This document shows positions 1-64,000 of a DNA stretch of 64,000 bases, piece by piece. The notes beneath the pieces are model-generated. The model worked only from the letters and a program-made list of their open reading frames with translations. It had not been told where the DNA came from and did not search any database. Origin of the DNA: Alphaproteobacteria bacterium (GTDB lineage: Bacteria > Pseudomonadota > Alphaproteobacteria > UBA828). Within the stretch, counting starts at the first letter, position 1; every line of letters starts with the position of its first letter. The stretch is taken from positions 768,001 through 832,000 of the forward strand of contig CAXXMU010000001.1 of the NCBI GenBank assembly GCA_963667785.2, read 5' to 3'. The position numbers and the translations under genes are program-made.

Positions 1-369
1 GTCGACGAGCGCATCAGGGTCCATTTCGGCGGCCCGGTCGAGTCCGCGCGCGGCTTCGTCCTCCACTCCGCCGACTACACCCACGAAGCCACGCTGCGGG
101 TCGGCGACGGGTTCGCGCTCACCGCCACCATCGACGTGCTGAAGGCCATGGCCGAGGGCCGCGGCCCGAGGCTCAGCATGCTGGCGCTGGGCTACGCCGG
201 CTGGGCGCCGGGCCAGCTCGACCGCGAGATCCAGGAGAACGGCTGGCTCACCGTGCCGGCCGACGAGGAGCTGGTCTTCGACGTGGCCCAGGACGGCAAG
301 TGGGAACGCGCCGTCGGCCGCCTCGGCATCGACCCCGGCAATCTCTCGGGCGTGGCCGGCCGGGCTTAG
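1..369 (+). CDS. YqgE/AlgH family protein (5' truncated by window edge)
   Basis: Frame 1 is open from base 1, with family motifs FGGPVE..RGFVLHS and [19 protein letters not shown]. Confidence 0.9.
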
Positions 370-431
370 CCTCTTTCTCGCTCACGGCAGCCGGCCGTCC
401 CGCGATTCCGCGCACCTGCCGACGTGTCTCC

Positions 432-1043
432 CTACCCCCGGTCCTCCTTCCCGGCCGCGACCCGCTCGCGCGGCGAGAGCGCCGCATAGAGCAGGTGGTC
501 GCGCCAGGAGCCGGCGATCTTCAGGTAGGCGCGGGCGTATCCCTCGCAGCGAAACCCGCTCTTCTCCAGCAGCGTCCGGCTCGCGACGTTCGCCGGCATG
601 CACGCGGCCTCGACCCGGTGCAGGCCGAGCGGCCCGAAGCAATGGCCGAGCAGGCCCTTGAGCGCCTCGCTCATGTGGCCCTGGCCGGCATGGGGCCGGC
701 CGATCCAGTAGCCGACGCTGCAGGACTGCGCCGCGCCGCGCTGCACGTTGCTCAGCGTCATGCCCCCCAGCAGCGCATGGTTCGAGCGGCGGAAGAGGAA
801 GAAGGCGTAGCCGACATCCTCCTGCCCGTCCCGCAACTGGCGGCGGATGCGCCGGCGGAAGGCGCTGCGGGTGAGGGCGTCGCTCTGCCAGGTCGGCTCC
901 CAGGGGCTGAGGAACTCGCGCGAGAGCGCCCGGAGCTCCGCCCACTGCCGCCAGTCGCGCATCTGCGGCGGCCTGAGGTAGAGCGAGCGCGTCTCCAGCG
1001 TCGCCTCGCGTGCGGAATCGTGGGCCGGGCGGAGGAAGGCCAT
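432..1043 (-). CDS. rimJ: RimJ/RimL family GNAT N-acetyltransferase
   Basis: Motifs LYLRPPQMRDW..WAELR..SREFLSPWEPTW, VGYWIG and LHRVEAACMPAN..S..LLEKSGF. The ATG at 1043 overlaps the tusA stop. thrC-M16-rimJ synteny. Confidence 0.88.
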   Translation of the reverse strand: MAFLRPAHDSAREATLETRSLYLRPPQMRDWRQWAELRALSREFLSPWEPTWQSDALTRSAFRRRIRRQLRDGQEDVGYAFFLFRRSNHALLGGMTLSNVQRGAAQSCSVGYWIGRPHAGQGHMSEALKGLLGHCFGPLGLHRVEAACMPANVASRTLLEKSGFRCEGYARAYLKIAGSWRDHLLYAALSPRERVAAGKEDRG

Positions 1044-1348
1044 CAGCCGGGCACCCTGATCCTGAAGGCGTAGGTGCCGGCCTCCTCCCGCCAGCCGAGC
1101 AGCGCGAAGGGCGTGGTCTCGCAGAAGTGTCTGAAGTCGATGACCGCCGCCGGGTCGGTCGCCAGCACCGCGAGCGTCGCCCCCGGCGCGAGCCGCTTCA
1201 GCACTTTGCGCGCCTTGAGCACCGGCAGCGGGCACATCAGGCCGCGCACGTCGAGCACCTCGTCCGCATCCTCGACTCCGCCCTCTGGCGCGCCCTCGGG
1301 CGGGGCCTGCGTCCGGGCCTCAGGCGAAGCGGGCGGTGATCGCGTCAT
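1043..1348 (-). CDS. tusA: TusA/SirA family sulfur carrier protein
   Basis: LDVRGLMCPLPVLKARK..L..G..L.VLATDP signature. Start codon uncertain. Confidence 0.85.
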   Translation of the reverse strand: MTRSPPASPEARTQAPPEGAPEGGVEDADEVLDVRGLMCPLPVLKARKVLKRLAPGATLAVLATDPAAVIDFRHFCETTPFALLGWREEAGTYAFRIRVPG

Positions 1349-2579
1349 GGCTCTCCAGCCCGGCGACGGGGCCGAGCGCCGCGACCGTCGGCCGGCCTCC
1401 CTGCAGGATGCGCGCGGCGGTGCGGCGCACCGCGTCGGCGTCGATGGCGTCGACGCGCTCGATCATCTCAGCGATCGGCAGCGGCCGGCCGAACAGCAGC
1501 ATGTGGCGGCCCAGCCGCTCGGCCCTGGCCTGGGTGCTCTCCAGCGACATCAGCAGCCCCGCCTTGAGCTGGGCGCGGGCGCGGGCGACCTCGTCATCGC
1601 CCACCGCCTCGCAGGCCTTGACCAGCTCGCCCGCCATCACCGGCACGAGCTCGCCGAGCTCGGCCTCGCCGGCGCCGGCGTAGACGCCGAAGATGCCGCC
1701 GTCGGCGTAGCTGGAGGAGAAGGTGAAGACCGAATAGGCGAGGCCGCGCTTCTCCCGCACCTCCTGGAAGAGGCGCGACGACATGCCGCCGCCCAGCAGT
1801 GTCGAGAGCACCTGCAGCGTGTAGAAGTCGGGGTCGTCGTAGGCGATGCCGTCGAAGCCCAGCACCAGATGCGCCTGCTCCAGCTCGCGCGTCATGCGGC
1901 AGTCCCCGCCGCCATAGACCGCCGCCTGGGAGGCGGGCACCGGCCCGTCCGGTAGCGCCGTGAACGCGGCCTCGGCAGAGGCGACCAGCGCCTCGTGGTC
2001 GATGCGACCTGAGCCCACTAGCACCATGCGCGGCGCCCGGTAGTGGGCGCCCATGTAGGCGGCGAGCGCATCGCGCGAATAGCCGCGCACCTGCTCCGGC
2101 GGGCCGAGGATGCTGCGGCCCAAGGGCTGGTCGGGGTAGGCGGTCTCCTGAAAGCGGTCGAACACGAGGTCGTCCGGCGTGTCGTGGACCTGCGCGATCT
2201 CCTGGATGACCACGGCGCGCTCGCGCTCCAGCTCGTCCGCGTCGAAGGTGGAGTGCTGCAGGATGTCGGCCAGCAGATCGAGCGCGAGCGGCACGTCCTC
2301 CTTCATCACCTTGGCGTAATAGGCGGTGATCTCGCGCGAGGTGTAGGCGTTGAGGTGGCCGCCCACCGCCTCGATCTCCTCGGCGATGGCGCGCGCGCTG
2401 CGCCGCTCGGTGCCCTTGAAGGCCATGTGCTCCAGCAGGTGCGAGAGGCCGTTGGTCTCCTCCGTCTCGCAGCGGGCGCCGACATCGACCCAGAGGCCGA
2501 GGGAGGCGGTCTCCAGGTGATCCACCGGGTCGCTCACCACGCGGAGCCCGCTGGCGAGCGTGGCGATCTGCACGTTCAT
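1320..2579 (-). CDS. M16 family zinc metallopeptidase
   Basis: Inverted zincin HLLEH motif, LNAYTSRE and GGGMSSRLFQEVREKRGLAY. Confidence 0.95.
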   Translation of the reverse strand: MNVQIATLASGLRVVSDPVDHLETASLGLWVDVGARCETEETNGLSHLLEHMAFKGTERRSARAIAEEIEAVGGHLNAYTSREITAYYAKVMKEDVPLALDLLADILQHSTFDADELERERAVVIQEIAQVHDTPDDLVFDRFQETAYPDQPLGRSILGPPEQVRGYSRDALAAYMGAHYRAPRMVLVGSGRIDHEALVASAEAAFTALPDGPVPASQAAVYGGGDCRMTRELEQAHLVLGFDGIAYDDPDFYTLQVLSTLLGGGMSSRLFQEVREKRGLAYSVFTFSSSYADGGIFGVYAGAGEAELGELVPVMAGELVKACEAVGDDEVARARAQLKAGLLMSLESTQARAERLGRHMLLFGRPLPIAEMIERVDAIDADAVRRTAARILQGGRPTVAALGPVAGLESHDAITARFA

Positions 2580-3997
2580 GCCACCCGCTCCCGGGCCGGC
2601 GCGTGGACGCGGTCGCGGACGAAGCGCGCGAGCAGGCCGGCATCGACGGGCAGCTCCGTCACCCGCTCAGGCTTCGCCGCGAGCTGGGCGAGGCGGGGCG
2701 GCAGCGCCGGGCGGATGCCGACGGCGCGCTCGATGGCGTCGGGGAACTTGGCGGCATGCGCGGTGGCGAGGCAGACCATGGGCGCCGCGCCCGCGCCGTG
2801 CGCGAGGCTCCGGGCGGCGTGGACACCCGCCGCGCTGTGCGGGTCGATCATCCGGCCTGTCGTGCGCCAGACCTCGGCGATGGCGGCGAGGCAGGCGTCG
2901 TCGTCGGCGCGGCCGGCGGCGAAGCTCGCCTGCGCCTGCCGCAGCGTGGCGCCCTTGAGGGTGAAGGCGCCGTCCCGCGCAAGCTGCGCCATCAGCACCC
3001 GCACCTCAGCCCCGTCGCGGCCCGCGAGGTCCGCCAGCAGGCGCTCGAAGTTGCTCGCGACCTGGATGTCCATGCTGGGGCTCAGCGTCCGCTGCACCTC
3101 GCCCCTGGCGTAGCGGCCCGTCTCGAAGAAGCGGGCGAGGATGTCGTTCCGGTTCGTCGCCACCACCAGCCGCTCGACGGGCAGCCCCATCCGCTTCGCC
3201 GCGTAGCCGGCGTAGACGTTGCCGAAGTTCCCCGTCGGCACGGTGAAGGAGACGGCCCGCTCCGGCGCCCCCAGCGCCAGCGCCGCGTGGATGTAGTAGG
3301 CGACCTGGGCCGCGACCCGCGCCCAGTTGATCGAGTTGACGGCCGCGAGCCCGATCTCGTCCCTGAGCGCGAGGTCGGCGAAGAGCGCCTTCACCAGCGC
3401 CTGGCAGTCGTCGAAGGTGCCGGCGACGGCGACGTTGTGGACGTTGGGCTCGGCCGCGCATGTCATCTGGCGCCGCTGCATCTCGGAGACCCGGCCCGCC
3501 GGGTGCAGCACGACGATGGAGACCCGCGCAAGCCCGCGAAACGCCTCGATCGCCGCGGCGCCCGTGTCTCCCGAGGTGGCGGCGAGGATGGTCGCCGTGC
3601 GCCCCCGCCGGGCCAGCACCGCGTCCAGCATCCGCGCCACCATCTGCAGCGCGAAGTCCTTGAAGGCGAGCGTCGGCCCGTGGAAGAGCTCCTGGAGCCA
3701 GAGGTTGGGGCCGAGCTGCACCAGCGGCGCCGTCGCCGGGTGGTCGAAGCCGGCATAGCTCTCGGCCGCGATCCCGGCGAGCTCCGCGCGGGAGAAGGCG
3801 CGGCCGGCGAACCGCGCCATGACGGCCGCCGCGACGTCCGCATAAGGGCGGCCGCGCAGGCCCGCGAGCGCGCCTGAGTCGAGGGCGGGCCAGCGCTCGG
3901 GGACGTAGAGGCCGCCGTCGCGGGCGAGGCCCTGGAGCAGGGCATGCTCGAACGAGACCGTCCGGCCGTCGCTCTGCCGCGTGCTGATGTAGCGCAA
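2576..3997 (-). CDS. thrC: threonine synthase
   Basis: MRYISTR start, LFHGPTLAFKD (PLP lysine), ATSGDTG, NSINWAR, VPTGNFGN and ATAHAAKF. Confidence 0.96.
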   Translation of the reverse strand: MRYISTRQSDGRTVSFEHALLQGLARDGGLYVPERWPALDSGALAGLRGRPYADVAAAVMARFAGRAFSRAELAGIAAESYAGFDHPATAPLVQLGPNLWLQELFHGPTLAFKDFALQMVARMLDAVLARRGRTATILAATSGDTGAAAIEAFRGLARVSIVVLHPAGRVSEMQRRQMTCAAEPNVHNVAVAGTFDDCQALVKALFADLALRDEIGLAAVNSINWARVAAQVAYYIHAALALGAPERAVSFTVPTGNFGNVYAGYAAKRMGLPVERLVVATNRNDILARFFETGRYARGEVQRTLSPSMDIQVASNFERLLADLAGRDGAEVRVLMAQLARDGAFTLKGATLRQAQASFAAGRADDDACLAAIAEVWRTTGRMIDPHSAAGVHAARSLAHGAGAAPMVCLATAHAAKFPDAIERAVGIRPALPPRLAQLAAKPERVTELPVDAGLLARFVRDRVHAPARERVA

Positions 3998-4219
3998 GCC
4001 GCGCTCCCCCTGCTCGCCTTGTCCGCCGTGTTCGCCGGGCCGCCGGTGCGTTCCGCGCTCTCCGGCGCCCCTCCCTCACATGCCCCCACACGCGCCCCCG
4101 GTCAAGCGGGAAGGGGGGCCGGTATTGTGTGACGACCTTGCTCTGCCATGTCTTTCCCTGCAGCTCCAGAACCTAAGTCCTTGCCTCGACGTTATTCCAG
4201 CAATTGCCCTTTCGCATTC

Positions 4220-5554
4220 CTAGATTGCAATGCCTTTCAACTTTCGATAGAGGTCGAGCGCGAACCGATCTGTCATTCCTGAAATGAAGTCTGTTACTCG
4301 TAACCAACAATCGTATCGGCTAGTTACGCCGATAAATTCGCAAGTGACAAGCCGGCTGAGCATTTGCGACTTACCTGACAACTTCTCCGGGTTCCATTCC
4401 GCGTCTTCAAGGTCGTTCACAACAGGAAGAAACAACTCTAGCAAGCCTGAGATTATTTCCGATCCCGCTATTTCGATTATTGTTTTCCGCTCCGACCAAA
4501 AGATTTTTTCCTTCGCAACACGCTTCAATTTGCGAACGTCCGCGCCGTGCGGAGTATCCGCCAATAGCTCCGTTGTATACTTCCCAGCTAATAGAGAAGT
4601 TTCGTTTTCCAGAAATACATCCGATGCAGAATTTATGAGTCTACCGATGGCCTTGGCTCTTAGTTTGCCAATAACCTCGGCTTCCGCTTTGCTCTCTGGG
4701 ATGTCGTCCTCATTTGCGATAGGACTTAGCAAATCTTTGGCTTCATCAAAAGTAAGGTAACCCAACGAGTAACCGTCCTCTATATCAACGATTGCATAAC
4801 AAATATCGTCCGCCGCTTCCACAAGAAAGGCTAGCGGATGTCGGCACCAGCGAAAGTTCTGAGGATCACGGTGTACTAGACCTACTTGTGACGCAATTTT
4901 CTCGAAGTAACTTCGCTCAGATTCAAAGAAACCAATTTTCTTTTCGCCTACGTATTGATCAGCCGCCACTGCCTCAGTCTTGGACGAACGAGGATATTTA
5001 GAAAAGGTGGCGAGGGTAGCGTGTGTCAGCTGTAGACCACCATTCCAGTGGTTGTTTTCAAGTTGTGTCAATATGCGAAAACCTTGAGCATTACCTTCAA
5101 AATTCTTCAAATCATTTCTTTCAACATCCTTCATATTGTGACCAAATATTGCCTCGGATTTCTCAGGAGACTTGAACCACGTGCCTATTGCATGTTCTCC
5201 ACTATGACCAAATGGTGGGTTGCCAATATCGTGCGCGAGGCAGGCTGCTTGAACAATGTGTCCGAAGGTGTCAGAAGAAATACCTTCAGGTTTCAATTGA
5301 GAAGAGATCTTCGATCCAACAAGTGTGCCCAAAGATCTCCCAACAGACGCTACTTCTATACTGTGAGTTAGTCTAGTGTGCACATGGTCATTACTGGATA
5401 GAGGATGAACTTGTGTCTTGTGGGCAAGGCGCCTAAACGCCATGGAAAAGACGACTCGATCGAGATCTTGCTGAAACGGGCTGCGTCCAGTTTGTCGTTC
5501 CGCTTTAGAACAACATAATCTCTTTTCGCAGAGAAGTGTCTGCCAATCCATCAT
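4220..5554 (-). CDS. dgt: dGTP triphosphohydrolase (HD domain), AT-rich and probably horizontally acquired
   Basis: Motifs RSPFQQDLDRV..FRRL..KTQV, TRLTHSIEV, LAHDIGNPPFGHSGE, FEGNAQ, EAADDICY and DFISGMTD. Start may be 5551, 5554 or 5563. Visibly much lower GC than the flanks. Confidence 0.93.
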   Translation of the reverse strand: MMDWQTLLCEKRLCCSKAERQTGRSPFQQDLDRVVFSMAFRRLAHKTQVHPLSSNDHVHTRLTHSIEVASVGRSLGTLVGSKISSQLKPEGISSDTFGHIVQAACLAHDIGNPPFGHSGEHAIGTWFKSPEKSEAIFGHNMKDVERNDLKNFEGNAQGFRILTQLENNHWNGGLQLTHATLATFSKYPRSSKTEAVAADQYVGEKKIGFFESERSYFEKIASQVGLVHRDPQNFRWCRHPLAFLVEAADDICYAIVDIEDGYSLGYLTFDEAKDLLSPIANEDDIPESKAEAEVIGKLRAKAIGRLINSASDVFLENETSLLAGKYTTELLADTPHGADVRKLKRVAKEKIFWSERKTIIEIAGSEIISGLLELFLPVVNDLEDAEWNPEKLSGKSQMLSRLVTCEFIGVTSRYDCWLRVTDFISGMTDRFALDLYRKLKGIAI

Positions 5555-5582
5555 TCTATCCATAAGGCGCTGTTGATCATTG

Positions 5583-6365
5583 CTACCCCCTATACCCCGC
5601 ATCCATCTGGTCCAGCATGCGCATGTAGGCCTGGAACTCGAGGGTGCCGATGTCGCCCACGTGCTGGGAGAAGGCGTCGATCTCGGCCGCCGACTTCTCC
5701 GCGATCTCGTCCGGCACGAGGCTGACCGCGCCGTTCATGGCGAGCGCGTCGACCTGCGTCCTGCAGGCGGTCTCGAGGCGATGGAGGTAGAGGAAGGCCT
5801 CCGGGATGGTCCGGCCCACGCTCACCAGCCCGTGGTTGCGGAGGATCAGCGCGCGGTTGCGGCCGAGGGCCGCCACCAGCCGCGCCTTCTCGCCCTCGCT
5901 CACGATCGCGCCCTCGTATTCGTGGTAGCCGAGCGTGCCGTGGAAGAGGGTGGCGTCCAGACTGATGGGCAGCAGCCCGCAGTCCAGCGCCGCCACCGCC
6001 ATGCCGGCGGGCGAGTGGGTGTGCATGACGCAGTGGGCCTCCGGCGCGCCGGCGTGGATCGCGCCGTGGATGGCGTAGCCGGCCGCGTTCACGGACCACT
6101 CGGTGCGGCCGACGATCTCGCCCTCCAGCGTGATCCTGACCAGGTTCGACGCCGTCACCTCGCCGTAGCGGAGCCCGTAGGGGTTGATGAGGAAGTGCCG
6201 CTCCGGCCCCGGCAGGCGCACCGTCAGGTGGCCGTAGATCGATTCGTTCCAGCCGAAATGCTCGACCAGCCGGTAGGCGGCGGCGAGCTGCACGCGGAGC
6301 TCGGCCTCGCTGGGTACGAGCTCGATGGTCCCGGCCCGTGCCGTCCCTGCTGTGGATGCGCTCAT
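5583..6365 (-). CDS. class II aldolase/adducin family protein
   Basis: LAAAYRL, GHLTVR, FLINPYG..Y.EVTASNL, IHGAIH, CVMHTH and LILRNHGL. Confidence 0.92.
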   Translation of the reverse strand: MSASTAGTARAGTIELVPSEAELRVQLAAAYRLVEHFGWNESIYGHLTVRLPGPERHFLINPYGLRYGEVTASNLVRITLEGEIVGRTEWSVNAAGYAIHGAIHAGAPEAHCVMHTHSPAGMAVAALDCGLLPISLDATLFHGTLGYHEYEGAIVSEGEKARLVAALGRNRALILRNHGLVSVGRTIPEAFLYLHRLETACRTQVDALAMNGAVSLVPDEIAEKSAAEIDAFSQHVGDIGTLEFQAYMRMLDQMDAGYRG

Positions 6366-6459
6366 GGCTCTCTCCTCCCCGGCCCGATCATGCCCCAGCG
6401 CGCGCGCCGAGACCATCGCCCCCCGTGGCGCCCCCCGTGGCGCGCGAGGGACTCTTCTT

Positions 6460-6524
6460 CCGCGCTCGCGACCCTTCGGGCGCGATCTTCATGTACCGCG
6501 CTCGTGACCTTGCAGGCACGAGCG
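6460..6524. repeat. two tandem related hairpins (REP-like)
   Basis: CCGCGCTCGCGACCCTTCGGGCGCGA (cUUCGg loop) and CCGCGCTCGTGACCTTGCAGGCACGAGCG share a left arm, with a compensating C-G/T-A change in the stem. Confidence 0.5.
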
Positions 6525-6678
6525 ACACCCCGGACCATGGTGCGGTGCACGGTGCGCGGCGCGGGTGCCAGGGTGGCGCCATGCAAGGCAATGACCAGCA
6601 GTGCTCGACAGGCGGCACCAGCGGGAAGGCGCGGCCTTCTTCCGCGCCGGCGCTCCCGCCCGCCGCCCGGCGCCGGCC

Positions 6679-6768
6679 GTGCCGATTTGAGCCACTTTGC
6701 GCCGCGTCGTGCCGCTTTGTGCCGGATTGTGCCGCTCAAAATAAATTATTTGCGGAGTGTGCCACTTT
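6679..6768. repeat. 10-bp-period direct repeat array (consensus GTGCCRCTTT) with AT-rich interruption
   Basis: GTGCCGATTT GAGCCACTTT GCGCCGCGTC GTGCCGCTTT GTGCCGGATT GTGCCGCTCA, then 20 bp (AAATAAATTATTTGCGGAGT), then GTGCCACTTT in the same phase. Confidence 0.8.
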
Positions 6769-6787
6769 GCGGTCCCGCCGCCCGCGC

Positions 6788-7573
6788 CTACCCCTCGAAG
6801 CGCACCTCGGCGCTGCCGATTGGGCCGAACTCGGCGGTCACCGTGTCGCCCGGCTTGCACTGCACCACGTCCGCCGCGCTGCCGGTGGTCACGACATGGC
6901 CGGCCTCCAGCGCGAGGCCGCGGGCGCTCAGATGGTTCGCGAGCCAGACCATGACGTTCCAGGGATCGCCGAGGACGTTGGCGCCCGCTCCCTCGCTCAC
7001 CACCTCGCCGTCGATCCGCACCACGACGGGCTGGCCGGCGAGATCGTGGGCGAGGCCATCCGCCGCCGGCGGCCCGAGGCAGAGCAGGCAGCCGATGGCG
7101 TTGTCGGCGATCAGGTCGTCCGCGCGCATGGAGAGCCAGTCCGCATAGCGTGAGTCCGGCACCTCGATGGCGGGGTGGACGCTGGCGACCGCCGCCTTCA
7201 CCTCCTCCAGCGTGTAGGGCGCGTCGCGGGGGCCGAGGGCGCGGGCCATGACGAAGTCGAACTCCGCCTCGATGGCGTGGAAGTTCACGCTGTTCGCCGG
7301 CACCGTCAGCGGGCTCTCGCCCACGAAGTCGGCGAAGAGGCGGCCCGAGAAGGGGGCGTCGACGCCGAAGCGCGCCTGCACCTGCGCGTTGGTGGCGCCG
7401 ATCTTGTAGCCGGCGATGCGCAGGCCTGCGCGCGCCGCGAGCCCGTCCTGCACCGCGTAGGCGTCTTCCATCGAGCCCGGCCGGCAGTCCGCCGGCAGCG
7501 CGTCGAGCTGCGCCCGGTCCTGCCACGCCTGCCAGAGCAGCGCGCCGCCGCGCGCCGCCGACTCACGATCCAT
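6788..7573 (-). CDS. 2-keto-4-pentenoate hydratase / fumarylacetoacetate hydrolase family protein
   Basis: AYAVQ, GYKIGAT, IEAEF, PAIEVPDSR, IADNA, VLGDP..WLAN and G.VVTTGS. Confidence 0.92.
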   Translation of the reverse strand: MDRESAARGGALLWQAWQDRAQLDALPADCRPGSMEDAYAVQDGLAARAGLRIAGYKIGATNAQVQARFGVDAPFSGRLFADFVGESPLTVPANSVNFHAIEAEFDFVMARALGPRDAPYTLEEVKAAVASVHPAIEVPDSRYADWLSMRADDLIADNAIGCLLCLGPPAADGLAHDLAGQPVVVRIDGEVVSEGAGANVLGDPWNVMVWLANHLSARGLALEAGHVVTTGSAADVVQCKPGDTVTAEFGPIGSAEVRFEG

Positions 7574-7618
7574 GCTCTCTCTCCCTGTCCTACTTGCCCG
7601 TCGTGCCGGTCCGCCCCG

Positions 7619-8371
7619 TCAGGCCGCCGAGCGCCGCGCGCCTGCGGTCTCGATCAGGCCGAGGAAGTTGCGGAAGAGCCGGGCGCCGTTGCCGCGCAGC
7701 GTCTCCTCCTCGCGCGCGGCGTCGGCGACCATGCGTGCGAACGCGCCTGCGCCCTGCTCCCGCTCCAGCGCGGCGATGTAGTCGGGGAAGGCCTCGGTCG
7801 CCCGCACCAGCGCCGCGTCCACCTCCATGTGGAACTGCACGCCGTAGGCCGCGCCGCCGAGGCGGAAGGCCTGCACGGCGCAGGCGTCGGACGAGGCAAG
7901 CAGCGCCGCGCCGGCCGGCAGCGCGCTGACCGCGTTCAGGTGCCACTGCATGGTGAGCGGGGTCGCCGGGAGCCCGGCGAAGAGCGGATCGGCGCGGCCC
8001 TCAGCCGTCAGCGAGAATTCCAGGATGCCGATCTCGGCCCGCGCCAGCGGCCCCACGGTGCCGCCGTGGGCGTCGGCCAGAAGCTGGCAGCCGAGGCAGA
8101 CGCCGAGCACCGGCAGCCCGCTCGCCACCGCGTCCCGCAGCAGCGCCTTCTCGGGCCCGAGCCAGGGATGGAGACGCTCCTCGTCCGCCTGCTGCGGGCC
8201 GCCCATGGCGAGCACGGCAGCGAAGCCCTCCGGCGACGACGGCAGCGGTTCGCCCCGCCAGGGATCGCAGGCACGCCAGGCGATGCCCGTCTCCTCCATC
8301 ACCTCGCCGAAGACACCCGGAACGTCGATCGCCGAATGCTGGAGGACGAGGACCGGAGCCGGCTGCGCCAT
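7619..8371 (-). CDS. type 1 glutamine amidotransferase (GMP-synthase-like stand-alone GATase)
   Basis: MGGP, LGVCLGCQLLA (nucleophile Cys) and YGVQFHME (His-x-Glu). Confidence 0.9.
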   Translation of the reverse strand: MAQPAPVLVLQHSAIDVPGVFGEVMEETGIAWRACDPWRGEPLPSSPEGFAAVLAMGGPQQADEERLHPWLGPEKALLRDAVASGLPVLGVCLGCQLLADAHGGTVGPLARAEIGILEFSLTAEGRADPLFAGLPATPLTMQWHLNAVSALPAGAALLASSDACAVQAFRLGGAAYGVQFHMEVDAALVRATEAFPDYIAALEREQGAGAFARMVADAAREEETLRGNGARLFRNFLGLIETAGARRSAA

Positions 8372-8374
8372 TCC

Positions 8375-9517
8375 CTACCAGAGCCGGTCCGAGGCCAGCG
8401 CCGCGCCCTCGGCGAGCGTGCGCAGCTTGGCGTAGCAGATCGCCGGGTCGATCTTGCCGAAGCCGGCGAAGGTGGCGAAGCCGCAATCGGCGCCGGCGAG
8501 CACGCGCTCGCGGCCGACGATGTCGGCGAAGCGGCAGATGCGCTCCGCCACCAGCCCCGGGTGCTCGACGAAGTTGGAGACCGAATCGATGACGCCGGGA
8601 ATCAGCACCTTGTCCTCGGGCACGCCGCGCTCGGCGAAGACGGACCATTCGTGGGCGTGGCGCGGGTTGGCGGCCTCGAAGGAAATCGCCTGCGGCTTCG
8701 CCTTCATCACCACGTCGTAGATGGCGCCGAGCTCGACGTCGCAGACATGGGGCCCCTCGTAGTTGCCCCAGCAGAGGTGGAGCCGCGCCGCCTCGGCGGG
8801 GATGGTCGCGAGCGCCGCGTTCAGTGCCTCCACCTGGCGTTCGGCGTGGGCGACGAAGGCGCTCTCGCTCTCGTCCGCGTACATGGTGTGGCGGCCCATG
8901 GCGAGGTCGGGGCAGTCGAGCTGGATCACGAAGCCCGCCGCGTGGATCGCCTCGTACTCGGCCCGCATCACCTCTGCGAGCGCCTCCAGGTAGGCGTCCT
9001 CGCCGGGGTAGTGGCGGTTCGGCTGGAACACCGAGATGACGCCCGGGGAGGCCGCGTTCATGAAGCCTTCCGCCGCGCCGGCGCCCTGGAGCGCCGCGGC
9101 CATGTTGGCGAGGTCCTTCTCCAGCGGCGCTTCATCCCTGATGCCGATCTCGCCCGTGCACATGGCGCGCTTGATCTTCGGCGTCTGGCCCTGGGCGGCG
9201 ATGCGCTGCACGTAGTCCGGGTAGAGCGCGAGGTCCGCCGGCACCCGGCGCGGGCTGTCGCCGGAGAAGCCGTGCAGCCGGTCCTTGATGTAGGTGGAAT
9301 AGCCGATCTTGCTCATCTCGCCGTCGGAGACGATGTCGACCCCGGCATCGACCTGCTGGCGCACCACGTCGGCCACGGCGCGCCTCATGCAGGCGTCGAA
9401 CGCACCCTGGTCGGCAAGCGTGCCGTCCTCCTTGGCGAGCAGCATGTCGGAGACGTCCGGCGGCCTGGGCAGGCTGCCGACATGGGTCGTGAGCACGCGC
9501 TCGGTGCTGAGCTTCAT
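8375..9517 (-). CDS. cobalamin-independent methionine synthase II family protein (C-terminal MetE-like / epoxyalkane:CoM transferase-like)
   Basis: TTHVGSLPRP, DIVSDGE, QLDCPDLA, Zn ligands in HLCWGNY and AGADCGF. ATG at 9517. Confidence 0.9.
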   Translation of the reverse strand: MKLSTERVLTTHVGSLPRPPDVSDMLLAKEDGTLADQGAFDACMRRAVADVVRQQVDAGVDIVSDGEMSKIGYSTYIKDRLHGFSGDSPRRVPADLALYPDYVQRIAAQGQTPKIKRAMCTGEIGIRDEAPLEKDLANMAAALQGAGAAEGFMNAASPGVISVFQPNRHYPGEDAYLEALAEVMRAEYEAIHAAGFVIQLDCPDLAMGRHTMYADESESAFVAHAERQVEALNAALATIPAEAARLHLCWGNYEGPHVCDVELGAIYDVVMKAKPQAISFEAANPRHAHEWSVFAERGVPEDKVLIPGVIDSVSNFVEHPGLVAERICRFADIVGRERVLAGADCGFATFAGFGKIDPAICYAKLRTLAEGAALASDRLW

Positions 9518-9701
9518 GCCGTCCCCCACCCCTCTCCGCAAGCGGAGAGGGCATACGTGGAATACCGCCGGACTATAGCGGATGGCCCCGCCCGCCGCGA
9601 CCTTGCAGCCCCCGCCGGCCCTCGTTCCCGCCCGCCGGTCTTGACCGGCATCCGGGGCAGGCGTAACCCGTCGCCAGCAACCGGCGGGATCGGGCAGCGA
9701 C

Positions 9702-11066
9702 ATGGACGAGCGACAACAGCTCCTCGCGGCGATCGACGAGTTCTGCGGACGGGCGGAGATGGCGCCCACCACCTTCGGCCGCAAGGCGCTGGGCGACGGC
9801 CGCTTCGTCGACCGGCTGCGCGACGGGCGGCAGGTGAGAGCCGCGACTCTCGACCGGGTGCGGCGCTTCCTCGTGGAGAACGCACCGGCCGCCTCTCCGG
9901 CCTCCTCGGCCGCCGGTCCGGCCACGCCTGCAGGGAGCGACGAGAAGGGCGCGTTCCGCTTCTACGACAACCGCCAGAAATATCTGATGTTCGTCAACAC
10001 CTGCAGCGAGAAGTGGGTGGTCTCCGAGCGCGCCGGGATGGAGCTCGGTCATGTCCACCCCCAGCCGCCGGCGCTCAGGGTCTTCGATGCGGGCATGGGC
10101 GACGGCACGGTGCTCACCGGGGTCATGCGGAACATGCACCGGCGCTTCCCGACCTTTCCCTTCTACGTCGTCGGCAAGGAGATCTCCGTCGAGGACGTCC
10201 GTCTCTGCCTCGAGAAGATGCCGGACCGGCTGTTCGAGCATCCGGCGACGGTACTGGTAGTCACCAACATGCACTATTCGGAGGCGCCGTCGCTGACGCC
10301 GCGCTCGATGCAGGCGGCGGCGACGTTGAACTGGATCGAGAGGCCGCTCTCCGGCAACACGGCCCACGAGTTCCACGAGCAGATCGCCGCCCTGCAGCCC
10401 ACGCTCGCCGATACCTGGCGCGTGCGCCCGAGCGAGAAGACCGGCAACCCCCTCTACGTCCGGGCCTCGGTCCTGGTGCTCTACCGCGAGGATCACAGGT
10501 TCCTGCTCGACCCGGTGATCCCGCGCCCCGGCCGCGCCAGCGAGGGCTACGACCTGATCATCGCCTCCCAGCCCTACCGGGCGCGGATGCCGTCCGAGTT
10601 CAAGGTGCAGAAGGTGCTCGCGCCGCTCTCACGCAGCCTCGCGCCCGGCGGCAGGCTGCTCTGCATCCAGTCCTACGGGCGCGATCCCGGCCTCGAGATC
10701 ATTCACAGGATCTGGCCGAACGAGCAGCCCTTCCAGGCGGATCGGCACGTGCTGCTGAAGGCGCTCAAGGCCGAGATCGGCAAGAGCCAGCGCGATCTCA
10801 ACTACAACGCCTATTCCGACCGGCGGGCGATCTTCCGCTACGACATGCACACGCTGCCGACCGAGATCGAAGGCTCCACCATCGGCACGTCGACCCTGTT
10901 CGCGGCGTGGAACGCGGCGATCTACGTCGCCCAGATCGAGGATGCGCGGCTGGAAGGCGTGGTCGCCGACGGCTCCTATCTGGATGCCACGCGCGCGGTG
11001 CTCAGCGAGCGCGGCGGCCTCTGGTTCCAGGACGAGTCCTTCATCGTCTCCCGCCGCCGCCGCTGA
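9702..11066 (+). CDS. uncharacterised protein: N-terminal Cro/HTH-like domain plus class I SAM-methyltransferase-like domain
   Basis: The N-terminal ~60 aa (LLAAIDEFC...TTFGRKALGDGRFVDRLRDGR) is followed by an Ala/Ser/Pro linker, motif-I-like VFDAGMGDG, YDLIIASQPY and LAPGGRL. Confidence 0.75.
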   Translation: MDERQQLLAAIDEFCGRAEMAPTTFGRKALGDGRFVDRLRDGRQVRAATLDRVRRFLVENAPAASPASSAAGPATPAGSDEKGAFRFYDNRQKYLMFVNTCSEKWVVSERAGMELGHVHPQPPALRVFDAGMGDGTVLTGVMRNMHRRFPTFPFYVVGKEISVEDVRLCLEKMPDRLFEHPATVLVVTNMHYSEAPSLTPRSMQAAATLNWIERPLSGNTAHEFHEQIAALQPTLADTWRVRPSEKTGNPLYVRASVLVLYREDHRFLLDPVIPRPGRASEGYDLIIASQPYRARMPSEFKVQKVLAPLSRSLAPGGRLLCIQSYGRDPGLEIIHRIWPNEQPFQADRHVLLKALKAEIGKSQRDLNYNAYSDRRAIFRYDMHTLPTEIEGSTIGTSTLFAAWNAAIYVAQIEDARLEGVVADGSYLDATRAVLSERGGLWFQDESFIVSRRRR

Positions 11067-11095
11067 GGGCGCCTGCGCCGCCTCCCGGCTCAGGA

Positions 11096-12277
11096 TCACA
11101 TCCCGTCGGTCGAAGCCGAGGCGGCGGGCGGCTCGTCGATGCGCGGGCGGGTGAGAATGGGCCAGTAGGCGACGAGGAAGAGGGCGAAGGCGCCGGACCA
11201 GAGCAGGGCCGAGGCGGCCAGCGCATGGGGCTCCGCGGCGGCGCCGGCGAGCGGGCCAAAGACGCGGAGCGCCGCGCCGGCGTGAACCAGGACGAAGGCG
11301 ACCCACTCCGCAGGGCGCGCCGCGAGCGGCCGGCCGGTATGGCCGAGCGCGCTTCGCGTCATCATCCCGAGCATGAGGCCGCCAATGGCGCCGGCGCCGA
11401 GCGCATGGAATGCCGCGGCCGCCGGCACGCCGGTATCCGCCAGCCAGAGCGCCCGCAGCACGAGCGCCGCCGGCAGCCAGGCGTAGGAGAGCGGCAGCAC
11501 CCAGAGCAGGGGCTCGCCGCGCGTCGCCGCCGGATCCCAGAGCCAGAGCCTGACCGCATGCGCGAGCGCACCGGCCGCCGCCACACCTGCGAGCCACGGC
11601 CCGCCCGGCAGCCAGGGGGCGAGGGGGCTCGCGATCAGGAGAATGGCGAGCGAGGCGAAGGCGGCGGCCTCCACGACGGCGTTGCGCCGCGGGCGTGCCG
11701 TCGGCACCGCGTTCTGGGTGAAGGCCGGGACCACTCGCCCCGCCATCAGCGTCACCAGCAGCGCAAAGAGATCCAGTCCGAGCAGCGCGCCGCCGTTCGC
11801 CCGTGCCGGTGCGATCAGGCCCACATGGTCCAGGTGAAACAGCAGGTTGGCTCCGCCGAGCAGCGCCGGCACCAGCGCCACCGGGAGGTTCCGATGATTG
11901 CGCGCCCTGACGACCGGAAGAGCGACCGCGAGCGAGACGCAGGGCAGGAACAGGCAATCCACCACGATGGCCGGCACCGCCGGCCCGGTGGCGATCAGCA
12001 CCCGACCCGCCACCCAGAGGAGCGCGAGGCCCGCGAGCCGCCAGCCGGCGAGGGTGCCGAGGCCGGTCCACGCTCGCGCCGCCGTCAGCAGGAAGCCCGT
12101 CATCACCGCCGCCGCGAAGCCGAAGACCATCTCGTGGGCGTGCCACGCGGGGCCTGCGAGGTAGGGCTCGGCGGGCAGCAGGTCCACGGGCGCGAAATGC
12201 CAGAGCGGCAGTGCGATCGCCGCGAACGCCGCCCCCAGCAGGTAGAAGGGCCGGATACCTACGCTCAATACGGCCAT
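11096..12277 (-). CDS. nnrS: NnrS family membrane protein
   Basis: GIRPFYLLGA, WHAHEMVFGF..AVMTGFLLTA..WTG, GRVVPAFT and MMTRSALGHTGRPL. Confidence 0.93.
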   Translation of the reverse strand: MAVLSVGIRPFYLLGAAFAAIALPLWHFAPVDLLPAEPYLAGPAWHAHEMVFGFAAAVMTGFLLTAARAWTGLGTLAGWRLAGLALLWVAGRVLIATGPAVPAIVVDCLFLPCVSLAVALPVVRARNHRNLPVALVPALLGGANLLFHLDHVGLIAPARANGGALLGLDLFALLVTLMAGRVVPAFTQNAVPTARPRRNAVVEAAAFASLAILLIASPLAPWLPGGPWLAGVAAAGALAHAVRLWLWDPAATRGEPLLWVLPLSYAWLPAALVLRALWLADTGVPAAAAFHALGAGAIGGLMLGMMTRSALGHTGRPLAARPAEWVAFVLVHAGAALRVFGPLAGAAAEPHALAASALLWSGAFALFLVAYWPILTRPRIDEPPAASASTDGM

Positions 12278-12317
12278 TGGCCGCCCCTTTCGCCGCCCGC
12301 GCTCCCGACGAGGGCGG

Positions 12318-12500
12318 TCACCGCGACGGGCGGGGCAGGCCGCTCGCCAGCGCGATCTCCCTGACATGGGTGCCGTGGGAGCCCCTGGCGGCGAAGAGAT
12401 CGACGGCGGCGCGCAGGATCTTGTCCTCGTTCCGGGCGCGGATTCGCGGCTCCGGCGTGCCCGTCCCCGTCTCCGCCTCCGCCCGCACTGTCTTCGTCAT
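12318..12500 (-). pseudogene. 5' stub of a RutR-like TetR regulator (paralog of 32552..33211)
   Basis: RIRARNEDKILRAAVDLFAARGSHGTHVREIALASGLP matches the intact paralog, then stops inside the HTH. The upstream CGCAGTCTAGCC is also shared. Confidence 0.85.
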
Positions 12501-12644
12501 GCTCAACTCCCGAATCGCGCACGCGGGAGGGGGCCTGCAGGCGCCGGTCGCAGTCTAGCCGGCATTTCCGACCATGATCACGACCTGCGTCGCGCTCAGC
12601 GCCATACCAGAGTCATTCAGCGCCAATGACGGCATAAAGCGATA

Positions 12645-12660
12645 CTAACCCATTGGTCAA
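12645..12660. promoter_or_regulatory. RutR-box-like site
   Basis: CTAACCCATTGGTCAA matches 11 of 14 specified positions of TTGACCAnnTGGTCAA. It lies in an AT-rich stretch upstream of the TetR stub. Confidence 0.4.
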
Positions 12661-12748
12661 ACAGCATTTATTCCCTCCCCTGCAGGCTGCCTGTGTCCAC
12701 TCCGCAAATCGCGGAAGCATTCCGTAACCGGATTTGCCTCTCTCACCG

Positions 12749-13215
12749 TCACGTCATGTCCAGCCATGCCGCCATCGCCTCCAGATCGCGGGTGAAGGCG
12801 TCGAACGAACGCACCGGTTCCTCGCTGCCTTCAGGGTTGACCACCGCGAAGTGCCGGTCCTTGCCGATGTCGATCCCTGCGCAGTCCGGGTTCACCACCC
12901 TGAGGCGCCGGGTTCTTCGAGACTTGCGCGCCATGGAACATCCTCCCGCCGTTCGTCTCCGCCGCGGGCGGGGAGGAACTATGTTCGAATTCCCACTCTC
13001 TTGAACGAGGTCGCGGAAAACCCCCGCCATCAGTGACCGGGGCCGACAAAATGGTTCGGGCCAGGCTTAACATCGGGTGCCGCTGCAGCACGCCAGTGAG
13101 CAAACGGCCTCTTCACCCCGCCCGCAGCCGGTTCAAGCCCCAGTCGTCGCAGACACAAGCGCCCGTTGCTCCCGCGACCGAGCCGGAGCGACCCGCAGGT
13201 GGAAGCTTAACAGCA
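12749..13215 (-). mobile_element. IS110-family remnant: 5' fragment of the DEDD recombinase (12934-12749) plus ~280 bp upstream non-coding end
   Basis: LRVVNPDCAGIDIGKDRHFAVV..PVRSFDAFTRDLEAMAAWL is a typical IS110 N-terminus, with GGGAGG upstream of the ATG. It is truncated after about 60 aa. Confidence 0.85.
12935..13210 (-). ncRNA. candidate IS110 bridge RNA region
   Basis: Long non-coding segment immediately 5' of an IS110 recombinase start. Positional inference only; not folded. Confidence 0.4.
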
Positions 13216-13219
13216 AATA

Positions 13220-14011
13220 TCAGCCGAACGCCGCGCGCCCACTTGTGAGGACCGTGGTCTCGCCGACCTTCGCCTGGAAGAACAGGCCGGCGCCCTGACC
13301 GTCGGCGGTCACGTCGATCGGATCCCCGGGCATCACTGGCGCCGCGAGGCGTGCTTCGAGGCGCCTGAGTTCGCTCGGGTGCGCTCCCGCCGGCTCGGCG
13401 AGCATCCGTGCCGCGATCCCGAGCGTGCAAAGGCCGTGCAGGATGGGTCGATCGAAGCCGTTGGCGCGCGCGACCTCGATGTCGATGTGGATCGGATGCA
13501 AGTCGCCGGTCAGTCGGTACAGCGCCGCCCGGCTGCGATCGGTCGCGTGGCGGCCTTGCCAGGACGGCTGCCATTCCTGACGCGAAGCGGACGGTCCCCG
13601 CTCGCCCCCCCAGCCTCCGCGCCCCGGCAGGAAGATGCCGTAGCGCGCCGTGAAGGTCTCGCACTCCACGACGACGGTGACGATCGTGGCCTTGCCTTTG
13701 TCCCACACCTCGGCGATGCGCCCGCGCGCCTCGAACGAGCCGCTGCGCGGCATTGGCCTATGTAACTCCAGACTCTGGGCAGCATGGAGCGACCTGTTCC
13801 GGTTATAGGCGCCGAGACCGCCCGCCTCTTCGACCGCCCAAAGGCCGAGGGCACAGGCGTAAGTCGGCAACACCCTGAGATCCCGCTCGTAGACGAGGTC
13901 CGTCTCATCGCAGGAAGCACCGACGGCGAGCGCATAGAGTATCGCGTCACGCGCATCGTAGGAGATGGTGCGGGTGCCGAGATCGTGCCCGGCCAGGTCC
14001 TTGAGCTCCAT
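13220..14011 (-). CDS. MaoC-like (R)-specific enoyl-CoA hydratase 2
   Basis: AILYALAVGA, DKGKA and the hydratase-2 motif YRLTGDLHPIHID..A...GFDRPILHGLCT. Confidence 0.92.
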   Translation of the reverse strand: MELKDLAGHDLGTRTISYDARDAILYALAVGASCDETDLVYERDLRVLPTYACALGLWAVEEAGGLGAYNRNRSLHAAQSLELHRPMPRSGSFEARGRIAEVWDKGKATIVTVVVECETFTARYGIFLPGRGGWGGERGPSASRQEWQPSWQGRHATDRSRAALYRLTGDLHPIHIDIEVARANGFDRPILHGLCTLGIAARMLAEPAGAHPSELRRLEARLAAPVMPGDPIDVTADGQGAGLFFQAKVGETTVLTSGRAAFG

Positions 14012-14060
14012 GGGATCGCGTTCTCCTCTATGCCGCCGCCGAGGCGCCGGTTCGCGCCGC

Positions 14061-14786
14061 TCACACCATGAGGTAAGCCGCGCGAATCTCCTCGTTCTCG
14101 GCGAGTTCCGCCATCGATCCCTCGTAGCGGATGCGGCCCTTTTCGATGATGTAGGCGCGATCCGAAACCAGGGTCGACAAATGGAGGTTCTGTTCGGAGA
14201 GCAGGATCGACAGGCCCTGCGCCTTCAGATCGAGAATGGTCTTCGCCACCTGCTCGACGATGACGGGCGCGAGACCCTCGGACGGCTCGTCGAGCAGCAT
14301 GGTCGTCGGGTTGCCCATGAGCGTGCGTGCGATGGTCAGCATCTGTTGCTCTCCTCCGCTCATCAGGCCACCGAGCCTGTCACTCATCGCCGCGAGGTTG
14401 GGAAACAACGCAAACAGCTTGTCGTGCGTCCATTCCGGTGCATTCTCGCGCCGGGGCTGGCGGCCGACCTCGAGGTTCTCGGCGACGGTCAGGCTGGTGA
14501 ACACACGCCGGTCTTCGGGCACGTATCCCAGTCCAAGACGGCTGATCTGGAACGATTCCAATCCCTGTATCGGTTTCCCCTCGAAACTGATCTCGCCCTT
14601 CGCGGGCCGGACCAGGCCGATGATCGACTTGATCGTGGTCGACTTGCCTGCGCCGTTGCGGCCGAGCAGCGCCACGACCTCGCTGCGGCGAACTTCGAGC
14701 GACACCTCAGACAGGATCTGCGCCCGGCCGTAGAAGGTGTCGACGCCGGTCAACTCCAGGACGGGTGCGCCCGTCGCCCCGGTCAT
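14061..14786 (-). CDS. branched-chain amino acid-type ABC ATPase (LivF-like)
   Basis: GRNGAGKST, MSGGEQQML and LLDEPSEGLAP. Confidence 0.93.
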   Translation of the reverse strand: MTGATGAPVLELTGVDTFYGRAQILSEVSLEVRRSEVVALLGRNGAGKSTTIKSIIGLVRPAKGEISFEGKPIQGLESFQISRLGLGYVPEDRRVFTSLTVAENLEVGRQPRRENAPEWTHDKLFALFPNLAAMSDRLGGLMSGGEQQMLTIARTLMGNPTTMLLDEPSEGLAPVIVEQVAKTILDLKAQGLSILLSEQNLHLSTLVSDRAYIIEKGRIRYEGSMAELAENEEIRAAYLMV

Positions 14787-15571
14787 GAGATCTCGACCCC
14801 ATGCGCGGCGCCGCTGCCCAGGTAGATCTCCTGGACCTTCTTGTTCGACCGCACCGCCATCGGCGGGCCCTCGGAGATCAGCTCGCCCCGATCCAGCACC
14901 ATGATTCGGTCGGCATGGGCGAAGACCACGTCCATGTCGTGTTCGGTGAAGAGAACGGCGATGCTTCGTTCGTGCACGATCTCGGCGGTGAGCTGCATCA
15001 GCTCCATGCGTTCCCTGGGCGCCATGCCTGCAGTCGGCTCGTCCATGAGCAGGAGTTTGGGATCGTTCGCCAGCGCGATCGCAAGCTCGACCCGCTTGAG
15101 GTCGCCATAGGCCAGCACCCCGCAGGCGCGATCATACTGCCGGTCCATGCCGACCCGCTCCAGCAGCGTCATTGCCTCGTCGATGTAGTGGCTCTTCGCC
15201 GGCCGCCACAATGCCCGCGATCGGCGATGGTAGTTGATCAACGCCATCTGCACGTTTTCGCGTACGGTCATCGACACGAAGGTCGCGGTGATCTGGAACG
15301 TCCGCCCGACGCCGAGCCGCCAGATTGACTGAGGCCGCAGGCCCAGAATACTGCGGCCGTTGAGCCGTACCGCGCCGGCATCGGGCCGGAGCTGGCCGTT
15401 CAGCATGTTGAAGCAGGTGGTCTTGCCTGCACCGTTGGGTCCGATCATGGCCAGAAGCTCGCTCGACGAGAGGGTGAACGAGACCCGCTCCACCGCCTGC
15501 ACTCCGCCGAACGCCTTGCTCAGCGATTCGACCTCGAGCACCGGAGCGCGCTCGTGCGGTGCCGCGCTCAT
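14783..15571 (-). CDS. branched-chain amino acid-type ABC ATPase (LivG-like)
   Basis: GPNGAGKTT, GRTFQI, LAYGDLKRVE, MDEPTAG and EHDMDVVF. The ATG at 15571 overlaps the permease stop. Confidence 0.93.
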   Translation of the reverse strand: MSAAPHERAPVLEVESLSKAFGGVQAVERVSFTLSSSELLAMIGPNGAGKTTCFNMLNGQLRPDAGAVRLNGRSILGLRPQSIWRLGVGRTFQITATFVSMTVRENVQMALINYHRRSRALWRPAKSHYIDEAMTLLERVGMDRQYDRACGVLAYGDLKRVELAIALANDPKLLLMDEPTAGMAPRERMELMQLTAEIVHERSIAVLFTEHDMDVVFAHADRIMVLDRGELISEGPPMAVRSNKKVQEIYLGSGAAHGVEIS

Positions 15572-17508
15572 GTCGCCATTTCCTCCGGCCGCGCCAGCCG
15601 GAGCCGCCGGCCAAGCCGCGTGCCGGCGAATCCGGCGAGGCCCTGGGGAAGCAGCAGCACCAGGGCGATGATGGTCACGCCGAGCAGGAACCGCCAGTAG
15701 CTGAGGACGCTGAACAGATCGTTGAGCCAGGTGAGCGCGGCGGCGCCGAAGATCGGGCCGAAGAGCGACTGCACGCCGCCGAGGAGCACCATTAGCAAGG
15801 CATCGAAGGAGCGCGCGATTTCTAGCGTGGTTGGGAAGATGCTGCCCTTCGAGAACAGGAACAGAGAGCCGGCAAGGCCCGTAAACGCGCCCGAGATCGC
15901 GAAGGCCAGCCAGCGGTGGCGCGTGAGATCGACCCCGATCGCGGCGGCGCGCAACGGCGAGTCGCGGCCGGCACGCAAGGTATAGCCGAATGGCGCATAC
16001 AGGATGCGCCGCATGATCCAGAGCGCGGCTACGCTGAGCCCGACGGTGATGTAGTAGTAGGAGACACGCGCACTCGCCCATTGCGACGGCCAGATGTCGT
16101 TCAGGCCGTCGTCGCCGCCGGTTATCTTGAGCGGTGCGCCGTACTCGTCCGCGATCCCGAAGGTCTTGAGCACGCTGCCCGGCATGTCCTGGAACACGAA
16201 CGCCCATGCGATTTGGGCGAAGGCGAGCGTCAGCATCGCGAAGTACACACCGCTCAGACGCACGCAGAACCAGCCGAACAAAAACGCCAGCAGCGCCCCG
16301 CCGACCGGCGCGGCCCAGAACGCGAGCTCGAACGGTGCGTCCGCGAACTTCACCAGGAGCGCGGCCGCATAGGCGCCGCCGCCGAAATACGCCGCGTGGC
16401 CGAAGCTGACCATCCCACCCGGGCCCATGATGAAGTGGAGCGCGGCGGCGAACAGCACGAAGACCATGATCTCGATCACAAGGACCAGGGTGAACGTGCC
16501 GACCACCTCGGGGAAGACGAGATGCACGATCGGAAGCACGAGGAGCAACGCGCAAGCCGCGCCGGCCAATGCTCGAACCCGAGGCAAGGCCGGACGCAGC
16601 GGCCGCTCGGGCGGACCGGAAGGTATTTGGAGCACTGACTCCGGGATGCCGAGCAGCCCCCACGGCCGGAAGATCAGGACCACCGCCATGACCAGGAACA
16701 TCAGCACCAGCGTCGAGTTGGGCAGTATCTGGATGCCGAAGGTCTGGAGGATGCCGAACAGCAGCGCGGCCCAGAAGGCGCCGAATATGCTGCCCATGCC
16801 GCCCACGACGACCACGACGAATGCGGCGGCGAGGATATTGAAATCCATCAGCAGGTCGGCGCCGCCCTTGGGGATCTGAACGGCGCCGCCCAGCCCGGCG
16901 AGTGCGGAGCCGAGAAACAGGACGCCGGTAAACAACCAGCGCTGGTTGACGCCAAGCGCCGCCACCATCTGCCGGTCCTGAGTCGCGGCCCGAACCAGCG
17001 TGCCCCAGCGCGTCAGCTTGAACAGCGCCCACAGGCCGACCAGCACCAGCGGCGATATGGCGATCAGGGCCAGATCGTATTCTGGAAGCGGCTTGCCGAG
17101 GATAAAGACCGCGCCCTTGAGTCCAGGGGCCTGCGGGCCGACGAGGTCCTCCGGTCCCCAGACCCACAGCGTCACGTCCTGAATGACCAGGATGACCCCG
17201 AAGGTCGCGATCAACTGAAAGAGCTCGGGCGCCTTGTAGATCCGGCGAAGCAGCAGGATCTCCATGACCACGCCGATCAGGCCGACGGCGACGGCGGCAA
17301 TCAGGACGGCGGCCCAGAAGCCGATCCCCGTGGAGCCAATCGCCTGGACCAGCGTGTATCCGATATAGGCGCCCAGCATGTAGAACGAGCCGTGGGCGAA
17401 GTTCACGATCCGGGTGACCCCGAAGATGATCGACAGCCCCGACGCGACCAGGAACATGGCTGCGGCGCTGGACAGCCCGGTCAACAGGCTGACGATGAAA
17501 TCTGCCAC
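15568..17508 (-). CDS. fused LivH-LivM ABC permease
   Basis: Two permease modules in one 646-aa ORF: GLSIIFGVTRIVNFAHG and GMVSFGHAAYFGGG..RLSGVYFAMLTLAFAQ. Confidence 0.92.
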   Translation of the reverse strand: MADFIVSLLTGLSSAAAMFLVASGLSIIFGVTRIVNFAHGSFYMLGAYIGYTLVQAIGSTGIGFWAAVLIAAVAVGLIGVVMEILLLRRIYKAPELFQLIATFGVILVIQDVTLWVWGPEDLVGPQAPGLKGAVFILGKPLPEYDLALIAISPLVLVGLWALFKLTRWGTLVRAATQDRQMVAALGVNQRWLFTGVLFLGSALAGLGGAVQIPKGGADLLMDFNILAAAFVVVVVGGMGSIFGAFWAALLFGILQTFGIQILPNSTLVLMFLVMAVVLIFRPWGLLGIPESVLQIPSGPPERPLRPALPRVRALAGAACALLLVLPIVHLVFPEVVGTFTLVLVIEIMVFVLFAAALHFIMGPGGMVSFGHAAYFGGGAYAAALLVKFADAPFELAFWAAPVGGALLAFLFGWFCVRLSGVYFAMLTLAFAQIAWAFVFQDMPGSVLKTFGIADEYGAPLKITGGDDGLNDIWPSQWASARVSYYYITVGLSVAALWIMRRILYAPFGYTLRAGRDSPLRAAAIGVDLTRHRWLAFAISGAFTGLAGSLFLFSKGSIFPTTLEIARSFDALLMVLLGGVQSLFGPIFGAAALTWLNDLFSVLSYWRFLLGVTIIALVLLLPQGLAGFAGTRLGRRLRLARPEEMAT

Positions 17509-17560
17509 GCTTCGGCTCTTCCGGCTCTCTCGCTCGGACCGTCCCTTATCCCGCCATCTG

Positions 17561-17590
17561 CGTCAGGGGCCGATTGGCCGGCCCCTGACG
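17561..17590. terminator. intercistronic stem-loop after the substrate-binding protein gene
   Basis: CGTCAGGGGCCG-attggc-CGGCCCCTGACG, a perfect 12-bp stem. Confidence 0.6.
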
Positions 17591-17600
17591 ATACGCCGGT

Positions 17601-18839
17601 TCAGTCTCCGCTGCGCAGCTTCCGGACCTCGTCATCGGACGGCAGGTAGTCCGCGCCGTCGAGGTATTTCCAGTCGACCATGATGCCCTGTCCGTCACGC
17701 AACGTGGTCCAGCCGACATAGGCTCCCATGGTCGCTTGGTGATCGATCGCCCGAAAAGTGATGGGCCCGGTCGGCGCATCGAAACTCAGACCTTCCAGGG
17801 CATCGACCATGGCTTCCGTCTCGGTCGAGCCGGCCCGTTCGAGCATGGCCTTGATGGCCAGCATGGTGTTGTAGCCGACGATCGAGCCGATGCGCGGGTA
17901 GTCGTCCCAACGCTGCTGATAGGCGGCCAGGAACGCATCGTGCGCCGGCGTATCGATGTCGTACCAGGGGTAGCCGGTCACCAGCCAGCCCTCCGGTGCC
18001 TCGTCCTTCAGGGGGTCGATGTACTCGGGCTCGCCGGTCAGCAGTCCGACCATCAGCCGTCCCTCGAAGAGGCCGCGCAATCTGCCTTCGCGCGCGAACT
18101 TGGCGAGATCGCTGCCGAAGGTGACGTTGTAGATCGCGTCCGGCTCCAGGCGCTTGAGCGCCTCGACCTCGGCCCCGGCGTCGATCTTGAACAGCGCCGG
18201 CCATTGCGAACCGACGAACTCCACGTCCGGTCGCAGCTCCGTCAACACCCTCTGGAACGCCGCGACGGCGTCCTTGCCGTAGGCATAGTTGGGCGCGATG
18301 GTTGCCCAGCGCTTGGCGCCTTCATCCTTCGCTGCCTCGGCAGCGAGCATCGCCGCCTGCATGTAGGTCGAAGGCCGCAGCCTGAAGGTGTAGCGGTTGC
18401 CCTGAGCCCAGACCAGCGCGTCGGCCAGCGGCTCGGCCGCGATGTACAATCGCTGAGTCTGCTTGGCGTAGGCGGTCAGCGCCAGCCCGACGTGGCTGAA
18501 CAGCGAGCCCGAGATCAGGACCACCTCGTCGCGGTCGAACAACCGCTCGGCCACCTTGACCGCCTCGCCCGGCTTGCCCTGGTCGTCGTGCGATATGAAC
18601 TCGAGCTCACGGCCGAGCACACCGCCCGCGCTGTTGATCTCCTCGATCGCGAGAATTGCCCCTTGCCGGTACGGAATCGTGTGTGCCGGCAGACGCGTGT
18701 ACGAGTTGATGTCGCCGATGCGAATGGTCTCCGCCTCTGCGGACTTGGACGCGGACATGACGCCGGCCGCCGTCACCACGCCAGCTGCGATCACGGCGGC
18801 GGCGCCGGTCGCTGCAAGAAGCGCCTTGAAAGCTCTCAT
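17601..18839 (-). CDS. Liv-type ABC substrate-binding protein
   Basis: Signal peptide, AIEEINSAGGVLGR, DDQGKP, YTFRLRPSTYMQ and NYAYG. GGAGA SD before the ATG at 18839. Confidence 0.92.
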   Translation of the reverse strand: MRAFKALLAATGAAAVIAAGVVTAAGVMSASKSAEAETIRIGDINSYTRLPAHTIPYRQGAILAIEEINSAGGVLGRELEFISHDDQGKPGEAVKVAERLFDRDEVVLISGSLFSHVGLALTAYAKQTQRLYIAAEPLADALVWAQGNRYTFRLRPSTYMQAAMLAAEAAKDEGAKRWATIAPNYAYGKDAVAAFQRVLTELRPDVEFVGSQWPALFKIDAGAEVEALKRLEPDAIYNVTFGSDLAKFAREGRLRGLFEGRLMVGLLTGEPEYIDPLKDEAPEGWLVTGYPWYDIDTPAHDAFLAAYQQRWDDYPRIGSIVGYNTMLAIKAMLERAGSTETEAMVDALEGLSFDAPTGPITFRAIDHQATMGAYVGWTTLRDGQGIMVDWKYLDGADYLPSDDEVRKLRSGD

Positions 18840-19020
18840 CTTCTCCTCCCGATAAGCCAGAATTGCGCGCGGTACTCGCGTGTTGACCGAATTTCCTGCG
18901 AGCCGCGCTGCCATGGCGACCGGTTTCGACCCGGTCCCCGGTAACGGGGCGATAGGTTCCTGGCGCGATCAGTTCATTGGGTCCCTCCCGTTGGTCATGT
19001 GTGCGATCCGAGCGAGCCAA

Positions 19021-19770
19021 TCACGCCAGCCCCAGGCGCGCCTTCGCTTGTTCGACGCGCTCGCGTCGTTCCATCGAGGCGAGGATGTCGAGGCGCACGC
19101 TCTCCCACTCATCGAGAGAGGCGCAGCCCTGCTCGAGCTCATTGAGCAGCGTCCTGGTTGCCGCGACCGCCTGCGGTGAACGAGCCGCCACACGCTTGGC
19201 CAGCGCCCCCGCCTCGGCCCTAGCGGTGCCCTCGCGGACGACGCAGGCCACCAGGCCCATCTGCACCCCGGTAGGCGCATCGATCCGCTCGCCTAGCAGA
19301 AGCAGCCACCTCAGAGCGGCAGGACTCAAGCGACGGCGGAGGCGCGCCACGGCACGCGGATCGTAAAGCAGGCCAAGATGCGTCGCGGGAAGCGCGAATT
19401 CGGCACCCTCGGCGGCCACGATGGCATCGCAATTCAGCGCCAGTTCAAGCGCGCCGCCGATACACGGGCCCTCGACAGCCGCGATGACCGGTACCGTACA
19501 GTCGCGTATCGATGCGGCGGCGCGCGCCATGGCGTCGTCCATGGCACGGTCGTCGATCGTGCCCTTCAGCTCCGTGAGATCGGCACCGGCGCTGAACCAG
19601 TCGCCGGCGCCGGCGAGGATCACCGCTCGGACGTCGCCTGCGCGGGCATCGTCGATCGCCCGGCTCAGCGCCGACAGAAGCGAGCGGGACAGCGCATTCC
19701 GGCGCTGGGCGTTCTCGAAGGTGATCTCGAGCACACCGTCGCGCGACGATGTGGCCACGCACCCGCTCAC
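19021..19770 (-). CDS. enoyl-CoA hydratase/isomerase family protein
   Basis: RRNALS, FSAGADL and PVIAAVEGPCIGGALELALNCD. The GTG start overlaps the amidase stop (GTGA). Confidence 0.88.
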   Translation of the reverse strand: MSGCVATSSRDGVLEITFENAQRRNALSRSLLSALSRAIDDARAGDVRAVILAGAGDWFSAGADLTELKGTIDDRAMDDAMARAAASIRDCTVPVIAAVEGPCIGGALELALNCDAIVAAEGAEFALPATHLGLLYDPRAVARLRRRLSPAALRWLLLLGERIDAPTGVQMGLVACVVREGTARAEAGALAKRVAARSPQAVAATRTLLNELEQGCASLDEWESVRLDILASMERRERVEQAKARLGLA

Positions 19771-21167
19771 GAGGCCGCCTCCACCGCTGGCAGCGGCGTT
19801 GGATCTCCCATCAAGCTCCAGTCGAATGCGAGCGCCTCTTCCACGTCTTCGGCAAGATCGAGAAGCCTCTCGTCTTCGTTGAGCGGCATCACCAGTTGCA
19901 GTCCCACGGGCAGACCGTCGGCGAGACCGCACGGCAGCGATACGGCTGGATTGCCCGAGACATTGAACGGAACCGCAAAGGGGAATGCGCCCCACAGCCA
20001 GTCGACCTCGCAGTCGGCGATCCGCTTCGGCCGCTTGCCGAGGGGAAAGGCGGTGACGGCCGTTGCCGGCGTCACGATCACGTCCCAGGTCTCGAACAGC
20101 GCCGTAATTCGGGCCCGATAGCTGCGATGCGCCTCGCGGCCGGCCGCAATCTCGTCGTCGGTAAGCGTCTGCGCCGCCGCCAATGACCTGCGCACATAGT
20201 CGCTCAGCACGTCCGGGAAGCGGTCGAGCAGGTCGCCGCGCTCGCGGCGTTCCTCGGCGAGGACGAGCGGCCCGAAGGCTTCATTCCAACCTCCGAGGGG
20301 CAACGCGGTCTCGACGACCTCATGGCCGAGGGTCTCGAGACGCGCGACGGCAGCATTGACAGCTGCTGCAACGCCAGGGTCGACGGGGCGTCCTTCGGGG
20401 CGCGGGCACCAGGCAATACGCAACCCCCCACCCGCGCCGGCACGGGTCATCCTGCGACCGAGAAGCGCGCCCAGGAACGACCGCGCGTCGGCCGCGCTCC
20501 GCGCCAACGGTCCCGGACAAACGAAATCCGACATGGCTGGCAGGCCGCCTTCGTCGGGGATAAGACCGTAGGTGGGTTTGAAGCCGAGCAGTCCGGTGAA
20601 CGATGCGGGGATACGGATCGAACCGCCGCCGTCGGCGGCCAGCGCGACGCTGGCAAGCCCCGCTGCGACCGAAACCGCGGCGCCGCCGCTCGAGCCGCCC
20701 AGCGTGCGCGTGGTATCCCACGGGTTGCTGGCCTCCGGGCCGAGGCGGTTGTCGCTGGTCGCCGACTGGCCGAATTCGGCGGTGTTGGTCTTGCCGGTAA
20801 ACACGGCGCCGGACGCTCTCAGCCGGCGAACGATCCCGCTGTCCCGCTGCGTGAGGTTGTGGCGGTGCACCACCGAACCGAAGGTCGTCACGGCGCCAGC
20901 GAGAGGGAAGGTGTCCTTGATCGAGATCGGCACGCCGCTCAGCGGCAGCGCGCGGCCGGCCCGGTAGGCGGCCTCGGCCTCGCGGGCCTGACGGCGCGTG
21001 AGATCGTCGAAGCGGACAAGATAGGCGTGGAGCAACGGATTCAGTCGATCAATCCGGGCGAGCACCTCTTCGACCACCTCGACCGGCGACAGCAAGCCGT
21101 GTCGGTAGGCCTCGATCAGCGAAGCGATCGGCCAGTAGATCGGGCTTTCGCTGCCGCGATCAGGCAT
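19767..21167 (-). CDS. amidase signature family protein
   Basis: GVPISIKD, GKTNTAEFG, GGSSGGAA and DGGGSIRIPAS (Ser-cisSer-Lys triad). Confidence 0.95.
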   Translation of the reverse strand: MPDRGSESPIYWPIASLIEAYRHGLLSPVEVVEEVLARIDRLNPLLHAYLVRFDDLTRRQAREAEAAYRAGRALPLSGVPISIKDTFPLAGAVTTFGSVVHRHNLTQRDSGIVRRLRASGAVFTGKTNTAEFGQSATSDNRLGPEASNPWDTTRTLGGSSGGAAVSVAAGLASVALAADGGGSIRIPASFTGLLGFKPTYGLIPDEGGLPAMSDFVCPGPLARSAADARSFLGALLGRRMTRAGAGGGLRIAWCPRPEGRPVDPGVAAAVNAAVARLETLGHEVVETALPLGGWNEAFGPLVLAEERRERGDLLDRFPDVLSDYVRRSLAAAQTLTDDEIAAGREAHRSYRARITALFETWDVIVTPATAVTAFPLGKRPKRIADCEVDWLWGAFPFAVPFNVSGNPAVSLPCGLADGLPVGLQLVMPLNEDERLLDLAEDVEEALAFDWSLMGDPTPLPAVEAAS

Positions 21168-21933
21168 TGGGAGACACGCCCCCGCTGATGCCGTACACCT
21201 CCCCCGTGATGTATCCGGCTCGGTCGCTGATGAGGAACGAGACCAAGTCCGCTATGTCCTGGGGCTGTCCGACGCGGCCGACCAGAGACCGCGATTCCGC
21301 GTAGCCGTCGAAGAATTCGTCGGGGTAGATGCGGCGCAGAAAGTCGTTGTAGATCAGCCCCGGCGCCACGGCGTTGACGCGGATGCCGTGCCGGCCGTTC
21401 TCGGCGGCAGCGACCCGTGTGAGCGCCAGGATTCCCGCCTTGGCCGCGGAATAGGCGGCACCGTGCTCGGTCGTCATTTCCCAAGCCGCGATCGACGAGA
21501 TGTTGACGATGGCGCCCGAGCCGCGCGCGATCATGTGCGGGAGCACGTGACGCATGGCGTAAAAGGTGCCGTTCAAGTCGACATCCAGGCAGCGCCGCCA
21601 TGTCTCGGGCGACATCTCTGCGACCGGCTCGATCTTGCTCCACCCTGCGTTGTTGACGAGGGCGTCGATCCGCCCGCGCTGCCCGACCACGTCCTGGATG
21701 ACGGCACCAACCGCGCCGAAGTCGGTCACATCGAGCGGCATGGACAGGAACTCCCTGTCGTGTTCGTCGGCAAGTTGCCCCGCGAAGGCACCGCAACGGC
21801 GTTCATGGGCGTCCGTAATCACCACGTCGTAGTCGTCGCTGGCGAGCCTGCGCGCAATCGCGGCGCCGATGCCGGCACCGGCCGCCGCAGTAATGATCGC
21901 CACCCGGCGCTCTCCGTCTTGTTTGTTTGGCAC
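21160..21933 (-). CDS. SDR family oxidoreductase
   Basis: TAAAGAGIG, NNAG, NISS, YSAAK and IRVNAVAPG. Confidence 0.94.
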   Translation of the reverse strand: MPNKQDGERRVAIITAAAGAGIGAAIARRLASDDYDVVITDAHERRCGAFAGQLADEHDREFLSMPLDVTDFGAVGAVIQDVVGQRGRIDALVNNAGWSKIEPVAEMSPETWRRCLDVDLNGTFYAMRHVLPHMIARGSGAIVNISSIAAWEMTTEHGAAYSAAKAGILALTRVAAAENGRHGIRVNAVAPGLIYNDFLRRIYPDEFFDGYAESRSLVGRVGQPQDIADLVSFLISDRAGYITGEVYGISGGVSPNA

Positions 21934-21954
21934 GGGAACCTCGTTTGTCTTCGC

Positions 21955-22959
21955 TTAGGCCGTCTTGAGCCGGGGGATCACGTGCTCGCCGAGTTCTTCC
22001 AGCCGACGCAGGCGGCCTCTGGAGAGCAGGGCGAAGCTGATGCGATCGATGTCGACCGTGGAGAGCTCGAGCAGCCGGGAGAGGCAGTGATCCCGATTGC
22101 CGGATATCGTCACCGAGCGCACGAACTCCTCGCTCACGGTCTGTTTGTGCCCGGCGCGCAGCGACAAATGCTCCTCGTAGTGGTAGGCATCCTGGGCAGC
22201 CTTGAACTCGGGCCGGAAGCGTTCCCACCCCGGCGGCATCGCCTTCCACACGGCGAAGGTGGCGGCCTGGCTGGTCGCCCAGGCACGGACGTCGCCGAGC
22301 GCCTGTTCGGCATCCTCGTCGATACTCATCGTGACGATGAGATCGATGAGGATGTCCTCGCGCTTGCGCCCGGCATTTCGAAGACCCCGGTAGATGTATT
22401 CGAGCTGCCAGTTGCAGAAGTCCGGGTCGGCCGCTCCCATCAGGATGGCGCCGTCGCAAACCTCGCCCGCAAGCTCGAGCATGCGGGGCTGCGAGACGGC
22501 GAGATAGATCGGAATCTGCCGGCGCGCGGTGGCAAGCCGCCCCTTGGCGCCGGAAAAATCGATTTCCTCGCCCGCGAACAGCTTGCGGAACAGCTCCATG
22601 CTCTCCCGCAGCTCGGCGATCCTGTTCGGCTTCTCGCCGATGGAGTGAACGGCAACCCAGCCCGCGCCCAGGCCCAGCAAGGCGCGTCCGTCGGATAGCT
22701 CGTCGAGCGCGGTCGTGGCGTTGGCGGTGACGGTTGGGTGACGCGTCCGAAGATTGGTGACCGCACAACCGATCTCCATCGACTCGGTCGCCATCGCCGA
22801 AACGTTCATCGCCGCATAAACATCCTTCATCCCGAGCTGATGATCGATGAACCACAGCACGCCGAAGCCCAGTTCCTCGGCCTTCTTCGCGATCTCGACG
22901 ACCTGGCCGAACGTCTCACGCGGGCTGACTCCCCTCGAAATTCCGAAACTCTTCACCAT
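21955..22959 (-). CDS. LLM-class flavin/F420-dependent oxidoreductase
   Basis: AEELGF..LW..DH, IGCAVTN..TRHP, LDELSDGRALLGLGAG, IPIYLA..PRMLELAGEVCDG. Confidence 0.9.
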   Translation of the reverse strand: MVKSFGISRGVSPRETFGQVVEIAKKAEELGFGVLWFIDHQLGMKDVYAAMNVSAMATESMEIGCAVTNLRTRHPTVTANATTALDELSDGRALLGLGAGWVAVHSIGEKPNRIAELRESMELFRKLFAGEEIDFSGAKGRLATARRQIPIYLAVSQPRMLELAGEVCDGAILMGAADPDFCNWQLEYIYRGLRNAGRKREDILIDLIVTMSIDEDAEQALGDVRAWATSQAATFAVWKAMPPGWERFRPEFKAAQDAYHYEEHLSLRAGHKQTVSEEFVRSVTISGNRDHCLSRLLELSTVDIDRISFALLSRGRLRRLEELGEHVIPRLKTA

Positions 22960-23744
22960 CAGGCGCTGCTTTCGAGTGCGTTGCGAATGGCCTCTGCATA
23001 GGCGTCGGGCTGATCGACGCTCATCAGGTGCCCGGCGCGTGCCACCTCGTGATAGGTTCCGTGGCGCAGGGCGCCGAGCATGATCTCCGCCGCCTTGCGC
23101 GGACAGAACACGTCGCCGTCGCCGCCGATCACATGGACCGGGCAGGTGATTTCCGGCAGGAGCTCGGTTAGCGGGTCCTCGTTGAGTCGCGCCATCGCGC
23201 GCGCTGCATTGACGTAGCCATCTCCGTTGCCGATGGCCTTGAGGCGTCTGGCCGCGATTTCTTCGAGCCGGTCGCTGGCGACGACCAGCTGCTGGCGCGT
23301 GTCCTCCTTGAGCGCGCCGGCGAAGCCGGAGAAGTCGCTCCGAATCGTCTCGATACGGTCACGGAAGAACCCGACGGCGCGTCGTCCGACAACGGTCGAG
23401 GTGCCGGCGACCGCGGCTCGGGTTACCAAATCGGGCCGCTTGGCCGCGACCCAGAGCACCACGGCGCCGCCGAGCGAGTAGCCGATGCAGTCGGCGGAAC
23501 CCGTCAGCGCCTCGAGGAACGCAATCAGGTCGTCGCCAAGCTGTTCCAGCGAGCCCTCGGCCTCGCCCAGCTCGGTTTCACCGTGACCGCGAAGGTCGTA
23601 GGCGTAGGTCGTGAAGTCACTCAGTCGGCGCTGAACGTCCGCCCAGCTATTCCGGTCCTCCGCCAGGCCGTGGAGCATGACCGCCGGTGGCCCCTCTCCC
23701 ATGCGCGTATAGCCGACGTCGATGTCGGCGAGCCGCGCCCTCAT
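22959..23744 (-). CDS. alpha/beta hydrolase (PcaD-like)
   Basis: LHGL, YDLRGHG, GYSLGG nucleophile elbow, GDGD and AGH. Confidence 0.9.
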   Translation of the reverse strand: MRARLADIDVGYTRMGEGPPAVMLHGLAEDRNSWADVQRRLSDFTTYAYDLRGHGETELGEAEGSLEQLGDDLIAFLEALTGSADCIGYSLGGAVVLWVAAKRPDLVTRAAVAGTSTVVGRRAVGFFRDRIETIRSDFSGFAGALKEDTRQQLVVASDRLEEIAARRLKAIGNGDGYVNAARAMARLNEDPLTELLPEITCPVHVIGGDGDVFCPRKAAEIMLGALRHGTYHEVARAGHLMSVDQPDAYAEAIRNALESSA

Positions 23745-23764
23745 GATCCCGGTCCGACCAGCCT

Positions 23765-24709
23765 TTATCCGGCGATCTTGTCGAACACGGCCAACAACGC
23801 CTCCGGCTGCGCGAAGAAGGGCGAGTGGCTTCCGGACATGCGGTGCACTGTCGTTTTCCCTCCGACTGCCGATGTATCGACGAGTTCCACCATGCGGTCC
23901 TGCGCTTCCGCCGGGACCGCCCTGTCGTCGGCCAAGCGGATGTAGTGCCGCGCGACCTTCCCGTATCTGGCGGCGGTGATCGCCATCGGCACACCGGCCG
24001 TCGAGGCGACTTCATCGCAATGCAGCAGGTTGGCGATGGCCGCGAAATGACCGTCTGAAAGGTCGTGGTACAAGGCCTGCTTGGACTTGGCGACGTAGTC
24101 GGAGTCCTGCGAGCGCGGATCGATGCGGAGTGCCCCGGTGCTTGCCGGGTCGCCAATGAACAGCGGCCCAGCCTGTCCGGTCCTGAAGCTTGGGTCGCCG
24201 AAAATGGCGCCGGCCGGCATGCCGTTGGGCATCAGGAAGGCTGCCAGATAGACGAGTGCGTGAAGCTTGTCCGGCATCGCCTCCGCGACATGAGAGATCG
24301 TCAGCCCACCCCAGGAGTGGCCGACGATCACCACCTTGCCGTTGCCGAGCCCCGCCGCTTGGTTGACCGCGGCCACCGCGGCGGCGGTGCGCTCGTTCTG
24401 TGTAACGCCGGCGACGGGCGATAGCTCGGTTTCGAATGCCGCCATGTCGAGAGGCCGCTTCAGAAAGGATTCGGGGAAGCGGGTGCGGGTGCCCGCACCC
24501 GGCAGGTCGATGGCAATCGATGCGTACCCCGCCTGAGCAAGCAGCGGTGTCATCTCGTTCCACGTCCAGGCGCCGTGCCAGGAGCCGTGGATCAGCACGA
24601 AGGCCGGGCGGTCGCTGCCCCCCGCTGCGGCGGTACGGGTCGACAGCGGCAGGGTCGCCGCGGCGGCAGGGGCCAGCACAGCAGCTTTCAGGATGTCACG
24701 ACGGTTCAT
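23765..24709 (-). CDS. Tat-exported alpha/beta hydrolase (methylesterase-like)
   Basis: MNRRDILK twin-arginine signal, FVLIHGSWHGAW.W, GHSWGG, DRAV and SHSPF. Confidence 0.9.
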   Translation of the reverse strand: MNRRDILKAAVLAPAAAATLPLSTRTAAAGGSDRPAFVLIHGSWHGAWTWNEMTPLLAQAGYASIAIDLPGAGTRTRFPESFLKRPLDMAAFETELSPVAGVTQNERTAAAVAAVNQAAGLGNGKVVIVGHSWGGLTISHVAEAMPDKLHALVYLAAFLMPNGMPAGAIFGDPSFRTGQAGPLFIGDPASTGALRIDPRSQDSDYVAKSKQALYHDLSDGHFAAIANLLHCDEVASTAGVPMAITAARYGKVARHYIRLADDRAVPAEAQDRMVELVDTSAVGGKTTVHRMSGSHSPFFAQPEALLAVFDKIAG

Positions 24710-24721
24710 GATTCCCTCCCT

Positions 24722-24790
24722 TCAGATTGAACTTGTCACGACGCCGCCGAGCGTGTGGCCGACGTCGATGTCGGCGAGCCGGGCCCTCAT
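24722..24790 (-). pseudogene. 22-codon 5' stub duplicating the start of the 22959..23744 hydrolase
   Basis: 24751-24791 matches 23705-23745 at 38/41 nt. It encodes MRARLADIDVGHT... and its ATG overlaps the CoA-ligase stop (ATGA). Confidence 0.85.
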
Positions 24791-26460
24791 GCCCCTCCAC
24801 CGGATTCGGGGCCATCGCCGGTCACGAAGGCCCGAAGGTCGGCCTTGCGGATCTTCCCCGCCGGCGTCATCGGCATGGAATCCACGATGCGCAGAACCTC
24901 GGGGCAGTGATGCTTGGGCAGGCGTCTCGCTCGCGCGTGGGCAATCAGGTCATCGAGGCTCGGGGCTTCGCCGTTCACCACCACCACCGCGCAGATGCGT
25001 TCGCCCAAACGGTCGTCGGGGTAGCCGATGACGGCCACGGCGTTGACGTCCGGATGGTCGGCGAGCGCATTCTCGATCGGTGCGGGTGAGATGTTGACGC
25101 CACCGCGAATGATCAGATCCTTCAGCCTGCCGGTGATGCGCACGTACCCGTCCACGTCGATCCGCGCGAGATCGCCGGTGCGAAAGAACCCGTCGTCGGT
25201 GATCATGGAGTCGTAGAGGTCTTGCTGGCCGAAATAGCCGATGAAGACTCCCGGCCCCCGCATGGCCAGCTCCCCCTCCTCGCCCGCGGGCAACGTGCCA
25301 CCCTCGGCATCGACGCAGCGCAGTTCGAGCCCCGGCAGTCCAATGCCGGCGGTCCGCATCAGTTTCTCGCGGGGGCTTTCACGAACGCAGGTGACGAGCC
25401 CACCCTCGGTCATGCCCCAAAGGACGGTCACGAAGGTCTTCGGAAACTGCGCCTGCGCGGCCTCCATCAGCGACGGCGGCACCTGCGCGCCGCCGCACAG
25501 AAACGAGCGGAGCGGTGCCAGCTTCGGCGTCGAACGTGGCCAGCGCGCGTCCACCAGATCCTTCAGAAACGGCGTCGCCGCGGCGGTGAACGCACAGCCG
25601 AATTCTTCAATCATTTCGAGCGCGCGCGCGGGATCCCAGACGTCCTGAAGAACGAGCGGCGCGCCCGTATGGAGCGCCAACCGGGTGCCGTGAATGGCGC
25701 CGATGCTGTGCCCGAGGGGAGAGGCGAGAAAGATCGGCGCGTCCGGGCCGAGCGAGAAACGCTCCGTGAACCCGACATTCAGGGCGGCGAGGGTGTCTTC
25801 GCTGTGCATGACGGCCTTGGGCCGGCCGGTCGTGCTCGACGTGAACATGATGTGCGCGAGGTCGGCAGCGCTCGCCGGCAAGGGAGTTCTTCGACCCGCC
25901 GGTGCCGCCCGCCACGTCCCGATGCTCTCGTCGAGCAGGAAGACGCCCGGCCCATGCCCGCAGGTCGAGGCAGCCTCCCGGGCGATGTCGCCCAGCGGCG
26001 CACTGCCGTGGCGCTCCACCGAAATCAGCGCCCGCGCGCCCGTCAGCCCGGCAACGTAGGCGACCGTTTGGGGATCGGTGCGGGTCGGCAAACTCGCGGG
26101 TATGGCGCCGAGACGCAGCAACGCGACGAACGCGACCTGCCCGTCAACGATGTTCGGCAGAAGAAGGATCACGATGTCGCCGCGCCCGATTCCGCCCTCT
26201 TCCAACTCTTGGGCGAGGCGTCCGGCTTCCCGCCACAACCCGCCGTGGCTGAGCCGCCGACCGGTTGCATCGGCGACGGCGAGGCGGTCCTGGAAGCGCT
26301 GGGCAAGGACGGTATAGCGGTCGCACAAGCGTTCGCCCGGCCACCACCTCTTCGCGCGATACCGGCGTTCTCGTTGGACGCGGCTGGCAGCGGCGGTATC
26401 CGGAAGCGCGACTCGCGCGGCTTGCGAACCTTCGGGATCTGCGAGACGAATCTCCCTCAT
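24787..26460 (-). CDS. acyl-CoA synthetase (cyclohexanecarboxylate-CoA ligase-like)
   Basis: FTSSTTGRPK, WGMTEGG, FRTGD, GRLKDLIIRGG and TPAGKIRK. SD before the ATG at 26460. Confidence 0.92.
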   Translation of the reverse strand: MREIRLADPEGSQAARVALPDTAAASRVQRERRYRAKRWWPGERLCDRYTVLAQRFQDRLAVADATGRRLSHGGLWREAGRLAQELEEGGIGRGDIVILLLPNIVDGQVAFVALLRLGAIPASLPTRTDPQTVAYVAGLTGARALISVERHGSAPLGDIAREAASTCGHGPGVFLLDESIGTWRAAPAGRRTPLPASAADLAHIMFTSSTTGRPKAVMHSEDTLAALNVGFTERFSLGPDAPIFLASPLGHSIGAIHGTRLALHTGAPLVLQDVWDPARALEMIEEFGCAFTAAATPFLKDLVDARWPRSTPKLAPLRSFLCGGAQVPPSLMEAAQAQFPKTFVTVLWGMTEGGLVTCVRESPREKLMRTAGIGLPGLELRCVDAEGGTLPAGEEGELAMRGPGVFIGYFGQQDLYDSMITDDGFFRTGDLARIDVDGYVRITGRLKDLIIRGGVNISPAPIENALADHPDVNAVAVIGYPDDRLGERICAVVVVNGEAPSLDDLIAHARARRLPKHHCPEVLRIVDSMPMTPAGKIRKADLRAFVTGDGPESGGGA

Positions 26461-26578
26461 CTGCCGCTCCCGTCGCCGGCCCGGAATAACGGTGTTTCCA
26501 GTGTCATCCCCACTCGCGGCCAGCGTAGACGCTCTTCGGATCGGTTTCAAGATGACGATATCGCTTTTTTTATTGATA

Positions 26579-26592
26579 GTCATTTTAATGAC
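26579..26592. promoter_or_regulatory. putative TetR operator in the divergent promoter
   Basis: GTCATT-TT-AATGAC inverted repeat in an AT-rich patch between the ligase and TetR genes. Confidence 0.5.
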
Positions 26593-26767
26593 CGCCATTC
26601 TTTCTCTTGCTACCCTCTTGGCATGACCGAGAGCGGGGGCTCCCACGGGTCTACACGGGAGCAGCCATGACATCACCCGGGGGTTGGCCTGTGAGGAGGG
26701 TGAGCCGGCGCCGCCCAAAGAGTTGCGGCGCCCTTGGCGGGTGGAGTTCGGTGGAATGGCGGCGCAA

Positions 26768-27442
26768 ATGACCCAAGTCCCCACCACACCCAAGGGCCGG
26801 CGCACGCGCAGCCGTCTCCTGGCGAGTGGCCGCAGAGTGCTGGCACGCAACGGCTATGTCGACCTCAAGATGGTCGACGTCGCCGAAGAGGCAGGGGTAT
26901 CGCTAGGCGCTCTTTATCGGTATTTCCACAACAAGGAGGATCTGTTCAGGGCCTTGGTCGACGGAATTCACGAGGCATTGTTCGAAGCGAGTCGAGCACC
27001 GAACAAGGAACTGGCGACCGACCCCAAGGGAGCCTTGCTTGAAGCAAACCTCGGCTATCTCTCGCTTTACAGCAAGAACCGCGACGTCATGCGCGCCCTT
27101 ATCGAGGCCTCCACGGTCGACGAGCGATTCCGTAGCGTCTGGTGGGCGATGCGCAACCGTCACATCGACCGCTTCGTGGGCGCCCTCAAGGCGAAGTGCG
27201 GAATAGAGGAGGTAGACGGCGTTCCGGCCCGCCTCGTTGCGGAAGCCATGGCCGCGATGGTCGAGCAATGCGCCTACGTCTGGTTTGCGCAGGAGGAGCA
27301 ACTGAACGAGCAGCCGGTCTCCGTCGACGACGCCGCAAGGGTGGTGACGCGGATATGGCACGACGCCTTCTTTGAGCCCGAAACACGCTCAGCCTCCGCA
27401 GCCGAAACTGGCCGGGCCAAGTCGTCAATCGAGGACCTGTGA
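26768..27442 (+). CDS. TetR/AcrR family regulator
   Basis: TRSRLL..GRRVL..GY....DVAEEAGVSLGALYRYFHNKEDLF HTH. Start at 26756 or 26768. Confidence 0.93.
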   Translation: MTQVPTTPKGRRTRSRLLASGRRVLARNGYVDLKMVDVAEEAGVSLGALYRYFHNKEDLFRALVDGIHEALFEASRAPNKELATDPKGALLEANLGYLSLYSKNRDVMRALIEASTVDERFRSVWWAMRNRHIDRFVGALKAKCGIEEVDGVPARLVAEAMAAMVEQCAYVWFAQEEQLNEQPVSVDDAARVVTRIWHDAFFEPETRSASAAETGRAKSSIEDL

Positions 27443-27577
27443 AGGCCCCCTGTACCTATCATGACTTTTCTTCGGCAGTGAGGTTGCGTTGCGATTGAGA
27501 TTCCGTTCCTAGGCTCAGGCAGCGGCGGTACTGTCCGCCCATCACTTCACAGTCAGACCCCTCCGAGTAACCCGGGT

Positions 27578-27748
27578 TAGAGCACGATCCGATCCAATTG
27601 AATCGCGTAGATTTTCAAAAGCTTAGTCTTCTCTCGGTCGAGGCGGATATGCCTCCCACGAGTTTCGCGGCGCTCGGGTTGCCGCTGTTAGCCAAGTTGG
27701 CAGCCGATCGGAGCGGGTTGTGATCCAGGTTGATCGGATAACGCTCTA
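27578..27748. mobile_element. MITE-like element with IS630-type ends (TA-bounded)
   Basis: Left end TAGAGCACGATCCGATCCAATTGAATC; right end (reverse complement) TAGAGCGTTATCCGATCAACCTGGATC. No transposase inside. Confidence 0.65.
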
Positions 27749-28424
27749 ATCCCCTGCGCATGGACTTCGAGGCGGTTTTCTTCACCAACTCAGTAGACAG
27801 CCGACTCACAAGCCATGAGAAGCCCTTGCAAGGCTGTGGCCTCGTGCAAGTGGACTGTGGCGGTTCGGGCTGCATGTGAGAACACGAGGCCCTGGAAGTT
27901 CGGCTTGTATGCATCGGTAGGTTCTGCACATGGCACAGAAGGCTCGCCGAGCCGGCCGGCAGGATCTCGACCGGCGCTGCAGCGCCTCCAGTGCAACCCG
28001 CGCGGCAGGCGGATCGGCCCAGTCCCGAGGGGCCCCTGCCGCCTGCCTGACCCCGATGCCGGTGCATCGGAGATGGCGGCTTGCAGGTCATGGCCGTGGA
28101 ATCGCCCGGCAAGGAGAAGACAGTCGGCGGGGTTTTGGGCGACTCGATGCTGTCCTAACCTCGATTTCTCACCAATGTCACAGCCTGCGTCGCGCCCAGG
28201 CGCCCGCCCGCGTCGTGCGTCCACGCGCGCGTCAAGCTCACGATCGCAAAGAGTGCCATGGACGGCCTCACGCCCGCCGGCGCAACATCCGGCCTTCGAT
28301 CCCGCATCCAGTTGGAGGCGGTAACCAGATGTCGGCCGGGTGCGACAAACGCGGTAGCCTCATGAGCCACATCCGGGCACTCTCGGTGGGCATGATGCGC
28401 CCGGCTTGAAAGGAGAGAAGGCTG

Positions 28425-29165
28425 ATGAGACTGCTTGCGGTAGCGTTGGTTCTGGCGCTCTGCGCGGCGACGCCGACGCTCGCGACCGAGAAGCTGCGTA
28501 TCGCCACGACCGGCGGCTATCCGCCGTTCACCTATGTCGACGATGCCGGTGAGGTTGCAGGCTTCGACCTCGACATCGCGCGTGCGCTCTGCGCGGAACT
28601 CGGGGCCGAGTGTGAGGTCGTGCTGGAGGAATGGGAGCGGCTGATTCCGGAGCTGCGCGCCGGCAGCTTCGATGCCATCGCCGCCAGTATGTCGATTACC
28701 GAGAAGCGGCGCGAACTGGTGAGCTTCACGAACCGGTACTACAGCAACGTGGTCCGCTTCGTGGCGCGCAAGGGCTCCGACTTCGACCCGGCCGACGCGG
28801 CGGGCAGGACCATCGGCGCGGCCCGCGCCACGATCGCCTCCGACTGGCTCGAGGCGAACCTGGCCGGCACGGCGACCATCGAGCTCTATACCGGCCAGGA
28901 GGAGCTTTACCGGAACCTGGTCGCTGGTCGCCTGGATGCCATGTTCGGCGACGGCCTGGGCTCATACGCCTGGCTTGAGGGTCCGGAAGGTACCGGCTTC
29001 GAGTTCGTCGGCGAGGGATACAGACTGGACGAAGGCATCGGCATCGCCGTGCGCCACGAGGACGCCTCCCTTCTGTCGCGCCTGAACGGCGCCCTCGAGG
29101 CCATCCTCGCGAACGGTACCTACGAGCGGATCAACGCCCGCTACTTCCCGTTCAGCATCCACTAG
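28425..29165 (+). CDS. orphan polar amino acid ABC substrate-binding protein (HisJ/ArgT-like)
   Basis: Signal peptide, YPPFTY, GFDLDIARALC, SMSITEKR...V.FT.RYY and GIGIAVR. Confidence 0.92.
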   Translation: MRLLAVALVLALCAATPTLATEKLRIATTGGYPPFTYVDDAGEVAGFDLDIARALCAELGAECEVVLEEWERLIPELRAGSFDAIAASMSITEKRRELVSFTNRYYSNVVRFVARKGSDFDPADAAGRTIGAARATIASDWLEANLAGTATIELYTGQEELYRNLVAGRLDAMFGDGLGSYAWLEGPEGTGFEFVGEGYRLDEGIGIAVRHEDASLLSRLNGALEAILANGTYERINARYFPFSIH

Positions 29166-29323
29166 GCCGTGAGGTTATCGGCGCACGGCGGCGCTCGAGA
29201 GCCAGCGTTGCTCACCTGATGAGACTTGTCCCGCCTTCCGTTTCCCTCCGCTCCGAGTCCCCCTTGCAACCTGTCGTCGTTTTGGGGCTGGCCCCGCAGC
29301 ACCGAAGAGGGGCAGAGAATGCT

Positions 29324-29377
29324 TGACGAGCGGGCCAGGTTCTCGAATCGTAGAACATGACACACGTGTCAGGTTCT
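29324..29377. promoter_or_regulatory. tandem operator/promoter of the udg-GMC-NIPSNAP operon
   Basis: A degenerate site TGACGAGCGGGCCA at 29324 and a perfect TGACAC-AC-GTGTCA at 29358, extended by AGAAC/GTTCT. The sites are 34 bp apart. Confidence 0.75.
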
Positions 29378-29412
29378 CCCGTTTCGGGCAGGAGCGGACG
29401 GACGCCACGACC

Positions 29413-30261
29413 ATGCGACTGAGAGCGGCGCTGCACGAGACGCTCGACGGCTGGCACGGGGATATCGACCCTTCCTGGCGCGCTCTCGTGCACGACGTCG
29501 CGTTGGCCTTCGATGCGGTCGACGCCGCGCTCGAGCTGGAGCCGTGGGAGCCGATCTTTCCGGCCCGGCGGGGCAGGAGCCTGCCCGGCGCGCCGTCGGG
29601 CGCGCACATGCTGCGCGCCTTCGACGGGATCGCGCCGGAGAGCGTGCGCTGCGTGATCGTGGGCCAGGACCCCTATCCGTGCCCCGCGTTTGCGACCGGG
29701 CGGGCCTTCGAGGCGGGCAACGTCGCCCGCTGGCGGGAGCTCGACAAGATGTTCTCGCCGAGCGTCCGCGCGGTGATCCAGCTCGTCGTCGCGGAGCGCA
29801 CCGGCGCGGCACGCTACGCCGAGGGCTTCGCGCAGTGGCCGGAGACGCTGGCGGCCATCGAAGCGGGCGCGGTCGATCTGGAGGCGCCCGAGGCGCTGGC
29901 TGAGCGCTGGGTCGCCTCCGGCGCGCTTCTGCTCAACAGCTCGCTCACGCTCTCCCGCTTCCGCCGCGAGGGCGATCCCCATCAAGTGCGGGGCCATCTG
30001 CCGCTCTGGCGCCCCTTGCTGGTCCGGGTGCTCGATCTACTGGCGCGGCGGGGTACGCCCGTCGTCTTCATCGGCTTCGGCGACGCGGCCGCCGAGACGC
30101 TGGCTGCGGCGGGGCTTGGAGAGGCTGAACAACGCGCAGCGGGGCGCGTCATCCTCCGCCCGCACCCCGCCGCGGCCGACGAGATGCTCGCGCAGGAGAA
30201 CCCGCTCTCGCTCTGCAACCGTCGTCTGCGGGCCATGGGCGCGGCGCCGGTGGACTGGTAG
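29413..30261 (+). CDS. uracil-DNA glycosylase family-1-like protein (atypical)
   Basis: VIVGQDPYP, GRAF, SPS, GALLLNSSLT and VFIGFG. HPAAAD replaces the canonical HPSPLS. Confidence 0.85.
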   Translation: MRLRAALHETLDGWHGDIDPSWRALVHDVALAFDAVDAALELEPWEPIFPARRGRSLPGAPSGAHMLRAFDGIAPESVRCVIVGQDPYPCPAFATGRAFEAGNVARWRELDKMFSPSVRAVIQLVVAERTGAARYAEGFAQWPETLAAIEAGAVDLEAPEALAERWVASGALLLNSSLTLSRFRREGDPHQVRGHLPLWRPLLVRVLDLLARRGTPVVFIGFGDAAAETLAAAGLGEAEQRAAGRVILRPHPAAADEMLAQENPLSLCNRRLRAMGAAPVDW

Positions 30262-30264
30262 CCG

Positions 30265-31923
30265 ATGCCCCGCGAGCGCGCCTTCGACTACGTCATCGTC
30301 GGCGCCGGCTCCGCCGGTTGCGTGCTAGCGAACCGGCTGTCGGCCGATCCCGATTGCTCCGTTCTCCTCATCGAGGCCGGCGGCAGGGACCGCAATCCGC
30401 TCTTCCGTCTGCCCATGCTGATGGGCCGACTGTTCCAGTCCGGCATCTACAACTGGCGCTACCACACCGAGCCGGTGCCGAGCCTCGGCGGCCGCTCGCT
30501 CTATTGGCCGCGCGGCAAGGTGCTCGGCGGGTCTTCCACCATCAACGGCATGATCTACGTGCGCGGCAATCGCCACGACTATGATCGCTGGGCGCAGCTT
30601 GGGCTCGACGGCTGGTCGTACGAAGACGTGCTGCCGGCCTTTCTCCGCTCCGAGGGCCATGTGGAGCGCAGCGGCGCTCACCACGGCACCGGGGGAGAAC
30701 TCACCGTCTGCCGTGCGCGCGGCACCAATCCGCTCTTCGACGCGTTCGTCGAGGCGGGCCATCAGGCCGGCCATCCCGTCAACGACGACTTCAACGGGCC
30801 GGAGCAGCAGGGAATAGGCCGCTACGACTTCACCATCAGGCGGGGCAGGCGCTGCTCCACGTCGGCCGCCTTCCTGCACCCGATACGACATCGGCGCAAC
30901 TTGTCCATCGCCACCGGGAACCTCGTGCGCCGCGTGGTCGTCGACGGCGGCCGCGCGACGGGGGTCGAGATGGCGCGGGGCGGCGGCACGCGCACTGTCG
31001 GCGCGAGGCGCGAGGTCATCCTCTGCGCCGGCACCGTCAACTCGCCCCAGCTCCTGATGCTGTCCGGCATCGGGCCGGGCGACGCGCTGAGCCGGCACGG
31101 CATCCGGGTGGTCCACGAGCTTCCCGGCGTCGGCCGCAACCTGCAGGATCACGTGGACTGCGTTCTCTCGTACGCGTGCACGAAGCCGCTCACCCTCTAT
31201 CGCGAGCTCCGGGCCGACAGGATGATCCGTTCGGTGGCGGAGGGGATGCTGTTCGGCCGCGGCATCGCCACGACCTTTCCCTACGAGGCGGGCGCGTTCT
31301 TCAAGAGCCGGCCGGAACTGGTGGCGCCGGACATCCAGGTGCACTTCATGCCGGCGCTGGAAAGCACGGCGAGCCTGCATGTTCCCAACCCCTTCGGTAA
31401 GGCCGCGGCCGACGCCGGCCACGGCTTCGCGCTCCGCGTGGGTCCGCTCAATCCCGAGAGCCGGGGGTGGGTGGCTCTGCGCTCCGCCGATCCCGCCGAC
31501 GCGCCGCTGATCCAGCCCAACTATCTGCAGGACGACGCCGACTGCACGACGACGATCGCGGGCATCCGCATGGTCCGCGATGTGATCGCACAGCCGGCCT
31601 TCGACGCCTGTCGCGGCCCCGAGCTTGCGCCGGGCGATGCGCTACAGAGCGATACCGATCTCACCGCCTGGCTCCGTGCCAACGCCATGACGACCTTTCA
31701 TCCCGTCGGCACCTGCCGCATGGGCACCGACCCGATGGCGGTGGTGGACGCCCGGCTCGCCGTCCGCGGCATCGCCGGGCTCAGGGTCGCTGACGCCTCG
31801 GTCATGCCCGTCATCACGAGCGGCAACACCAACGCGCCCGCCATCATGATCGGCGAGAAGGCGGCCGAGTTCATACGGGGCGGGGCCGAACCTCAGGCGA
31901 CAGCCAAGGAGAGCGAGGAATGA
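30265..31923 (+). CDS. GMC family FAD oxidoreductase
   Basis: DYVIVGAGSAGCVLANRLS, PRGKVLGGSSTINGM, GRNLQDH, HPVGTCRMG and GNTNAP. Confidence 0.95.
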   Translation: MPRERAFDYVIVGAGSAGCVLANRLSADPDCSVLLIEAGGRDRNPLFRLPMLMGRLFQSGIYNWRYHTEPVPSLGGRSLYWPRGKVLGGSSTINGMIYVRGNRHDYDRWAQLGLDGWSYEDVLPAFLRSEGHVERSGAHHGTGGELTVCRARGTNPLFDAFVEAGHQAGHPVNDDFNGPEQQGIGRYDFTIRRGRRCSTSAAFLHPIRHRRNLSIATGNLVRRVVVDGGRATGVEMARGGGTRTVGARREVILCAGTVNSPQLLMLSGIGPGDALSRHGIRVVHELPGVGRNLQDHVDCVLSYACTKPLTLYRELRADRMIRSVAEGMLFGRGIATTFPYEAGAFFKSRPELVAPDIQVHFMPALESTASLHVPNPFGKAAADAGHGFALRVGPLNPESRGWVALRSADPADAPLIQPNYLQDDADCTTTIAGIRMVRDVIAQPAFDACRGPELAPGDALQSDTDLTAWLRANAMTTFHPVGTCRMGTDPMAVVDARLAVRGIAGLRVADASVMPVITSGNTNAPAIMIGEKAAEFIRGGAEPQATAKESEE

Positions 31924-32246
31924 TCGTCGAGCACAGGACCTACACCTTCCGCCCCGGCACGGTGGAGGGCTGGCTAGAGAAGTACGAGGCAGAGGGCCTG
32001 CCCATCCAGGAGCGCCATCTCGGACCCTTGGTCGGCGTCTACGTCTCCGAGATCGGCCGGCTGCACCGGGTCGTCCTGATCCGGGCCTACGAGAGCCTGG
32101 CGGATCGCGAGCGGCGCCGCGCCACGATGGGCGCCGACCCCGCGTGGCAGGCCTTCATCCAGTCGGTCTGGGCCCTCGACGCGATCCAGGAGCAGGACGT
32201 GATGGTCATGAACCCCGCGCCCTGCTCGCCGCCGCTCCGCGACTGA
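31920..32246 (+). CDS. NIPSNAP family protein
   Basis: IVEHRTYT.RPG, SEIGRL..V, YESLADRERRRA...ADPAW and PAPCSP. ATGA-coupled to the GMC gene. Confidence 0.88.
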   Translation: MIVEHRTYTFRPGTVEGWLEKYEAEGLPIQERHLGPLVGVYVSEIGRLHRVVLIRAYESLADRERRRATMGADPAWQAFIQSVWALDAIQEQDVMVMNPAPCSPPLRD

Positions 32247-32551
32247 ACGGCGCGACGCCGCGGGGCGTGCCCGCGCATCCGACCCGGCGGGTGTTGTTAA
32301 GCGCACCTTGTTGACCCCGCGCAGCCCAGCGAGATCAATGGATTAGCATGCCGATCGGCATCGAACCCCTGCGCCGGTCAACACGAATTTGGACGAAGCG
32401 ACAAACCTTCCACATAGTTCCCAAATAATGCGTGAAGGAATTCGCACCGGCGGCGTCATTCACTCGGCCCGCGTCTTCGGCTGCGGTGCGGGCTTCGCCG
32501 TCGTCGTCGGGCAGCCAAGGCCTTCCAGCGAGAGGAACTGGACCGCACTCA

Positions 32552-33211
32552 TTACGACGATGTGGAAGGGCTGCAGCATCCATCCAGGATGACCTTGGTC
32601 ATGGTCTCAGCCGCAGCGTCGAAGTCCGCCCTCGTGAGCCGTCGCCGCCCGAGCACGTCGGCGGCGAGCATCCCGAAGTCCGCGTAGAACTGGGTCGCGG
32701 ACCACAGCATGATGAAGAAGTGGCGCGGGTCCACCGGCGCCATGTGTCCCCGCCTGATCCATTCTTCCACCACGTGGGCGCGCTGGTCGGTGACCGCGCG
32801 GATATGCTGGCGCTGCCGCCGCTCCAAGAACTGCGCACCACGCAGGATCTCGTTGGCGAAGAAGCGGGATTCGGTGGCGTGGCGGCGCGAATACTCGAGC
32901 TTTGCGCGGATGTAGGCAGCGATCGCGTCGCGCGGTTCGCGCTCGGGCACGATGTGATCGAACGCGCGATCCCACCCCTCGATCAACCGCTCGATGACGG
33001 CAGAATAGATGCTCTCCTTGGTCGGGAAGTAGTAGTAGACGTTCGTCTTCGGCAGGCCGCAAACCCGCGCTATCTCCTTGACATGGGTGCCGTGAAAGCC
33101 CTTGTCGGCGAAAAGGCCGACGGCGGCGCGTAGGATTCTTTCCTCGTTCCTGGCGCGAATGCGGGGTGTCGACGGCTCCGCCTCTGCATCAGTCCGCACG
33201 CTCTTCGTCAT
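32552..33211 (-). CDS. RutR-like TetR family regulator
   Basis: IRARNEERILRAA..LFA.KGFHGT, GLPKTNVYYYF, YIRAKLEYSR....SRFFANEILRGA and WSATQFYADF (RutR-type C-terminal domain). Confidence 0.9.
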   Translation of the reverse strand: MTKSVRTDAEAEPSTPRIRARNEERILRAAVGLFADKGFHGTHVKEIARVCGLPKTNVYYYFPTKESIYSAVIERLIEGWDRAFDHIVPEREPRDAIAAYIRAKLEYSRRHATESRFFANEILRGAQFLERRQRQHIRAVTDQRAHVVEEWIRRGHMAPVDPRHFFIMLWSATQFYADFGMLAADVLGRRRLTRADFDAAAETMTKVILDGCCSPSTSS

Positions 33212-33299
33212 GGTCTTCCCTCGCGTTGCACGCCAACGAGGCCTTTCTGCGGCAGCCGCAGTCTAGCCCCGCATTCAGGCTGAGGGAGCAGAAAATACT

Positions 33300-33347
33300 T
33301 GACGCACGTGTCCACTTCCAAGACCGTAAAACATGACACGCGTGTCC
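33300..33347. promoter_or_regulatory. tandem operator/promoter between the TetR gene and the BMP ABC operon
   Basis: TGACGCACGTGTCC at 33300 and TGACACGCGTGTCC at 33334, 34 bp apart. The flanks are homologous to the 29.3 kb promoter. Confidence 0.75.
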
Positions 33348-33384
33348 AGTTTCGATGCAAGCGGGAGCCTGCGGACCCTATGCG

Positions 33385-33471
33385 ATGCAACTGAGGGCGG
33401 CGCTCCGGGAGACCCGAGAGGGCTGGTGGGAGGACATCCATCCGCCCTGGCGCGACGTCATCGGCGACTGA
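33385..33471 (+). pseudogene. 28-codon 5' stub of a second copy of the UDG-like gene
   Basis: MQLRAALRETREGWWEDIHPPWRDVIGD* versus the intact MRLRAALHETLDGWHGDIDPSWRALVHD, at nearly the same offset from the operator (51 vs 55 bp). Confidence 0.85.
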
Positions 33472-33548
33472 ACGGTCCGCCGACGGGGGCCCGCCCACGA
33501 ATGCAAGCCGGGCGCAGCGGGCGCCCGAGGGAGAGAAGGAGAAACGCC

Positions 33549-34622
33549 ATGTCGAACAAGCCGAACGCGATAGGTCCGGGCGCACCGTTCGCGCGCCTCA
33601 GCCGCCGCAGGTTCCTGGCGGCAACCGCCGGCATCTCCGCGGTCGTCGGTGCGAGTTCCGCGCTGCCCCTTGCCGCGCGCGCGGACGCGGGCCTTGTCGC
33701 CTTGGTTCACACCCAGGCGGCGGGCGACAGCGGCCCCATCGATTCCATGATGGGCCGGCTCGATCAGCTCTCGGAGGCGCAAGCCTTCGAGACCCGAAGC
33801 ATCTACGCCCAGGACCCGGCGACCTACGAGACCGTGCTGCGCACCCTCGGCGATGCGGGTGCCTCCATCGTGCTCGGGACCTTCCCGGTCATCTCCGAGG
33901 CCTTCAAGGCGGTGGCGCCGCTCTATCCCGACACCAGATGGATCCAGCTCTTCGGCGATGCCGTCGACCCGCCGATCGGGAATCTGGTGACGGTCTCCTA
34001 CGACTACTATCTCGGCTGCTACCTGTCGGGCATCTTCGCCGCCCACGTCTCGCAGTCGAAGCAGATCGGCTTCATCGGCGGCATCAGCATTCCGCCGATC
34101 AACGCCGACTTCAACGCGCTCGAGGCCGGTGTCCATGCGGTCGATCCGGAGGCCACCGTGACGGCCGCCTTTGCGGGCTCCTTCCAGGACCCGGCCAAGG
34201 GCTACGAGATCGCGAGCCAGATGTTCCTGGACGGGATCGACTACATCCAGACCGATTCCGCCGCGACCGACGGCGGCATCATCCAGGCGGCCAACGAGCG
34301 CGAGGGCGCCATGGTCAGCGCACTCGATCCGGCCCAGTACCCGCTGGGACCCGCCTCGGTGATCGGGGTGGTCAGCCTCGACTTCGGCCAGTCGCTCCAT
34401 AACGAGACCAGCGCGGCGCTCGCCGCCGACTGGCGGGGCGGGCGGCATGTGCCGACGGGCCTCGGCAGCGGTGTCATCGACTTCCTCCGCTCGCCCCTCT
34501 ATCGGGAGCAGGGGCCGGCGGCTATCGTCGCACGATCGGACGAGGCGTGGCCTGCGGTCGAAGCGGCGCGGGCGGGTATCCTCGACGGCTCGGTTTCGGT
34601 GCCGTTCAACACGGAGCTCTGA
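33549..34622 (+). CDS. BMP-family (nucleoside-type) ABC substrate-binding protein with Tat signal
   Basis: SRRRFLA twin-arginine signal, GD.G..DS, YLSG.FAA, IGFIGG..IP.I and AGSFQDPAKGYEIA. Confidence 0.88.
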   Translation: MSNKPNAIGPGAPFARLSRRRFLAATAGISAVVGASSALPLAARADAGLVALVHTQAAGDSGPIDSMMGRLDQLSEAQAFETRSIYAQDPATYETVLRTLGDAGASIVLGTFPVISEAFKAVAPLYPDTRWIQLFGDAVDPPIGNLVTVSYDYYLGCYLSGIFAAHVSQSKQIGFIGGISIPPINADFNALEAGVHAVDPEATVTAAFAGSFQDPAKGYEIASQMFLDGIDYIQTDSAATDGGIIQAANEREGAMVSALDPAQYPLGPASVIGVVSLDFGQSLHNETSAALAADWRGGRHVPTGLGSGVIDFLRSPLYREQGPAAIVARSDEAWPAVEAARAGILDGSVSVPFNTEL

Positions 34623-34717
34623 TCGCACGCCCTGACTAGGAGGCACACTCGGAACGGACGACCGCCGCGGACCCGCCGGCCCTCCATTGCCGCGGGATTC
34701 GCGTCACATACGGCGAG

Positions 34718-36238
34718 GTGACGGCGCTCGCCGACCTCGACATCGCCTTCGCGCGCGGCGCCATCCACGCCGTGGTCGGCCAGAACGGCGCCGGGAAGAC
34801 GACATTCGCCCGTGTCGCAGCCGGGCTCGTCCGTCCCGACGCGGGCTCGCTCGCCATCGACGGGCGTGCGCTACGCCTCGGCCGCGTCGCCGGCGCGCGC
34901 GCGGCTGGCGTCGAGCTTGTCCACCAGAGCTTCGCGCTGCCGCCCTCCTTCACCGTAGCGGAGGCGCTGGAATTCGGCGCTGGCGGCGGCATCGGCGTCT
35001 ACAGTCGACGCCGGCTCTTGAAGCGATGTCGTGAGCGCCTCGCGGCCCTCGATCTCGATGTCGATCCTCGGCGGCGCATCCGCGACCTGCCGGTCGAGGT
35101 CCAGCAGGGGGTGGAGATCGCCCGCGCGCTGGTCACCGATGCACGACTCCTGATTCTGGACGAGCCGACGGCGGTGCTGCCGCCCGCCGGCATCGAGGCG
35201 CTGTTCGAGCGTATCCGCAGCCTCAAGCGGCACGGGGTCACGGTCATCCTGATCCTGCACAAGATCCGCGAAGTGATGGCCGTGGCCGACACCATCTCCG
35301 TTCTGCGCGGCGGCAGGCTGGTCGCGGGACCCATCCCGCGCGAGCGGGCGGACGAGACGAGCATCGCCGAGATGATCGTCGGCCAGGCCGCGGTGGGTCC
35401 CGTCAGCGCCGACGATACCCAGGCGCTGGTCGGGGCGGCGCCAGTTCGGAGTGTGGCCGCTCGTCGCGTTCCCGTCGCGGCGTCGCCCGAGGTCGGCGAG
35501 ACGGTGCTCCAACTCGCGGACGTGAATACGGCGAAGGACCCGGAGGAACCGCCGCTGGATCGGGTCTCCCTTGCGGTCGGGCCGGGGGAGATTGTCGGCG
35601 TCGCCGGGGTTCAGGGCAACGGTCAGCGGACGCTGGTGAAGGCGATCACCGGCCTCGCCGATGTCACGGGCGGCGATATCTACCTGAACGGCAGCCGCGC
35701 GAGCCGTACCAGCGCCGCCAACCGCCGCGCGCTGGGCCTGCGCGTCATCCCCTTCGAGCGCAACAGCGAGGGCCTCAGCCTCACCAGCGCGCTGTGGGAG
35801 AACTGGTCCGTTCGCGACCTGATGCAACGGCCGCTGTTCAGTTTCGTCGACCCGGCCGCGCTGCGCCGGCGCTGCGACGAGGCGCTCGAGACCTGGGGCG
35901 TGCGCTATGCGTCCGCCACCCAGAACGCCGGCGCGCTCTCCGGCGGCAACGCGCAGAAGGTGATTCTCGCGCGCGAGATCGACGAAGACGCGCGTCTCAT
36001 CATCGCCGCGCAGCCCGCGCGCGGGCTCGATATCGGCGCCACCGCCTTCGTCTGGTCGGCGCTGCGCGAGGCAGCCGGGCGCGGCTGCGGCGTGCTGCTG
36101 ATCTCGTCCGATCTGGACGAGCTGTTCGACGTCAGCCACCGCTTGGTGGTCATGCTCTCGGGCCGCATCGTCGCCGAGTTCGTCCCGCCCTATGACATCG
36201 CTGCGGTGGGCCGCGCCATGACCGGGGCGTCCACATGA
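34718..36238 (+). CDS. nucleoside/sugar ABC ATPase with tandem NBDs; conserved N-terminus extends upstream to ~34649
   Basis: GQNGAGKTT, LILDEPTAVL, GVAGVQGNGQ, LSGGNAQK, QPARGLDIGA and ISSDLDEL. Confidence 0.92.
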   Translation: MTALADLDIAFARGAIHAVVGQNGAGKTTFARVAAGLVRPDAGSLAIDGRALRLGRVAGARAAGVELVHQSFALPPSFTVAEALEFGAGGGIGVYSRRRLLKRCRERLAALDLDVDPRRRIRDLPVEVQQGVEIARALVTDARLLILDEPTAVLPPAGIEALFERIRSLKRHGVTVILILHKIREVMAVADTISVLRGGRLVAGPIPRERADETSIAEMIVGQAAVGPVSADDTQALVGAAPVRSVAARRVPVAASPEVGETVLQLADVNTAKDPEEPPLDRVSLAVGPGEIVGVAGVQGNGQRTLVKAITGLADVTGGDIYLNGSRASRTSAANRRALGLRVIPFERNSEGLSLTSALWENWSVRDLMQRPLFSFVDPAALRRRCDEALETWGVRYASATQNAGALSGGNAQKVILAREIDEDARLIIAAQPARGLDIGATAFVWSALREAAGRGCGVLLISSDLDELFDVSHRLVVMLSGRIVAEFVPPYDIAAVGRAMTGAST

Positions 36239-37281
36239 GCGGCATCAGCATCCGCGCGGGCGCGGTCATCCGCACGCTCGCCTTCATCGTGCTCGCGCTC
36301 GCTCTCTGCGGCGTCGTCTTCGAGCTGGCCGGCTACTCGGCGCTTCTGATGCTCGAAAGCGTCGTCGAGGGCGCCTTCCTGCGCGCGGGCGGCTGGGCGC
36401 AGAGCCTGCGCTGGGCCCTGCCGCTCTTCATCACCGCGACCGGTGTCGCCATCTCGTTCCGCTGCGGCTTCTTCAATATCGGCGCGCAGGGCCAGTTCTA
36501 TGTGGGCGCCATCTGCGCTGCCTTCGTCGCCGATGTGCTCGGCGGTGCGCCTGCGGCCCTCGTGCTGCCGGCGACCTTCCTCGCCGGCATGGCGGGAGGC
36601 GCGCTGTGGGCGCTCTGGCCGGGATATCTCAGGCTTCGCTCCGGCACCGACGAGGTCATCACGACGCTGATGGGCAACTTCATCGCAGCCCTCGTGCTGG
36701 TCTACGTCACCTCGGGCCCGCTCAAGGACCCCTCCGGCACCGGCCAGCAGGCGGCGAGCCCGCTGCTGCCGGCGGTCTACCGCATCAGCGATTCCCAGGG
36801 CATCTCGCCTGCGATCATCGGCATCGCCGCCGCCGTCGCGCTCGCCATGTGGGTGCTGGTCAACCGCACGCCCTTCGGCATGCTGGCGAGCCTCGCCGGG
36901 CGCAACCCGACCATGGTGCGCTTTCAGGGGGCGCGCCTCTGGACCCTGGGCCTTTCGAGCTTCCTTATCAGCGGCGGACTGGCCGGGCTCGCCGGCACCA
37001 TCGAGCTGCTCGGCCCCACCGGGCGCATCGCGAGCGGCTTTCTACCCGGCCACGGCTTCACCGCGGTGCTGATCGCCCTGGTCGCCAACCTTTCGGTGCT
37101 CGCGACTGCCGTGGTCAGCATGTTCTTCGGCGGCCTTGCCTCGGCCGCGCTCTACCTGCCGATCCTGGCCGGACTGCCGGCCGCCGCCATCGACATCTTC
37201 AACGCCTCCGTCGCGCTCTTCATCACCGCGAAGTCGGGATTGCTGGATCGCCTCCTGCGCGCAGCGAGGCTCCCCACATGA
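36235..37281 (+). CDS. nucleoside ABC permease
   Basis: FRCGFFNIGAQGQ, DEVITTLMGNFIA, SGGLAGLAG and GHGFTAVLIAL. Confidence 0.9.
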   Translation: MSGISIRAGAVIRTLAFIVLALALCGVVFELAGYSALLMLESVVEGAFLRAGGWAQSLRWALPLFITATGVAISFRCGFFNIGAQGQFYVGAICAAFVADVLGGAPAALVLPATFLAGMAGGALWALWPGYLRLRSGTDEVITTLMGNFIAALVLVYVTSGPLKDPSGTGQQAASPLLPAVYRISDSQGISPAIIGIAAAVALAMWVLVNRTPFGMLASLAGRNPTMVRFQGARLWTLGLSSFLISGGLAGLAGTIELLGPTGRIASGFLPGHGFTAVLIALVANLSVLATAVVSMFFGGLASAALYLPILAGLPAAAIDIFNASVALFITAKSGLLDRLLRAARLPT

Positions 37282-38180
37282 CCGAGTTCCACGAGTTCAT
37301 GGTGGCGATCCTGCGCTCCGGCACGCCGCTGGTCTACGTCACCATGGCGGGCGTCATCGCGCAGCGGGCCGGCGTCTGGCATCTCGGCCTCGAGGGCGTG
37401 ATGATCATCGGCGCCTGCGCCACGATCCTCGGCATCGTCCTCACCGACTCGTTCCCGGCAGCCATCGCGATCGCCTGCGTGCTCTGCGTCGCCGCCTCGG
37501 TCCTGCTCTGGTTCGTGATTGAGAAGCTCGGCGCCAACCCCATCATCGCGGGCTTGGGCCTCACGGGGCTCGGGATCGGCGGGACGGCGCTCGCCGTCCA
37601 GGCCCTCTTCGGCAGCCTGGCGGCCGTGACCGCGCCCTTCGGCGTGCCCCGGCTCGGCGCGGCCTTTGGCCCCTACGGCGCGCTCTCGATCTTCGTCCTG
37701 ATGATGCCCGTCGTGGTCTGGGGCATGTGGGTGCTGCTGCGCCGCACGCGCTTCGGCCTGCGCCTCGCCGCTGCCGGCGAGCATCCGCTCGCGGCACGCA
37801 GCGTCGGCACCAGCCCGGCCCGCGCCAGGCTCATCGCGCTGGCGGCGGGCGGCGTCCTCTGCGCCATCGGCGGCGCCGAGCTCGCGGCCGGCGGCCTCAC
37901 GATCTTCGCGCAGAACATGACCGCGGGGCGCGGTTTCATGAGCTTCGCCGCCGTCATCTTCGGCGCGGCGCATCCCGTAGGGGCTGCCTTCGCGGCGCTG
38001 TTCTTCAGCCTGGTGGGCGTCGCGGGAATCAGGCTGCAGCTTCTCTTCGGCGCGAGCATCCCGCACGACGTGCTGCTCTCGCTCCCCTACATGGCGACGA
38101 TCCTCGGCGTCTGGATCAGCGGGCGGATGCGCGGCGGTGCCAAGGCCGCCACCGAAGCCTCGGAGCTCCGCGATTACTAG
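37278..38180 (+). CDS. nucleoside ABC permease
   Basis: TPL....G...QRAGV..LGLEG.M, RTRFGLRL.AAGEHP.AA.S.G, MTAGRGF and LPY. Confidence 0.9.
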   Translation: MTEFHEFMVAILRSGTPLVYVTMAGVIAQRAGVWHLGLEGVMIIGACATILGIVLTDSFPAAIAIACVLCVAASVLLWFVIEKLGANPIIAGLGLTGLGIGGTALAVQALFGSLAAVTAPFGVPRLGAAFGPYGALSIFVLMMPVVVWGMWVLLRRTRFGLRLAAAGEHPLAARSVGTSPARARLIALAAGGVLCAIGGAELAAGGLTIFAQNMTAGRGFMSFAAVIFGAAHPVGAAFAALFFSLVGVAGIRLQLLFGASIPHDVLLSLPYMATILGVWISGRMRGGAKAATEASELRDY

Positions 38181-38737
38181 CCCGGATTATTCGCGGCGAA
38201 TCTGACTTGGGGGTGGCGGGCATGGGGTAAGCCGTTGCCATCGGCTAGCAATTCTCTGTCGACCTATCTTTCTCCCCGAGCAGCGAACGCGCCACGCCGA
38301 CCACGACCGACGAGATCCTTCTCCCCGCCGATTTATCAATCGTCCGCCGCAACAAGGTGAGTGCCGCCTTCGATGATGTTGATCGGCGCGAGGATTGGAC
38401 GCCGATCGGCGCTCTAACTCATTGATATAGCATGAACCCGTAGGGTCAAAATGGGCACCTAGCAACAGTCATGGCACTGCGTCTCCTGGGAAAACAGTCG
38501 CCCGCCGGCAAGTGGCTGCGTACTCGCTTGTCGTCTGCCCGGCGCCACGGCCGGCCCGGACCGCGCGGGTGGCAGCGCGCCGGCGCCGTTGGACTCCGAT
38601 CGGTATCCGGTAGCGTCGATACTAGGGCGGGTTGTGCCCTCAAAGGCCATTCCGACGCAGCGGCGATCCGTCGTTCTCGATCCGAGTCCTGCGAGGGCTC
38701 CCGCGGTCGAGCGTCGGGCGTGGATTTCAGGCCGGCG

Positions 38738-39037
38738 CTAGCCGGGACGACCCGTCCTCCACTCCCACGGCCGGACCTGAACGTCGGCGAAGACGTCCGC
38801 CTTGCCGTAAGGGCTGTCCGCCAGGAATGCTCGCGCCGCCTCCAAGGAAGGCGCCTCGGCGATCAGGAGCAGGCCGACGATGGTCTCCGAATCATCGGAG
38901 AGTGTCGGGCCGGCGTTATGGACGACGACGCCGGGATGTTCGGGATGGTTACGCAGATAGTCGATGAAGGCGCCCTGAATCTCGCTGCCTGCCTCGACCC
39001 GTCCCGGCTTGTGCGTGACGAAAGCGACGACGTGCAT
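38738..39037 (-). CDS. YciI family protein
   Basis: AGPTLSDD....G.LLI.EAPSLEAARAFLADSPY.KA.VF..V.VRPW. Confidence 0.8.
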   Translation of the reverse strand: MHVVAFVTHKPGRVEAGSEIQGAFIDYLRNHPEHPGVVVHNAGPTLSDDSETIVGLLLIAEAPSLEAARAFLADSPYGKADVFADVQVRPWEWRTGRPG

Positions 39038-39089
39038 CGGTCTTCTCCCCGTCCCTATGCATAACCCGCTTTGATCACGCTAGGCCCGC

Positions 39090-40847
39090 TCATCGCACCC
39101 TGTCAATCGACGGCTCCACGCGGACGGTCACGATATCCGTATCGTGGTACTGCTGATGGCGGACCGACGAGGCCAGGTGACGCAGCAGCCGCAGCGAGAT
39201 CTCCCGCTCGATCATCGCGCCGGCGCTGGCCTCGCCCAGCAGCGCGAGCCGGTCCTGAATGTTCTCCTCGCCTTTCGAGGCGACGAACTCCAGCACCGCG
39301 CCGCCGTCCTCGCTGCGCGCCGTGAGGAGCAGCCGCCGCCGCTCCGTGTCCGCACCGGGCTCGTCCTGTCTCTGGAGCGTTAGCAGCGTCTCTTCGCAGA
39401 CGGCATCGAGGCGGTCCACCATCTGCGCATCCCAGCCTCTTCGCGACGCGAACGCGTCGATGAACGCCCGGATCTCGTGCAGGGCGGAGGGATCGAACGC
39501 CACCTCCAGCCGGCGGCGGCGCGGCTTCGTCAGCTCGACGAACATGGTCATGACGATCGCCGCGATGCCTCCGGTCAGCATCCCGTTCTTCAGGAAGCCG
39601 CCCGCGAACGCCGTGACATGCTCGGGAAAGATCGCCTCGCTCTGAAAGCCCACGCCGATCCAGAACGCGACCCCGGCGATCAGGCCTTTGCGGTAGTCGA
39701 TCCCGTCCTGAATGATCACCCTCATGCCGATGATGAAGATCGTCGCCATCGTGACGCCGACGAACGCCGTGATGACCGGCCCTGGTATCGCAAGGATCAC
39801 GGCAAGCGCCTTGGGAACGAATGCCAGCACGATGAACGCCGCTCCCAGCGCGATGCCGATGCGGCGGGAGCTGATCCCGGTAATCTCGACCATGGACGCA
39901 CCCGTCGGCCGGAAGCCGAGCGGCATCGTGCCCGCGAGGCCCGACAGCAGGTTGCCCGCCCCGTCAGCTGCCACGGCGCCCTGCACCGCCCGGAAGTCCA
40001 CGGCCCGGCTCTCGGCCCACGAGACGCGCTGGATCGCGACGGCGCCGCTGATGGTTTGAATCGTGCAGACCAGGGCGATGAACACGAAGGCGGGCAGCAG
40101 CGCCCAGAAGTCGGGCTCGAAGCGCAGGTCCAGGGCCGACCACTCGGGCGTCGGAATGCCGATCCACGACGCCTGGACGATGCGGTCGACGTCGTAGAGG
40201 CCGAACACGCCCGCGACGAACGAGCCCGCGACGATTCCGATGATCGGCGCCCAGAGGCGTACCCGTCCCTTTGCCGTCAGCGTGACCCCGACGATGACGA
40301 CCAGCGTCGCCGCTGCGCTGAGCGGGGCGGCTAGAGGCGGCGTGCCGCTCGGCACGTTCTTCAACTGGTCGAACATGACCGGCATGATCGTCACCGGAGT
40401 CAGCATGAGAACCGTCCCCGTGACGGTCGGCGTCAGGATGCGGCGGAACAGAGAGAGGCGCGCGGAGAAGACGAACTGGACCAGGGCGAGGGTGACGACC
40501 AGGGTCGCGAGCAACGCCGGGCCGCCGGCGGAGAGGGCGGCGATGCTGACCGCGATGGATGCCCCGGACGTTCCGATCGCGAGGATGTAGCCGGCGCCGA
40601 AGCGGCCGATGCGCCGCGCCTGGAGAATCGCGGTCACGCCGCAGAGCGCGACGGAGGCGAACACGGCCCACAGCAGGACGTCCTCGGGCTGGCCGGCCGC
40701 CCTGAACACGACCGTCGGAATCATCACCGCGCCCGGCAGGACAAGGCAGGCGATCTGCAAGGCGAGGCCCACACTGAGCGGGACCGGGATCTTCGCGTCG
40801 GGATGACGGCGGCTTCCGGAGCGCCGGTCGGACTCGTCGAGTCCCAT
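39090..40847 (-). CDS. NCS2 xanthine/uracil permease fused to a C-terminal RsbW/HATPase-like domain
   Basis: LALQ, TPTVTGTV, GAVAADG.GNLLSGL.G, ITG.SSR and IPGPV, followed by a ~140-aa soluble tail (IRAFI..F....GW....RL..VCEE...LRLLRHLASSVRH). Confidence 0.85.
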   Translation of the reverse strand: MGLDESDRRSGSRRHPDAKIPVPLSVGLALQIACLVLPGAVMIPTVVFRAAGQPEDVLLWAVFASVALCGVTAILQARRIGRFGAGYILAIGTSGASIAVSIAALSAGGPALLATLVVTLALVQFVFSARLSLFRRILTPTVTGTVLMLTPVTIMPVMFDQLKNVPSGTPPLAAPLSAAATLVVIVGVTLTAKGRVRLWAPIIGIVAGSFVAGVFGLYDVDRIVQASWIGIPTPEWSALDLRFEPDFWALLPAFVFIALVCTIQTISGAVAIQRVSWAESRAVDFRAVQGAVAADGAGNLLSGLAGTMPLGFRPTGASMVEITGISSRRIGIALGAAFIVLAFVPKALAVILAIPGPVITAFVGVTMATIFIIGMRVIIQDGIDYRKGLIAGVAFWIGVGFQSEAIFPEHVTAFAGGFLKNGMLTGGIAAIVMTMFVELTKPRRRRLEVAFDPSALHEIRAFIDAFASRRGWDAQMVDRLDAVCEETLLTLQRQDEPGADTERRRLLLTARSEDGGAVLEFVASKGEENIQDRLALLGEASAGAMIEREISLRLLRHLASSVRHQQYHDTDIVTVRVEPSIDRVR

Positions 40848-41003
40848 GTCCTGATCCCCGTTGCCTGCGGAGAGCGCGGCGACGACGGCTTCGCCGGTGC
40901 GTCGGGCGACCTCGACGGGCAGAACGCTGCTTTCCGAGGCATCCTCGCGCACGCGTTCGCCGCTCCCATTCAACGGCAAACGCGCGGGCCGCGCAAAGAA
41001 GCG

Positions 41004-42320
41004 CTAGCTCAGGCCCGGCAGCCAGAGGCAGATGGCGGGGAGCGACAGAATGATCGCGAGGAGAACGAGCGCGCTCAGCACGAACGGCACGACGCCTCTG
41101 AACGACTCGCCCAGCCGGGTCTTTCCGTCCAGCGAATTGATCACGTAGACGTTGAGGCCGATGGGTGGCGTGATCAGTCCGATCTCGACGGCGATCAGGG
41201 CCAGGATGCCGAACCAGATGGCGATCTCCTCTTCCGTGTAGCCGAAGTCGAGTCCGGTCACCAACGGAAAGAAGACGGGCACCGTCAGCAGGATCATCGC
41301 CAGGCTGTCCATGACGCAGCCGAGGATCAGGTAGACGAGCACGATCCCGACCATGATCGTTATCGGCGCAAGCCCCGACCCAGCCAGCGCATCCGCCAGC
41401 GCGGTGGTGACCTGGGACAACGCGAGGAAGCTGTTGAAGATCTCGGCGCTGATCAGGATGAGGAAGATCATCGCGGTGGCCTGCGCGGTCTCGAGCAGGC
41501 TCGACACGAAGGCCGACCAGCTTAGCCGCCCGGAGGCGAGCGCGACCAGGGCGGTCGCCGCAGCCCCGATCGCGGCGGCCTCGGTCGGCGTGAAGACGCC
41601 GAAGTAGATCCCGCCGATGACCGAGAAGAAGATCGCCACCACCGGCCACACCGCGCCCAGGCTGCGGATACGCGCGCGGTACGGCAGGGCCGGCACTACC
41701 GGACCCGCCTCGGGCTTCAGCCGGACATAGACGGCGATCGCCACCGCGTAGCCGAGCGTCGCGACGAGGCCAGGGATCAGCGCGGCCAGGAAGAGCGTGC
41801 CCACCGACTGCTCCGTGATGACCGCGTAGATCACCAGGATCACCGATGGCGGTATCAGGATGCCGAGGGTTCCGCCGGCGGCCAGCGTGCCGGTGGCCAG
41901 CGCCCCGGAATAGCCGTGGCGCCGCATCTCGGGCAGCGCCACCGAGGCCATCGTCGCTCCGGTCGCGATGGAGGAGCCGCAAATCGAGCCGAACGCGGCG
42001 CAGCCGAAGACGGTGGAGACGGCCAGCCCGCCGCGCCGGTGCCCGACCCAGGCGCGAGCCGCATCGAACAGCGCGCGGCTGAGCCCGGAGCGTGTCGCAA
42101 GCTGACCCATCAACAGGAACAGCGGCAGCACCGATAGCGTGTAGCTCGACACCCGGCCGAACGGCGCGGTGTTCAGCAGGTTGAGGAATGCCGACCACCC
42201 GGCGAGCGACGCGAAGCCGAAGCCGCCGACGACGAACATCGCCACCGCGACCGGCATCCTGAGAGCGATCAGCACCAGGCAGACGCCGAACAGGAGCCCG
42301 CCGAACTCGATGCTCGTCAT
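41004..42320 (-). CDS. dctM: TRAP transporter large permease
   Basis: LPLFLLMG, FGSICGSS.AT, GGTLGILIPPS, FTPTEAAA and GLITPPIGLN. Confidence 0.93.
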   Translation of the reverse strand: MTSIEFGGLLFGVCLVLIALRMPVAVAMFVVGGFGFASLAGWSAFLNLLNTAPFGRVSSYTLSVLPLFLLMGQLATRSGLSRALFDAARAWVGHRRGGLAVSTVFGCAAFGSICGSSIATGATMASVALPEMRRHGYSGALATGTLAAGGTLGILIPPSVILVIYAVITEQSVGTLFLAALIPGLVATLGYAVAIAVYVRLKPEAGPVVPALPYRARIRSLGAVWPVVAIFFSVIGGIYFGVFTPTEAAAIGAAATALVALASGRLSWSAFVSSLLETAQATAMIFLILISAEIFNSFLALSQVTTALADALAGSGLAPITIMVGIVLVYLILGCVMDSLAMILLTVPVFFPLVTGLDFGYTEEEIAIWFGILALIAVEIGLITPPIGLNVYVINSLDGKTRLGESFRGVVPFVLSALVLLAIILSLPAICLWLPGLS

Positions 42321-42877
42321 CGCCTCAGGACGTGCACGTGGCGATAGACCACCAGGACGCAGATCGCGGTCAGCAATCCCGCTCCGAGCAGCGCGGAGAA
42401 GTAGGCCCAATGGATGGGGATGCCCAGGAACAGAGTCGTCTCGCCGTCCTTGAGCTTGTGCATGCCGCCGACGAACAGACGCCACGTGATCAAGCCGGCA
42501 ACCAGCGTGAAGACGACATTGTGAAGCGTGCCCAGCGCCGTCTTGTGGCGCGCAGGCAATCCGCCGGTGAAGAACTCCACGACGATGTTGCCGCTCCTGG
42601 CGTGGCAATACGGGAAGAAGGCGAACACCGCGACGCCGCAGGCAAGCTCGGTGAGCTCGTAATCGCCGGGGATCGGGGCGTTGAAGAGATAGCGCCCGAG
42701 GACGCTGATCACGGTCATCAGCACGACCCCGATCAGCAGCATGCCTCCGGCGATTGCGACCAATCGGGCCGGCCGTTCCAGGCGGGCTCCGATGTTGTGG
42801 CCTGCGGAATAGGGGGCCGGCCCGCGCGCCGTATCGCCCGCCTCGTGGTCCTCTCCCGGCTTAGCGCTGGAGCTCAT
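42317..42877 (-). CDS. dctQ: TRAP transporter small permease
   Basis: VLGRYLFNAPIPGDYEL and NIVVEFF, with four hydrophobic segments. Confidence 0.88.
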   Translation of the reverse strand: MSSSAKPGEDHEAGDTARGPAPYSAGHNIGARLERPARLVAIAGGMLLIGVVLMTVISVLGRYLFNAPIPGDYELTELACGVAVFAFFPYCHARSGNIVVEFFTGGLPARHKTALGTLHNVVFTLVAGLITWRLFVGGMHKLKDGETTLFLGIPIHWAYFSALLGAGLLTAICVLVVYRHVHVLRR

Positions 42878-43910
42878 CGCCGTACTTGGCGACGAGGCGC
42901 CTTGCGTCGGCGAGCATGGCCTCCCCGTCGTGTCCCAGGGCGTTGACCTTCTCGACCCAGCCGTCGATCACCGGCTGCGCGGTGGCCCGCCACCGCGCGC
43001 GCTCCGCTTCCGCCAACGGAAATATCGAATGGCCCTGCTCCAGCGCGATCGCACGGCCCGGCTCCTCGTCGTCCTGCCACAGGCGGCCGAGACGCTTGGC
43101 CAGCGCTCTTCCCGTGGTCTCGTCGATAATCGTCCGGATGTCCGCCGGTAGCCCGTCGTAGCGCGCCTTGTTCATGGTCATCAGGAACAGAACGCAGGAG
43201 AGGGAAACCTCGGTGTGGAACTGCGTCACCTCGTGCAGGCGAAAGGGCCGCATGATGGTCCACGGGAGCCAAGCGCCTTCCACCACGCCCCGCGAGAGCG
43301 CCTCGTAGACCTTCGGAACCGGCATGCCGATCGGCACGGCGCCGAGCGCCTCCAGCATCGCCGCGCTGGCCCGCGACGGGGCACGCATCTTAAGCCCTTC
43401 GAGGTCTTCGAGGGTTCGGACCTCCCGGTCGGCGGTGTGGATGTGGCCGGGAGCCGCGGCATGGAATACCAGGGGATGGGTATCCTCGTACTCGTCCTGC
43501 AGCCACGTCCGGTAGAAGTCGTTCAAGGCTTGGCTGGTCGCCTCCGCATCCGCGCAGACGAAGGGCAGCTCGAACGCTTCGGTCAGCGGAAACCGCCCCG
43601 CCGAGTAACCCGGCAAGGTCCAGACGATATCGACCACGCCGTCGCGCGCCTGCCCGTAAAGGTCGGACGGCTTGCCGCCGAGCTGCATCGCCGGGAACAC
43701 CTGCACGTCGACCCGGCCTTCGGTTCTCTCCTCGATCTCCTCGGCCCATGGCTGCAGAAACAGCCGCACCGCGATCGACTTGGGCGAGTTGAAGGTGTGC
43801 AGCCGGAGCGTGATCGGCTCCGCGCCCGCGCTGCCTGCAAGCGCACAGAACAGTGCCGCAGCAAGGGAAGGAAGCAGCGCACAGACGACGGTTCGGCGAA
43901 TCACGCCCAT
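42861..43910 (-). CDS. dctP: TRAP transporter substrate-binding protein
   Basis: Signal peptide, FPAMQLGG, GRFPLTEAFELPF, DLEGLKMR and YEALSRGVVEG. Confidence 0.92.
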   Translation of the reverse strand: MGVIRRTVVCALLPSLAAALFCALAGSAGAEPITLRLHTFNSPKSIAVRLFLQPWAEEIEERTEGRVDVQVFPAMQLGGKPSDLYGQARDGVVDIVWTLPGYSAGRFPLTEAFELPFVCADAEATSQALNDFYRTWLQDEYEDTHPLVFHAAAPGHIHTADREVRTLEDLEGLKMRAPSRASAAMLEALGAVPIGMPVPKVYEALSRGVVEGAWLPWTIMRPFRLHEVTQFHTEVSLSCVLFLMTMNKARYDGLPADIRTIIDETTGRALAKRLGRLWQDDEEPGRAIALEQGHSIFPLAEAERARWRATAQPVIDGWVEKVNALGHDGEAMLADARRLVAKYGDELQR

Positions 43911-44039
43911 CGGTTGCCTCCCTTGAGCCCCATGATCGAAACCGCACGCGCTCGAACGACCCGGCCCTGAGGACGGGCGACGGTCGTCCGGGCGCCACGG
44001 AATACCGGTCGGCTCCTATCGGGTGGTCCGGTTTGAATG

Positions 44040-44443
44040 TTAGTTGAGGGCCGTCGGAGAGGCCATGTCCGAAGTCGCCAGTCGCGCCCTCTCCAGCGCC
44101 GGCGAGGCGGGTCGCAAAGGTGACTGGAACACGAGGTCGGAGCCGTCATGGATGGACTCGGCTTCTGCCAGGATCGCCACGGAGCGAGGCGAGCGAGGCC
44201 TCCGGTGCTCGACGTTGGCCGTCATACGCTCGGCAGGGACGGTCCAGGTGGCGGCTTCCATGTCCATTTCAGACCAGTGTGCGCCGCGCGTTTCGCTGCT
44301 GCGCGCCGACGGCCTGCGACGGCAATGCGCTTTATCCAGGATCGCGTGCCGGCCTGCGGAATCTTGAAGTAGAGCCCGCCGCCGTCGCCGTGCATACCGG
44401 GCGTCTTGAGGGTTCGAATGCCCGTAGCGGTCAGTCTCGCCAT
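44040..44443 (-). pseudogene. deleted and frameshifted P4-like tyrosine integrase
   Basis: Arm-binding N-terminus MARLTATGIRTLKTPGMHGDGGGLY in one frame, and catalytic-domain piece RSSETRGAHWSEMDMEAATWTVPAERM..EH in another. It is adjacent to the tRNA 3' end. Confidence 0.85.
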
Positions 44444-44447
44444 CGCA

Positions 44448-44483
44448 CATCCCCACATCCATCCTCACACCGTTGTGGGGATG
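44448..44483. repeat. putative integrase arm-type sites
   Basis: CATCCCCACA (44448), CATCCTCACA (44460) and inverted TGTGGGGATG (44474), between the integrase start and the tRNA. Confidence 0.55.
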
Positions 44484-44581
44484 GATGGGAAGGAGTGGGA
44501 GCATTCAAGACCCTATTGGGCAGGAAACCGTTGATTTCCAGGGGGGCCAGCCGTCTCGGGAGTAACTGAAAGAGGAGGGGA

Positions 44582-44657
<76 letters not shown>

Positions 44658-44749
44658 GACGCGGCGGCCGGGCGTTCCCCCGGCCGAAAGCGGCCGGATC
44701 ATGCGGCGGCGTGCGGACACCTGTCAAGCGGGGCACCCCGCGCCCCGGC

Positions 44750-46753
44750 TCACTCGTCTGCGGCAAACTCCATGATGACCTGGTCGGCGGCGAGGCTGTC
44801 ACCCACCTGCACGCGGACCGCGACGATGCGGCCGTCGCGCTCGGCGCGCAGCACGTTCTCCATCTTCATCGCATCGACGATGGCGAGCGGCTGCCCCGCC
44901 CGCACCGTGTCGCCTTCCGCTGCCGGCAGCGCCACCACCAGTCCCGGCATGGGCGAGAGCAGGAAGCGGGAGAGGTCGAGCGCCGCCTTCGCCGGCATCT
45001 GGGCGGCGAGCTTCGCCGCCCGCGGCGTCCGCACCCTGGCCCGCACCTCATGGCCACGCCAGCGCAGCGCGAGCGCGGTGCCCTGGCGTTCGACCTGGAC
45101 GGTGACCGGGGTGCCCGCCACGGTGCCGCTGAAGAGGCGCTCGTGGGGCTGCCAGTCGCTTGCGACCGGCACGGCACCGTCCTCGCCCGCGACCACGATC
45201 CCGCCCCCATCCCCATCCTCGTCGAGCCGCACCGCGTGCCGGCTCCTGCCCAGATCGACCACCCAGTCGCCCGTGTGCCTGAGCGGCGGCGCGCCCGCGA
45301 CCTGGCCCGAGATGCGGGCGGTGCGGGCCGCGAGCCTCGCGTGCACCAGGGCCGCGACCGCGACGAGGACGCGGCGGGCCTCGTCGTCGAGAACGGCAGG
45401 ATCGAAGCCCGCGCCGAACTCCTCCTCGATGAAGGCGGTCGACAGCCTGCCCTCGGCGAAGCGCGCGCGCCCCAGCACGGCGTTGAGGAAGCCCGCATTG
45501 TGGGCGACGCCGCGTATCTCGTAACGGTCGAGCGCATCCCGCATGGCGGCGATGGCGGCGGTCCGGTCCGGCCCGTGGGTGACGAGCTTCGCGATCATGG
45601 GATCGTAGAACATGGAGATCTCGGAGCCTTCGTCCACGCCGGCATCGACCCGCACCGACTCCGTCTCCGCCGGCTCGCGGTAGCGCGAGAGGTGCCCGAT
45701 CGAGGGGACGAAGCCCCGTACCGGGTCCTCGGCGTAGATGCGGCACTCCATGGCCCAGCCCCGCCGCGCCACGTCCTCCTGGGCGAAGGCGAGCGGCTCG
45801 CCGGCGGCGATCCTGATCTGCTGCTCCACCAGGTCAATGCCGGCGACCATCTCGGTGATCGGGTGCTCGACCTGGAGGCGCGTGTTCATCTCGAGGAAGT
45901 AGAAGTTCCGGCTCTGGTCGGCGACGAACTCGACCGTGCCGGCGGAGCGGTAGCCGACCGCCTTCGCCAGCGCGCAGGCCTGGGCGCCCATCGCCGCCCG
46001 GGTCGCCTCGTCAAGCAGCGGGCTCGGCGCCTCCTCGATCACCTTCTGGTGGCGGCGCTGGATCGAGCATTCCCGCTCGCCGAGATGGACGACCGTGCCG
46101 GCACCGTCGGCCAGCACCTGGATCTCGACGTGGCGCGGGTCCTCGATGAAGCGCTCGACGAAGACCCGCCCGTCGCCGAAGGCTGCGGTGGCCTCGTTGA
46201 TGGCCGACGCCATGCCCTCGCGCAGGCCCGCCTCGTCCCACACGAGCCGCATGCCCTTGCCGCCGCCGCCGGCGGCCGCCTTGAGCATGACCGGATAGCC
46301 GATCTCGCGCGCGGCCCGGGCCGCCTCGTCGATATCGTCGACGGCGTCCTCGGTGCCGGGGATGATGGCCACGCCGGCGTTTGCCGCGATTCTGCGGGCG
46401 GCGAGCTTGTCCCCCATCGCCCCGATCGCCTGTGGTGGAGGCCCGATGAAGGCGATCCCTTCCGCAGCGAGCGCCTCGGCGAAGGCCGCGCTCTCGGAGA
46501 GGAAGCCATAGCCGGGATGCACCGCGTCCGCGCCGGTCTCCGCGATCGCGCGGAGCAGCGCGTCCACGTTCAGGTAGCTTTCCGCGGCGGCGGCCGGGCC
46601 GATGGGATGTGCCTCGTCAGCCATGCGCGCGTGCAGCGCACCCTCGTCGGCCTCGGAATAGACGGCGACGGTGCCGATGCCGAGCCTGCGCGCGGAGCGG
46701 ATCACCCTGCAGGCGATCTCCGCGCGGTTGGCGATCAGGATCTTGGAAAACAC
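44750..46753 (-). CDS. pccA: propionyl-CoA carboxylase alpha (biotin carboxylase plus BCCP)
   Basis: KILIANR.EIA.R, HPGYGFLSE, GGGGKGMR, ERECSIQRRHQK, EMNTRLQVEH and biotin site AMKM. Confidence 0.9.
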   Translation of the reverse strand: MFSKILIANRAEIACRVIRSARRLGIGTVAVYSEADEGALHARMADEAHPIGPAAAAESYLNVDALLRAIAETGADAVHPGYGFLSESAAFAEALAAEGIAFIGPPPQAIGAMGDKLAARRIAANAGVAIIPGTEDAVDDIDEAARAAREIGYPVMLKAAAGGGGKGMRLVWDEAGLREGMASAINEATAAFGDGRVFVERFIEDPRHVEIQVLADGAGTVVHLGERECSIQRRHQKVIEEAPSPLLDEATRAAMGAQACALAKAVGYRSAGTVEFVADQSRNFYFLEMNTRLQVEHPITEMVAGIDLVEQQIRIAAGEPLAFAQEDVARRGWAMECRIYAEDPVRGFVPSIGHLSRYREPAETESVRVDAGVDEGSEISMFYDPMIAKLVTHGPDRTAAIAAMRDALDRYEIRGVAHNAGFLNAVLGRARFAEGRLSTAFIEEEFGAGFDPAVLDDEARRVLVAVAALVHARLAARTARISGQVAGAPPLRHTGDWVVDLGRSRHAVRLDEDGDGGGIVVAGEDGAVPVASDWQPHERLFSGTVAGTPVTVQVERQGTALALRWRGHEVRARVRTPRAAKLAAQMPAKAALDLSRFLLSPMPGLVVALPAAEGDTVRAGQPLAIVDAMKMENVLRAERDGRIVAVRVQVGDSLAADQVIMEFAADE

Positions 46754-46784
46754 CGGCGGCTGTCTTCGCTTCGCCCGGCGTCCG

Positions 46785-48317
46785 CTAGAGCGGGATGTTC
46801 CCGTGCTTCTTCCACGGGTTCTCCAGGCGCTTGGTGCGCAACGTCTCGAAGGCGCGCGCCACGCGGGCGCGGGTGTCCTGCGGGCGGATGACGTCGTCGA
46901 TGAAGCCGCGGCTGGCGGCGACGAAGGGGTTGGCGAAGGTGCGGCGGTATTCCTCGGTCTTCGCGTCGACGGCGGCCGGGTCGTCCAGCGAGCCGCGGAA
47001 GATGATCTCCACCGCTCCCTTCGGCCCCATCACCGCGATCTCCGCCGTTGGCCAGGCGTAGTTGAGGTCGCCGCGCAGGTGCTTGGACGCCATCACGTCG
47101 TAGGCGCCGCCATAGGCCTTGCGCGTGATCACGGTGACCTTGGGCACCGTCGCCTCGGCGTAGGCGTAGAGCAGCTTGGAGCCATGCGTGATGATGCCGC
47201 CATACTCCTGGTCGGTTCCCGGCAGGAAGCCCGGTACGTCGACGAAGGTGAGCAGGGGTATGTTGAAGCAGTCGCAGAAGCGGACGAAGCGGCCCGCCTT
47301 GCGCGAGGACGCGATGTCGAGACAGCCGGCGAGCACGGTCGGCTGGTTGGCGACGACGCCGACGGTGGTCCCGCCGATGCGCCCCATCCCGGTGATGATG
47401 TTCTGCGCGTAGGCCGGCTTCAGCTCGAAGAAATCGCCTTCGTCGACGACCTTCGTGATCAGCTCCCTCATGTCGTAGGGCATGTTGGGATTGGCCGGCA
47501 CCAGGCGGTCGAGGGAAGGCTCCGCGCGGGTCAGCGGGTCGGTGGCCGGCCAGGCGGGCGGCTGCTCGCGGTTGTTGGCGGGCAGGAAGTCGATGAAGCG
47601 CCTGGTCTCGGCCAGCGCGTCCACGTCGTTGTCGAAGGCACGGTCGGCGACGCCGGAGCGGCCGGTATGGGTGCCCGCGCCGCCGAGCTCCTCGTGGGTC
47701 ACCACCTCGTGGGTGACGGTTTTCACCACGTCCGGCCCGGTCACGAACATGTAGGCGCTGTCGGAGACCATGAAGATCGCGTCGGTCATTGCCGGCGAAT
47801 AGACCGCGCCGCCGGCGCACGGCCCCATGATCACCGAGACCTGCGGCACCACGCCCGACGCGAGCACGTTGCGCTGGAAGACCTCGGCATAGCCGGCGAG
47901 CGAGGCGACGCCCTCGTGGATGCGGGCGCCGCCGGAATCGTTGAGGCCCACCACCGGAGCGCCCACCCGCATGGCGTGGTCCATGATCTTGCAGATCTTC
48001 TCCGCATGCGCCTCGCTGAGCGAGCCGCCGAACACGGTGAAGTCCTGGCTGAAGACGAAGACGAGCCTGCCGTTGACGGTGCCGCGCCCGGTGACCACGC
48101 CGTCGCCCGGCACGCGCTGCTCGGCCATGCCGAAGTCGGAGCTGCGGTGCTCGACGAACATGTCGTACTCCTCGAACGAATCGTCGTCGAGGAGCAGCTC
48201 CAGGCGCTCGCGGGCGGTCAGCTTGCCCTTCGCGTGCTGCCGCTCGATCCGCGCCTCGCCGCCGCCCAGCCGGGCGCGGGTGCGGCGCTCTTCGAGCGTG
48301 CGCAGGATGTCGTCCAT
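46785..48317 (-). CDS. pccB: propionyl-CoA carboxylase beta (carboxyltransferase)
   Basis: [45 protein letters not shown] and [10 protein letters not shown]. Confidence 0.94.
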
Positions 48318-48381
48318 CGCCTCCCTTCCCGGCGACGCGAGGAATTGCGCTGTCGCCACCCGCTCTTAGCACGAAATGCTA

Positions 48382-49092
48382 TCAAGCGGCGAGCAGGCGG
48401 AAGAGGCGCGCCGCGCTGGCAGCGTCTTGCGCCACCCTGCGGCAACGGGCGGCGAGCTCCTCGTCCTCGCCCCAGCGCTCCATCTGATAGCGCTCGTCGA
48501 CCAGCGAGGCGTCAGCGGCGTCGGCGGCATCGAGCCGGCCCTCGCGCAAGCCGAGCGCGATCACCAGCGAGCCGAAGCTCCGGGTGGCGAGGCTCAGCCC
48601 GGCGAGGGCGAAGTCCTCTTCCGCCTCGACCGCATCGCGAAACGCGGCCAGCGCGGCCGGTGCCTGCGCGACCGGGGTGATCGACGTCGTGACCGTGAGG
48701 CGGGCGCCGTAGCGCTCTTCCGCCCAGGCCACCAGCGGCTGCCAGGCGTCGGCCTGGCGGCGGGCGAGCGCCGGCGGCTCGTCGGTGCGATAGCAGATCA
48801 GATCGGTCTCGGCGTAGGAACCGATCTCGGCGACGATCTCCGCTCGCCGCTCGGGCACGAGGTCGAGCGCGGTGCAGGCGAGGCGGGTGAGCGGCATGGT
48901 CGCGTGCTCGATGGTCTCTCCCTGCGCCGCCCACTCCTCAGCCAACGCATCGGCGAGAGCGGCGCCCGGCAGCGCCAGCGGCCGGCCCGCAGGCGTGCGC
49001 ACGGGCTTGCCGTCGAGCGCGATGCCGTGCGCGCCGTCGGCTTCCGTCGCCGCCGCGTTCTCGTAGAAGCGTTTCGGCCCGGCCGCGCTCAC
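48382..49092 (-). CDS. ATP12 family chaperone
   Basis: KRFY, LDGKPVRTP, EW.AQ...I...TMPLTRL, TDLICYR and DE.YQ.E.WGED. GTGA overlap with rluC. Confidence 0.9.
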   Translation of the reverse strand: MSAAGPKRFYENAAATEADGAHGIALDGKPVRTPAGRPLALPGAALADALAEEWAAQGETIEHATMPLTRLACTALDLVPERRAEIVAEIGSYAETDLICYRTDEPPALARRQADAWQPLVAWAEERYGARLTVTTSITPVAQAPAALAAFRDAVEAEEDFALAGLSLATRSFGSLVIALGLREGRLDAADAADASLVDERYQMERWGEDEELAARCRRVAQDAASAARLFRLLAA

Positions 49093-50093
49093 GGCGCGTC
49101 CGCGAAGGGGGCGAACTCGTCGCCGCCCGGCGCCGGGTCGAACCCAAGAAAGCGCCACGCGGCGGCCATGTGCGGCGGCAGCGGTGCGGTGAGCACCAGC
49201 GGCGCCCTGCCCGCCCGCGGCAAGGCCAGTGCCCGGGCGTGGAGGTGCAGGCGCGGCTCGAAGCCGGCGGGGAATGCCGCCTCGCCGCCATACTTGCCGT
49301 CGCCGACGATGGCGTGGCCGAAGACCTGGGCCGCATGTGCGCGGAGCTGGTGCGTGCGGCCGGTGCGCGGCATGAGCGCGAGCCACGCGAGCCGGCGGCC
49401 GGCGGCCTCGATGAGCGCATAGTCGGTCACCGCGCGCAGGCCCTCCTCGGCGGTCGCCACCATGCGCTCGCCTGCGCCTGTTTCGCGTTTGGCGAGTGCA
49501 GCGTCGATCCGCCCCCGCGCCGGCTTCGGCACGCCGGCGACGAGCGCCCAGTAGAGCTTTTGCAACCGGCGGGAGCGGAACAGGGAGGCGAGATCCCGCG
49601 CCGCCTTCGCGTGACGGGCGAGCAGCAGGACACCGCTGGTGTCGCGGTCGAGCCGGTGGACGAGGCGGGGCGTCTCGTCCGCCTCAAAGCGGAGCACGGC
49701 GAGCATCGCGTCGAGGTGGCGGCGGACCCGGCTTCCGCCCTGCACGGGCAGGCCGGGCGGTTTGTTGAGCGCGATCAGGTCGGCGTCGCGGTAGATGACC
49801 GCCGCCTGCACCATGGCTGCGTCGGCCTCGTCCACCGGCGGGCTGGGCCTGGGGGCGCGGCCTTCGCCGTCCTCTCCGAGACCGGGGAGCGGCGGCACGC
49901 GGACCCGGTCACCCGCGGCGAGCCTGGTGCCGGCCCGAGCACGGCTGCCGTTCACCCGGATCTGGCCGGTGCGCAGCAGCTTCTCCAGCCGGCCGTGGCC
50001 GAGGCCGGGATAGTGCCGCCTGAACCAGCGGTCGAGGCGCTGGTCGCCGTCCTCGGGTCCGATCTCCCGCGTGGCGACGCCGCTCGCCATCAC
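49089..50093 (-). CDS. rluC: RluA family pseudouridine synthase (RluC-like, S4 domain)
   Basis: QRLDRWF, NKPPGL.VQGG, VHRLDRDTSG, TGRTHQLRAH and IVGDGKY. Confidence 0.92.
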   Translation of the reverse strand: MMASGVATREIGPEDGDQRLDRWFRRHYPGLGHGRLEKLLRTGQIRVNGSRARAGTRLAAGDRVRVPPLPGLGEDGEGRAPRPSPPVDEADAAMVQAAVIYRDADLIALNKPPGLPVQGGSRVRRHLDAMLAVLRFEADETPRLVHRLDRDTSGVLLLARHAKAARDLASLFRSRRLQKLYWALVAGVPKPARGRIDAALAKRETGAGERMVATAEEGLRAVTDYALIEAAGRRLAWLALMPRTGRTHQLRAHAAQVFGHAIVGDGKYGGEAAFPAGFEPRLHLHARALALPRAGRAPLVLTAPLPPHMAAAWRFLGFDPAPGGDEFAPFADAP

Positions 50094-50479
50094 AGCACCG
50101 CGCGTACCAGCCGGAGGCCGAGGTAGAAGCCGCCGACCGAGAGCACGACCGAGAGCACGATGTAGAGCAGCGCCCGGCCGATATCGCCCCGCTCCAGCAT
50201 CGCGATGGTGTCGGCCGAGAAGGCGGAGAAGGTGGTGAAGCCGCCGAGCAGCCCGACGAAGAGGAAGCGCTGCAGCACCGTGCCCACGTCGAAGGAGGTC
50301 GCCAGCCCCTGTACCAGCGCGCCGAGGACGAAGGAGCCAGCGACGTTCACCGTCAGCGTGCCGTAGGGGAAGCCCGTGCCGATGAGCGAGGCGAGCCAGC
50401 GCTCGGCGTAGCCGATGACGTAGTAGCGACCGACCGAGCCGAGCGCGCCTCCCAGCGCGATGGCAAGCGCGATCTTCAC
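50090..50479 (-). CDS. crcB: fluoride efflux channel Fluc
   Basis: GGALG...RY, FPYGTL.VN..GSF and G.LGGFTTFSAFS. Confidence 0.94.
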   Translation of the reverse strand: MKIALAIALGGALGSVGRYYVIGYAERWLASLIGTGFPYGTLTVNVAGSFVLGALVQGLATSFDVGTVLQRFLFVGLLGGFTTFSAFSADTIAMLERGDIGRALLYIVLSVVLSVGGFYLGLRLVRAVL

Positions 50480-51813
50480 GGCTCGTCCTCCGCCTCGTCC
50501 GCGTCCCCTGTGCCGCCCGCCGCTTCGCGCAGCTTCTGCCAGTAGGCGAGGCGCTTCTGCACCTCGCGCTCGAAGCCCCGCTCGCGCGGCGCGTAGAAGG
50601 TCTGCCGCGCCATCCCGTCCGGGAAATAGTCCTGCGCCGAGAAGCCCTCCTCGGTGTCGTGGTCGTAGACGTAGCCCTCGCCGTAGCCGAGGTCCTTCAT
50701 CAGCCGCGTCGGCGCGTTGAGGATGTGCTTGGGCGGCATGAGCGAGCCGGTCTCGCGGGCGGCCCCCATGGCGTGGGAGAGCGCGCGGTAGCTCGCGTTC
50801 GACTTGGCGGCGGTGCCGAGATAGATCACGGTCTGGGCGATGGCGAGCTCGCCTTCCGGCGAGCCCAGCCGCTCATAGGCTTCCCAGCCGGCGAGCGCCT
50901 GCGGCAGCGCGTCGGGGTCGGCGAGGCCCACGTCCTCGACCGCGAAGCGCACCAGGCGTCGGGCGATGTAGCGAGGATCCTCGCCACCGGCGAGCATGCG
51001 CGCGAGCCAGTAGAGCGCGGCATCGGTGTCGGAGCCCCTGAGCGACTTGTGCAGCGCCGAGATCAGGTTGAAGTGGCCTTCCTGCGACTTGTCGTAGAGC
51101 GGCGCGCGGCGTTGCACCGTCTCCATCAGCTGGGGCACGTCGAGCGGCGCCGTGGTGCCGGCGGCGAAGAGGGCTTCCGCCAGGTTGATGAGCGCGCGGC
51201 CGTCGCCGTCCGCCATGGCGCGCAGCATGGGGCGGGTGTCCTCGGCGAGTGGCAGCGTGCGGCCCTCCGTCGCCTCGGCGCGGGCGAGCAGGGTCTCCAG
51301 CGCGCCATCGTCCAGCCGGTTCAGCACCAGCACCGCGCAGCGCGAGAGCAGCGCACCGTTGAGCTCGAAGGAGGGGTTCTCCGTGGTGGCGCCGACGAGG
51401 GTGACGGTGCCGTCCTCCACCACCGGCAGGAAGGCATCCTGCTGGGCCCGGTTGAAGCGGTGGATTTCGTCGACGAAGAGCAGCGTGCCGACACCGCCTG
51501 CTCGGCGGGAGCGGGCGTCCGCGAAGACCTTGCGCAGCTCGGCGACGCCGGAGAAGACCGCGCTCAGCGGCGCGAACAGCATGTCGGTGTGATCCGCCAG
51601 CAGGCGGGCGATGGTGGTCTTGCCGCAGCCCGGCGGGCCCCAGAGGATGGTGGACGCCAGCGCGCCGCTCGCCACCATCCGGCCCAGCGGGCCGTCCGCG
51701 CGGAGCAGGTGGTCCTGTCCCACCACCTCGTCCAGCGCCTGTGGCCGCAGCCGGTCGGCGAGCGGCCGCGGCGCGTCGCCTTCGAACAGGCTCGGCGCGT
51801 CCTGCCGCGTCAT
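50476..51813 (-). CDS. rarA: replication-associated recombination protein A
   Basis: [49 protein letters not shown] and GYGEGY.YDH. Confidence 0.95.
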
Positions 51814-52442
51814 GGCGCCCGCAGATTGACCGCCGCCACCCGCCAGGCACCGCCTCGCGCGGGTCCGTCCACGTGGTCGATGCGGGTGATCGAGAGATTG
51901 TCGATGCTGAAGGCGAGCGCGCGCTCCGGATCGAGGCCGAGCGCCAGCGCGAGCGCGGCGCGGATCGAGCCGCCGTGGGCCACCGCGACGATGTCCGCGC
52001 CGGCGTGCTGCGCCGTGCGACGGCCGACGGCGGCAGCCACTCGCTCCATCACCGTGACGAAGCTCTCGCCGTCCGGCGGCGTGATGTGGGCCGGCGCGAC
52101 CCAGAACTTGTGCGCGAGCCGGTGCCCTCGCTCGCTGGCGACCTCGCTCCAGGTGAGCCCGTGCCAGGCGCCGAAATCCTGCTCGTCCAGGTCCGCCTCG
52201 ACGCTCCGCTCCGGCACCGGATGGCCGGCATCGGCAATCGCGTCGGCGGTCTGCTGGGTGCGGAGGAGGTTGCTGGTGAGCCATACGGCGCCCTCCGGCA
52301 GCGCCCGGGCCAGCGCGTCGAAGCGCGCCCGCTCGCTGGTGTTGGCAGGCACGTCGGTGCGGCCGTAGAGCCGGCCTCCGTGGTCGGTGACGGGCGCATG
52401 GCGCACCCACCACCACCGGGTCACGATCGTGTCGTTCGTCAT
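51810..52442 (-). CDS. histidine phosphatase family protein (CobC-like)
   Basis: VRHA, S.L.RT.QTA, EQDFG.W.G, GES and VAHGGSIR. Coupled to cobS. Confidence 0.85.
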   Translation of the reverse strand: MTNDTIVTRWWWVRHAPVTDHGGRLYGRTDVPANTSERARFDALARALPEGAVWLTSNLLRTQQTADAIADAGHPVPERSVEADLDEQDFGAWHGLTWSEVASERGHRLAHKFWVAPAHITPPDGESFVTVMERVAAAVGRRTAQHAGADIVAVAHGGSIRAALALALGLDPERALAFSIDNLSITRIDHVDGPARGGAWRVAAVNLRAP

Positions 52443-53251
52443 CGAACCGCCGCGAGGGTGAGAAGGAACAGGACTTCCGAGATCTGCTGCACGCCGCCGA
52501 GCACGTCGCCGGTGTGGCCGCCGACCTGGCGCTCGGCGAGCCAGGCGAGGCCGGCGGTGCCGAGGCCCGCGATGATGAAGGCGACCAGCCCGCTCCAGGT
52601 GAGCAGGCCCACGGCCAGCACCGCCGCGAGCGCGAGGCCGGTCCACACGTGGCTGTCCGGCGGCCGGCCTGCGTCGGCGGCGAGGCCTTCGCTCCGCGCA
52701 GGCCCGAGCCACAGCATGACCGCCGGCATGGCGGCGCGCGATGCGCCCGCGGCGGCGACCATGGCGGCGATCACCAGGCCGGTTTCCTCCAGGTCGGCGA
52801 TCGCGCCCACCTTGGCCGCCAGCACCACCACCAGCGCGATCACACCGTAGGCGCCGATGCGGCTGTCCCGCATGATGGCGAGCTTGCGCTCCGCCGTGCT
52901 GCCACCGCCGAAGCCGTCGGCCATGTCAGCGAGGCCGTCCTCGTGCAGCGCGCCGGTAACGAGCGCGCCGACGCCGACGGCGAGCACCGCCGCCACGATG
53001 TCTGGCAGGCCGATTCCGGCGGCGATGGCGTAGGCGATCCCGGCTGCGAGCCCGATCAGCGCGCCGACGACGGGGAAGGCGCGGACGGCGCGTCCCAGCG
53101 GAGGGCCGTCGGCCGCCGGGCGCGCCGCCTTCAGCGGCACCCGCGTGAGGAAGAGAAGGGCGGCGCGAAGGTCGCTCCACCAGGCCCGCACCGCACGGTA
53201 CGCCGCCTGCTGGAGGGGAGCCTCGTCGCCGTCGTCGTAGCGCATCACCAC
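52439..53251 (-). CDS. cobS: adenosylcobinamide-GDP ribazoletransferase
   Basis: FLTRVP, TGALHEDGLAD.ADGFGG, IMRDSRIG.YG and GG.TGDVLG..QQ..E. Confidence 0.95.
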   Translation of the reverse strand: MVMRYDDGDEAPLQQAAYRAVRAWWSDLRAALLFLTRVPLKAARPAADGPPLGRAVRAFPVVGALIGLAAGIAYAIAAGIGLPDIVAAVLAVGVGALVTGALHEDGLADMADGFGGGSTAERKLAIMRDSRIGAYGVIALVVVLAAKVGAIADLEETGLVIAAMVAAAGASRAAMPAVMLWLGPARSEGLAADAGRPPDSHVWTGLALAAVLAVGLLTWSGLVAFIIAGLGTAGLAWLAERQVGGHTGDVLGGVQQISEVLFLLTLAAVR

Positions 53252-53367
53252 CCTTGCCCGAGCCGTGCGAGCCCGGCATCCTCCCTCAGCCTTATAGGCT
53301 AGGGCGCTGCCCGCGCCAAGAATGCCGGGCGGTCGCCGTCCCGCGCCAACGCGTGCAAAGATCCGCC

Positions 53368-54396
53368 ATGACAGATGAGGCCCGGCTCGGTTCGTTGAGC
53401 GCCTTTCGCGCGCGCATCGCCGCCATGCCGGGCCCGGACGAGGCGGCGGCGGAACGCGCGCGCGCGCGCGACGCGACCCTCACCAAGCCGGCCGGCGCGC
53501 TCGGCCGGCTCGAGGCGCTGGCGCGCTGGACCGCCGCCTGGCAGGGGCGCCACCCGCCGCGCGCAGAGCGCATCCGGATCGCGGTGTTCGCCGGCAATCA
53601 CGGGGTGGCCGCGCGCGGCGTCTCCGCCTATCCCGCGGCAGTCACCGCGCAGATGGTGGCCAACTTCGAGGCCGGCGGGGCGGCGATCAACCAGCTCTGC
53701 GATGTGCTGGGCGCGCAGTTGACGGTGGTGCCTCTCGATCTGGACCGGCCGACGGCCGACATGACCGAGGCACCGGCGATGGACGAAGCCGGCTGCGTCG
53801 CCGCGTTGGAGGCCGGCATGGCGGCGGTCGACGAGGACGCGGACCTGCTCTGCCTTGGCGAGATGGGAATCGGCAACACCACGGCTGCTGCGGCGCTCGC
53901 CGCGGCACTCTTCGGCGGCGACGGCGCCTCCTGGGTGGGCCCCGGCACCGGCGTCGACCGCGAGGGGCTTGCGCGTAAGGCGGCGACGGTGGACGCGGCG
54001 CTGGAGCGGCATCCCGAGGCGCGCCGCGATCCTCTGGCCGCTCTCGCCTGCCTGGGCGGCCGGGAGCTGGCGGCGATCGCGGGCGCCGTGGTTGCGGCCC
54101 GTCACCGCGGCGTGCCCGTGCTGCTCGACGGCTTCGCCTGCACCGCCGCCGCCGCGGTGGTGGCGTGCCTGCACGATGGCGGCCTCGACCACGCCCATGT
54201 GGCTCACCGCTCGGCGGAACCCGGACACGGGCGGCTGCTCGATGCGTTGTCCCTGATCCCGCTCCTGGACCTCGACATGCGGCTCGGTGAGGCCTCCGGC
54301 GCCGCGCTCGCCGCCGCCCTGGTGCGCATGGCGGTGGCGGCCCACAACGGCATGGCGAGCTTCTCGGTCGCCGGCGTCAGCGGCCCCGTGGACTGA
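53368..54396 (+). CDS. cobT: nicotinate-nucleotide-dimethylbenzimidazole phosphoribosyltransferase
   Basis: LTKP.GALGRLE, FAGNHGV...GVSAYP, GEMGIGNTT, GGRELAA and MRLGEASGA. Confidence 0.95.
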   Translation: MTDEARLGSLSAFRARIAAMPGPDEAAAERARARDATLTKPAGALGRLEALARWTAAWQGRHPPRAERIRIAVFAGNHGVAARGVSAYPAAVTAQMVANFEAGGAAINQLCDVLGAQLTVVPLDLDRPTADMTEAPAMDEAGCVAALEAGMAAVDEDADLLCLGEMGIGNTTAAAALAAALFGGDGASWVGPGTGVDREGLARKAATVDAALERHPEARRDPLAALACLGGRELAAIAGAVVAARHRGVPVLLDGFACTAAAAVVACLHDGGLDHAHVAHRSAEPGHGRLLDALSLIPLLDLDMRLGEASGAALAAALVRMAVAAHNGMASFSVAGVSGPVD

Positions 54397-54399
54397 GCG

Positions 54400-54546
54400 C
54401 TGGAGCGCTTCCGTTTCGCACGGAATCGCTCCAGTCCCTCTATCGCTCGCGGCAGCCGGCCTGCGGCCGGCGCCTGCGCGGGCGCGCCGCACAAGCGGCG
54501 AGCCGCGGTCGCGGCCTAACGCGAGTCCGACTAAGTCGGGCTCGCG
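54400..54546. terminator. hairpins between convergent cobT and ABC permease genes
   Basis: CTGGAGCGcTTCCG..CGGAAtCGCTCCAG (54400-54434) and CGCGAGTCCGAC-taa-GTCGGGCTCGCG (54520-54546). Confidence 0.5.
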
Positions 54547-55389
54547 CTACTCCCCGATCTGGTGCAGTAGGCCGCGGATGCGGGCGCTGCGCAGGAAGCC
54601 GAGAAAGGTCGCGATGCCTGCCGCCATCCAAGCGATGTTGAGCAGGGTCGCGCGCATCATGTGGTCGCCGCTGAAGGTGCCGTCCACCAGGAGCGCGCGC
54701 ATGCCCTCGAAGACGTGAGCGGACGGCAGCACGGCGGCCACCGGCTCCAGCCAGTCGGGCAGGATCGAGAGCGGGTAGTAGACGCAGCTGAACGGCGCCA
54801 GCGCGAAGATCAGGAACCAGGCGAGGCTTTCCGCGCCGAGACCGAAGCGCAGCACAAGGCCGCACACGAAGAAGCCCACGGCCCAGCCCATCACGATCAG
54901 GTTGACGAAGAAGCCGATCAGCGCGAAGCCGAGATCGAAGATCGAAAAGGCGTAGAGCAGGAAGGCGAATCCGACCGCGCCCGTCATCCCGATCAGGGTG
55001 CGGATCAGGCTGATGAGCATGAGCGCGCAGATCAGCTCCCAGGGCCGCAGCGGGCTGGCGAAGAGGTGCCCCAGGTTGCGCGCCCACATCTCCTCCATGA
55101 ACACCAGCGAAAGCCCGATCTGGCCGCGGAACATGACGTCCCACAGAATGACTCCGGCGAGTAGGACTCCGGCGGCCTGTGCCACCCACGAGCTGTGGGC
55201 GACGAGGAACTGGGTGACGAGGCCCCAGATAATCATCTGCACCGTGGGCCAGTACATGAGCTCGAGAATGCGCGGCCAGGAGCGCCGCAGCAGGTATGTG
55301 TGGCGCAGCACCAGCGCGCCGATGCGCCGCGCCGATGCACGCCAGGGTGGGGTCCTAGCCCGCATTTCCCGCCACTGCCGACGCCACAC
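54547..55389 (-). CDS. ABC-2 type exporter permease
   Basis: RH.YLLRRSWPRILEL.YWP, F.EEMWARNL..LF.SPL, VYYP..LP.WL and LP...VFEGMR. Start uncertain. Confidence 0.88.
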   Translation of the reverse strand: MWRRQWREMRARTPPWRASARRIGALVLRHTYLLRRSWPRILELMYWPTVQMIIWGLVTQFLVAHSSWVAQAAGVLLAGVILWDVMFRGQIGLSLVFMEEMWARNLGHLFASPLRPWELICALMLISLIRTLIGMTGAVGFAFLLYAFSIFDLGFALIGFFVNLIVMGWAVGFFVCGLVLRFGLGAESLAWFLIFALAPFSCVYYPLSILPDWLEPVAAVLPSAHVFEGMRALLVDGTFSGDHMMRATLLNIAWMAAGIATFLGFLRSARIRGLLHQIGE

Positions 55390-55456
55390 GCGGTAGCCGG
55401 TGCTCAGATGGCATGTAGGCCACTGTTCTGTCGTTGTAATTTGCCGGCCGCTCTCG

Positions 55457-56044
55457 TCAGCGCAGCGGGATGTCGCTGCCCTCCTTCGACGCCTGGTACA
55501 CGGACGAGAGCTCGTCGTAGAGGGCCCCGAGGCGGCGCACCCGCTCCTTCAGATCCTCGCTCCCGCTGCCAATGAGATCCTCGATGGAGCGGCTGCGCCA
55601 GAACGCGTTCTCGCGAGCGTAGTCTCCGTTCTCGATGCCGAAGACCTCGCTCAGGATCCTCAGGTCGTGAGGGATGTTGAAGGCGTCGCGGGTGTCCGCG
55701 TAGCCGAAGAGGTAGTGGAAGTTGTCGAACCCGGCCCAGGTGATCGCCGACAGGCATAGAGAGCAGGGCTCGTGGGTCGACAGGAACAGGCACTCCTCAG
55801 GGGCAGGGCGCGCTGGTCCGGGCAGCGCGAAGTACGCGTTCAGGGTCGCCACCTCCCCGTGGTACAGCGGATTCACGGTCTCCCGGTTGGTCCCGGCGAT
55901 GACGAGCGCGAGGTCCGACTTGCGGAGGATCGCGCCGCCGAACACCTTGTCGCCGCGCGCCACGCCCGCCCGCGTCAGCGGAACGACGTCGTGCTCGATC
56001 ACGTCCAGGAAGCGGTTAGCCAGCATGTGATCCGAATGAGTCAC
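55457..56044 (-). CDS. CDA-fold nucleoside/nucleobase deaminase
   Basis: G.K.FGGAIL, NPL.HGE and HEPCSLC Zn motif. Start at 56044 or 56026. Confidence 0.88.
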   Translation of the reverse strand: MTHSDHMLANRFLDVIEHDVVPLTRAGVARGDKVFGGAILRKSDLALVIAGTNRETVNPLYHGEVATLNAYFALPGPARPAPEECLFLSTHEPCSLCLSAITWAGFDNFHYLFGYADTRDAFNIPHDLRILSEVFGIENGDYARENAFWRSRSIEDLIGSGSEDLKERVRRLGALYDELSSVYQASKEGSDIPLR

Positions 56045-56112
56045 GGTCTTGGTCCGGCAGGTGGGCGATATCGATCGCGTCAGGTTCGTTCGTCAACCGG
56101 GCGTGGCGCGGC

Positions 56113-57033
56113 TCAGGTCTCGCCCGATTGCGGGCCGGTCTCGATCGGGAGGTCGGGGTCGTGCGCCCACTCGCCCATCGAGCCATCGTAGAGGGTGAGG
56201 TCGCGGTAGCCGAGCTGGTGGAGGAGAAAGAGGCCGACGGTGGCGGAGATGCCGCCGCCGCAGTAGGCGACGATGTGGCGGTCCGGGGTGATCCCGGCGT
56301 CCTCGTGGAGCCGCCGCGCCTCGTCCAGCGACACGAAGGCTCCGTTCGACGGATCAAGGAGGCTTGCGGCAGGCACGTTGACGCTCCCCGGAATCCGTCC
56401 CGGGCGTCCGTAACGGCTCGGGCCCGCGCCGAGATGAAACTCGGGCGCGAGCGCGTTCACCATCGCGGTGTCGGCATCGCCGAGCCGGGCACGCACGTAC
56501 GCGCTGTCCACGAACCGCCCCGGCCGGAGCGTCGCGGTGAAGCGCGCCGGCGGGTACTGCCCCGGTACGGCGGATACGGGACGCCCCTCCGCCGTCCACT
56601 TCTCCCAGCCGCCGTCGAGCACCGACGCACGATCGAATCCGAACGCGCGCAGCATCCACCACACCCGGGTGGCCCACATGATGTTGCCGGCCGAATAGAG
56701 CACGACGCGTGCCTCGTCGCCGATGCCGAGCCCGCCCATTGCGTTCGCGAATCGCCCGGCGTCAGGCGCCATGAAGCGGAGCCGCGTGTCCGGATCGGAT
56801 ATCTGGCCCTGGATGTCGAGGAAGACGGCGCCGGGTATATGCGCCGCCTCGTACTCGGCCCGGCCCGGCACGACGCGGTAGGGGGCATCGTCGCCCGGCT
56901 CGGCCGGCTTGAGCCACGTCGTGCAGTCCACGATGCGAAGGCCGGGCGCATCGAGACACGCCTCCAGCGCGTCGGTCTCGATGAGCGCGTGCGGCTCGCG
57001 CCACTCCGGGAGGTCGGCTCGGCCCTCGGTCAT
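56113..57033 (-). CDS. tandem-rhodanese sulfurtransferase (SseA/MST-like)
   Basis: HIPGA, ATRVWW.L..FG, VLDGG..KW, GRIPGS, active site YCGGGISA and YDGS..EW. Confidence 0.92.
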   Translation of the reverse strand: MTEGRADLPEWREPHALIETDALEACLDAPGLRIVDCTTWLKPAEPGDDAPYRVVPGRAEYEAAHIPGAVFLDIQGQISDPDTRLRFMAPDAGRFANAMGGLGIGDEARVVLYSAGNIMWATRVWWMLRAFGFDRASVLDGGWEKWTAEGRPVSAVPGQYPPARFTATLRPGRFVDSAYVRARLGDADTAMVNALAPEFHLGAGPSRYGRPGRIPGSVNVPAASLLDPSNGAFVSLDEARRLHEDAGITPDRHIVAYCGGGISATVGLFLLHQLGYRDLTLYDGSMGEWAHDPDLPIETGPQSGET

Positions 57034-57129
57034 CGACGGTCTCCCTCCTGATGCCGCTATGTGCGAAAGGCGGCCGCTCATAGGGACATGGGGTCAACAG
57101 GTTAGCACACCGGTGGCCGTCGTCGTCGG

Positions 57130-57870
57130 TCACTGCGCCGCCTGGTCGAGGCCGGTCGTGCCGCGCACGATCTCGAGGAAGACCTCCTCCAGCGTGGCGC
57201 GGCCATGCCGCTCGATCAGGCCTGCCGGCGTGCCGCTCTCGACGATGCGGCCGCCCGACATGACGAACACATCATCGCAGAGCCGCTCGACCTCGGCCAT
57301 GTTGTGGGAGGCGAGCAGGATCGTGGCACCGGTCTCGGCGCGGTAGCTCTCGATGACGCCGCGCGCCCAGTCGGCGGTGTCGGGGTCGAGCGAGGCCGAG
57401 GGCTCGTCGAGCAGCAGCAGCTCGGGCTCGTTGAGAAGCGCCTTGGCGAGCGCCACTCTGGTGCGCTGCCCGGCGGAGAGCTTGCCGGTCGGCCTCTTCA
57501 GGAAGGCGCCGATCTCGAGGGTCTCCGCCAGCGCCTCGATTCGGCGGGCGACGTCCTTGATGCCGTAGAGCTTCGCGTAGACGGCCAGGTTCTCCCGCAC
57601 CGTGAGTCGGTGGGGCAGGTCCGTGTAGGGCGAGGAGAAGTTCATGCGCGGCAGCAGGGCATAGCGCTCCGTCGCCAGGTCGCGGCCGAAGATGCGTACG
57701 CGGCCTGCGCTCGGCTGCACGAGGCTCAGGATCATCGCCATGGTGGTGGTCTTGCCGGCGCCGTTGGCGCCGAGCAGCGCCGCCGTCGCGCCGCGCGCCA
57801 CTGCAAAGCTCACCGAATCGACGGCACACACCGTGCCGAAGCGCTTGGTGAGGCCGTCGACCTCCAGCAC
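57130..57870 (-). CDS. ABC-2 type exporter ATPase
   Basis: GANGAGKTT, LSAGQRTR, LLLDEP.ASLDP, SHNM.EVERLCD and LEEVF. Confidence 0.92.
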   Translation of the reverse strand: MLEVDGLTKRFGTVCAVDSVSFAVARGATAALLGANGAGKTTTMAMILSLVQPSAGRVRIFGRDLATERYALLPRMNFSSPYTDLPHRLTVRENLAVYAKLYGIKDVARRIEALAETLEIGAFLKRPTGKLSAGQRTRVALAKALLNEPELLLLDEPSASLDPDTADWARGVIESYRAETGATILLASHNMAEVERLCDDVFVMSGGRIVESGTPAGLIERHGRATLEEVFLEIVRGTTGLDQAAQ

Positions 57871-57931
57871 CGGCCCGTCGGCCGGAGCCGGCGGGGCTTT
57901 GGTTCGACCCGCGCCGGTGCGCGGCGCGTGC

Positions 57932-60184
57932 TCAGAAGGGGGTCGGATCGGCGAAGCGGCGCAGGACGTTCTCGGTCATGCGCGAGACGTTGTTGTCGTG
58001 GTCGTTGTGGGCGAGGCTGCCGCACCAGGCGATCGAGCTGGTGGAGAACACCGCGCCGCCATTCGCCGTCTCGTAGAACACGATGTCGGCGCGCACCAGC
58101 GGGTCCTGCGTGCCGTCGCAATTCGGCCGGTTCACGTCGAGCTCCTCGCAGACCACGAGATAGAGGTCGGTGTGGCCTTCGGAGGTCGCGAGCACGTAGG
58201 TGTTGGGCGGCGTGCCGAGTAGCGGGTCGGCCCGGTCGAGCTCCAGCCCCGCGGCGCCGCCGCCGATCAGCCCGAAGTCGCCGATCCTCTCGTCCTTGCC
58301 GATGCCCTCGAAGATCCAGGCGACCTCCCGCTTGAAGCTGTCCGGCTGGCGCACATAGTAGGACGAGATGTCGAAGCCCTGGGCGCTGAACCCGGTGCCG
58401 GCGATGACCTGCGGCGGCCTGCCGTTGCGCCGCCAAAGCCCGCCATACTCGCCGGTGAAGCTGTGGTAGTACTCGCCGGGCCGCGCGATCCAGGTGCGGA
58501 TGCCGTCCTCGGCGCGGCGCACCTCGATGCAGCCCGGCACCTCGGTATGGTAGGCGATGCGCCAGTACCAGCCGTTGGCGCCCATGTACATGAGCCGCCC
58601 GCCGCGCTGCTGATAGGCGTACATCGCGTCCCACATCGCCTTCGAGTGATACTCGGGATGCGAGCCGGTGAGGACGACCGTGTAGTCCTGGATCGCCGCC
58701 AGGCCCTCGTAGTGCAGGTCCTCGTCGGTGACGACGTCGTACTCGAAGCCCTTCGCCTCCAGCCATTCGGTGAGGTGCGTGTCGGCGTTGAACTGCCAGA
58801 GGGTGGATTCGGTGCCGCCGATCCACTCCAGCGCCTTCGGCCGGAAATTCAGGATCGGCCGGAGCCGCGAGGAGTAGCAGATTCCGCTGCCGTCAATGTG
58901 GCTGTCGTAGAGCGAGGTGCCGTATTCCCGGTGCTCGCTGCGCTGGAGGTTCTTCTCGTTCAGCACGGTGAGCCGGCCGGTGAGGATCTGCGCCGGGCCC
59001 ATGTTGGTGGACATGTTGGTGTTGGCGTAGGCCATGTAGCTCGCGGTGGGGAGCAGGAAACAGATCTTCGCGGTGGGCGCGCCGCGCGGGGCACGCACGG
59101 CGAAGGGAATGTAATCCTCGCCGCCGCCCTCGCCGCGCAGCCGTGCGGCGTAGACGCCGCTCTTCAGTCGCTTGGGGCAGGTAAGGGAGAAATCCACCTC
59201 CCAGCGCGCGTCGTAGACGTCGTCCTCGTGGAAGTGGATCGCGCCATACTGGGAGGGCGCGTTCCGCCAGTTCATCTCGCTGCCGTCCCAGCACCAGCCG
59301 GTGACGGCGCGCGTCGGCAGGTTGACGAGGCTGCCGTGCAGCCCGTTGGCGGAGAGATCGCTCACCGCCGTCGTGGTGATTCCTTCGGAAAAGTCCCAGG
59401 CGCCGACGATGGCGGTGGCGAGCGCGCCGTCCACCGGGCGGGTCTTGGCGAGCTCCATCTCCGCCGGCGTCAGCACGCGATTGGCGATGCGCGGGCTGTC
59501 GATGCGTCCGTTGTAGAAGCCGCCGCAGACGGTGCGTCCCTTGTCGACGCGCCGGAAGTAGGCGCCCATGGTGAGCGGGGCGTCGTGCGTGCCCGGCGCC
59601 TTCAGGGCGGACTTCTTCTTGACGGTGCCGCCGTGGCGGACCTTGGGGTATTCGTTGAGCGGCTGCTGCACCAGGGTGACCTGCTTCGACGAGGCGTCGT
59701 AGCTGGCGGCGACGAAGTACCACTGGTGCGGGAGCAGTGGCCGCTTGGTGGCGATCACCTCGATCTTGCCCTTGCCGTCGCCGAGGCAGAGCGCGAGCGA
59801 GCCGTCCTGCTTGGTGATGATCATGGCCGCGCCGGCCTTGTCGCGATCGCGCCAATTGGAGATCAGCGCCTGGGTGCCACGATCGGGCGTCGTCGGCCAG
59901 ATGAACGCCTGGAAGGTGAAGCTCTCCAGGCCCTGGATCGCGGGATGGGCGGGAACTTCCAGGAAGGAGCCGTCGTAGCAGACCTGCCGGCGCCCCTTGT
60001 AAGTGCCGTTGGCGCCGGTCCTGACCACCTTTTCCTTGAGGCCCGGCCCGTCCGGGTTCTCGTCGCCGCAGACGAGGCGGACGATGTCGCAGCGGTAGGA
60101 GGGCGCTTCGCTGCTCACCATGAAGTTGATGGTCTCTCCCGGCGTCACGCTGACGCGGTCGGCATAACCCGCGATTCTGGTCAT
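57932..60184 (-). CDS. N,N-dimethylformamidase large-subunit family protein
   Basis: GYADR.SV.PGE.I.F.VS, a LamG-like insert, AIHFHEDD, SGVYAARL, SYMAYAN, SLYDSH.DGSG, GSHPEY, GANG.YW and G.E.D. Confidence 0.88.
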   Translation of the reverse strand: MTRIAGYADRVSVTPGETINFMVSSEAPSYRCDIVRLVCGDENPDGPGLKEKVVRTGANGTYKGRRQVCYDGSFLEVPAHPAIQGLESFTFQAFIWPTTPDRGTQALISNWRDRDKAGAAMIITKQDGSLALCLGDGKGKIEVIATKRPLLPHQWYFVAASYDASSKQVTLVQQPLNEYPKVRHGGTVKKKSALKAPGTHDAPLTMGAYFRRVDKGRTVCGGFYNGRIDSPRIANRVLTPAEMELAKTRPVDGALATAIVGAWDFSEGITTTAVSDLSANGLHGSLVNLPTRAVTGWCWDGSEMNWRNAPSQYGAIHFHEDDVYDARWEVDFSLTCPKRLKSGVYAARLRGEGGGEDYIPFAVRAPRGAPTAKICFLLPTASYMAYANTNMSTNMGPAQILTGRLTVLNEKNLQRSEHREYGTSLYDSHIDGSGICYSSRLRPILNFRPKALEWIGGTESTLWQFNADTHLTEWLEAKGFEYDVVTDEDLHYEGLAAIQDYTVVLTGSHPEYHSKAMWDAMYAYQQRGGRLMYMGANGWYWRIAYHTEVPGCIEVRRAEDGIRTWIARPGEYYHSFTGEYGGLWRRNGRPPQVIAGTGFSAQGFDISSYYVRQPDSFKREVAWIFEGIGKDERIGDFGLIGGGAAGLELDRADPLLGTPPNTYVLATSEGHTDLYLVVCEELDVNRPNCDGTQDPLVRADIVFYETANGGAVFSTSSIAWCGSLAHNDHDNNVSRMTENVLRRFADPTPF

Positions 60185-60259
60185 CTGTGGCTCCCTCGGG
60201 GCCTGGCGGCGATTTGACGGTGGTGCAGAGTGCCGCGCGCGCGGCGATGGCGGTGGCGG

Positions 60260-60562
60260 CTACTTCGGCAGCGCCTTGCCCGTGTGCTGCTTCCAGCGCA
60301 GGCGGAAGACGTAGCGCTCGGCGTCCTCGATATTGTCGAAGGTCTTGGCGAGCAGCTTGACCGGCTTGCCGCGCACGCCGGAGAGCTGGGCGAGGCGCCA
60401 CTCGCGGCCCGGCTTGGTGCAGACCAGGCAGTGCTTGTCCTTCACGTCGGCGCCCCGGAACGTGTTGAGCACGCGTTGCAGGTCGGGGCTGTGGTGGCCA
60501 ATCGGCTTGGCCATGAACTCGTCGACGACGTAAAGGTCCTTTTCCGTGACTTGGTATGCCAT
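60260..60562 (-). CDS. DMFase small-subunit-like protein
   Basis: EF...PIG.HSPDLQRVLN.FRG, P.REW.L....RG.P and AE..VF..RW...TG. Directly upstream of the large subunit. Confidence 0.7.
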   Translation of the reverse strand: MAYQVTEKDLYVVDEFMAKPIGHHSPDLQRVLNTFRGADVKDKHCLVCTKPGREWRLAQLSGVRGKPVKLLAKTFDNIEDAERYVFRLRWKQHTGKALPK

Positions 60563-60699
60563 CGGCTGCTCCCTGTGGCGCGCTGCCTGCGCGTGCTCTC
60601 GGCGGCACGGATTAGAGCGCGATGCGCAGGCCGAGACAACTCCCCCGTTGACGCGCGCCGGAGCTCTGCGCCGTGTCGGTCCGGGGCCGGCCGCCCCGG

Positions 60700-61719
60700 T
60701 CACCCGTTCGCCGCGACGGTCCGGTCGATCCGCTCCAGATGCGCCGTCCTGGCAGGCTCGTCGAGGAACGAGCCTTCGATCGAATTCCGGGCCAGCGTGA
60801 CTAGGTCCGCCCGCTCCAGTTCGAGCGCCTCGGCCACCGCGACGAAATTGTCCAGCAGATAGCCCCCGAAGTAGGCCGGGTCGTCCGAGTTGACGGTGGC
60901 CTTGAGGCCTGCGTCAAGCATGCGCTTCAGCGGGTGCCGCTCCAGATTGGGCACGACGCCGAGCCGGAGGTTGGAGAGCGGACACACGGTGAGGGTCATG
61001 CCCCTCTCGGCCAGGCGGCGGACCAGCGCCGGATCGTCGAGCGCGCGATTGCCGTGATCGATTCGATCCACGGCCAGCCGGTCCATCGCCTCGGCGACAT
61101 AGGATGCCGGGCCCTCCTCGCCGGCGTGGGCGACGAGCCTGAGGCCGGCTTCGCGCGCCGCGGCGTAGAGGCGCTCGAACTTCGCGGGCGGATGGCCGAT
61201 CTCGGTCGAATCGAGGCCGAGTCCGGCGATTCGCCGGTCGGCGATGTAGGGCTCGGCCTGGCGAAAGGCGGCGAAACCGTCGTCCTCGCTCAGGTCCCGC
61301 CAGACGTTCATGATGAGCAGCGACGTGATGCCCAGCCTCTCGCGGCCGTCGGCGAGCGCGGCCAGGATGCCGTCCGCCGCGGTGGCGAAGGGGATGCCCC
61401 GAGTGGTGTGGCCCTGGGGATCGAAGAACACCTCGACATGGACCGCTCCGTCGGCGGCCACGCGCTCCAGGTAGGCGGCGGTGAGCTCGAAATAGTCCTC
61501 CTCGGCGCGCAGCACGGTCATGCCCTGGTGATAGAGGTCGAGGAAATCCTGCAGCCGGGTGAAGCGGCAGGCGGCCCGAATTTCGTCCGCCGAGCGGAAC
61601 GGGATCCCGACCTTGTTCCTGACGGCCAGCCGCATCATCAAGTCCGGGTCGATCGCGCCCTCAAGATGCAGGTGAAGTTCGGCCTTGGGCAGCGCCCGGA
61701 TATGCGATCTCAGATCCAT
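60700..61719 (-). CDS. adenine/adenosine deaminase (amidohydrolase)
   Basis: LPKAELHLHLEG, E.FFDPQ.H, GLDS.E, AHAGEEGP, RIDHG, TVCPLSN and NSDDPAYFGGY. Confidence 0.93.
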   Translation of the reverse strand: MDLRSHIRALPKAELHLHLEGAIDPDLMMRLAVRNKVGIPFRSADEIRAACRFTRLQDFLDLYHQGMTVLRAEEDYFELTAAYLERVAADGAVHVEVFFDPQGHTTRGIPFATAADGILAALADGRERLGITSLLIMNVWRDLSEDDGFAAFRQAEPYIADRRIAGLGLDSTEIGHPPAKFERLYAAAREAGLRLVAHAGEEGPASYVAEAMDRLAVDRIDHGNRALDDPALVRRLAERGMTLTVCPLSNLRLGVVPNLERHPLKRMLDAGLKATVNSDDPAYFGGYLLDNFVAVAEALELERADLVTLARNSIEGSFLDEPARTAHLERIDRTVAANG

Positions 61720-61766
61720 TTCCGTCTCCATCCGATCCCGACGGCCTGGCGTGAGCGAATAAGGTG

Positions 61767-62570
61767 CTACTCGCTGCGCTCCTGCCGCCGCCTGCGGACG
61801 ACCAGGAACATGTAGCCGCCGAAGAGGATCGCGATGGCGCCGAACACCGAGAGCGCGCCCATGGTCGGGATCATCGGCGTGTAGCCGGAGCCCATCTTTG
61901 TGTAGAGCCACTCGGTCACCGTGCTGTCGGCGCCGGTGGTGAAGGTCGATAGCGGGAAATTGCCCCACGACAGCAGGAAGGCGAAGAGCGCGCCGGAGAA
62001 GAGGCCGGGCGCGAGCGCGGGCAGCGTGACCTCGCGGAAGGCCTGCCAGCGGTTGGCCCCGAGATCGTAGGCGGCCTCCTCCTGGGCTGCGTCGAAGCCG
62101 TAGACCTGGATCGAGATCACCAGGGTCACGATCGGCACGATCCAGACCAGATGGGCGAAGACCGCCGCTTCCCAGCTCGGCAACACGCCCACATAGGTGA
62201 ACCAGAGCAGCAGCGCGAGGCCGAGCACGGCCTGCGGGAAGAAGATCGGCAGCATGATGAGGCGCTGATAGAACTGGCGGCCGCGCCAGTCGTAGCGGGC
62301 GAAGGCGAGCGCGCCGAAGAAGCCGAGCACGACCGAGATCAGGGCGACGCAGCCGGCGACGTAGAACGAGGTGAGGTGGAGGTCCGTCGTCAGGTTGGCG
62401 CCCAGCGTCTGGTCGTACCACTTGTCGCTCCACGCCTTCACGGGGAAGCGGAAGTAGCGGGACTTGCCGAACGAGCTGACGATGACCGAGAAGATCGGGA
62501 TGTAGAGGAAGAGCGCGATCACGCCGGTCCAGACCGCGATCAGGCTCGTCACCCAGCGCTTTCTCTCCAT
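61767..62570 (-). CDS. PotC-like ABC permease
   Basis: FLYIPI, S.KWY and the EAA loop EEAAYDLGA.RWQ.F..VTLP. Confidence 0.88.
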   Translation of the reverse strand: MERKRWVTSLIAVWTGVIALFLYIPIFSVIVSSFGKSRYFRFPVKAWSDKWYDQTLGANLTTDLHLTSFYVAGCVALISVVLGFFGALAFARYDWRGRQFYQRLIMLPIFFPQAVLGLALLLWFTYVGVLPSWEAAVFAHLVWIVPIVTLVISIQVYGFDAAQEEAAYDLGANRWQAFREVTLPALAPGLFSGALFAFLLSWGNFPLSTFTTGADSTVTEWLYTKMGSGYTPMIPTMGALSVFGAIAILFGGYMFLVVRRRRQERSE

Positions 62571-62618
62571 CTCAGAGCGCCCCGCCGCCGCAGGGGCGCG
62601 CGCCTGCGCCCGCCCGCA

Positions 62619-63533
62619 TCATCGTCGGCCCAGCAGCCGGTCGAGGTCGAGCCGGCGCATCAACAGCACCACCAGGAAGCCGGTGACGACGATGGTGAGC
62701 ACCGAGATCGCGGACCCCAGCGGCCAGTTCTGCGCGTAGGTGAACTCGTGCTGGATGTCCTGGGCGATGACCGGCGTGTTCTGGCCGCCGAGCAGCTTGG
62801 CCTCCGAGATCGCGCCCACCGCCAGCACGAAGGTCAGCAGCGCGCCGATGAGGATGCCGGGCATGGCGATGGGGAGCTCCACCTCGCGGAAGATCTGGAA
62901 GCGGCTGGCGCCGAGATCGCGCGATGCCTCCACCTGATCGCGCGGCACCATGGAGAGCCCGAGCACGATGGGGAAGAGGGTGAAGGGCAGATAGACGTAG
63001 ATCATGCCCATGAGGATGGTGCCGGGCTCGTAGAGCAACGTGCCGGTGTCGATGCCGAAAGCGGTCTTGAGTCCGCCCGCCAGGATGCCGCCGCCCTTGA
63101 TCAGGAACAGGTACCAGCCGAAGAGCCTCACGTTCTCCGAGACGAAGAGGGGGATGACGAGGACCAGCATGACCGGCGCGGCCCAGCGGCCGAACAGCTT
63201 GGAGAGGCCGTAGGCGATGGGGTAGCCGATCAGGAGGTTGCAGGCGACGGTGAGCGCGGCCAGCGCGAACGACCAGACGAAGGAGATGTAGTAGCTCTCG
63301 GTGAAGATGTGCTCGTAGTTCTCGGTGGTGAAGCCTGCGCCGAGGTCGAAGGTGCGCTCCGGGGTGAAGCTGAAGGCCAGCACGATCACCAACGGGCCGA
63401 CGAAGCCGATCAGGAAGTAGATCAGCACCGGGGCTGCGCTCAGCACGCCCGGCGAGCGCAGCCAGCCGAGCAGCAGCGCCGGTATGCTGGGCTGGCGCAG
63501 CAGCGCCGCAGGCGCCTCGGAACGGTCGGTCAT
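62619..63533 (-). CDS. PotB-like ABC permease
   Basis: LLIGYPIAY, YVYLPF..FPI, EASRDLGA and NWPLGSAIS. Confidence 0.88.
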   Translation of the reverse strand: MTDRSEAPAALLRQPSIPALLLGWLRSPGVLSAAPVLIYFLIGFVGPLVIVLAFSFTPERTFDLGAGFTTENYEHIFTESYYISFVWSFALAALTVACNLLIGYPIAYGLSKLFGRWAAPVMLVLVIPLFVSENVRLFGWYLFLIKGGGILAGGLKTAFGIDTGTLLYEPGTILMGMIYVYLPFTLFPIVLGLSMVPRDQVEASRDLGASRFQIFREVELPIAMPGILIGALLTFVLAVGAISEAKLLGGQNTPVIAQDIQHEFTYAQNWPLGSAISVLTIVVTGFLVVLLMRRLDLDRLLGRR

Positions 63534-64000
63534 CAGTCGGTCACGAGCACGCTGTCCTTGGCATCCCAGCCGATCAGGACGTCGTCGTTGAGCGAACCCT
63601 GATAGGCGTGCTCCCGGAGCTTCTCGACGACGAACATGCTATCGCCCGCGCTCACGTGGTACTGCACCCGGGAGCCCAGCGCGTACTCGTTGAAGAGCGA
63701 CCCCTCTAGGTGGTTCTCCGCCTCCGAAGGGTCGTTCAGGAAGCGCATCGATTCGGGCCGGATGACGAGATAGCCCCGGGCAAAGCCGTCGGGCCGCGCC
63801 GGGCTGGTGAAGCGGCGCTCGAAGGCGGGGCAGTCGATGCCGCCGTCGGCGCCGGTCTGCACCGCCAGCGTGTTCACCTCGCCCATGAACTCCGAGACGA
63901 ACTTGTTGCGCGGCTGCAGATAGATCTCGTTGGGCGAGCCGATTTGGATGAGCCGCCCCTCCTGCATGATGCCGATGCGGTCGCTCATCACCATCGCCTC
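63533..64000 (-). CDS. PotA-like ABC ATPase (C-terminal part, truncated by window edge)
   Basis: EAMVMSDRIGIM..G...Q.G.P.EIY..P...FV..F.GE.N followed by a TOBE-like tail. Confidence 0.88.
   Translation of the reverse strand, partial: EAMVMSDRIGIMQEGRLIQIGSPNEIYLQPRNKFVSEFMGEVNTLAVQTGADGGIDCPAFERRFTSPARPDGFARGYLVIRPESMRFLNDPSEAENHLEGSLFNEYALGSRVQYHVSAGDSMFVVEKLREHAYQGSLNDDVLIGWDAKDSVLVTD

Follow-up and report, generated by a model that had tools for sequence, protein, structure and literature searches.

The analysis of a window of 64,000 nucleotides (the whole stretch of DNA examined) from an alphaproteobacterium suggests that the fold of a DNA repair enzyme, uracil-DNA glycosylase (UNG), now serves in the degradation of a uracil compound taken up by the cell. 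The pathway proposed, with a probability of roughly 0.5, is uracil-inducible and includes the import of a pyrimidine nucleoside or deoxynucleoside, the cleavage of a uracil N-glycoside by the UNG fold and the oxidation of the sugar. There are about even odds that the cluster encoding it is a conserved, horizontally spread catabolic divergon for a compound of the pyrimidine nucleoside type, of which the window holds a rearranged copy. A prior description of this cluster was not found in print.

Organization, conservation and mobility of the gene cluster

The genes and control elements of the locus are the following (positions in the window):

29309-29412, + strand: promoter/operator copy A, 5' of the UNG-like gene, two boxes
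29413-30261, + strand: UNG-like gene (P0001), 282 aa, assigned to a distinct clade of family-1 uracil-DNA glycosylase
30265-31923, + strand: GMC flavoprotein oxidoreductase gene, 552 aa, choline-dehydrogenase-like
31920-32246, + strand: NIPSNAP-family protein gene, 108 aa
32552-33211, - strand: RutR-like TetR repressor gene, 219 aa, YcdC/RutR-type C-domain
33283-33384, + strand: promoter/operator copy B, two boxes, 5' of the stub and the importer
33385-33471, + strand: stub of a second UNG-like gene, 28 codons followed by TGA
33459-33548, + strand: remnant of the canonical NIPSNAP-BMP spacer, 84-86% identity to related loci L009 and L014
33549-34622, + strand: BMP/PnrA-family substrate-binding protein gene, twin-arginine signal with the sequence RRRFLA
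34718-36238, + strand: ABC ATPase gene, two nucleotide-binding domains
36235-37281, + strand: ABC permease 1 gene, BPD_transp_2
37278-38180, + strand: ABC permease 2 gene, BPD_transp_2

The UNG-like and GMC genes are separated by 3 bp, the GMC and NIPSNAP genes overlap by 4 bp, as does each permease gene with the gene preceding it, and the TetR gene is divergent from those of the BMP-type ABC importer. This organization confirms an earlier note on this DNA, which had described a tightly coupled trio and a divergent repressor and transporter. The arrangement is not an assembly artefact, since contigs from other public runs bridge it (30452-32714 and 32693-35000 in X3; 32177-32659 and 33027-33620 in X1).

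The UNG-like protein is encoded in 73 related loci (as a full copy in 72), which are kin located via the UNG-like gene itself, and the counts given here do not represent independent events. A single divergon of eight genes, with TetR on one side and UNG-like, GMC, NIPSNAP, BMP, ABC ATPase and two permease genes on the other, occurs in 60 of the 64 fully evaluable loci; the neighborhood comparison suggested in the earlier note is thus strongly positive, with all partners collinear in these 60 loci. Taken singly, the collinear partners are TetR (67/71 evaluable loci), GMC (69/72), NIPSNAP (67/71), BMP (66/69), the ATPase (65/67) and each of the permeases (62/64). The loci span Alpha- and Betaproteobacteria and one member of the Gammaproteobacteria and include pSymA megaplasmids of Sinorhizobium; a GenBank record annotates the same gene order on pSymA of S. 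meliloti, and strains of this species that carry the trio include Rm41, SM11 and BL225C. A second trio, 74% identical and devoid of the transporter, is located on another contig (C11) of the genome that contains the window, which indicates that the three enzymes constitute a fixed core. One more distant member of the family (L082), with 42% identity, lacks all of these neighbors.

The UNG-like gene is accessory and not part of core repair, being controlled by TetR, duplicated in the genome that contains the window, plasmid-borne and rare. Conjugative plasmids carry it in 33 of 36 PLSDB records, its presence varies between strains and only one further genome had it when 400 others were sampled from the phylum. 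A standard family-4 UDG is also encoded in the genome that contains the window.

Duplicated promoter, repressor and local history

The promoter is present twice in the window: positions 29280-29520 can be aligned with 33260-33500, and the two copies are 69.5% identical across 177 bp (blastn). Both contain paired TGAC-N6-GTCA boxes 34 bp apart, which upholds the earlier claim of homologous promoters with the same operators. In copy A, the box at 29358-29371 is exact and that at 29324-29337 deviates at one core position; in copy B, both boxes (33300-33313 and 33334-33347) carry a single core mismatch. The homology of copy A to the TetR/UNG-like spacers of the relatives starts near 29309. A scan of the 4.09-Mb genome for loose box pairs with an allowed spacing of 25-45 bp gave ten pairs, among which only the two window promoters have the 34-bp spacing. 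The two-box pattern occurs in 63 of the 65 TetR/UNG-like spacers of related loci (0/65 shuffled spacers), with a spacing of 34 bp in 51 of these 63; the inner bases of the operators vary between clades and the outer TGAC/GTCA arms are conserved.

The repressor comprises a TetR_N domain and a YcdC-type C-domain (PF00440, 5.9e-14; PF08362, 9.6e-42), matches the solved RutR of Escherichia coli with an E-value of 7.6e-41 over 193 residues and conserves the W-x3-Q-x-YADF segment of RutR. The RutR operator consensus is of the type TTGACCA-nn-TGGTCAA, and the TGAC/GTCA arms found here are palindromic as in this box, to which the operator reads close in the rhizobial loci. Both the protein and the predicted operators are consistent with the RutR-like control that had been postulated; however, the cut-offs of the RutR equivalogs are not reached (172.9 vs. 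368 bits for TIGR03613; 151.3 vs. 230 bits for NF011584) and, unlike E. coli RutR, this TetR governs no rut genes and has, as a rule, two predicted boxes 34 bp apart.

The stub peptide is 50% identical to residues 1–32 of the UNG-like protein, and a deletion junction lies near 33459-33467. The stub records a promoter ancestrally common to the UNG-like gene and the transporter, as the earlier note had supposed; both form one operon in the relatives. A second copy of the cluster lost its three enzyme genes through an internal deletion, and what remains of it, with the repressor and with one promoter copy and the 28-codon stub in front of the transporter, lies directly 3' of the intact trio. The two-operon layout results from this deletion and is a derived local state, not the way in which the system is built, the relatives having one divergon.

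The UNG-like protein, its partner enzymes and the importer

Family-1 UNG accounts for all the matches listed by Foldseek for the AlphaFold model of the UNG-like protein (pLDDT 95.9; target-normalised TM, TMt, 0.63–0.75). The features common to both are the alpha/beta UDG fold, the G-Q-D-P-Y motif, the stacking Phe, the Asn of LLLN, His-Pro and a conserved C-terminal Trp. When 61 members of the UNG-like family were compared by column with 44 canonical UNG-like sequences, motif A (GQDPYP, residues 84–89) retained the catalytic Asp in 59/61 and the Tyr in 58/61, and the stacking Phe (61/61), the Asn of LLLN (61/61) and His-Pro (60/61) were equally well preserved. The Ser-Leu of the Pro-rich loop is also kept (S 56/61). 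In contrast, the S-P-L-S DNA wedge after His-Pro (motif B; S 44/44, P 43/44, L 31/44, and S 42/44 in the canonical set) is gone, this stretch being variable and the loop shorter in the family. The UNG-like protein is about 50 residues longer than family-1 UNG, a comparison that includes the unconventional enzyme of Nitratifractor salsuginis (PDB 5x3g), and has an N-terminal segment with invariant Trp14, Trp22, and Pro50, an 8-10-residue insertion bearing Trp107 (Trp in 58/61 members; insertion missing from 44/44 canonical sequences) and about 20 extra residues before LLLN. Thr95, Arg97, Glu100, and Gly102 are specific to the family, which forms one side of a tree branch (SH-aLRT 94).

The protein scores below the cut-offs of TIGR00628 (58.5 vs. 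185.75 bits), of other ung models (45–66 vs. 143–237 bits) and of Pfam UDG (15.7 vs. 24.3 bits). On these sequence comparisons it is classified as a distinct clade of family-1 UNG. The preservation of the uracil pocket together with the loss of the DNA wedge motif fits a repurposed enzyme, in keeping with the earlier proposal, and the gene heads a TetR-controlled catabolic operon whereas family-1 ung is a stand-alone repair gene.

The GMC protein contains the N- and C-domains of its family (PF00732, 5e-57; PF05199, 2.4e-38), and its nearest solved relatives are choline dehydrogenase (3.7e-140) and chloramphenicol oxidase (1.2e-120); pyridoxine 4-oxidase is also among them (3.4e-80). It falls below the equivalog of choline dehydrogenase BetA (TIGR01810, 576.9 vs. 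732.1 bits) and passes only the broad subfamily model NF002550 (665.7 vs. 605 bits). PF07978 covers the whole 108 aa of the NIPSNAP protein (9e-29), the solved relatives of which carry no assigned function.

The importer (PF02608, 1.9e-34; PF00005 in two stretches; PF02653 twice) resembles the BMP/PnrA nucleoside importers in composition and gene order, with a Bmp protein, one double ATPase and a pair of BPD_transp_2 permeases, and the solved relatives of the binding protein are nucleoside- or base-binding lipoproteins. It differs from them in that the best solved match of the binding protein reaches only 5e-22 and in the twin-arginine signal of the latter. By title, the solved BMP relatives include riboflavin-, adenine-, and atrazine-related binders; BMP proteins thus also bind free bases and other heterocycles, and the cargo need not be a nucleoside. 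Among the NCBIfam models, the importer is matched best by those for a “putative B6 ABC transporter”, each with a score well under its cut-off.

Two optional genes occur on the same strand 3' of the permeases, a RihA-like pyrimidine nucleoside hydrolase in at least 22/72 loci, where it closes the operon, and a TRZ/ATZ-type deaminase in at least 34/72 (lower bounds, as some contigs end earlier). The best scores of the hydrolase are those with RihA, which is specific for pyrimidines, and with UriH, which prefers uridine; the optional amidohydrolase is similar to triazine hydrolases and to atrazine chlorohydrolase. The hydrolase and deaminase genes suggest that the imported compounds are ordinary pyrimidine nucleosides. 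RihA/UriH catabolism follows the same logic (import, glycosidic cleavage, use of base and sugar), but the constant glycosidase candidate has here a UDG instead of an IUNH fold and is accompanied by a flavin oxidase and a NIPSNAP protein, neither of which takes part in the known route.

Proposed pathway and alternative explanations

The sequence data establish the gene content, the conservation of linkage and operators, the fold with its motifs and the scar of the deletion, whereas the ligand, the substrate and the reaction order are inferred from them. The RutR-type TetR would bind the two RutR-box-like operators of each promoter and be released by uracil or a close analogue, and the substrate would be taken up by the BMP-type ABC system, as its family suggests, and processed by the fixed module of UNG-like, GMC, and NIPSNAP proteins. 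The UNG-derived protein, which probably acts on a small molecule rather than on DNA, would most likely hydrolyse the N-glycosidic bond of a free uracil glycoside, the best single guess being 2'-deoxyuridine or a uracil nucleoside resistant to ribonucleoside hydrolases. The GMC flavoenzyme and the NIPSNAP protein would oxidise and isomerise the sugar part, with oxidation either of the released sugar or of the primary alcohol of the nucleoside ahead of cleavage. The nearest solved GMC relatives act on primary alcohols and not on anomeric carbons, and hence the conversion of the released sugar to a lactone fits poorly; no lactonase gene is found in the cluster.

Neither a deoA-type phosphorylase nor deoC was seen in this genome (98% complete). 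Hydrolytic cleavage would yield free deoxyribose, and an oxidative route such as that known from Pseudomonas simiae, a precedent in which this sugar is oxidised and not phosphorylated, could apply (PMC6365646). The missing deoA/deoC and the known oxidative route weakly favor a deoxy-sugar substrate. None of the components described for the P. simiae pathway occurs in the present cluster, and that pathway involves no GMC enzyme (“GMC” has 0 occurrences in the article; PMC6365646). Other carriers possess the classical route (deoC in 4/5, a pyrimidine-nucleoside phosphorylase in 3/5), which argues that the module is not simply a replacement for it.

It is rather unlikely that the UNG-like protein has remained a uracil glycosylase of DNA whose induction together with pyrimidine uptake would guard the chromosome against the dUTP raised by imported uracil or deoxyuridine, while GMC and NIPSNAP perform unrelated chemistry on the import. 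An activity on DNA is conceivable, as both catalytic residues (Asp and His), the three that confer uracil specificity (Asn, Phe, and Tyr) and the Ser-Leu of the Pro-rich loop are all retained; the structural matches listed are all UNG, no canonical family-1 ung scores above cut-off in this genome and, by its title, the solved structure 2ssp shows human UNG on abasic DNA even after replacement of the wedge Leu by Ala. However, the lost S-P-L-S and shortened loop, the conserved insertions absent from all 44 canonical sequences, the scores under the curated ung and Pfam cut-offs and the family-4 UDG argue against a repair role, as do the fixed first position of the gene in a catabolic operon, its duplication in one genome, its plasmid location and its variation between strains.

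The other alternatives retain cleavage or binding by the UNG fold and change the cargo. The substrate named in the earlier note, a 5-hydroxymethyl-pyrimidine nucleoside cleaved by the UNG fold and oxidised by GMC at the hydroxymethyl of the base, is highly unlikely: the GMC relatives do oxidise primary alcohols and the deaminase could turn a cytosine form into a uracil form, but the Tyr of GQDPY, which excludes 5-substituted uracils in UNG, is kept, the 72 loci showed neither a decarboxylase nor a hydroxylase like those known from thymine salvage and the RihA-like hydrolase indicates ordinary pyrimidine ribonucleosides. There is a small chance that the cargo is another N-heterocycle (vitamin-B6-, triazine-, or pterin-like) and that the pocket has drifted to match, as might be read from the B6 transporter matches, the atrazine-binding protein, the amidohydrolase and pyridoxine 4-oxidase; against this stand the conservation of all five uracil-pocket residues, the W/Q/YADF segment that the repressor shares with RutR and the pyrimidine preference of the hydrolases closest to the RihA-like protein. 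Hardly credible is an action of the trio on the free base, in which the UNG fold would bind or hydrate uracil and GMC oxidise it toward barbiturate, a molybdenum-independent oxidative entry into pyrimidine breakdown. Loci with the RihA-like hydrolase already own an N-glycosidase and, according to the titles of 4wpl and 8i63, free uracil and barbiturate can occupy UNG pockets, but the conserved catalytic Asp and His are what a glycosidase requires. A gene of the barbiturase/cyanuric-acid-hydrolase family is present in this genome and in a close relative (G401) but missing in 4/5 other carriers. To our knowledge, such a route has no precedent.

The interpretation put forward in the earlier note is supported in part: it stands for linkage, stub and RutR-like control, its repurposed enzyme fits a uracil pocket without the wedge, and it gives way on the two-operon layout and the hydroxymethyl substrate. 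Returning to the hydrolysis of an imported uracil glycoside, the UNG-like family may, somewhat short of an even chance, be the first branch of the UDG superfamily in small-molecule metabolism, a cytoplasmic hydrolase of free uracil glycosides that would operate with GMC and NIPSNAP proteins in an undescribed, mobile route for nucleosides or deoxynucleosides. If true, this would provide the first enzymatic context for the bacterial NIPSNAP proteins.

Gene layout, linkage and distribution of the cluster

The cluster lies in DNA with a G+C content of about 70% and comprises the following features, given in window coordinates.

29413–30261, plus strand: UNG-like ORF (protein P0001), 282 aa
30265–31923, plus strand: GMC oxidoreductase, 552 aa, 3 bp after the UNG-like gene
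31920–32246, plus strand: NIPSNAP protein, 108 aa, overlapping the GMC gene by 4 bp
32552–33211, minus strand: TetR with a YcdC/RutR-type C-domain, 219 aa
33385–33471, plus strand: 28-codon stub ORF of a second UNG-like gene, matching P0001 residues 1–32
33549–34622, plus strand: Bmp-family binding protein with a twin-arginine signal, divergent from the TetR gene
34718–36238, plus strand: double ABC ATPase
36235–37281, plus strand: ABC permease 1, 4-bp overlap
37278–38180, plus strand: ABC permease 2, 4-bp overlap

The observation made in an earlier note on this DNA was confirmed, including the duplicated promoter (29280–29520 aligns with 33260–33500; blastn identity 69.5% over 177 bp) and the UNG-like stub in front of the transporter. 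The NIPSNAP-TetR and TetR-stub-Bmp junctions are bridged by contigs of other public runs labelled as sponge metagenomes (X3 at 30452–32714 and 32693–35000, X1 at 32177–32659 and 33027–33620, plus pieces of X2), and the layout is therefore no assembly chimera. A promoter and terminator scan of 29100–33600 returned no site of either kind.

Several neighbouring features were recorded. A gene of the NCS2 xanthine/uracil-permease family (PF00860; 39090–40979, minus strand; pbuX model 164.8 bits, under its cut-off) is found on the opposite strand, 0.9 kb downstream from the ABC operon, and is another nucleobase transporter adjoining the cluster. Upstream are a second TetR with an EthR-type C-domain (26684–27442, plus strand) and a family-3 solute-binding protein (28425–29165, plus strand), both without counterparts in related loci. 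Between the convergent NIPSNAP and TetR genes, a non-coding stretch of 305 bp (32247–32551) has an 84-bp match (79%) in the related locus L011 and a weaker one on contig C6 of the same genome, and may be a small repeated element at a rearrangement breakpoint.

With one genome taken per species, 73 loci with a relative of P0001 (53–92% identity) were obtained, 72 of them with a full UNG-like gene and one (L081) with a partial gene only; the window's other seven proteins were searched against these by tblastn, and only loci long enough were counted. Order and orientation are the same for TetR in 67/71 evaluable loci, GMC in 69/72, NIPSNAP in 67/71, Bmp in 66/69, the ATPase in 65/67, each permease in 62/64 and all seven partners together in 60/64, counts that describe synteny conserved to protein identities as low as about 55% and not independent events, since the loci are mutually related and were found through the UNG-like gene. 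The linkage proposed in the earlier note is thus strongly supported. Among evaluable exceptions, NIPSNAP was undetected at the thresholds used in L021 and L022, L071 has only TetR and the UNG-like gene, and L079 is without the transporter; among incompletely evaluable loci, L013 lacks GMC, L030 has the UNG-like gene by itself, and in L011 and L015 TetR lies 6.1 kb upstream in the opposite orientation. Ten ORFs from the exceptional loci L071, L013, L030, L079 and L033 gave no hint.

The canonical form is a TetR gene divergent from a single operon, UNG-like-GMC-NIPSNAP-Bmp-ATPase-permease-permease, of which the trio of UNG-like, GMC and NIPSNAP genes is the constant core. When all ORFs of the loci were clustered without bias, two additional recurrent genes emerged immediately behind the second permease and in its orientation, a RihA/UriH-like pyrimidine nucleoside hydrolase in at least 22 of 72 loci and a 545-aa amidohydrolase (best matches MTA/SAH deaminase, atrazine chlorohydrolase, triazine hydrolase and 8-oxoguanine deaminase) in at least 34 of 72, both being lower bounds because some contigs end earlier. 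According to record titles the carriers are Rhodospirillales-like MAGs, Mesorhizobium, Rhizobium, Hoeflea, Paracoccaceae, Variovorax and one Gammaproteobacteria MAG. A metagenome scan for distant relatives with the family alignment (A2) yielded mostly canonical UNG and a sole family member, L082, whose neighbours are uninformative.

The cluster is a rare, mobile accessory element. A family member at E ≤ 1e-20 occurs in one of 400 other sampled genomes of the phylum, and plasmid records with the cluster include 31 of Sinorhizobium meliloti (pSymA-type megaplasmids), three of Ensifer, one of Variovorax and one of Azospirillum, 33 of the 36 being typed as conjugative. Its presence on pSymA is strain-variable in PLSDB records: strains SM11, Rm41, BL225C and RU11/001 carry it, yet pSymA of strain 1021, which is in the PLSDB collection searched, is not among the cluster matches. 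In one study, S. meliloti AK21 is described as using 2-deoxy-D-ribose better than Rm1021 (PMC4468178). One GenBank record annotates the order TetR, then uracil-DNA glycosylase-GMC-NIPSNAP-BMP-ABC-permeases-nucleoside hydrolase-amidohydrolase. The present annotations "uracil-DNA glycosylase" and "choline dehydrogenase" are probably misleading; the protein atlas gives solely the label "uracil-DNA glycosylase family protein". Full-text searches of one literature library returned no paper on this cluster or on a non-DNA UDG.

Residue pattern of the UNG-like family and its partner enzymes

P0001 scores under the thresholds of the Pfam UDG model (15.7 bits, threshold 24.3) and of the ung equivalog models (45–66 bits, cut-offs 143–237), and solved UNGs match it directly (best E 4.3e-11). 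Its AlphaFold model is confident (pLDDT 95.9), and the Foldseek PDB matches listed are all family-1 UNG (target-normalised TM 0.63–0.75, identity 18–24%). An exhaustive search gave 997 representatives at E ≤ 1e-3, 222 at ≤ 1e-10 and 81 at ≤ 1e-30, many of the matches being full-length at 30–50% identity. In a tree from a quick search with no bootstrap, which included 44 canonical UNG-like sequences taken from metagenome loci (26 of the 70 extracted were omitted to limit size), a branch of length 0.63 (SH-aLRT 94) sets the 61 family members apart.

In A2, which aligns 60 family members, Trp14, Trp22, Pro50, Gly84, Pro87, Thr95, Gly96, Phe99, Gly170, Asn175, His195, Trp199, Pro201, Gly223 and Trp282 are invariant, and Asp86, Tyr88, Glu100, Ser117, His251 and Pro252 nearly so.

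Motif residues in the family (n = 61) and in canonical UNG-like sequences (n = 44)
G-Q-D-P-Y: family, kept (D 59, Y 58); canonical, kept
Stacking Phe: family, 61/61; canonical, 44/44
Asn of LLLN: family, 61/61; canonical, 44/44
His-Pro of motif B: family, 60/61; canonical, 44/44
S-P-L-S after His-Pro: family, none conserved, loop one to several residues shorter; canonical, S 44, P 43, L 31, S 42
Pro-rich loop prolines: family, gone, following Ser-Leu retained; canonical, present
Trp107 insertion: family, Trp in 58/61; canonical, absent in 44/44
Thr95, Arg97, Glu100, Gly102: family, conserved; canonical, other residues

In UNG, the Leu of H-P-S-P-L-S wedges into the minor groove, and the phosphate backbone is pinched by the Ser/Pro loops. 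What the family retains are the residues that make up the pocket for uracil and the catalytic pair. Their retention, together with the changes in wedge and loops, suggests that uracil N-glycosidase chemistry was kept and DNA handling remodelled, so that the repurposed UDG fold proposed in the earlier note appears plausible; the pattern would agree with a free uracil glycoside as substrate, without proving it. The window's genome (G000) encodes a standard family-4 UDG (223 bits, cut-off 125.3), and no canonical ung was found in it.

Other comparisons were less informative. The family and canonical UNG are not distinguished by isoelectric point (medians 6.99, n = 61, and 7.73, n = 44), and loss of the Gly-Ser loop Ser was dropped as a family trait since this residue is unconserved in the canonical set too. 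Pfam searches on ten longer family members gave no informative fusion; one of them is a UNG-like/GMC C-terminal remnant. In the database protein P0129 (522 aa), UNG-like residues 4–154 (75% identical) are joined to a molybdopterin-cofactor-binding domain (PF20256), so either the gene call may be chimeric or the locus rearranged. Complex prediction for the GMC and UNG-like proteins scored 0.00 ("no answer") in two runs without controls and counts neither way.

Among solved proteins, the GMC protein is closest to an oxygen-dependent choline dehydrogenase (3.7e-140) and a chloramphenicol-oxidising enzyme (1.2e-120), together with alcohol oxidases, choline oxidase and pyridoxine 4-oxidase, with glucose oxidases far behind; it passes only the broad choline-dehydrogenase subfamily model and not BetA. 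The NIPSNAP protein matches only structural-genomics entries to which no function is assigned.

Operators and the origin of the two-operon layout

Each promoter copy has two TGAC-N6-GTCA boxes exactly 34 bp apart (29324/29358 and 33300/33334). The whole 4.09-Mb genome has ten loose box pairs spaced 25–45 bp, and the 34-bp spacing occurs only in the two of the window. With one mismatch permitted in the eight core letters, divergent TetR/UNG-like spacers have at least one box in 65/65 cases and two or more in 63/65 (shuffled spacers: one box in 6/65, two in 0/65), the two nearest the UNG-like gene being 34 bp apart in 51 of 63. Boxes of the rhizobial loci read close to the E. coli RutR box. The TetR protein matches solved E. 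coli RutR (E 7.6e-41 over 193 residues) and keeps the W-x3-Q-x-YADF segment, which lines the RutR uracil pocket; as it scores under the RutR equivalog cut-offs, it is named RutR-like and not RutR. These sequence patterns support the predicted control by this regulator. Two exact TGAC-N6-GTCA boxes 812 bp apart occur outside the window (G000:C1:409830 and G000:C1:410642); their inner bases seem nearer the classical RutR box than those of the window boxes, and a second, true RutR may have its regulon there.

The region 33212–33548 is a mosaic of relatives' sequences. Its bases 71–256 match relatives' promoter and first UNG-like codons (for example L015, 87% over the coding part, and L010, 75%), its bases 248–337 match their NIPSNAP-Bmp spacer (L014 86%, L009 84%), and the junction, near 33459–33467, is the scar of an internal deletion in which the UNG-like gene from codon 29 on and its GMC and NIPSNAP genes were lost. 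The stub is closer to other species' copies than to the intact gene lying 4 kb upstream of it, which means that the promoter copies come from two diverged cluster copies and not from a recent local duplication. Such an origin fits a second intact trio in G000 (contig C11, 74% identical, behind a LysR gene and without transporter), the two full clusters of a sister MAG (L009 and L010) and the start of homology to relatives' spacers only near 29309 upstream of the intact UNG-like gene, whose copy retained its boxes and lost its own TetR. The earlier idea of an ancestral promoter shared by the UNG-like gene and the transporter is upheld; the "two operons" are a local accident.

The second trio (L004; contig C11, 1–11803) occupies 6788–9627 and is followed by a UvrD-like helicase; before the LysR gene are an FAD oxidoreductase, a family-III CoA-transferase and a 4Fe-4S protein. 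As the contig measures only 11.8 kb and bin contamination is 6.6%, it may belong to a related strain.

Candidate substrates and biological meaning

Pyrimidine nucleosides or bases are indicated alike by the importer family, by the RutR-like repressor and, where present, by the RihA-like hydrolase and the deaminase. The cluster is rated here as an operon for nucleoside utilisation under TetR control whose enzyme module is without precedent, and the probability that the UDG fold serves a categorically new purpose in it is put at roughly 0.4. In the simplest mechanism UNG chemistry would be retained and only the carrier of uracil changed: the UNG-like protein would hydrolyse a free uracil glycoside, uracil would be both product and inducer, and the flavoenzyme and NIPSNAP would process the sugar.

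For the sugar part, a deoxy-sugar is the best single guess, because the UNG pocket is built for 2'-deoxyuridine, the RihA family requires ribose hydroxyls (which would make the two glycosidases non-redundant in the 22 loci with both) and neither a deoA-type phosphorylase nor deoC was seen in G000 (98% complete). Against this guess count the likeness of the GMC enzyme to a primary-alcohol oxidase and the presence of deoC in 4/5 and of a pyrimidine-nucleoside phosphorylase in 3/5 other carriers checked; the presence of these genes is also why the trio was rejected as a replacement of the classical deo route. Some bacteria oxidise free deoxyribose instead of phosphorylating it, according to one report (PMC6365646). 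In an alternative order, judged equally likely, the nucleoside 5'-CH2OH would be oxidised first and the base cleaved afterwards. The hydroxymethyl-pyrimidine substrate put forward in the earlier note is disfavoured by the conserved Tyr of G-Q-D-P-Y, as is an oxidative uracil-to-barbiturate route by the lack of a barbiturase-family gene in 4/5 other carriers. G000 itself has a gene of the barbiturase/cyanuric-acid-hydrolase family (C6:888035–889105, minus strand; PF09663, 458 bits), also present in its close relative G401 and not in the four other carriers.

The preferred reading, a free uracil glycoside cleaved by the UNG-like protein, is directly testable, as culturable S. meliloti strains with the cluster on pSymA-type megaplasmids and strain 1021 offer natural plus/minus backgrounds. 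To our knowledge, the characterised members of the UDG superfamily all act on DNA; if one branch metabolises a free uracil compound, it would clearly exemplify the recruitment of a repair fold to catabolism. If true, this would also supply nucleoside breakdown with a hydrolytic or oxidative route that it has been missing, and provide a function for bacterial NIPSNAP proteins and for one of the many unassigned choline-dehydrogenase-like GMC enzymes.

Follow-up and report, generated by a model that had tools for sequence, protein, structure and literature searches.

In the literature that we examined, the characterised enzymes of the uracil-DNA glycosylase (UDG) superfamily act on DNA. In family-1 Ung, individual serines of the loops make phosphate contacts, and the UNG of Nitratifractor salsuginis reportedly has DNA glycosylase activity as well. 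The structure of the latter (PDB 5x3g) shows GQDPY, an insertion after a G-x-x-F motif and HPYNHT at the motif B position, the Leu loop being absent. Sections of PMC3989344 and PMC5449639 cover the roles in Ung of L191, Y66 and N123 and of the PPS and GS loops, respectively. BdiUng (Blr0248) has a UDG fold with GQDPA, no stacking Phe and no classical motif B, yet excises uracil, 5-hydroxymethyluracil (5-hmU) and xanthine from single-stranded DNA (ssDNA), with pNUNN as its minimal substrate, as described in the parts of PMC5449639 on this enzyme. Among pyrimidine regulators, the closest described systems are the RutR and PydR regulons (rut, pyd); the RutR consensus is TTGACCAnnTGGTCAA (in the relevant part of PMC2475637), and RutR L78 was shown to exclude thymine (likewise for PMC4325133).

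Here we describe a UNG-like protein from an alphaproteobacterium of the UBA828 lineage, encoded within a window of 64,000 nucleotides, which is the whole stretch of DNA that was analysed. The features of the protein, its operon and the associated control sites are, in order along the window:

29324..29337 (one mismatch) and 29358..29371 (exact): two tandem RutR-type boxes, TGAC-N6-GTCA, 34 bp apart
29413..30261, plus strand: UNG-fold protein of 282 aa in one ORF, with pocket residues Q85, D86, Y88, F99, N175 and H251 intact and the DNA-backbone loops changed
29662..29709, plus strand: motif A GQDPY (residues 84-88) and GRAF (96-99; F99 corresponds to E. coli F77)
30076..30084, plus strand: FGD where the GS loop is expected (D224 corresponds to E. 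coli S166); D in 59, A in 10, V in 2 and E in 1 of 72 relatives
30163..30180, plus strand: HPAAAD instead of HPSPLS (residues 251-256), with a predicted helix (252-259) starting straight after H251
30265..31923, plus strand: GMC oxidoreductase of the choline-dehydrogenase class, 3 bp past the UNG-like stop, with H479 and N523 in the usual catalytic motifs
31920..32246, plus strand: NIPSNAP-family protein, overlapping the GMC stop
32552..33211, minus strand: RutR-like TetR regulator keeping W77, W167 and Q171, with Asp at the position of E. coli L78
33300..33313 and 33334..33347: second RutR-type box pair, ahead of the transporter genes
33385..33471, plus strand: stop-terminated 28-codon remnant of an ung-like 5' end, a trace of local duplication
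33549..34622, plus strand: BMP-family ABC substrate-binding protein, PnrA-like
34718..36238, plus strand: ABC ATPase
36235..37281 and 37278..38180, plus strand: two ABC permeases

The layout is rearranged here, such that the first boxes and the UNG-GMC-NIPSNAP triad (29324-32246) are followed by the minus-strand RutR-like gene and then by the second box pair and the importer. Positions 33281-33471, before the BMP gene, are a degraded copy of the ung-like promoter and 5' end (69% identity over 177 nt, E 6e-16); a long ORF (33333-34622) has its start codon inside the remnant, and the BMP gene itself probably starts at 33549. A second UNG-GMC-NIPSNAP triad (74% identity) lies behind a LysR gene on an 11.8-kb contig, C11 (G000:C11:6794-9624; loci L004 and L033), and may be foreign because the assembly has 6.6% contamination. 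Contigs from public runs (run type unrecorded) match parts of the UNG-like ORF without differences. Elsewhere in the window, the GC content of positions 4001-6000 is 0.53 as against about 0.7 around them, and this segment is possibly inserted DNA.

The AlphaFold model of the UNG-like protein (54-row alignment; pLDDT 95.6, pTM 0.93) matches the family-1 Ung fold: in structural comparison family-1 Ungs rank highest (Foldseek E 3e-11), with M. tuberculosis Ung at the top (PDB 4wpl; Z 21.8, rmsd 2.9 over 215 residues), and the best sequence match to a solved Ung structure has an E value of 4e-11. P0008, a homologue with 80% identity, has UDG clusters as its Atlas neighbours. Profile scores are low, at 58.5 bits against a cut-off of 185.75 for the TIGR00628 Ung model and 15.7 against 24.3 for Pfam PF03167. 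A homodimer prediction scored 0.24 against a mark of 0.42. The protein thus has the alpha/beta fold and uracil pocket by which the UDG superfamily is defined, and it shares with the E. coli and M. tuberculosis enzymes the GQDPY, Phe, LLLN and HP pocket residues and the C-terminal P-x-x-W. It differs from them in its identity of only about 25%, in an insertion of about 30 residues and an N-terminal extension, in the loss of HPSPLS (a two-residue deletion, Ser to Ala and Ser to Asp), in a GS loop that reads GD, and in residing in a catabolic operon rather than at a housekeeping locus. Motif A, the stacking Phe, the LLLN Asn and the catalytic His of family 1 are present in all 72 relatives compared; motif B HPSPLS and intact PPS and GS loops are not, the score lies under the family cut-off and the sequence falls outside the canonical clade. 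We class the UNG-like clade as a variant of the UDG superfamily outside family 1.

Residue by residue, the pocket is that of Ung. The GQDPY, LLLN and HP motifs pointed out in the initial annotation are found at residues 84-88, 172-175 (from 29926) and 251-252, and the insertion that it placed ahead of the LLLN strand is, against the annotated E. coli Ung record, split in two and adds about 30 residues between GQDPY and LLLN. E. coli Q63, D64, Y66, F77, S88, N123 and H187 correspond to Q85, D86, Y88, F99, S117, N175 and H251, none of which varies among the 72 relatives (the frame of a further relative, L107, is split, and for that reason it was omitted from these counts); Q85, D86, Y88, F99, N175 and H251 are also present in nine of nine further operon copies. 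Because the pocket is invariant throughout, the chemistry at N1 looks unchanged, so that the N-glycosidase activity read from these residues may be retained.

The loops tell a different story from the pocket. Replacement of HPSPLS by HPAAAD, also reported in the initial annotation, extends to the whole clade: HPSP occurs in none of the 72 GTDB relatives and none of 119 close homologues, as against 90 of 95 canonical Ung controls, and its loss reflects neither chance nor decay. The HP loop is shorter by two residues (the distance from HP to the final W is 31 in 71 of 72 relatives and 33 in 76 of 95 canonical controls), and the position of E. coli S189 is Ala in the query (A253) and in 72 of 72 relatives. 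In the GS loop, E. coli G165-S166 becomes G223-D224, position 224 being D or A in 69 of 72, while position 256, at the end of the L191 loop, is acidic (D or E) in 65 of 72. Ala or Asp takes the place of the residues that contact the backbone on the 3' side. The reported change of PPS to SPS (residues 115-117, from 29755) is real in the query and does not hold as a clade trait: the first residue is S in 62 and T in 10 relatives, the second is variable and the closing Ser alone is shared by all 72, so the SPS spelling is local. Median net charge, a rough proxy only for surface electrostatics, is −9 in the operon clade, +1 in canonical Ung and +3 in distant relatives.

From the missing Leu loop, which in Ung wedges into duplex DNA, the initial annotation had concluded that DNA engagement is lost. 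That step does not follow, as loop loss alone is insufficient: BdiUng lacks motif B and still excises from ssDNA (PMC5449639, in the parts describing it). The Nitratifractor UNG, too, has HPYNHT in its place. Moreover, HPSP is missing in all 45 distant relatives in which an HP motif was found (48 examined), which dates the loss of the loop to before the origin of the operon clade. The pocket residues, for their part, persist in most of the distant relatives that lie outside the operon and may therefore be ancestral. What sets the operon clade apart are its acidic loop residues and its lower net charge.

Homology searches identified 777 homologues among 7997 candidates scored, with 81 representatives at E values up to 1e-30. 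All branch supports quoted here belong to a tree inferred with a careful search from a 48-row subset (11 core, 16 distant, 4 Nitratifractor-like and 17 canonical), whose root was not inferred. In this unrooted tree the 17 canonical Ung rows form one side of a 100/93 branch and the query lies on the other, in an operon clade of 11 rows (100/99) nested in a looser group of distant relatives (88/92). The phylogeny called for in the initial annotation hence finds the query outside the canonical Ung clade, and the UNG-like protein belongs to a separate clade of the UDG superfamily. The label uracil-DNA glycosylase that databases attach to some of its members is probably misleading. The Nitratifractor-like proteins fall on the same side of the 100/93 branch as the operon clade, away from canonical Ung, and form a separate, long-branched clade of their own (100/100; 23% identity in the fold match). 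The N. salsuginis UNG shares with the query GQDPY, the missing Leu loop and the insertion after the G-x-x-F motif. Of the features of its clade (GE/GQ-x-PY, an ATSLR helix and HPYN), the last two are replaced in the query by SPSVR and HPAAAD. Seven of 30 loci returned from 401 genomes (L190-L194, L209 and L216) are of this Nitratifractor-like kind, with GEGPY or GESPY as motif A together with HPYN. BdiUng, which differs from the query in GQDPA and in the missing stacking Phe (Y88 and F99 in the query) and which accepts 5-hmU and xanthine (PMC5449639, same parts), is absent from both the sequence and the fold match lists of the query.

The clade is rare and patchy. It was detected in 18 of 20 genomes of the host's own genus and, besides the host's own, in one of 400 genomes sampled from the phylum, and 73 GTDB loci come from Mesorhizobium, Rhizobium, Pararhizobium, Hoeflea, Variovorax and Paracoccaceae as well as from alphaproteobacteria outside these groups. 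The gene is plasmid-borne in 31 Sinorhizobium records, and many S. meliloti strains appear to have the operon on pSymA; the single record inspected, a pSymA, has it in full, and the S. meliloti 1021 pSymA record is absent from these 31 matches. When metagenomes were scanned with a broad alignment, a single distant member (L109) came up, together with 79 weak matches that read as canonical Ung and served as canonical controls. A viral scan gave 34 weak matches at 22-32% identity, and the annotated phages searched held no match to the UNG-like protein. Two distant relatives, P0172 and P0203, are extended at the N terminus by a domain of about 240 aa to which no Pfam family matches.

The operon, which the initial annotation did not include, carries most of the evidence. 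Among loci with enough flank to be counted, the UNG-like gene is followed by GMC in 70 of 73, NIPSNAP in 68 of 72, BMP in 66 of 69, the ATPase in 65 of 67 and the two permeases in 63 of 65 and 62 of 64, and upstream, in 65 of 72, a RutR-like gene points the other way. At the operon end, an MtaD/AtzB-type amidohydrolase (deaminase) was found in at least 31 of 63 loci and a RihA-like hydrolase in at least 21 of 63, both counts being lower bounds limited by the flank. A reverse search gave the same association, with a BMP orthologue in 10 of 401 genomes of one order and UNG-GMC-NIPSNAP in all eight stretches fetched, three of which also have a DeoA-like phosphorylase. One locus, L331, has DeoA-like, RihA-like, second BMP, P450 and ferredoxin genes all in one operon. 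The amidohydrolase, RihA-like and DeoA-like accessory genes encode pyrimidine-nucleoside enzymes. The closest solved relatives of the GMC protein are choline dehydrogenase and chloramphenicol oxidoreductase. In addition, downstream of the second permease there is often a small gene of the VOC/glyoxalase family (L331-L338, L282, L048, L049, L057, L059, L090 and L095), and the closest relative (52%) of the operon amidohydrolase elsewhere in the host genome (G000:C2:806811-808082) has no clear box upstream.

Control of the operon is similarly conserved. An exact TGAC-N6-GTCA lies less than 150 bp upstream in 70 of 73 loci, as against at most one locus after shuffling; two boxes are present in 67 of 73, and 46 of the 56 exact pairs have a 34-bp spacing. 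The boxes resemble the RutR consensus. A genome-wide box scan of the host found no further tandem site, and a sigma-70 scan found no promoter-like site. As in the RutR and PydR regulons, the regulator is RutR-like (TIGR03613 E 7e-51, 3loc E 8e-41), the box is a similar palindrome and the layout is divergent; unlike in them, the regulator scores below the RutR equivalog cut-off (173 versus 368), has Asp at the L78 gate and stands with an operon without rut or pyd enzymes. W77 and W167, the Trp pair that stacks on uracil in RutR, are each kept in 70 of 70 operon regulators and Q171 in 68 of 70, and Asp occupies the L78 position in 70 of 70 as well as in 5 of the 29 RutR-like proteins compared from elsewhere. 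A search of one supplement of a Proteobacteria regulon survey (PMC5343134) gave no ung or uracil-DNA entry.

Other genes cover repair in these organisms. The check for a separate housekeeping UDG suggested in the initial annotation was positive in the host, which has family 4 and family 5-like UDGs and no canonical ung over the cut-off, and in all 50 other hosts (family 4 over cut-off in 45, canonical ung in 17, one or both in 50). The host also has a MUG-like UDG gene split across two reading frames (G000:C5:386086-386509; L003, L005). For pyrimidine metabolism it encodes Upp and dihydropyrimidinase, and DeoA has no match in it, as in all but one of 20 genomes of its genus. A general role of the UNG-like protein as a replacement for DeoA was considered and rejected, since 35 of the 50 other hosts have DeoA. 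Because the gene is kept in those hosts, and beside DeoA-like and RihA-like genes in L331, the protein is unlikely to be a plain deoxyuridine cutter.

A family-1 fold and pocket in a conserved importer-oxidoreductase operon behind RutR-type boxes therefore point to a metabolic N-glycosidase, which would release uracil from a small modified pyrimidine nucleoside and not from DNA; we hold this reading with even confidence. The unchanged pocket speaks for unchanged chemistry, with an unsubstituted uracil as the leaving group at N1. The altered backbone loops, together with the operon, point to a substrate of small size, and the constant pairing with a primary-alcohol oxidoreductase suggests that the two enzymes act in succession on the same intermediate. 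Given the unchanged pocket, the changed loops and the GMC link, we chose an N-glycosidase of modified uracil nucleosides whose substrate is probably the GMC product. The idea in the initial annotation of a new UDG subfamily for small substrates thus stands as far as the separate clade and the genomic context go, while its argument from the Leu loop does not. From the observed fold, residues, operon, boxes and co-occurrence we infer the catalytic steps, the substrate and the role of NIPSNAP. In the proposed sequence, the BMP-type ABC system would import modified pyrimidine nucleosides, the deaminase, where present, would convert the cytosine form to the uracil form, and GMC would oxidise the substrate at a primary alcohol, which may be the 5'-OH of the sugar or a 5-hydroxymethyl group. 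The UNG-like pocket would hold an unsubstituted uracil ring by F99 stacking and hydrogen bonds from N175 and Q85, with Y88 as a gate at C5, and D86 and H251 would cut N1-C1', as in Ung, on a substrate that ordinary RihA and DeoA enzymes leave uncut. S117, the equivalent of the 5'-phosphate-binding Ser88, could hold a 5'-anion such as a GMC-made carboxylate, and the uracil would pass to Upp or reductive breakdown. Against this reading, an extra glycosidase beside DeoA and RihA enzymes needs a special substrate, the Asp at the C5 gate of the regulator (70 of 70) may be hinting at a C5-substituted ligand, and BdiUng, which has a UDG fold, needs pNUNN as its minimal substrate (PMC5449639, parts as above).

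The hint of a C5 substituent leads to a doubtful but possible alternative, in which the protein acts on a free oxidised base and strips the C5 carbon from 5-formyl- or 5-carboxyuracil (deformylation or decarboxylation) to give uracil, perhaps with NIPSNAP, reusing the uracil-anion pocket of Ung for C-C cleavage. The deaminase, RihA-like and DeoA-like enzymes would funnel 5-methyl and 5-hydroxymethyl pyrimidine nucleosides to 5-hmU for oxidation by GMC, and 5-hmU would come from thymine through the P450 in one variant and otherwise from the environment. Fungal thymidine salvage, which uses thymine 7-hydroxylase (a 2-oxoglutarate dioxygenase) and isoorotate decarboxylase (of the amidohydrolase fold), is comparable in that the C5 carbon is oxidised and removed and uracil recovered; it differs in having no P450, GMC or UDG-fold protein. 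Such a single linear path accounts for all accessory genes, including the P450 and ferredoxin within the L331 operon. It also fits the movement of UNG-GMC-NIPSNAP as a unit even without the BMP importer (the C11 copy, L037 and L041) and the Asp that replaces the thymine-excluding L78 of RutR (PMC4325133, as far as its treatment of L78 goes), although Asp78 also occurs in the 5 of 29 other RutR-like proteins. The pocket residues, however, are all unchanged, which is unexpected for new C-C chemistry, and Y88 is invariant: such a Tyr excludes C5 substituents in Ung and in BdiUng A59Y and should do so here (sections of PMC5449639 and PMC3989344). The C5 step could, moreover, be that of NIPSNAP instead. 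An Agrobacterium plasmid pairs the same P450 with the same importer and hydrolase without UNG-GMC-NIPSNAP, and the P450 may therefore do otherwise, e.g., O-demethylation. Besides the orthologous importer and nucleoside hydrolase, this A. larrymoorei cassette (L330:2570-10960) has genes for a P450, a ferredoxin, a reductase, a LacI regulator and an AP_endonuc_2 TIM barrel; it is possibly a separate route for methylated nucleosides. The L037 and L041 triads adjoin a PotD-like binding protein.

We consider it unlikely that the protein is a DNA glycosylase for ssDNA or very short DNA, BdiUng-like, that cleans up or scavenges uracil when pyrimidines are abundant. BdiUng without motif B prefers ssDNA (PMC5449639, same parts). 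The five distant-relative contexts hold mobile, defence-type or unrelated genes, none of them the UNG-GMC operon and one with a different GMC gene nearby, and the proteins of the distant clade may serve in defence or act on DNA; mobile-element and defence-type neighbours, like the reported DNA activity of the Nitratifractor UNG without HPSPLS, lend this explanation some weight. At L286:3753-13032 and L284:5431-13776, for example, distant UNG-like genes lie among HNH nuclease, ImmA/IrrE, ubiquitin-like, DUF4433-macro and integrase genes. The acidic substitutions in the DNA-facing loops of the operon clade (with the median charges given above), its fixed coupling to GMC, NIPSNAP and importer, and the housekeeping UDGs in 50 of 50 hosts all speak against it.

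The complete set of recognition residues and the translational adjacency to GMC (3 bp gap) would also suit a weakly catalytic or non-catalytic uracil-binding partner of GMC or NIPSNAP, serving as product sink, sensor or channel. This is quite improbable, as all 72 relatives keep D86 and H251, whose counterparts are catalytic in Ung, and no genuine GMC fusion was found among longer homologues of the operon clade, the longer matches reading like frameshift read-throughs. An ordinary divergent housekeeping Ung repairing uracil in duplex DNA, which the database label of some members and the host genome without canonical ung over the cut-off might suggest, is scarcely credible given the TIGR00628 score (58 versus 186), the position outside the canonical clade, the rare and patchy occurrence (1 of 400 sampled phylum genomes besides its own) and co-occurrence with canonical ung in 17 of 50 hosts. 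Taken together, small-molecule roles, the non-catalytic one included, are quite probable.

In open-access PMC and bioRxiv literature we found no description of the clade, operon or chemistry, and no report of a UDG-fold enzyme acting on a free nucleoside. Knowledge of what becomes of free modified nucleosides is still patchy, according to a passage of a paper on 2'-O-methyl nucleoside breakdown (PMC12709175), in which a term search returned no GMC or glycosylase. If the metabolic N-glycosidase reading is true, the UNG-like protein would be a clear case of a repair fold moved into small-molecule metabolism via a nutrient operon, and the operon would define a pathway for modified pyrimidine nucleosides that has not been described before, present in rhizobia, roseobacters and further alphaproteobacteria as well as in Variovorax.
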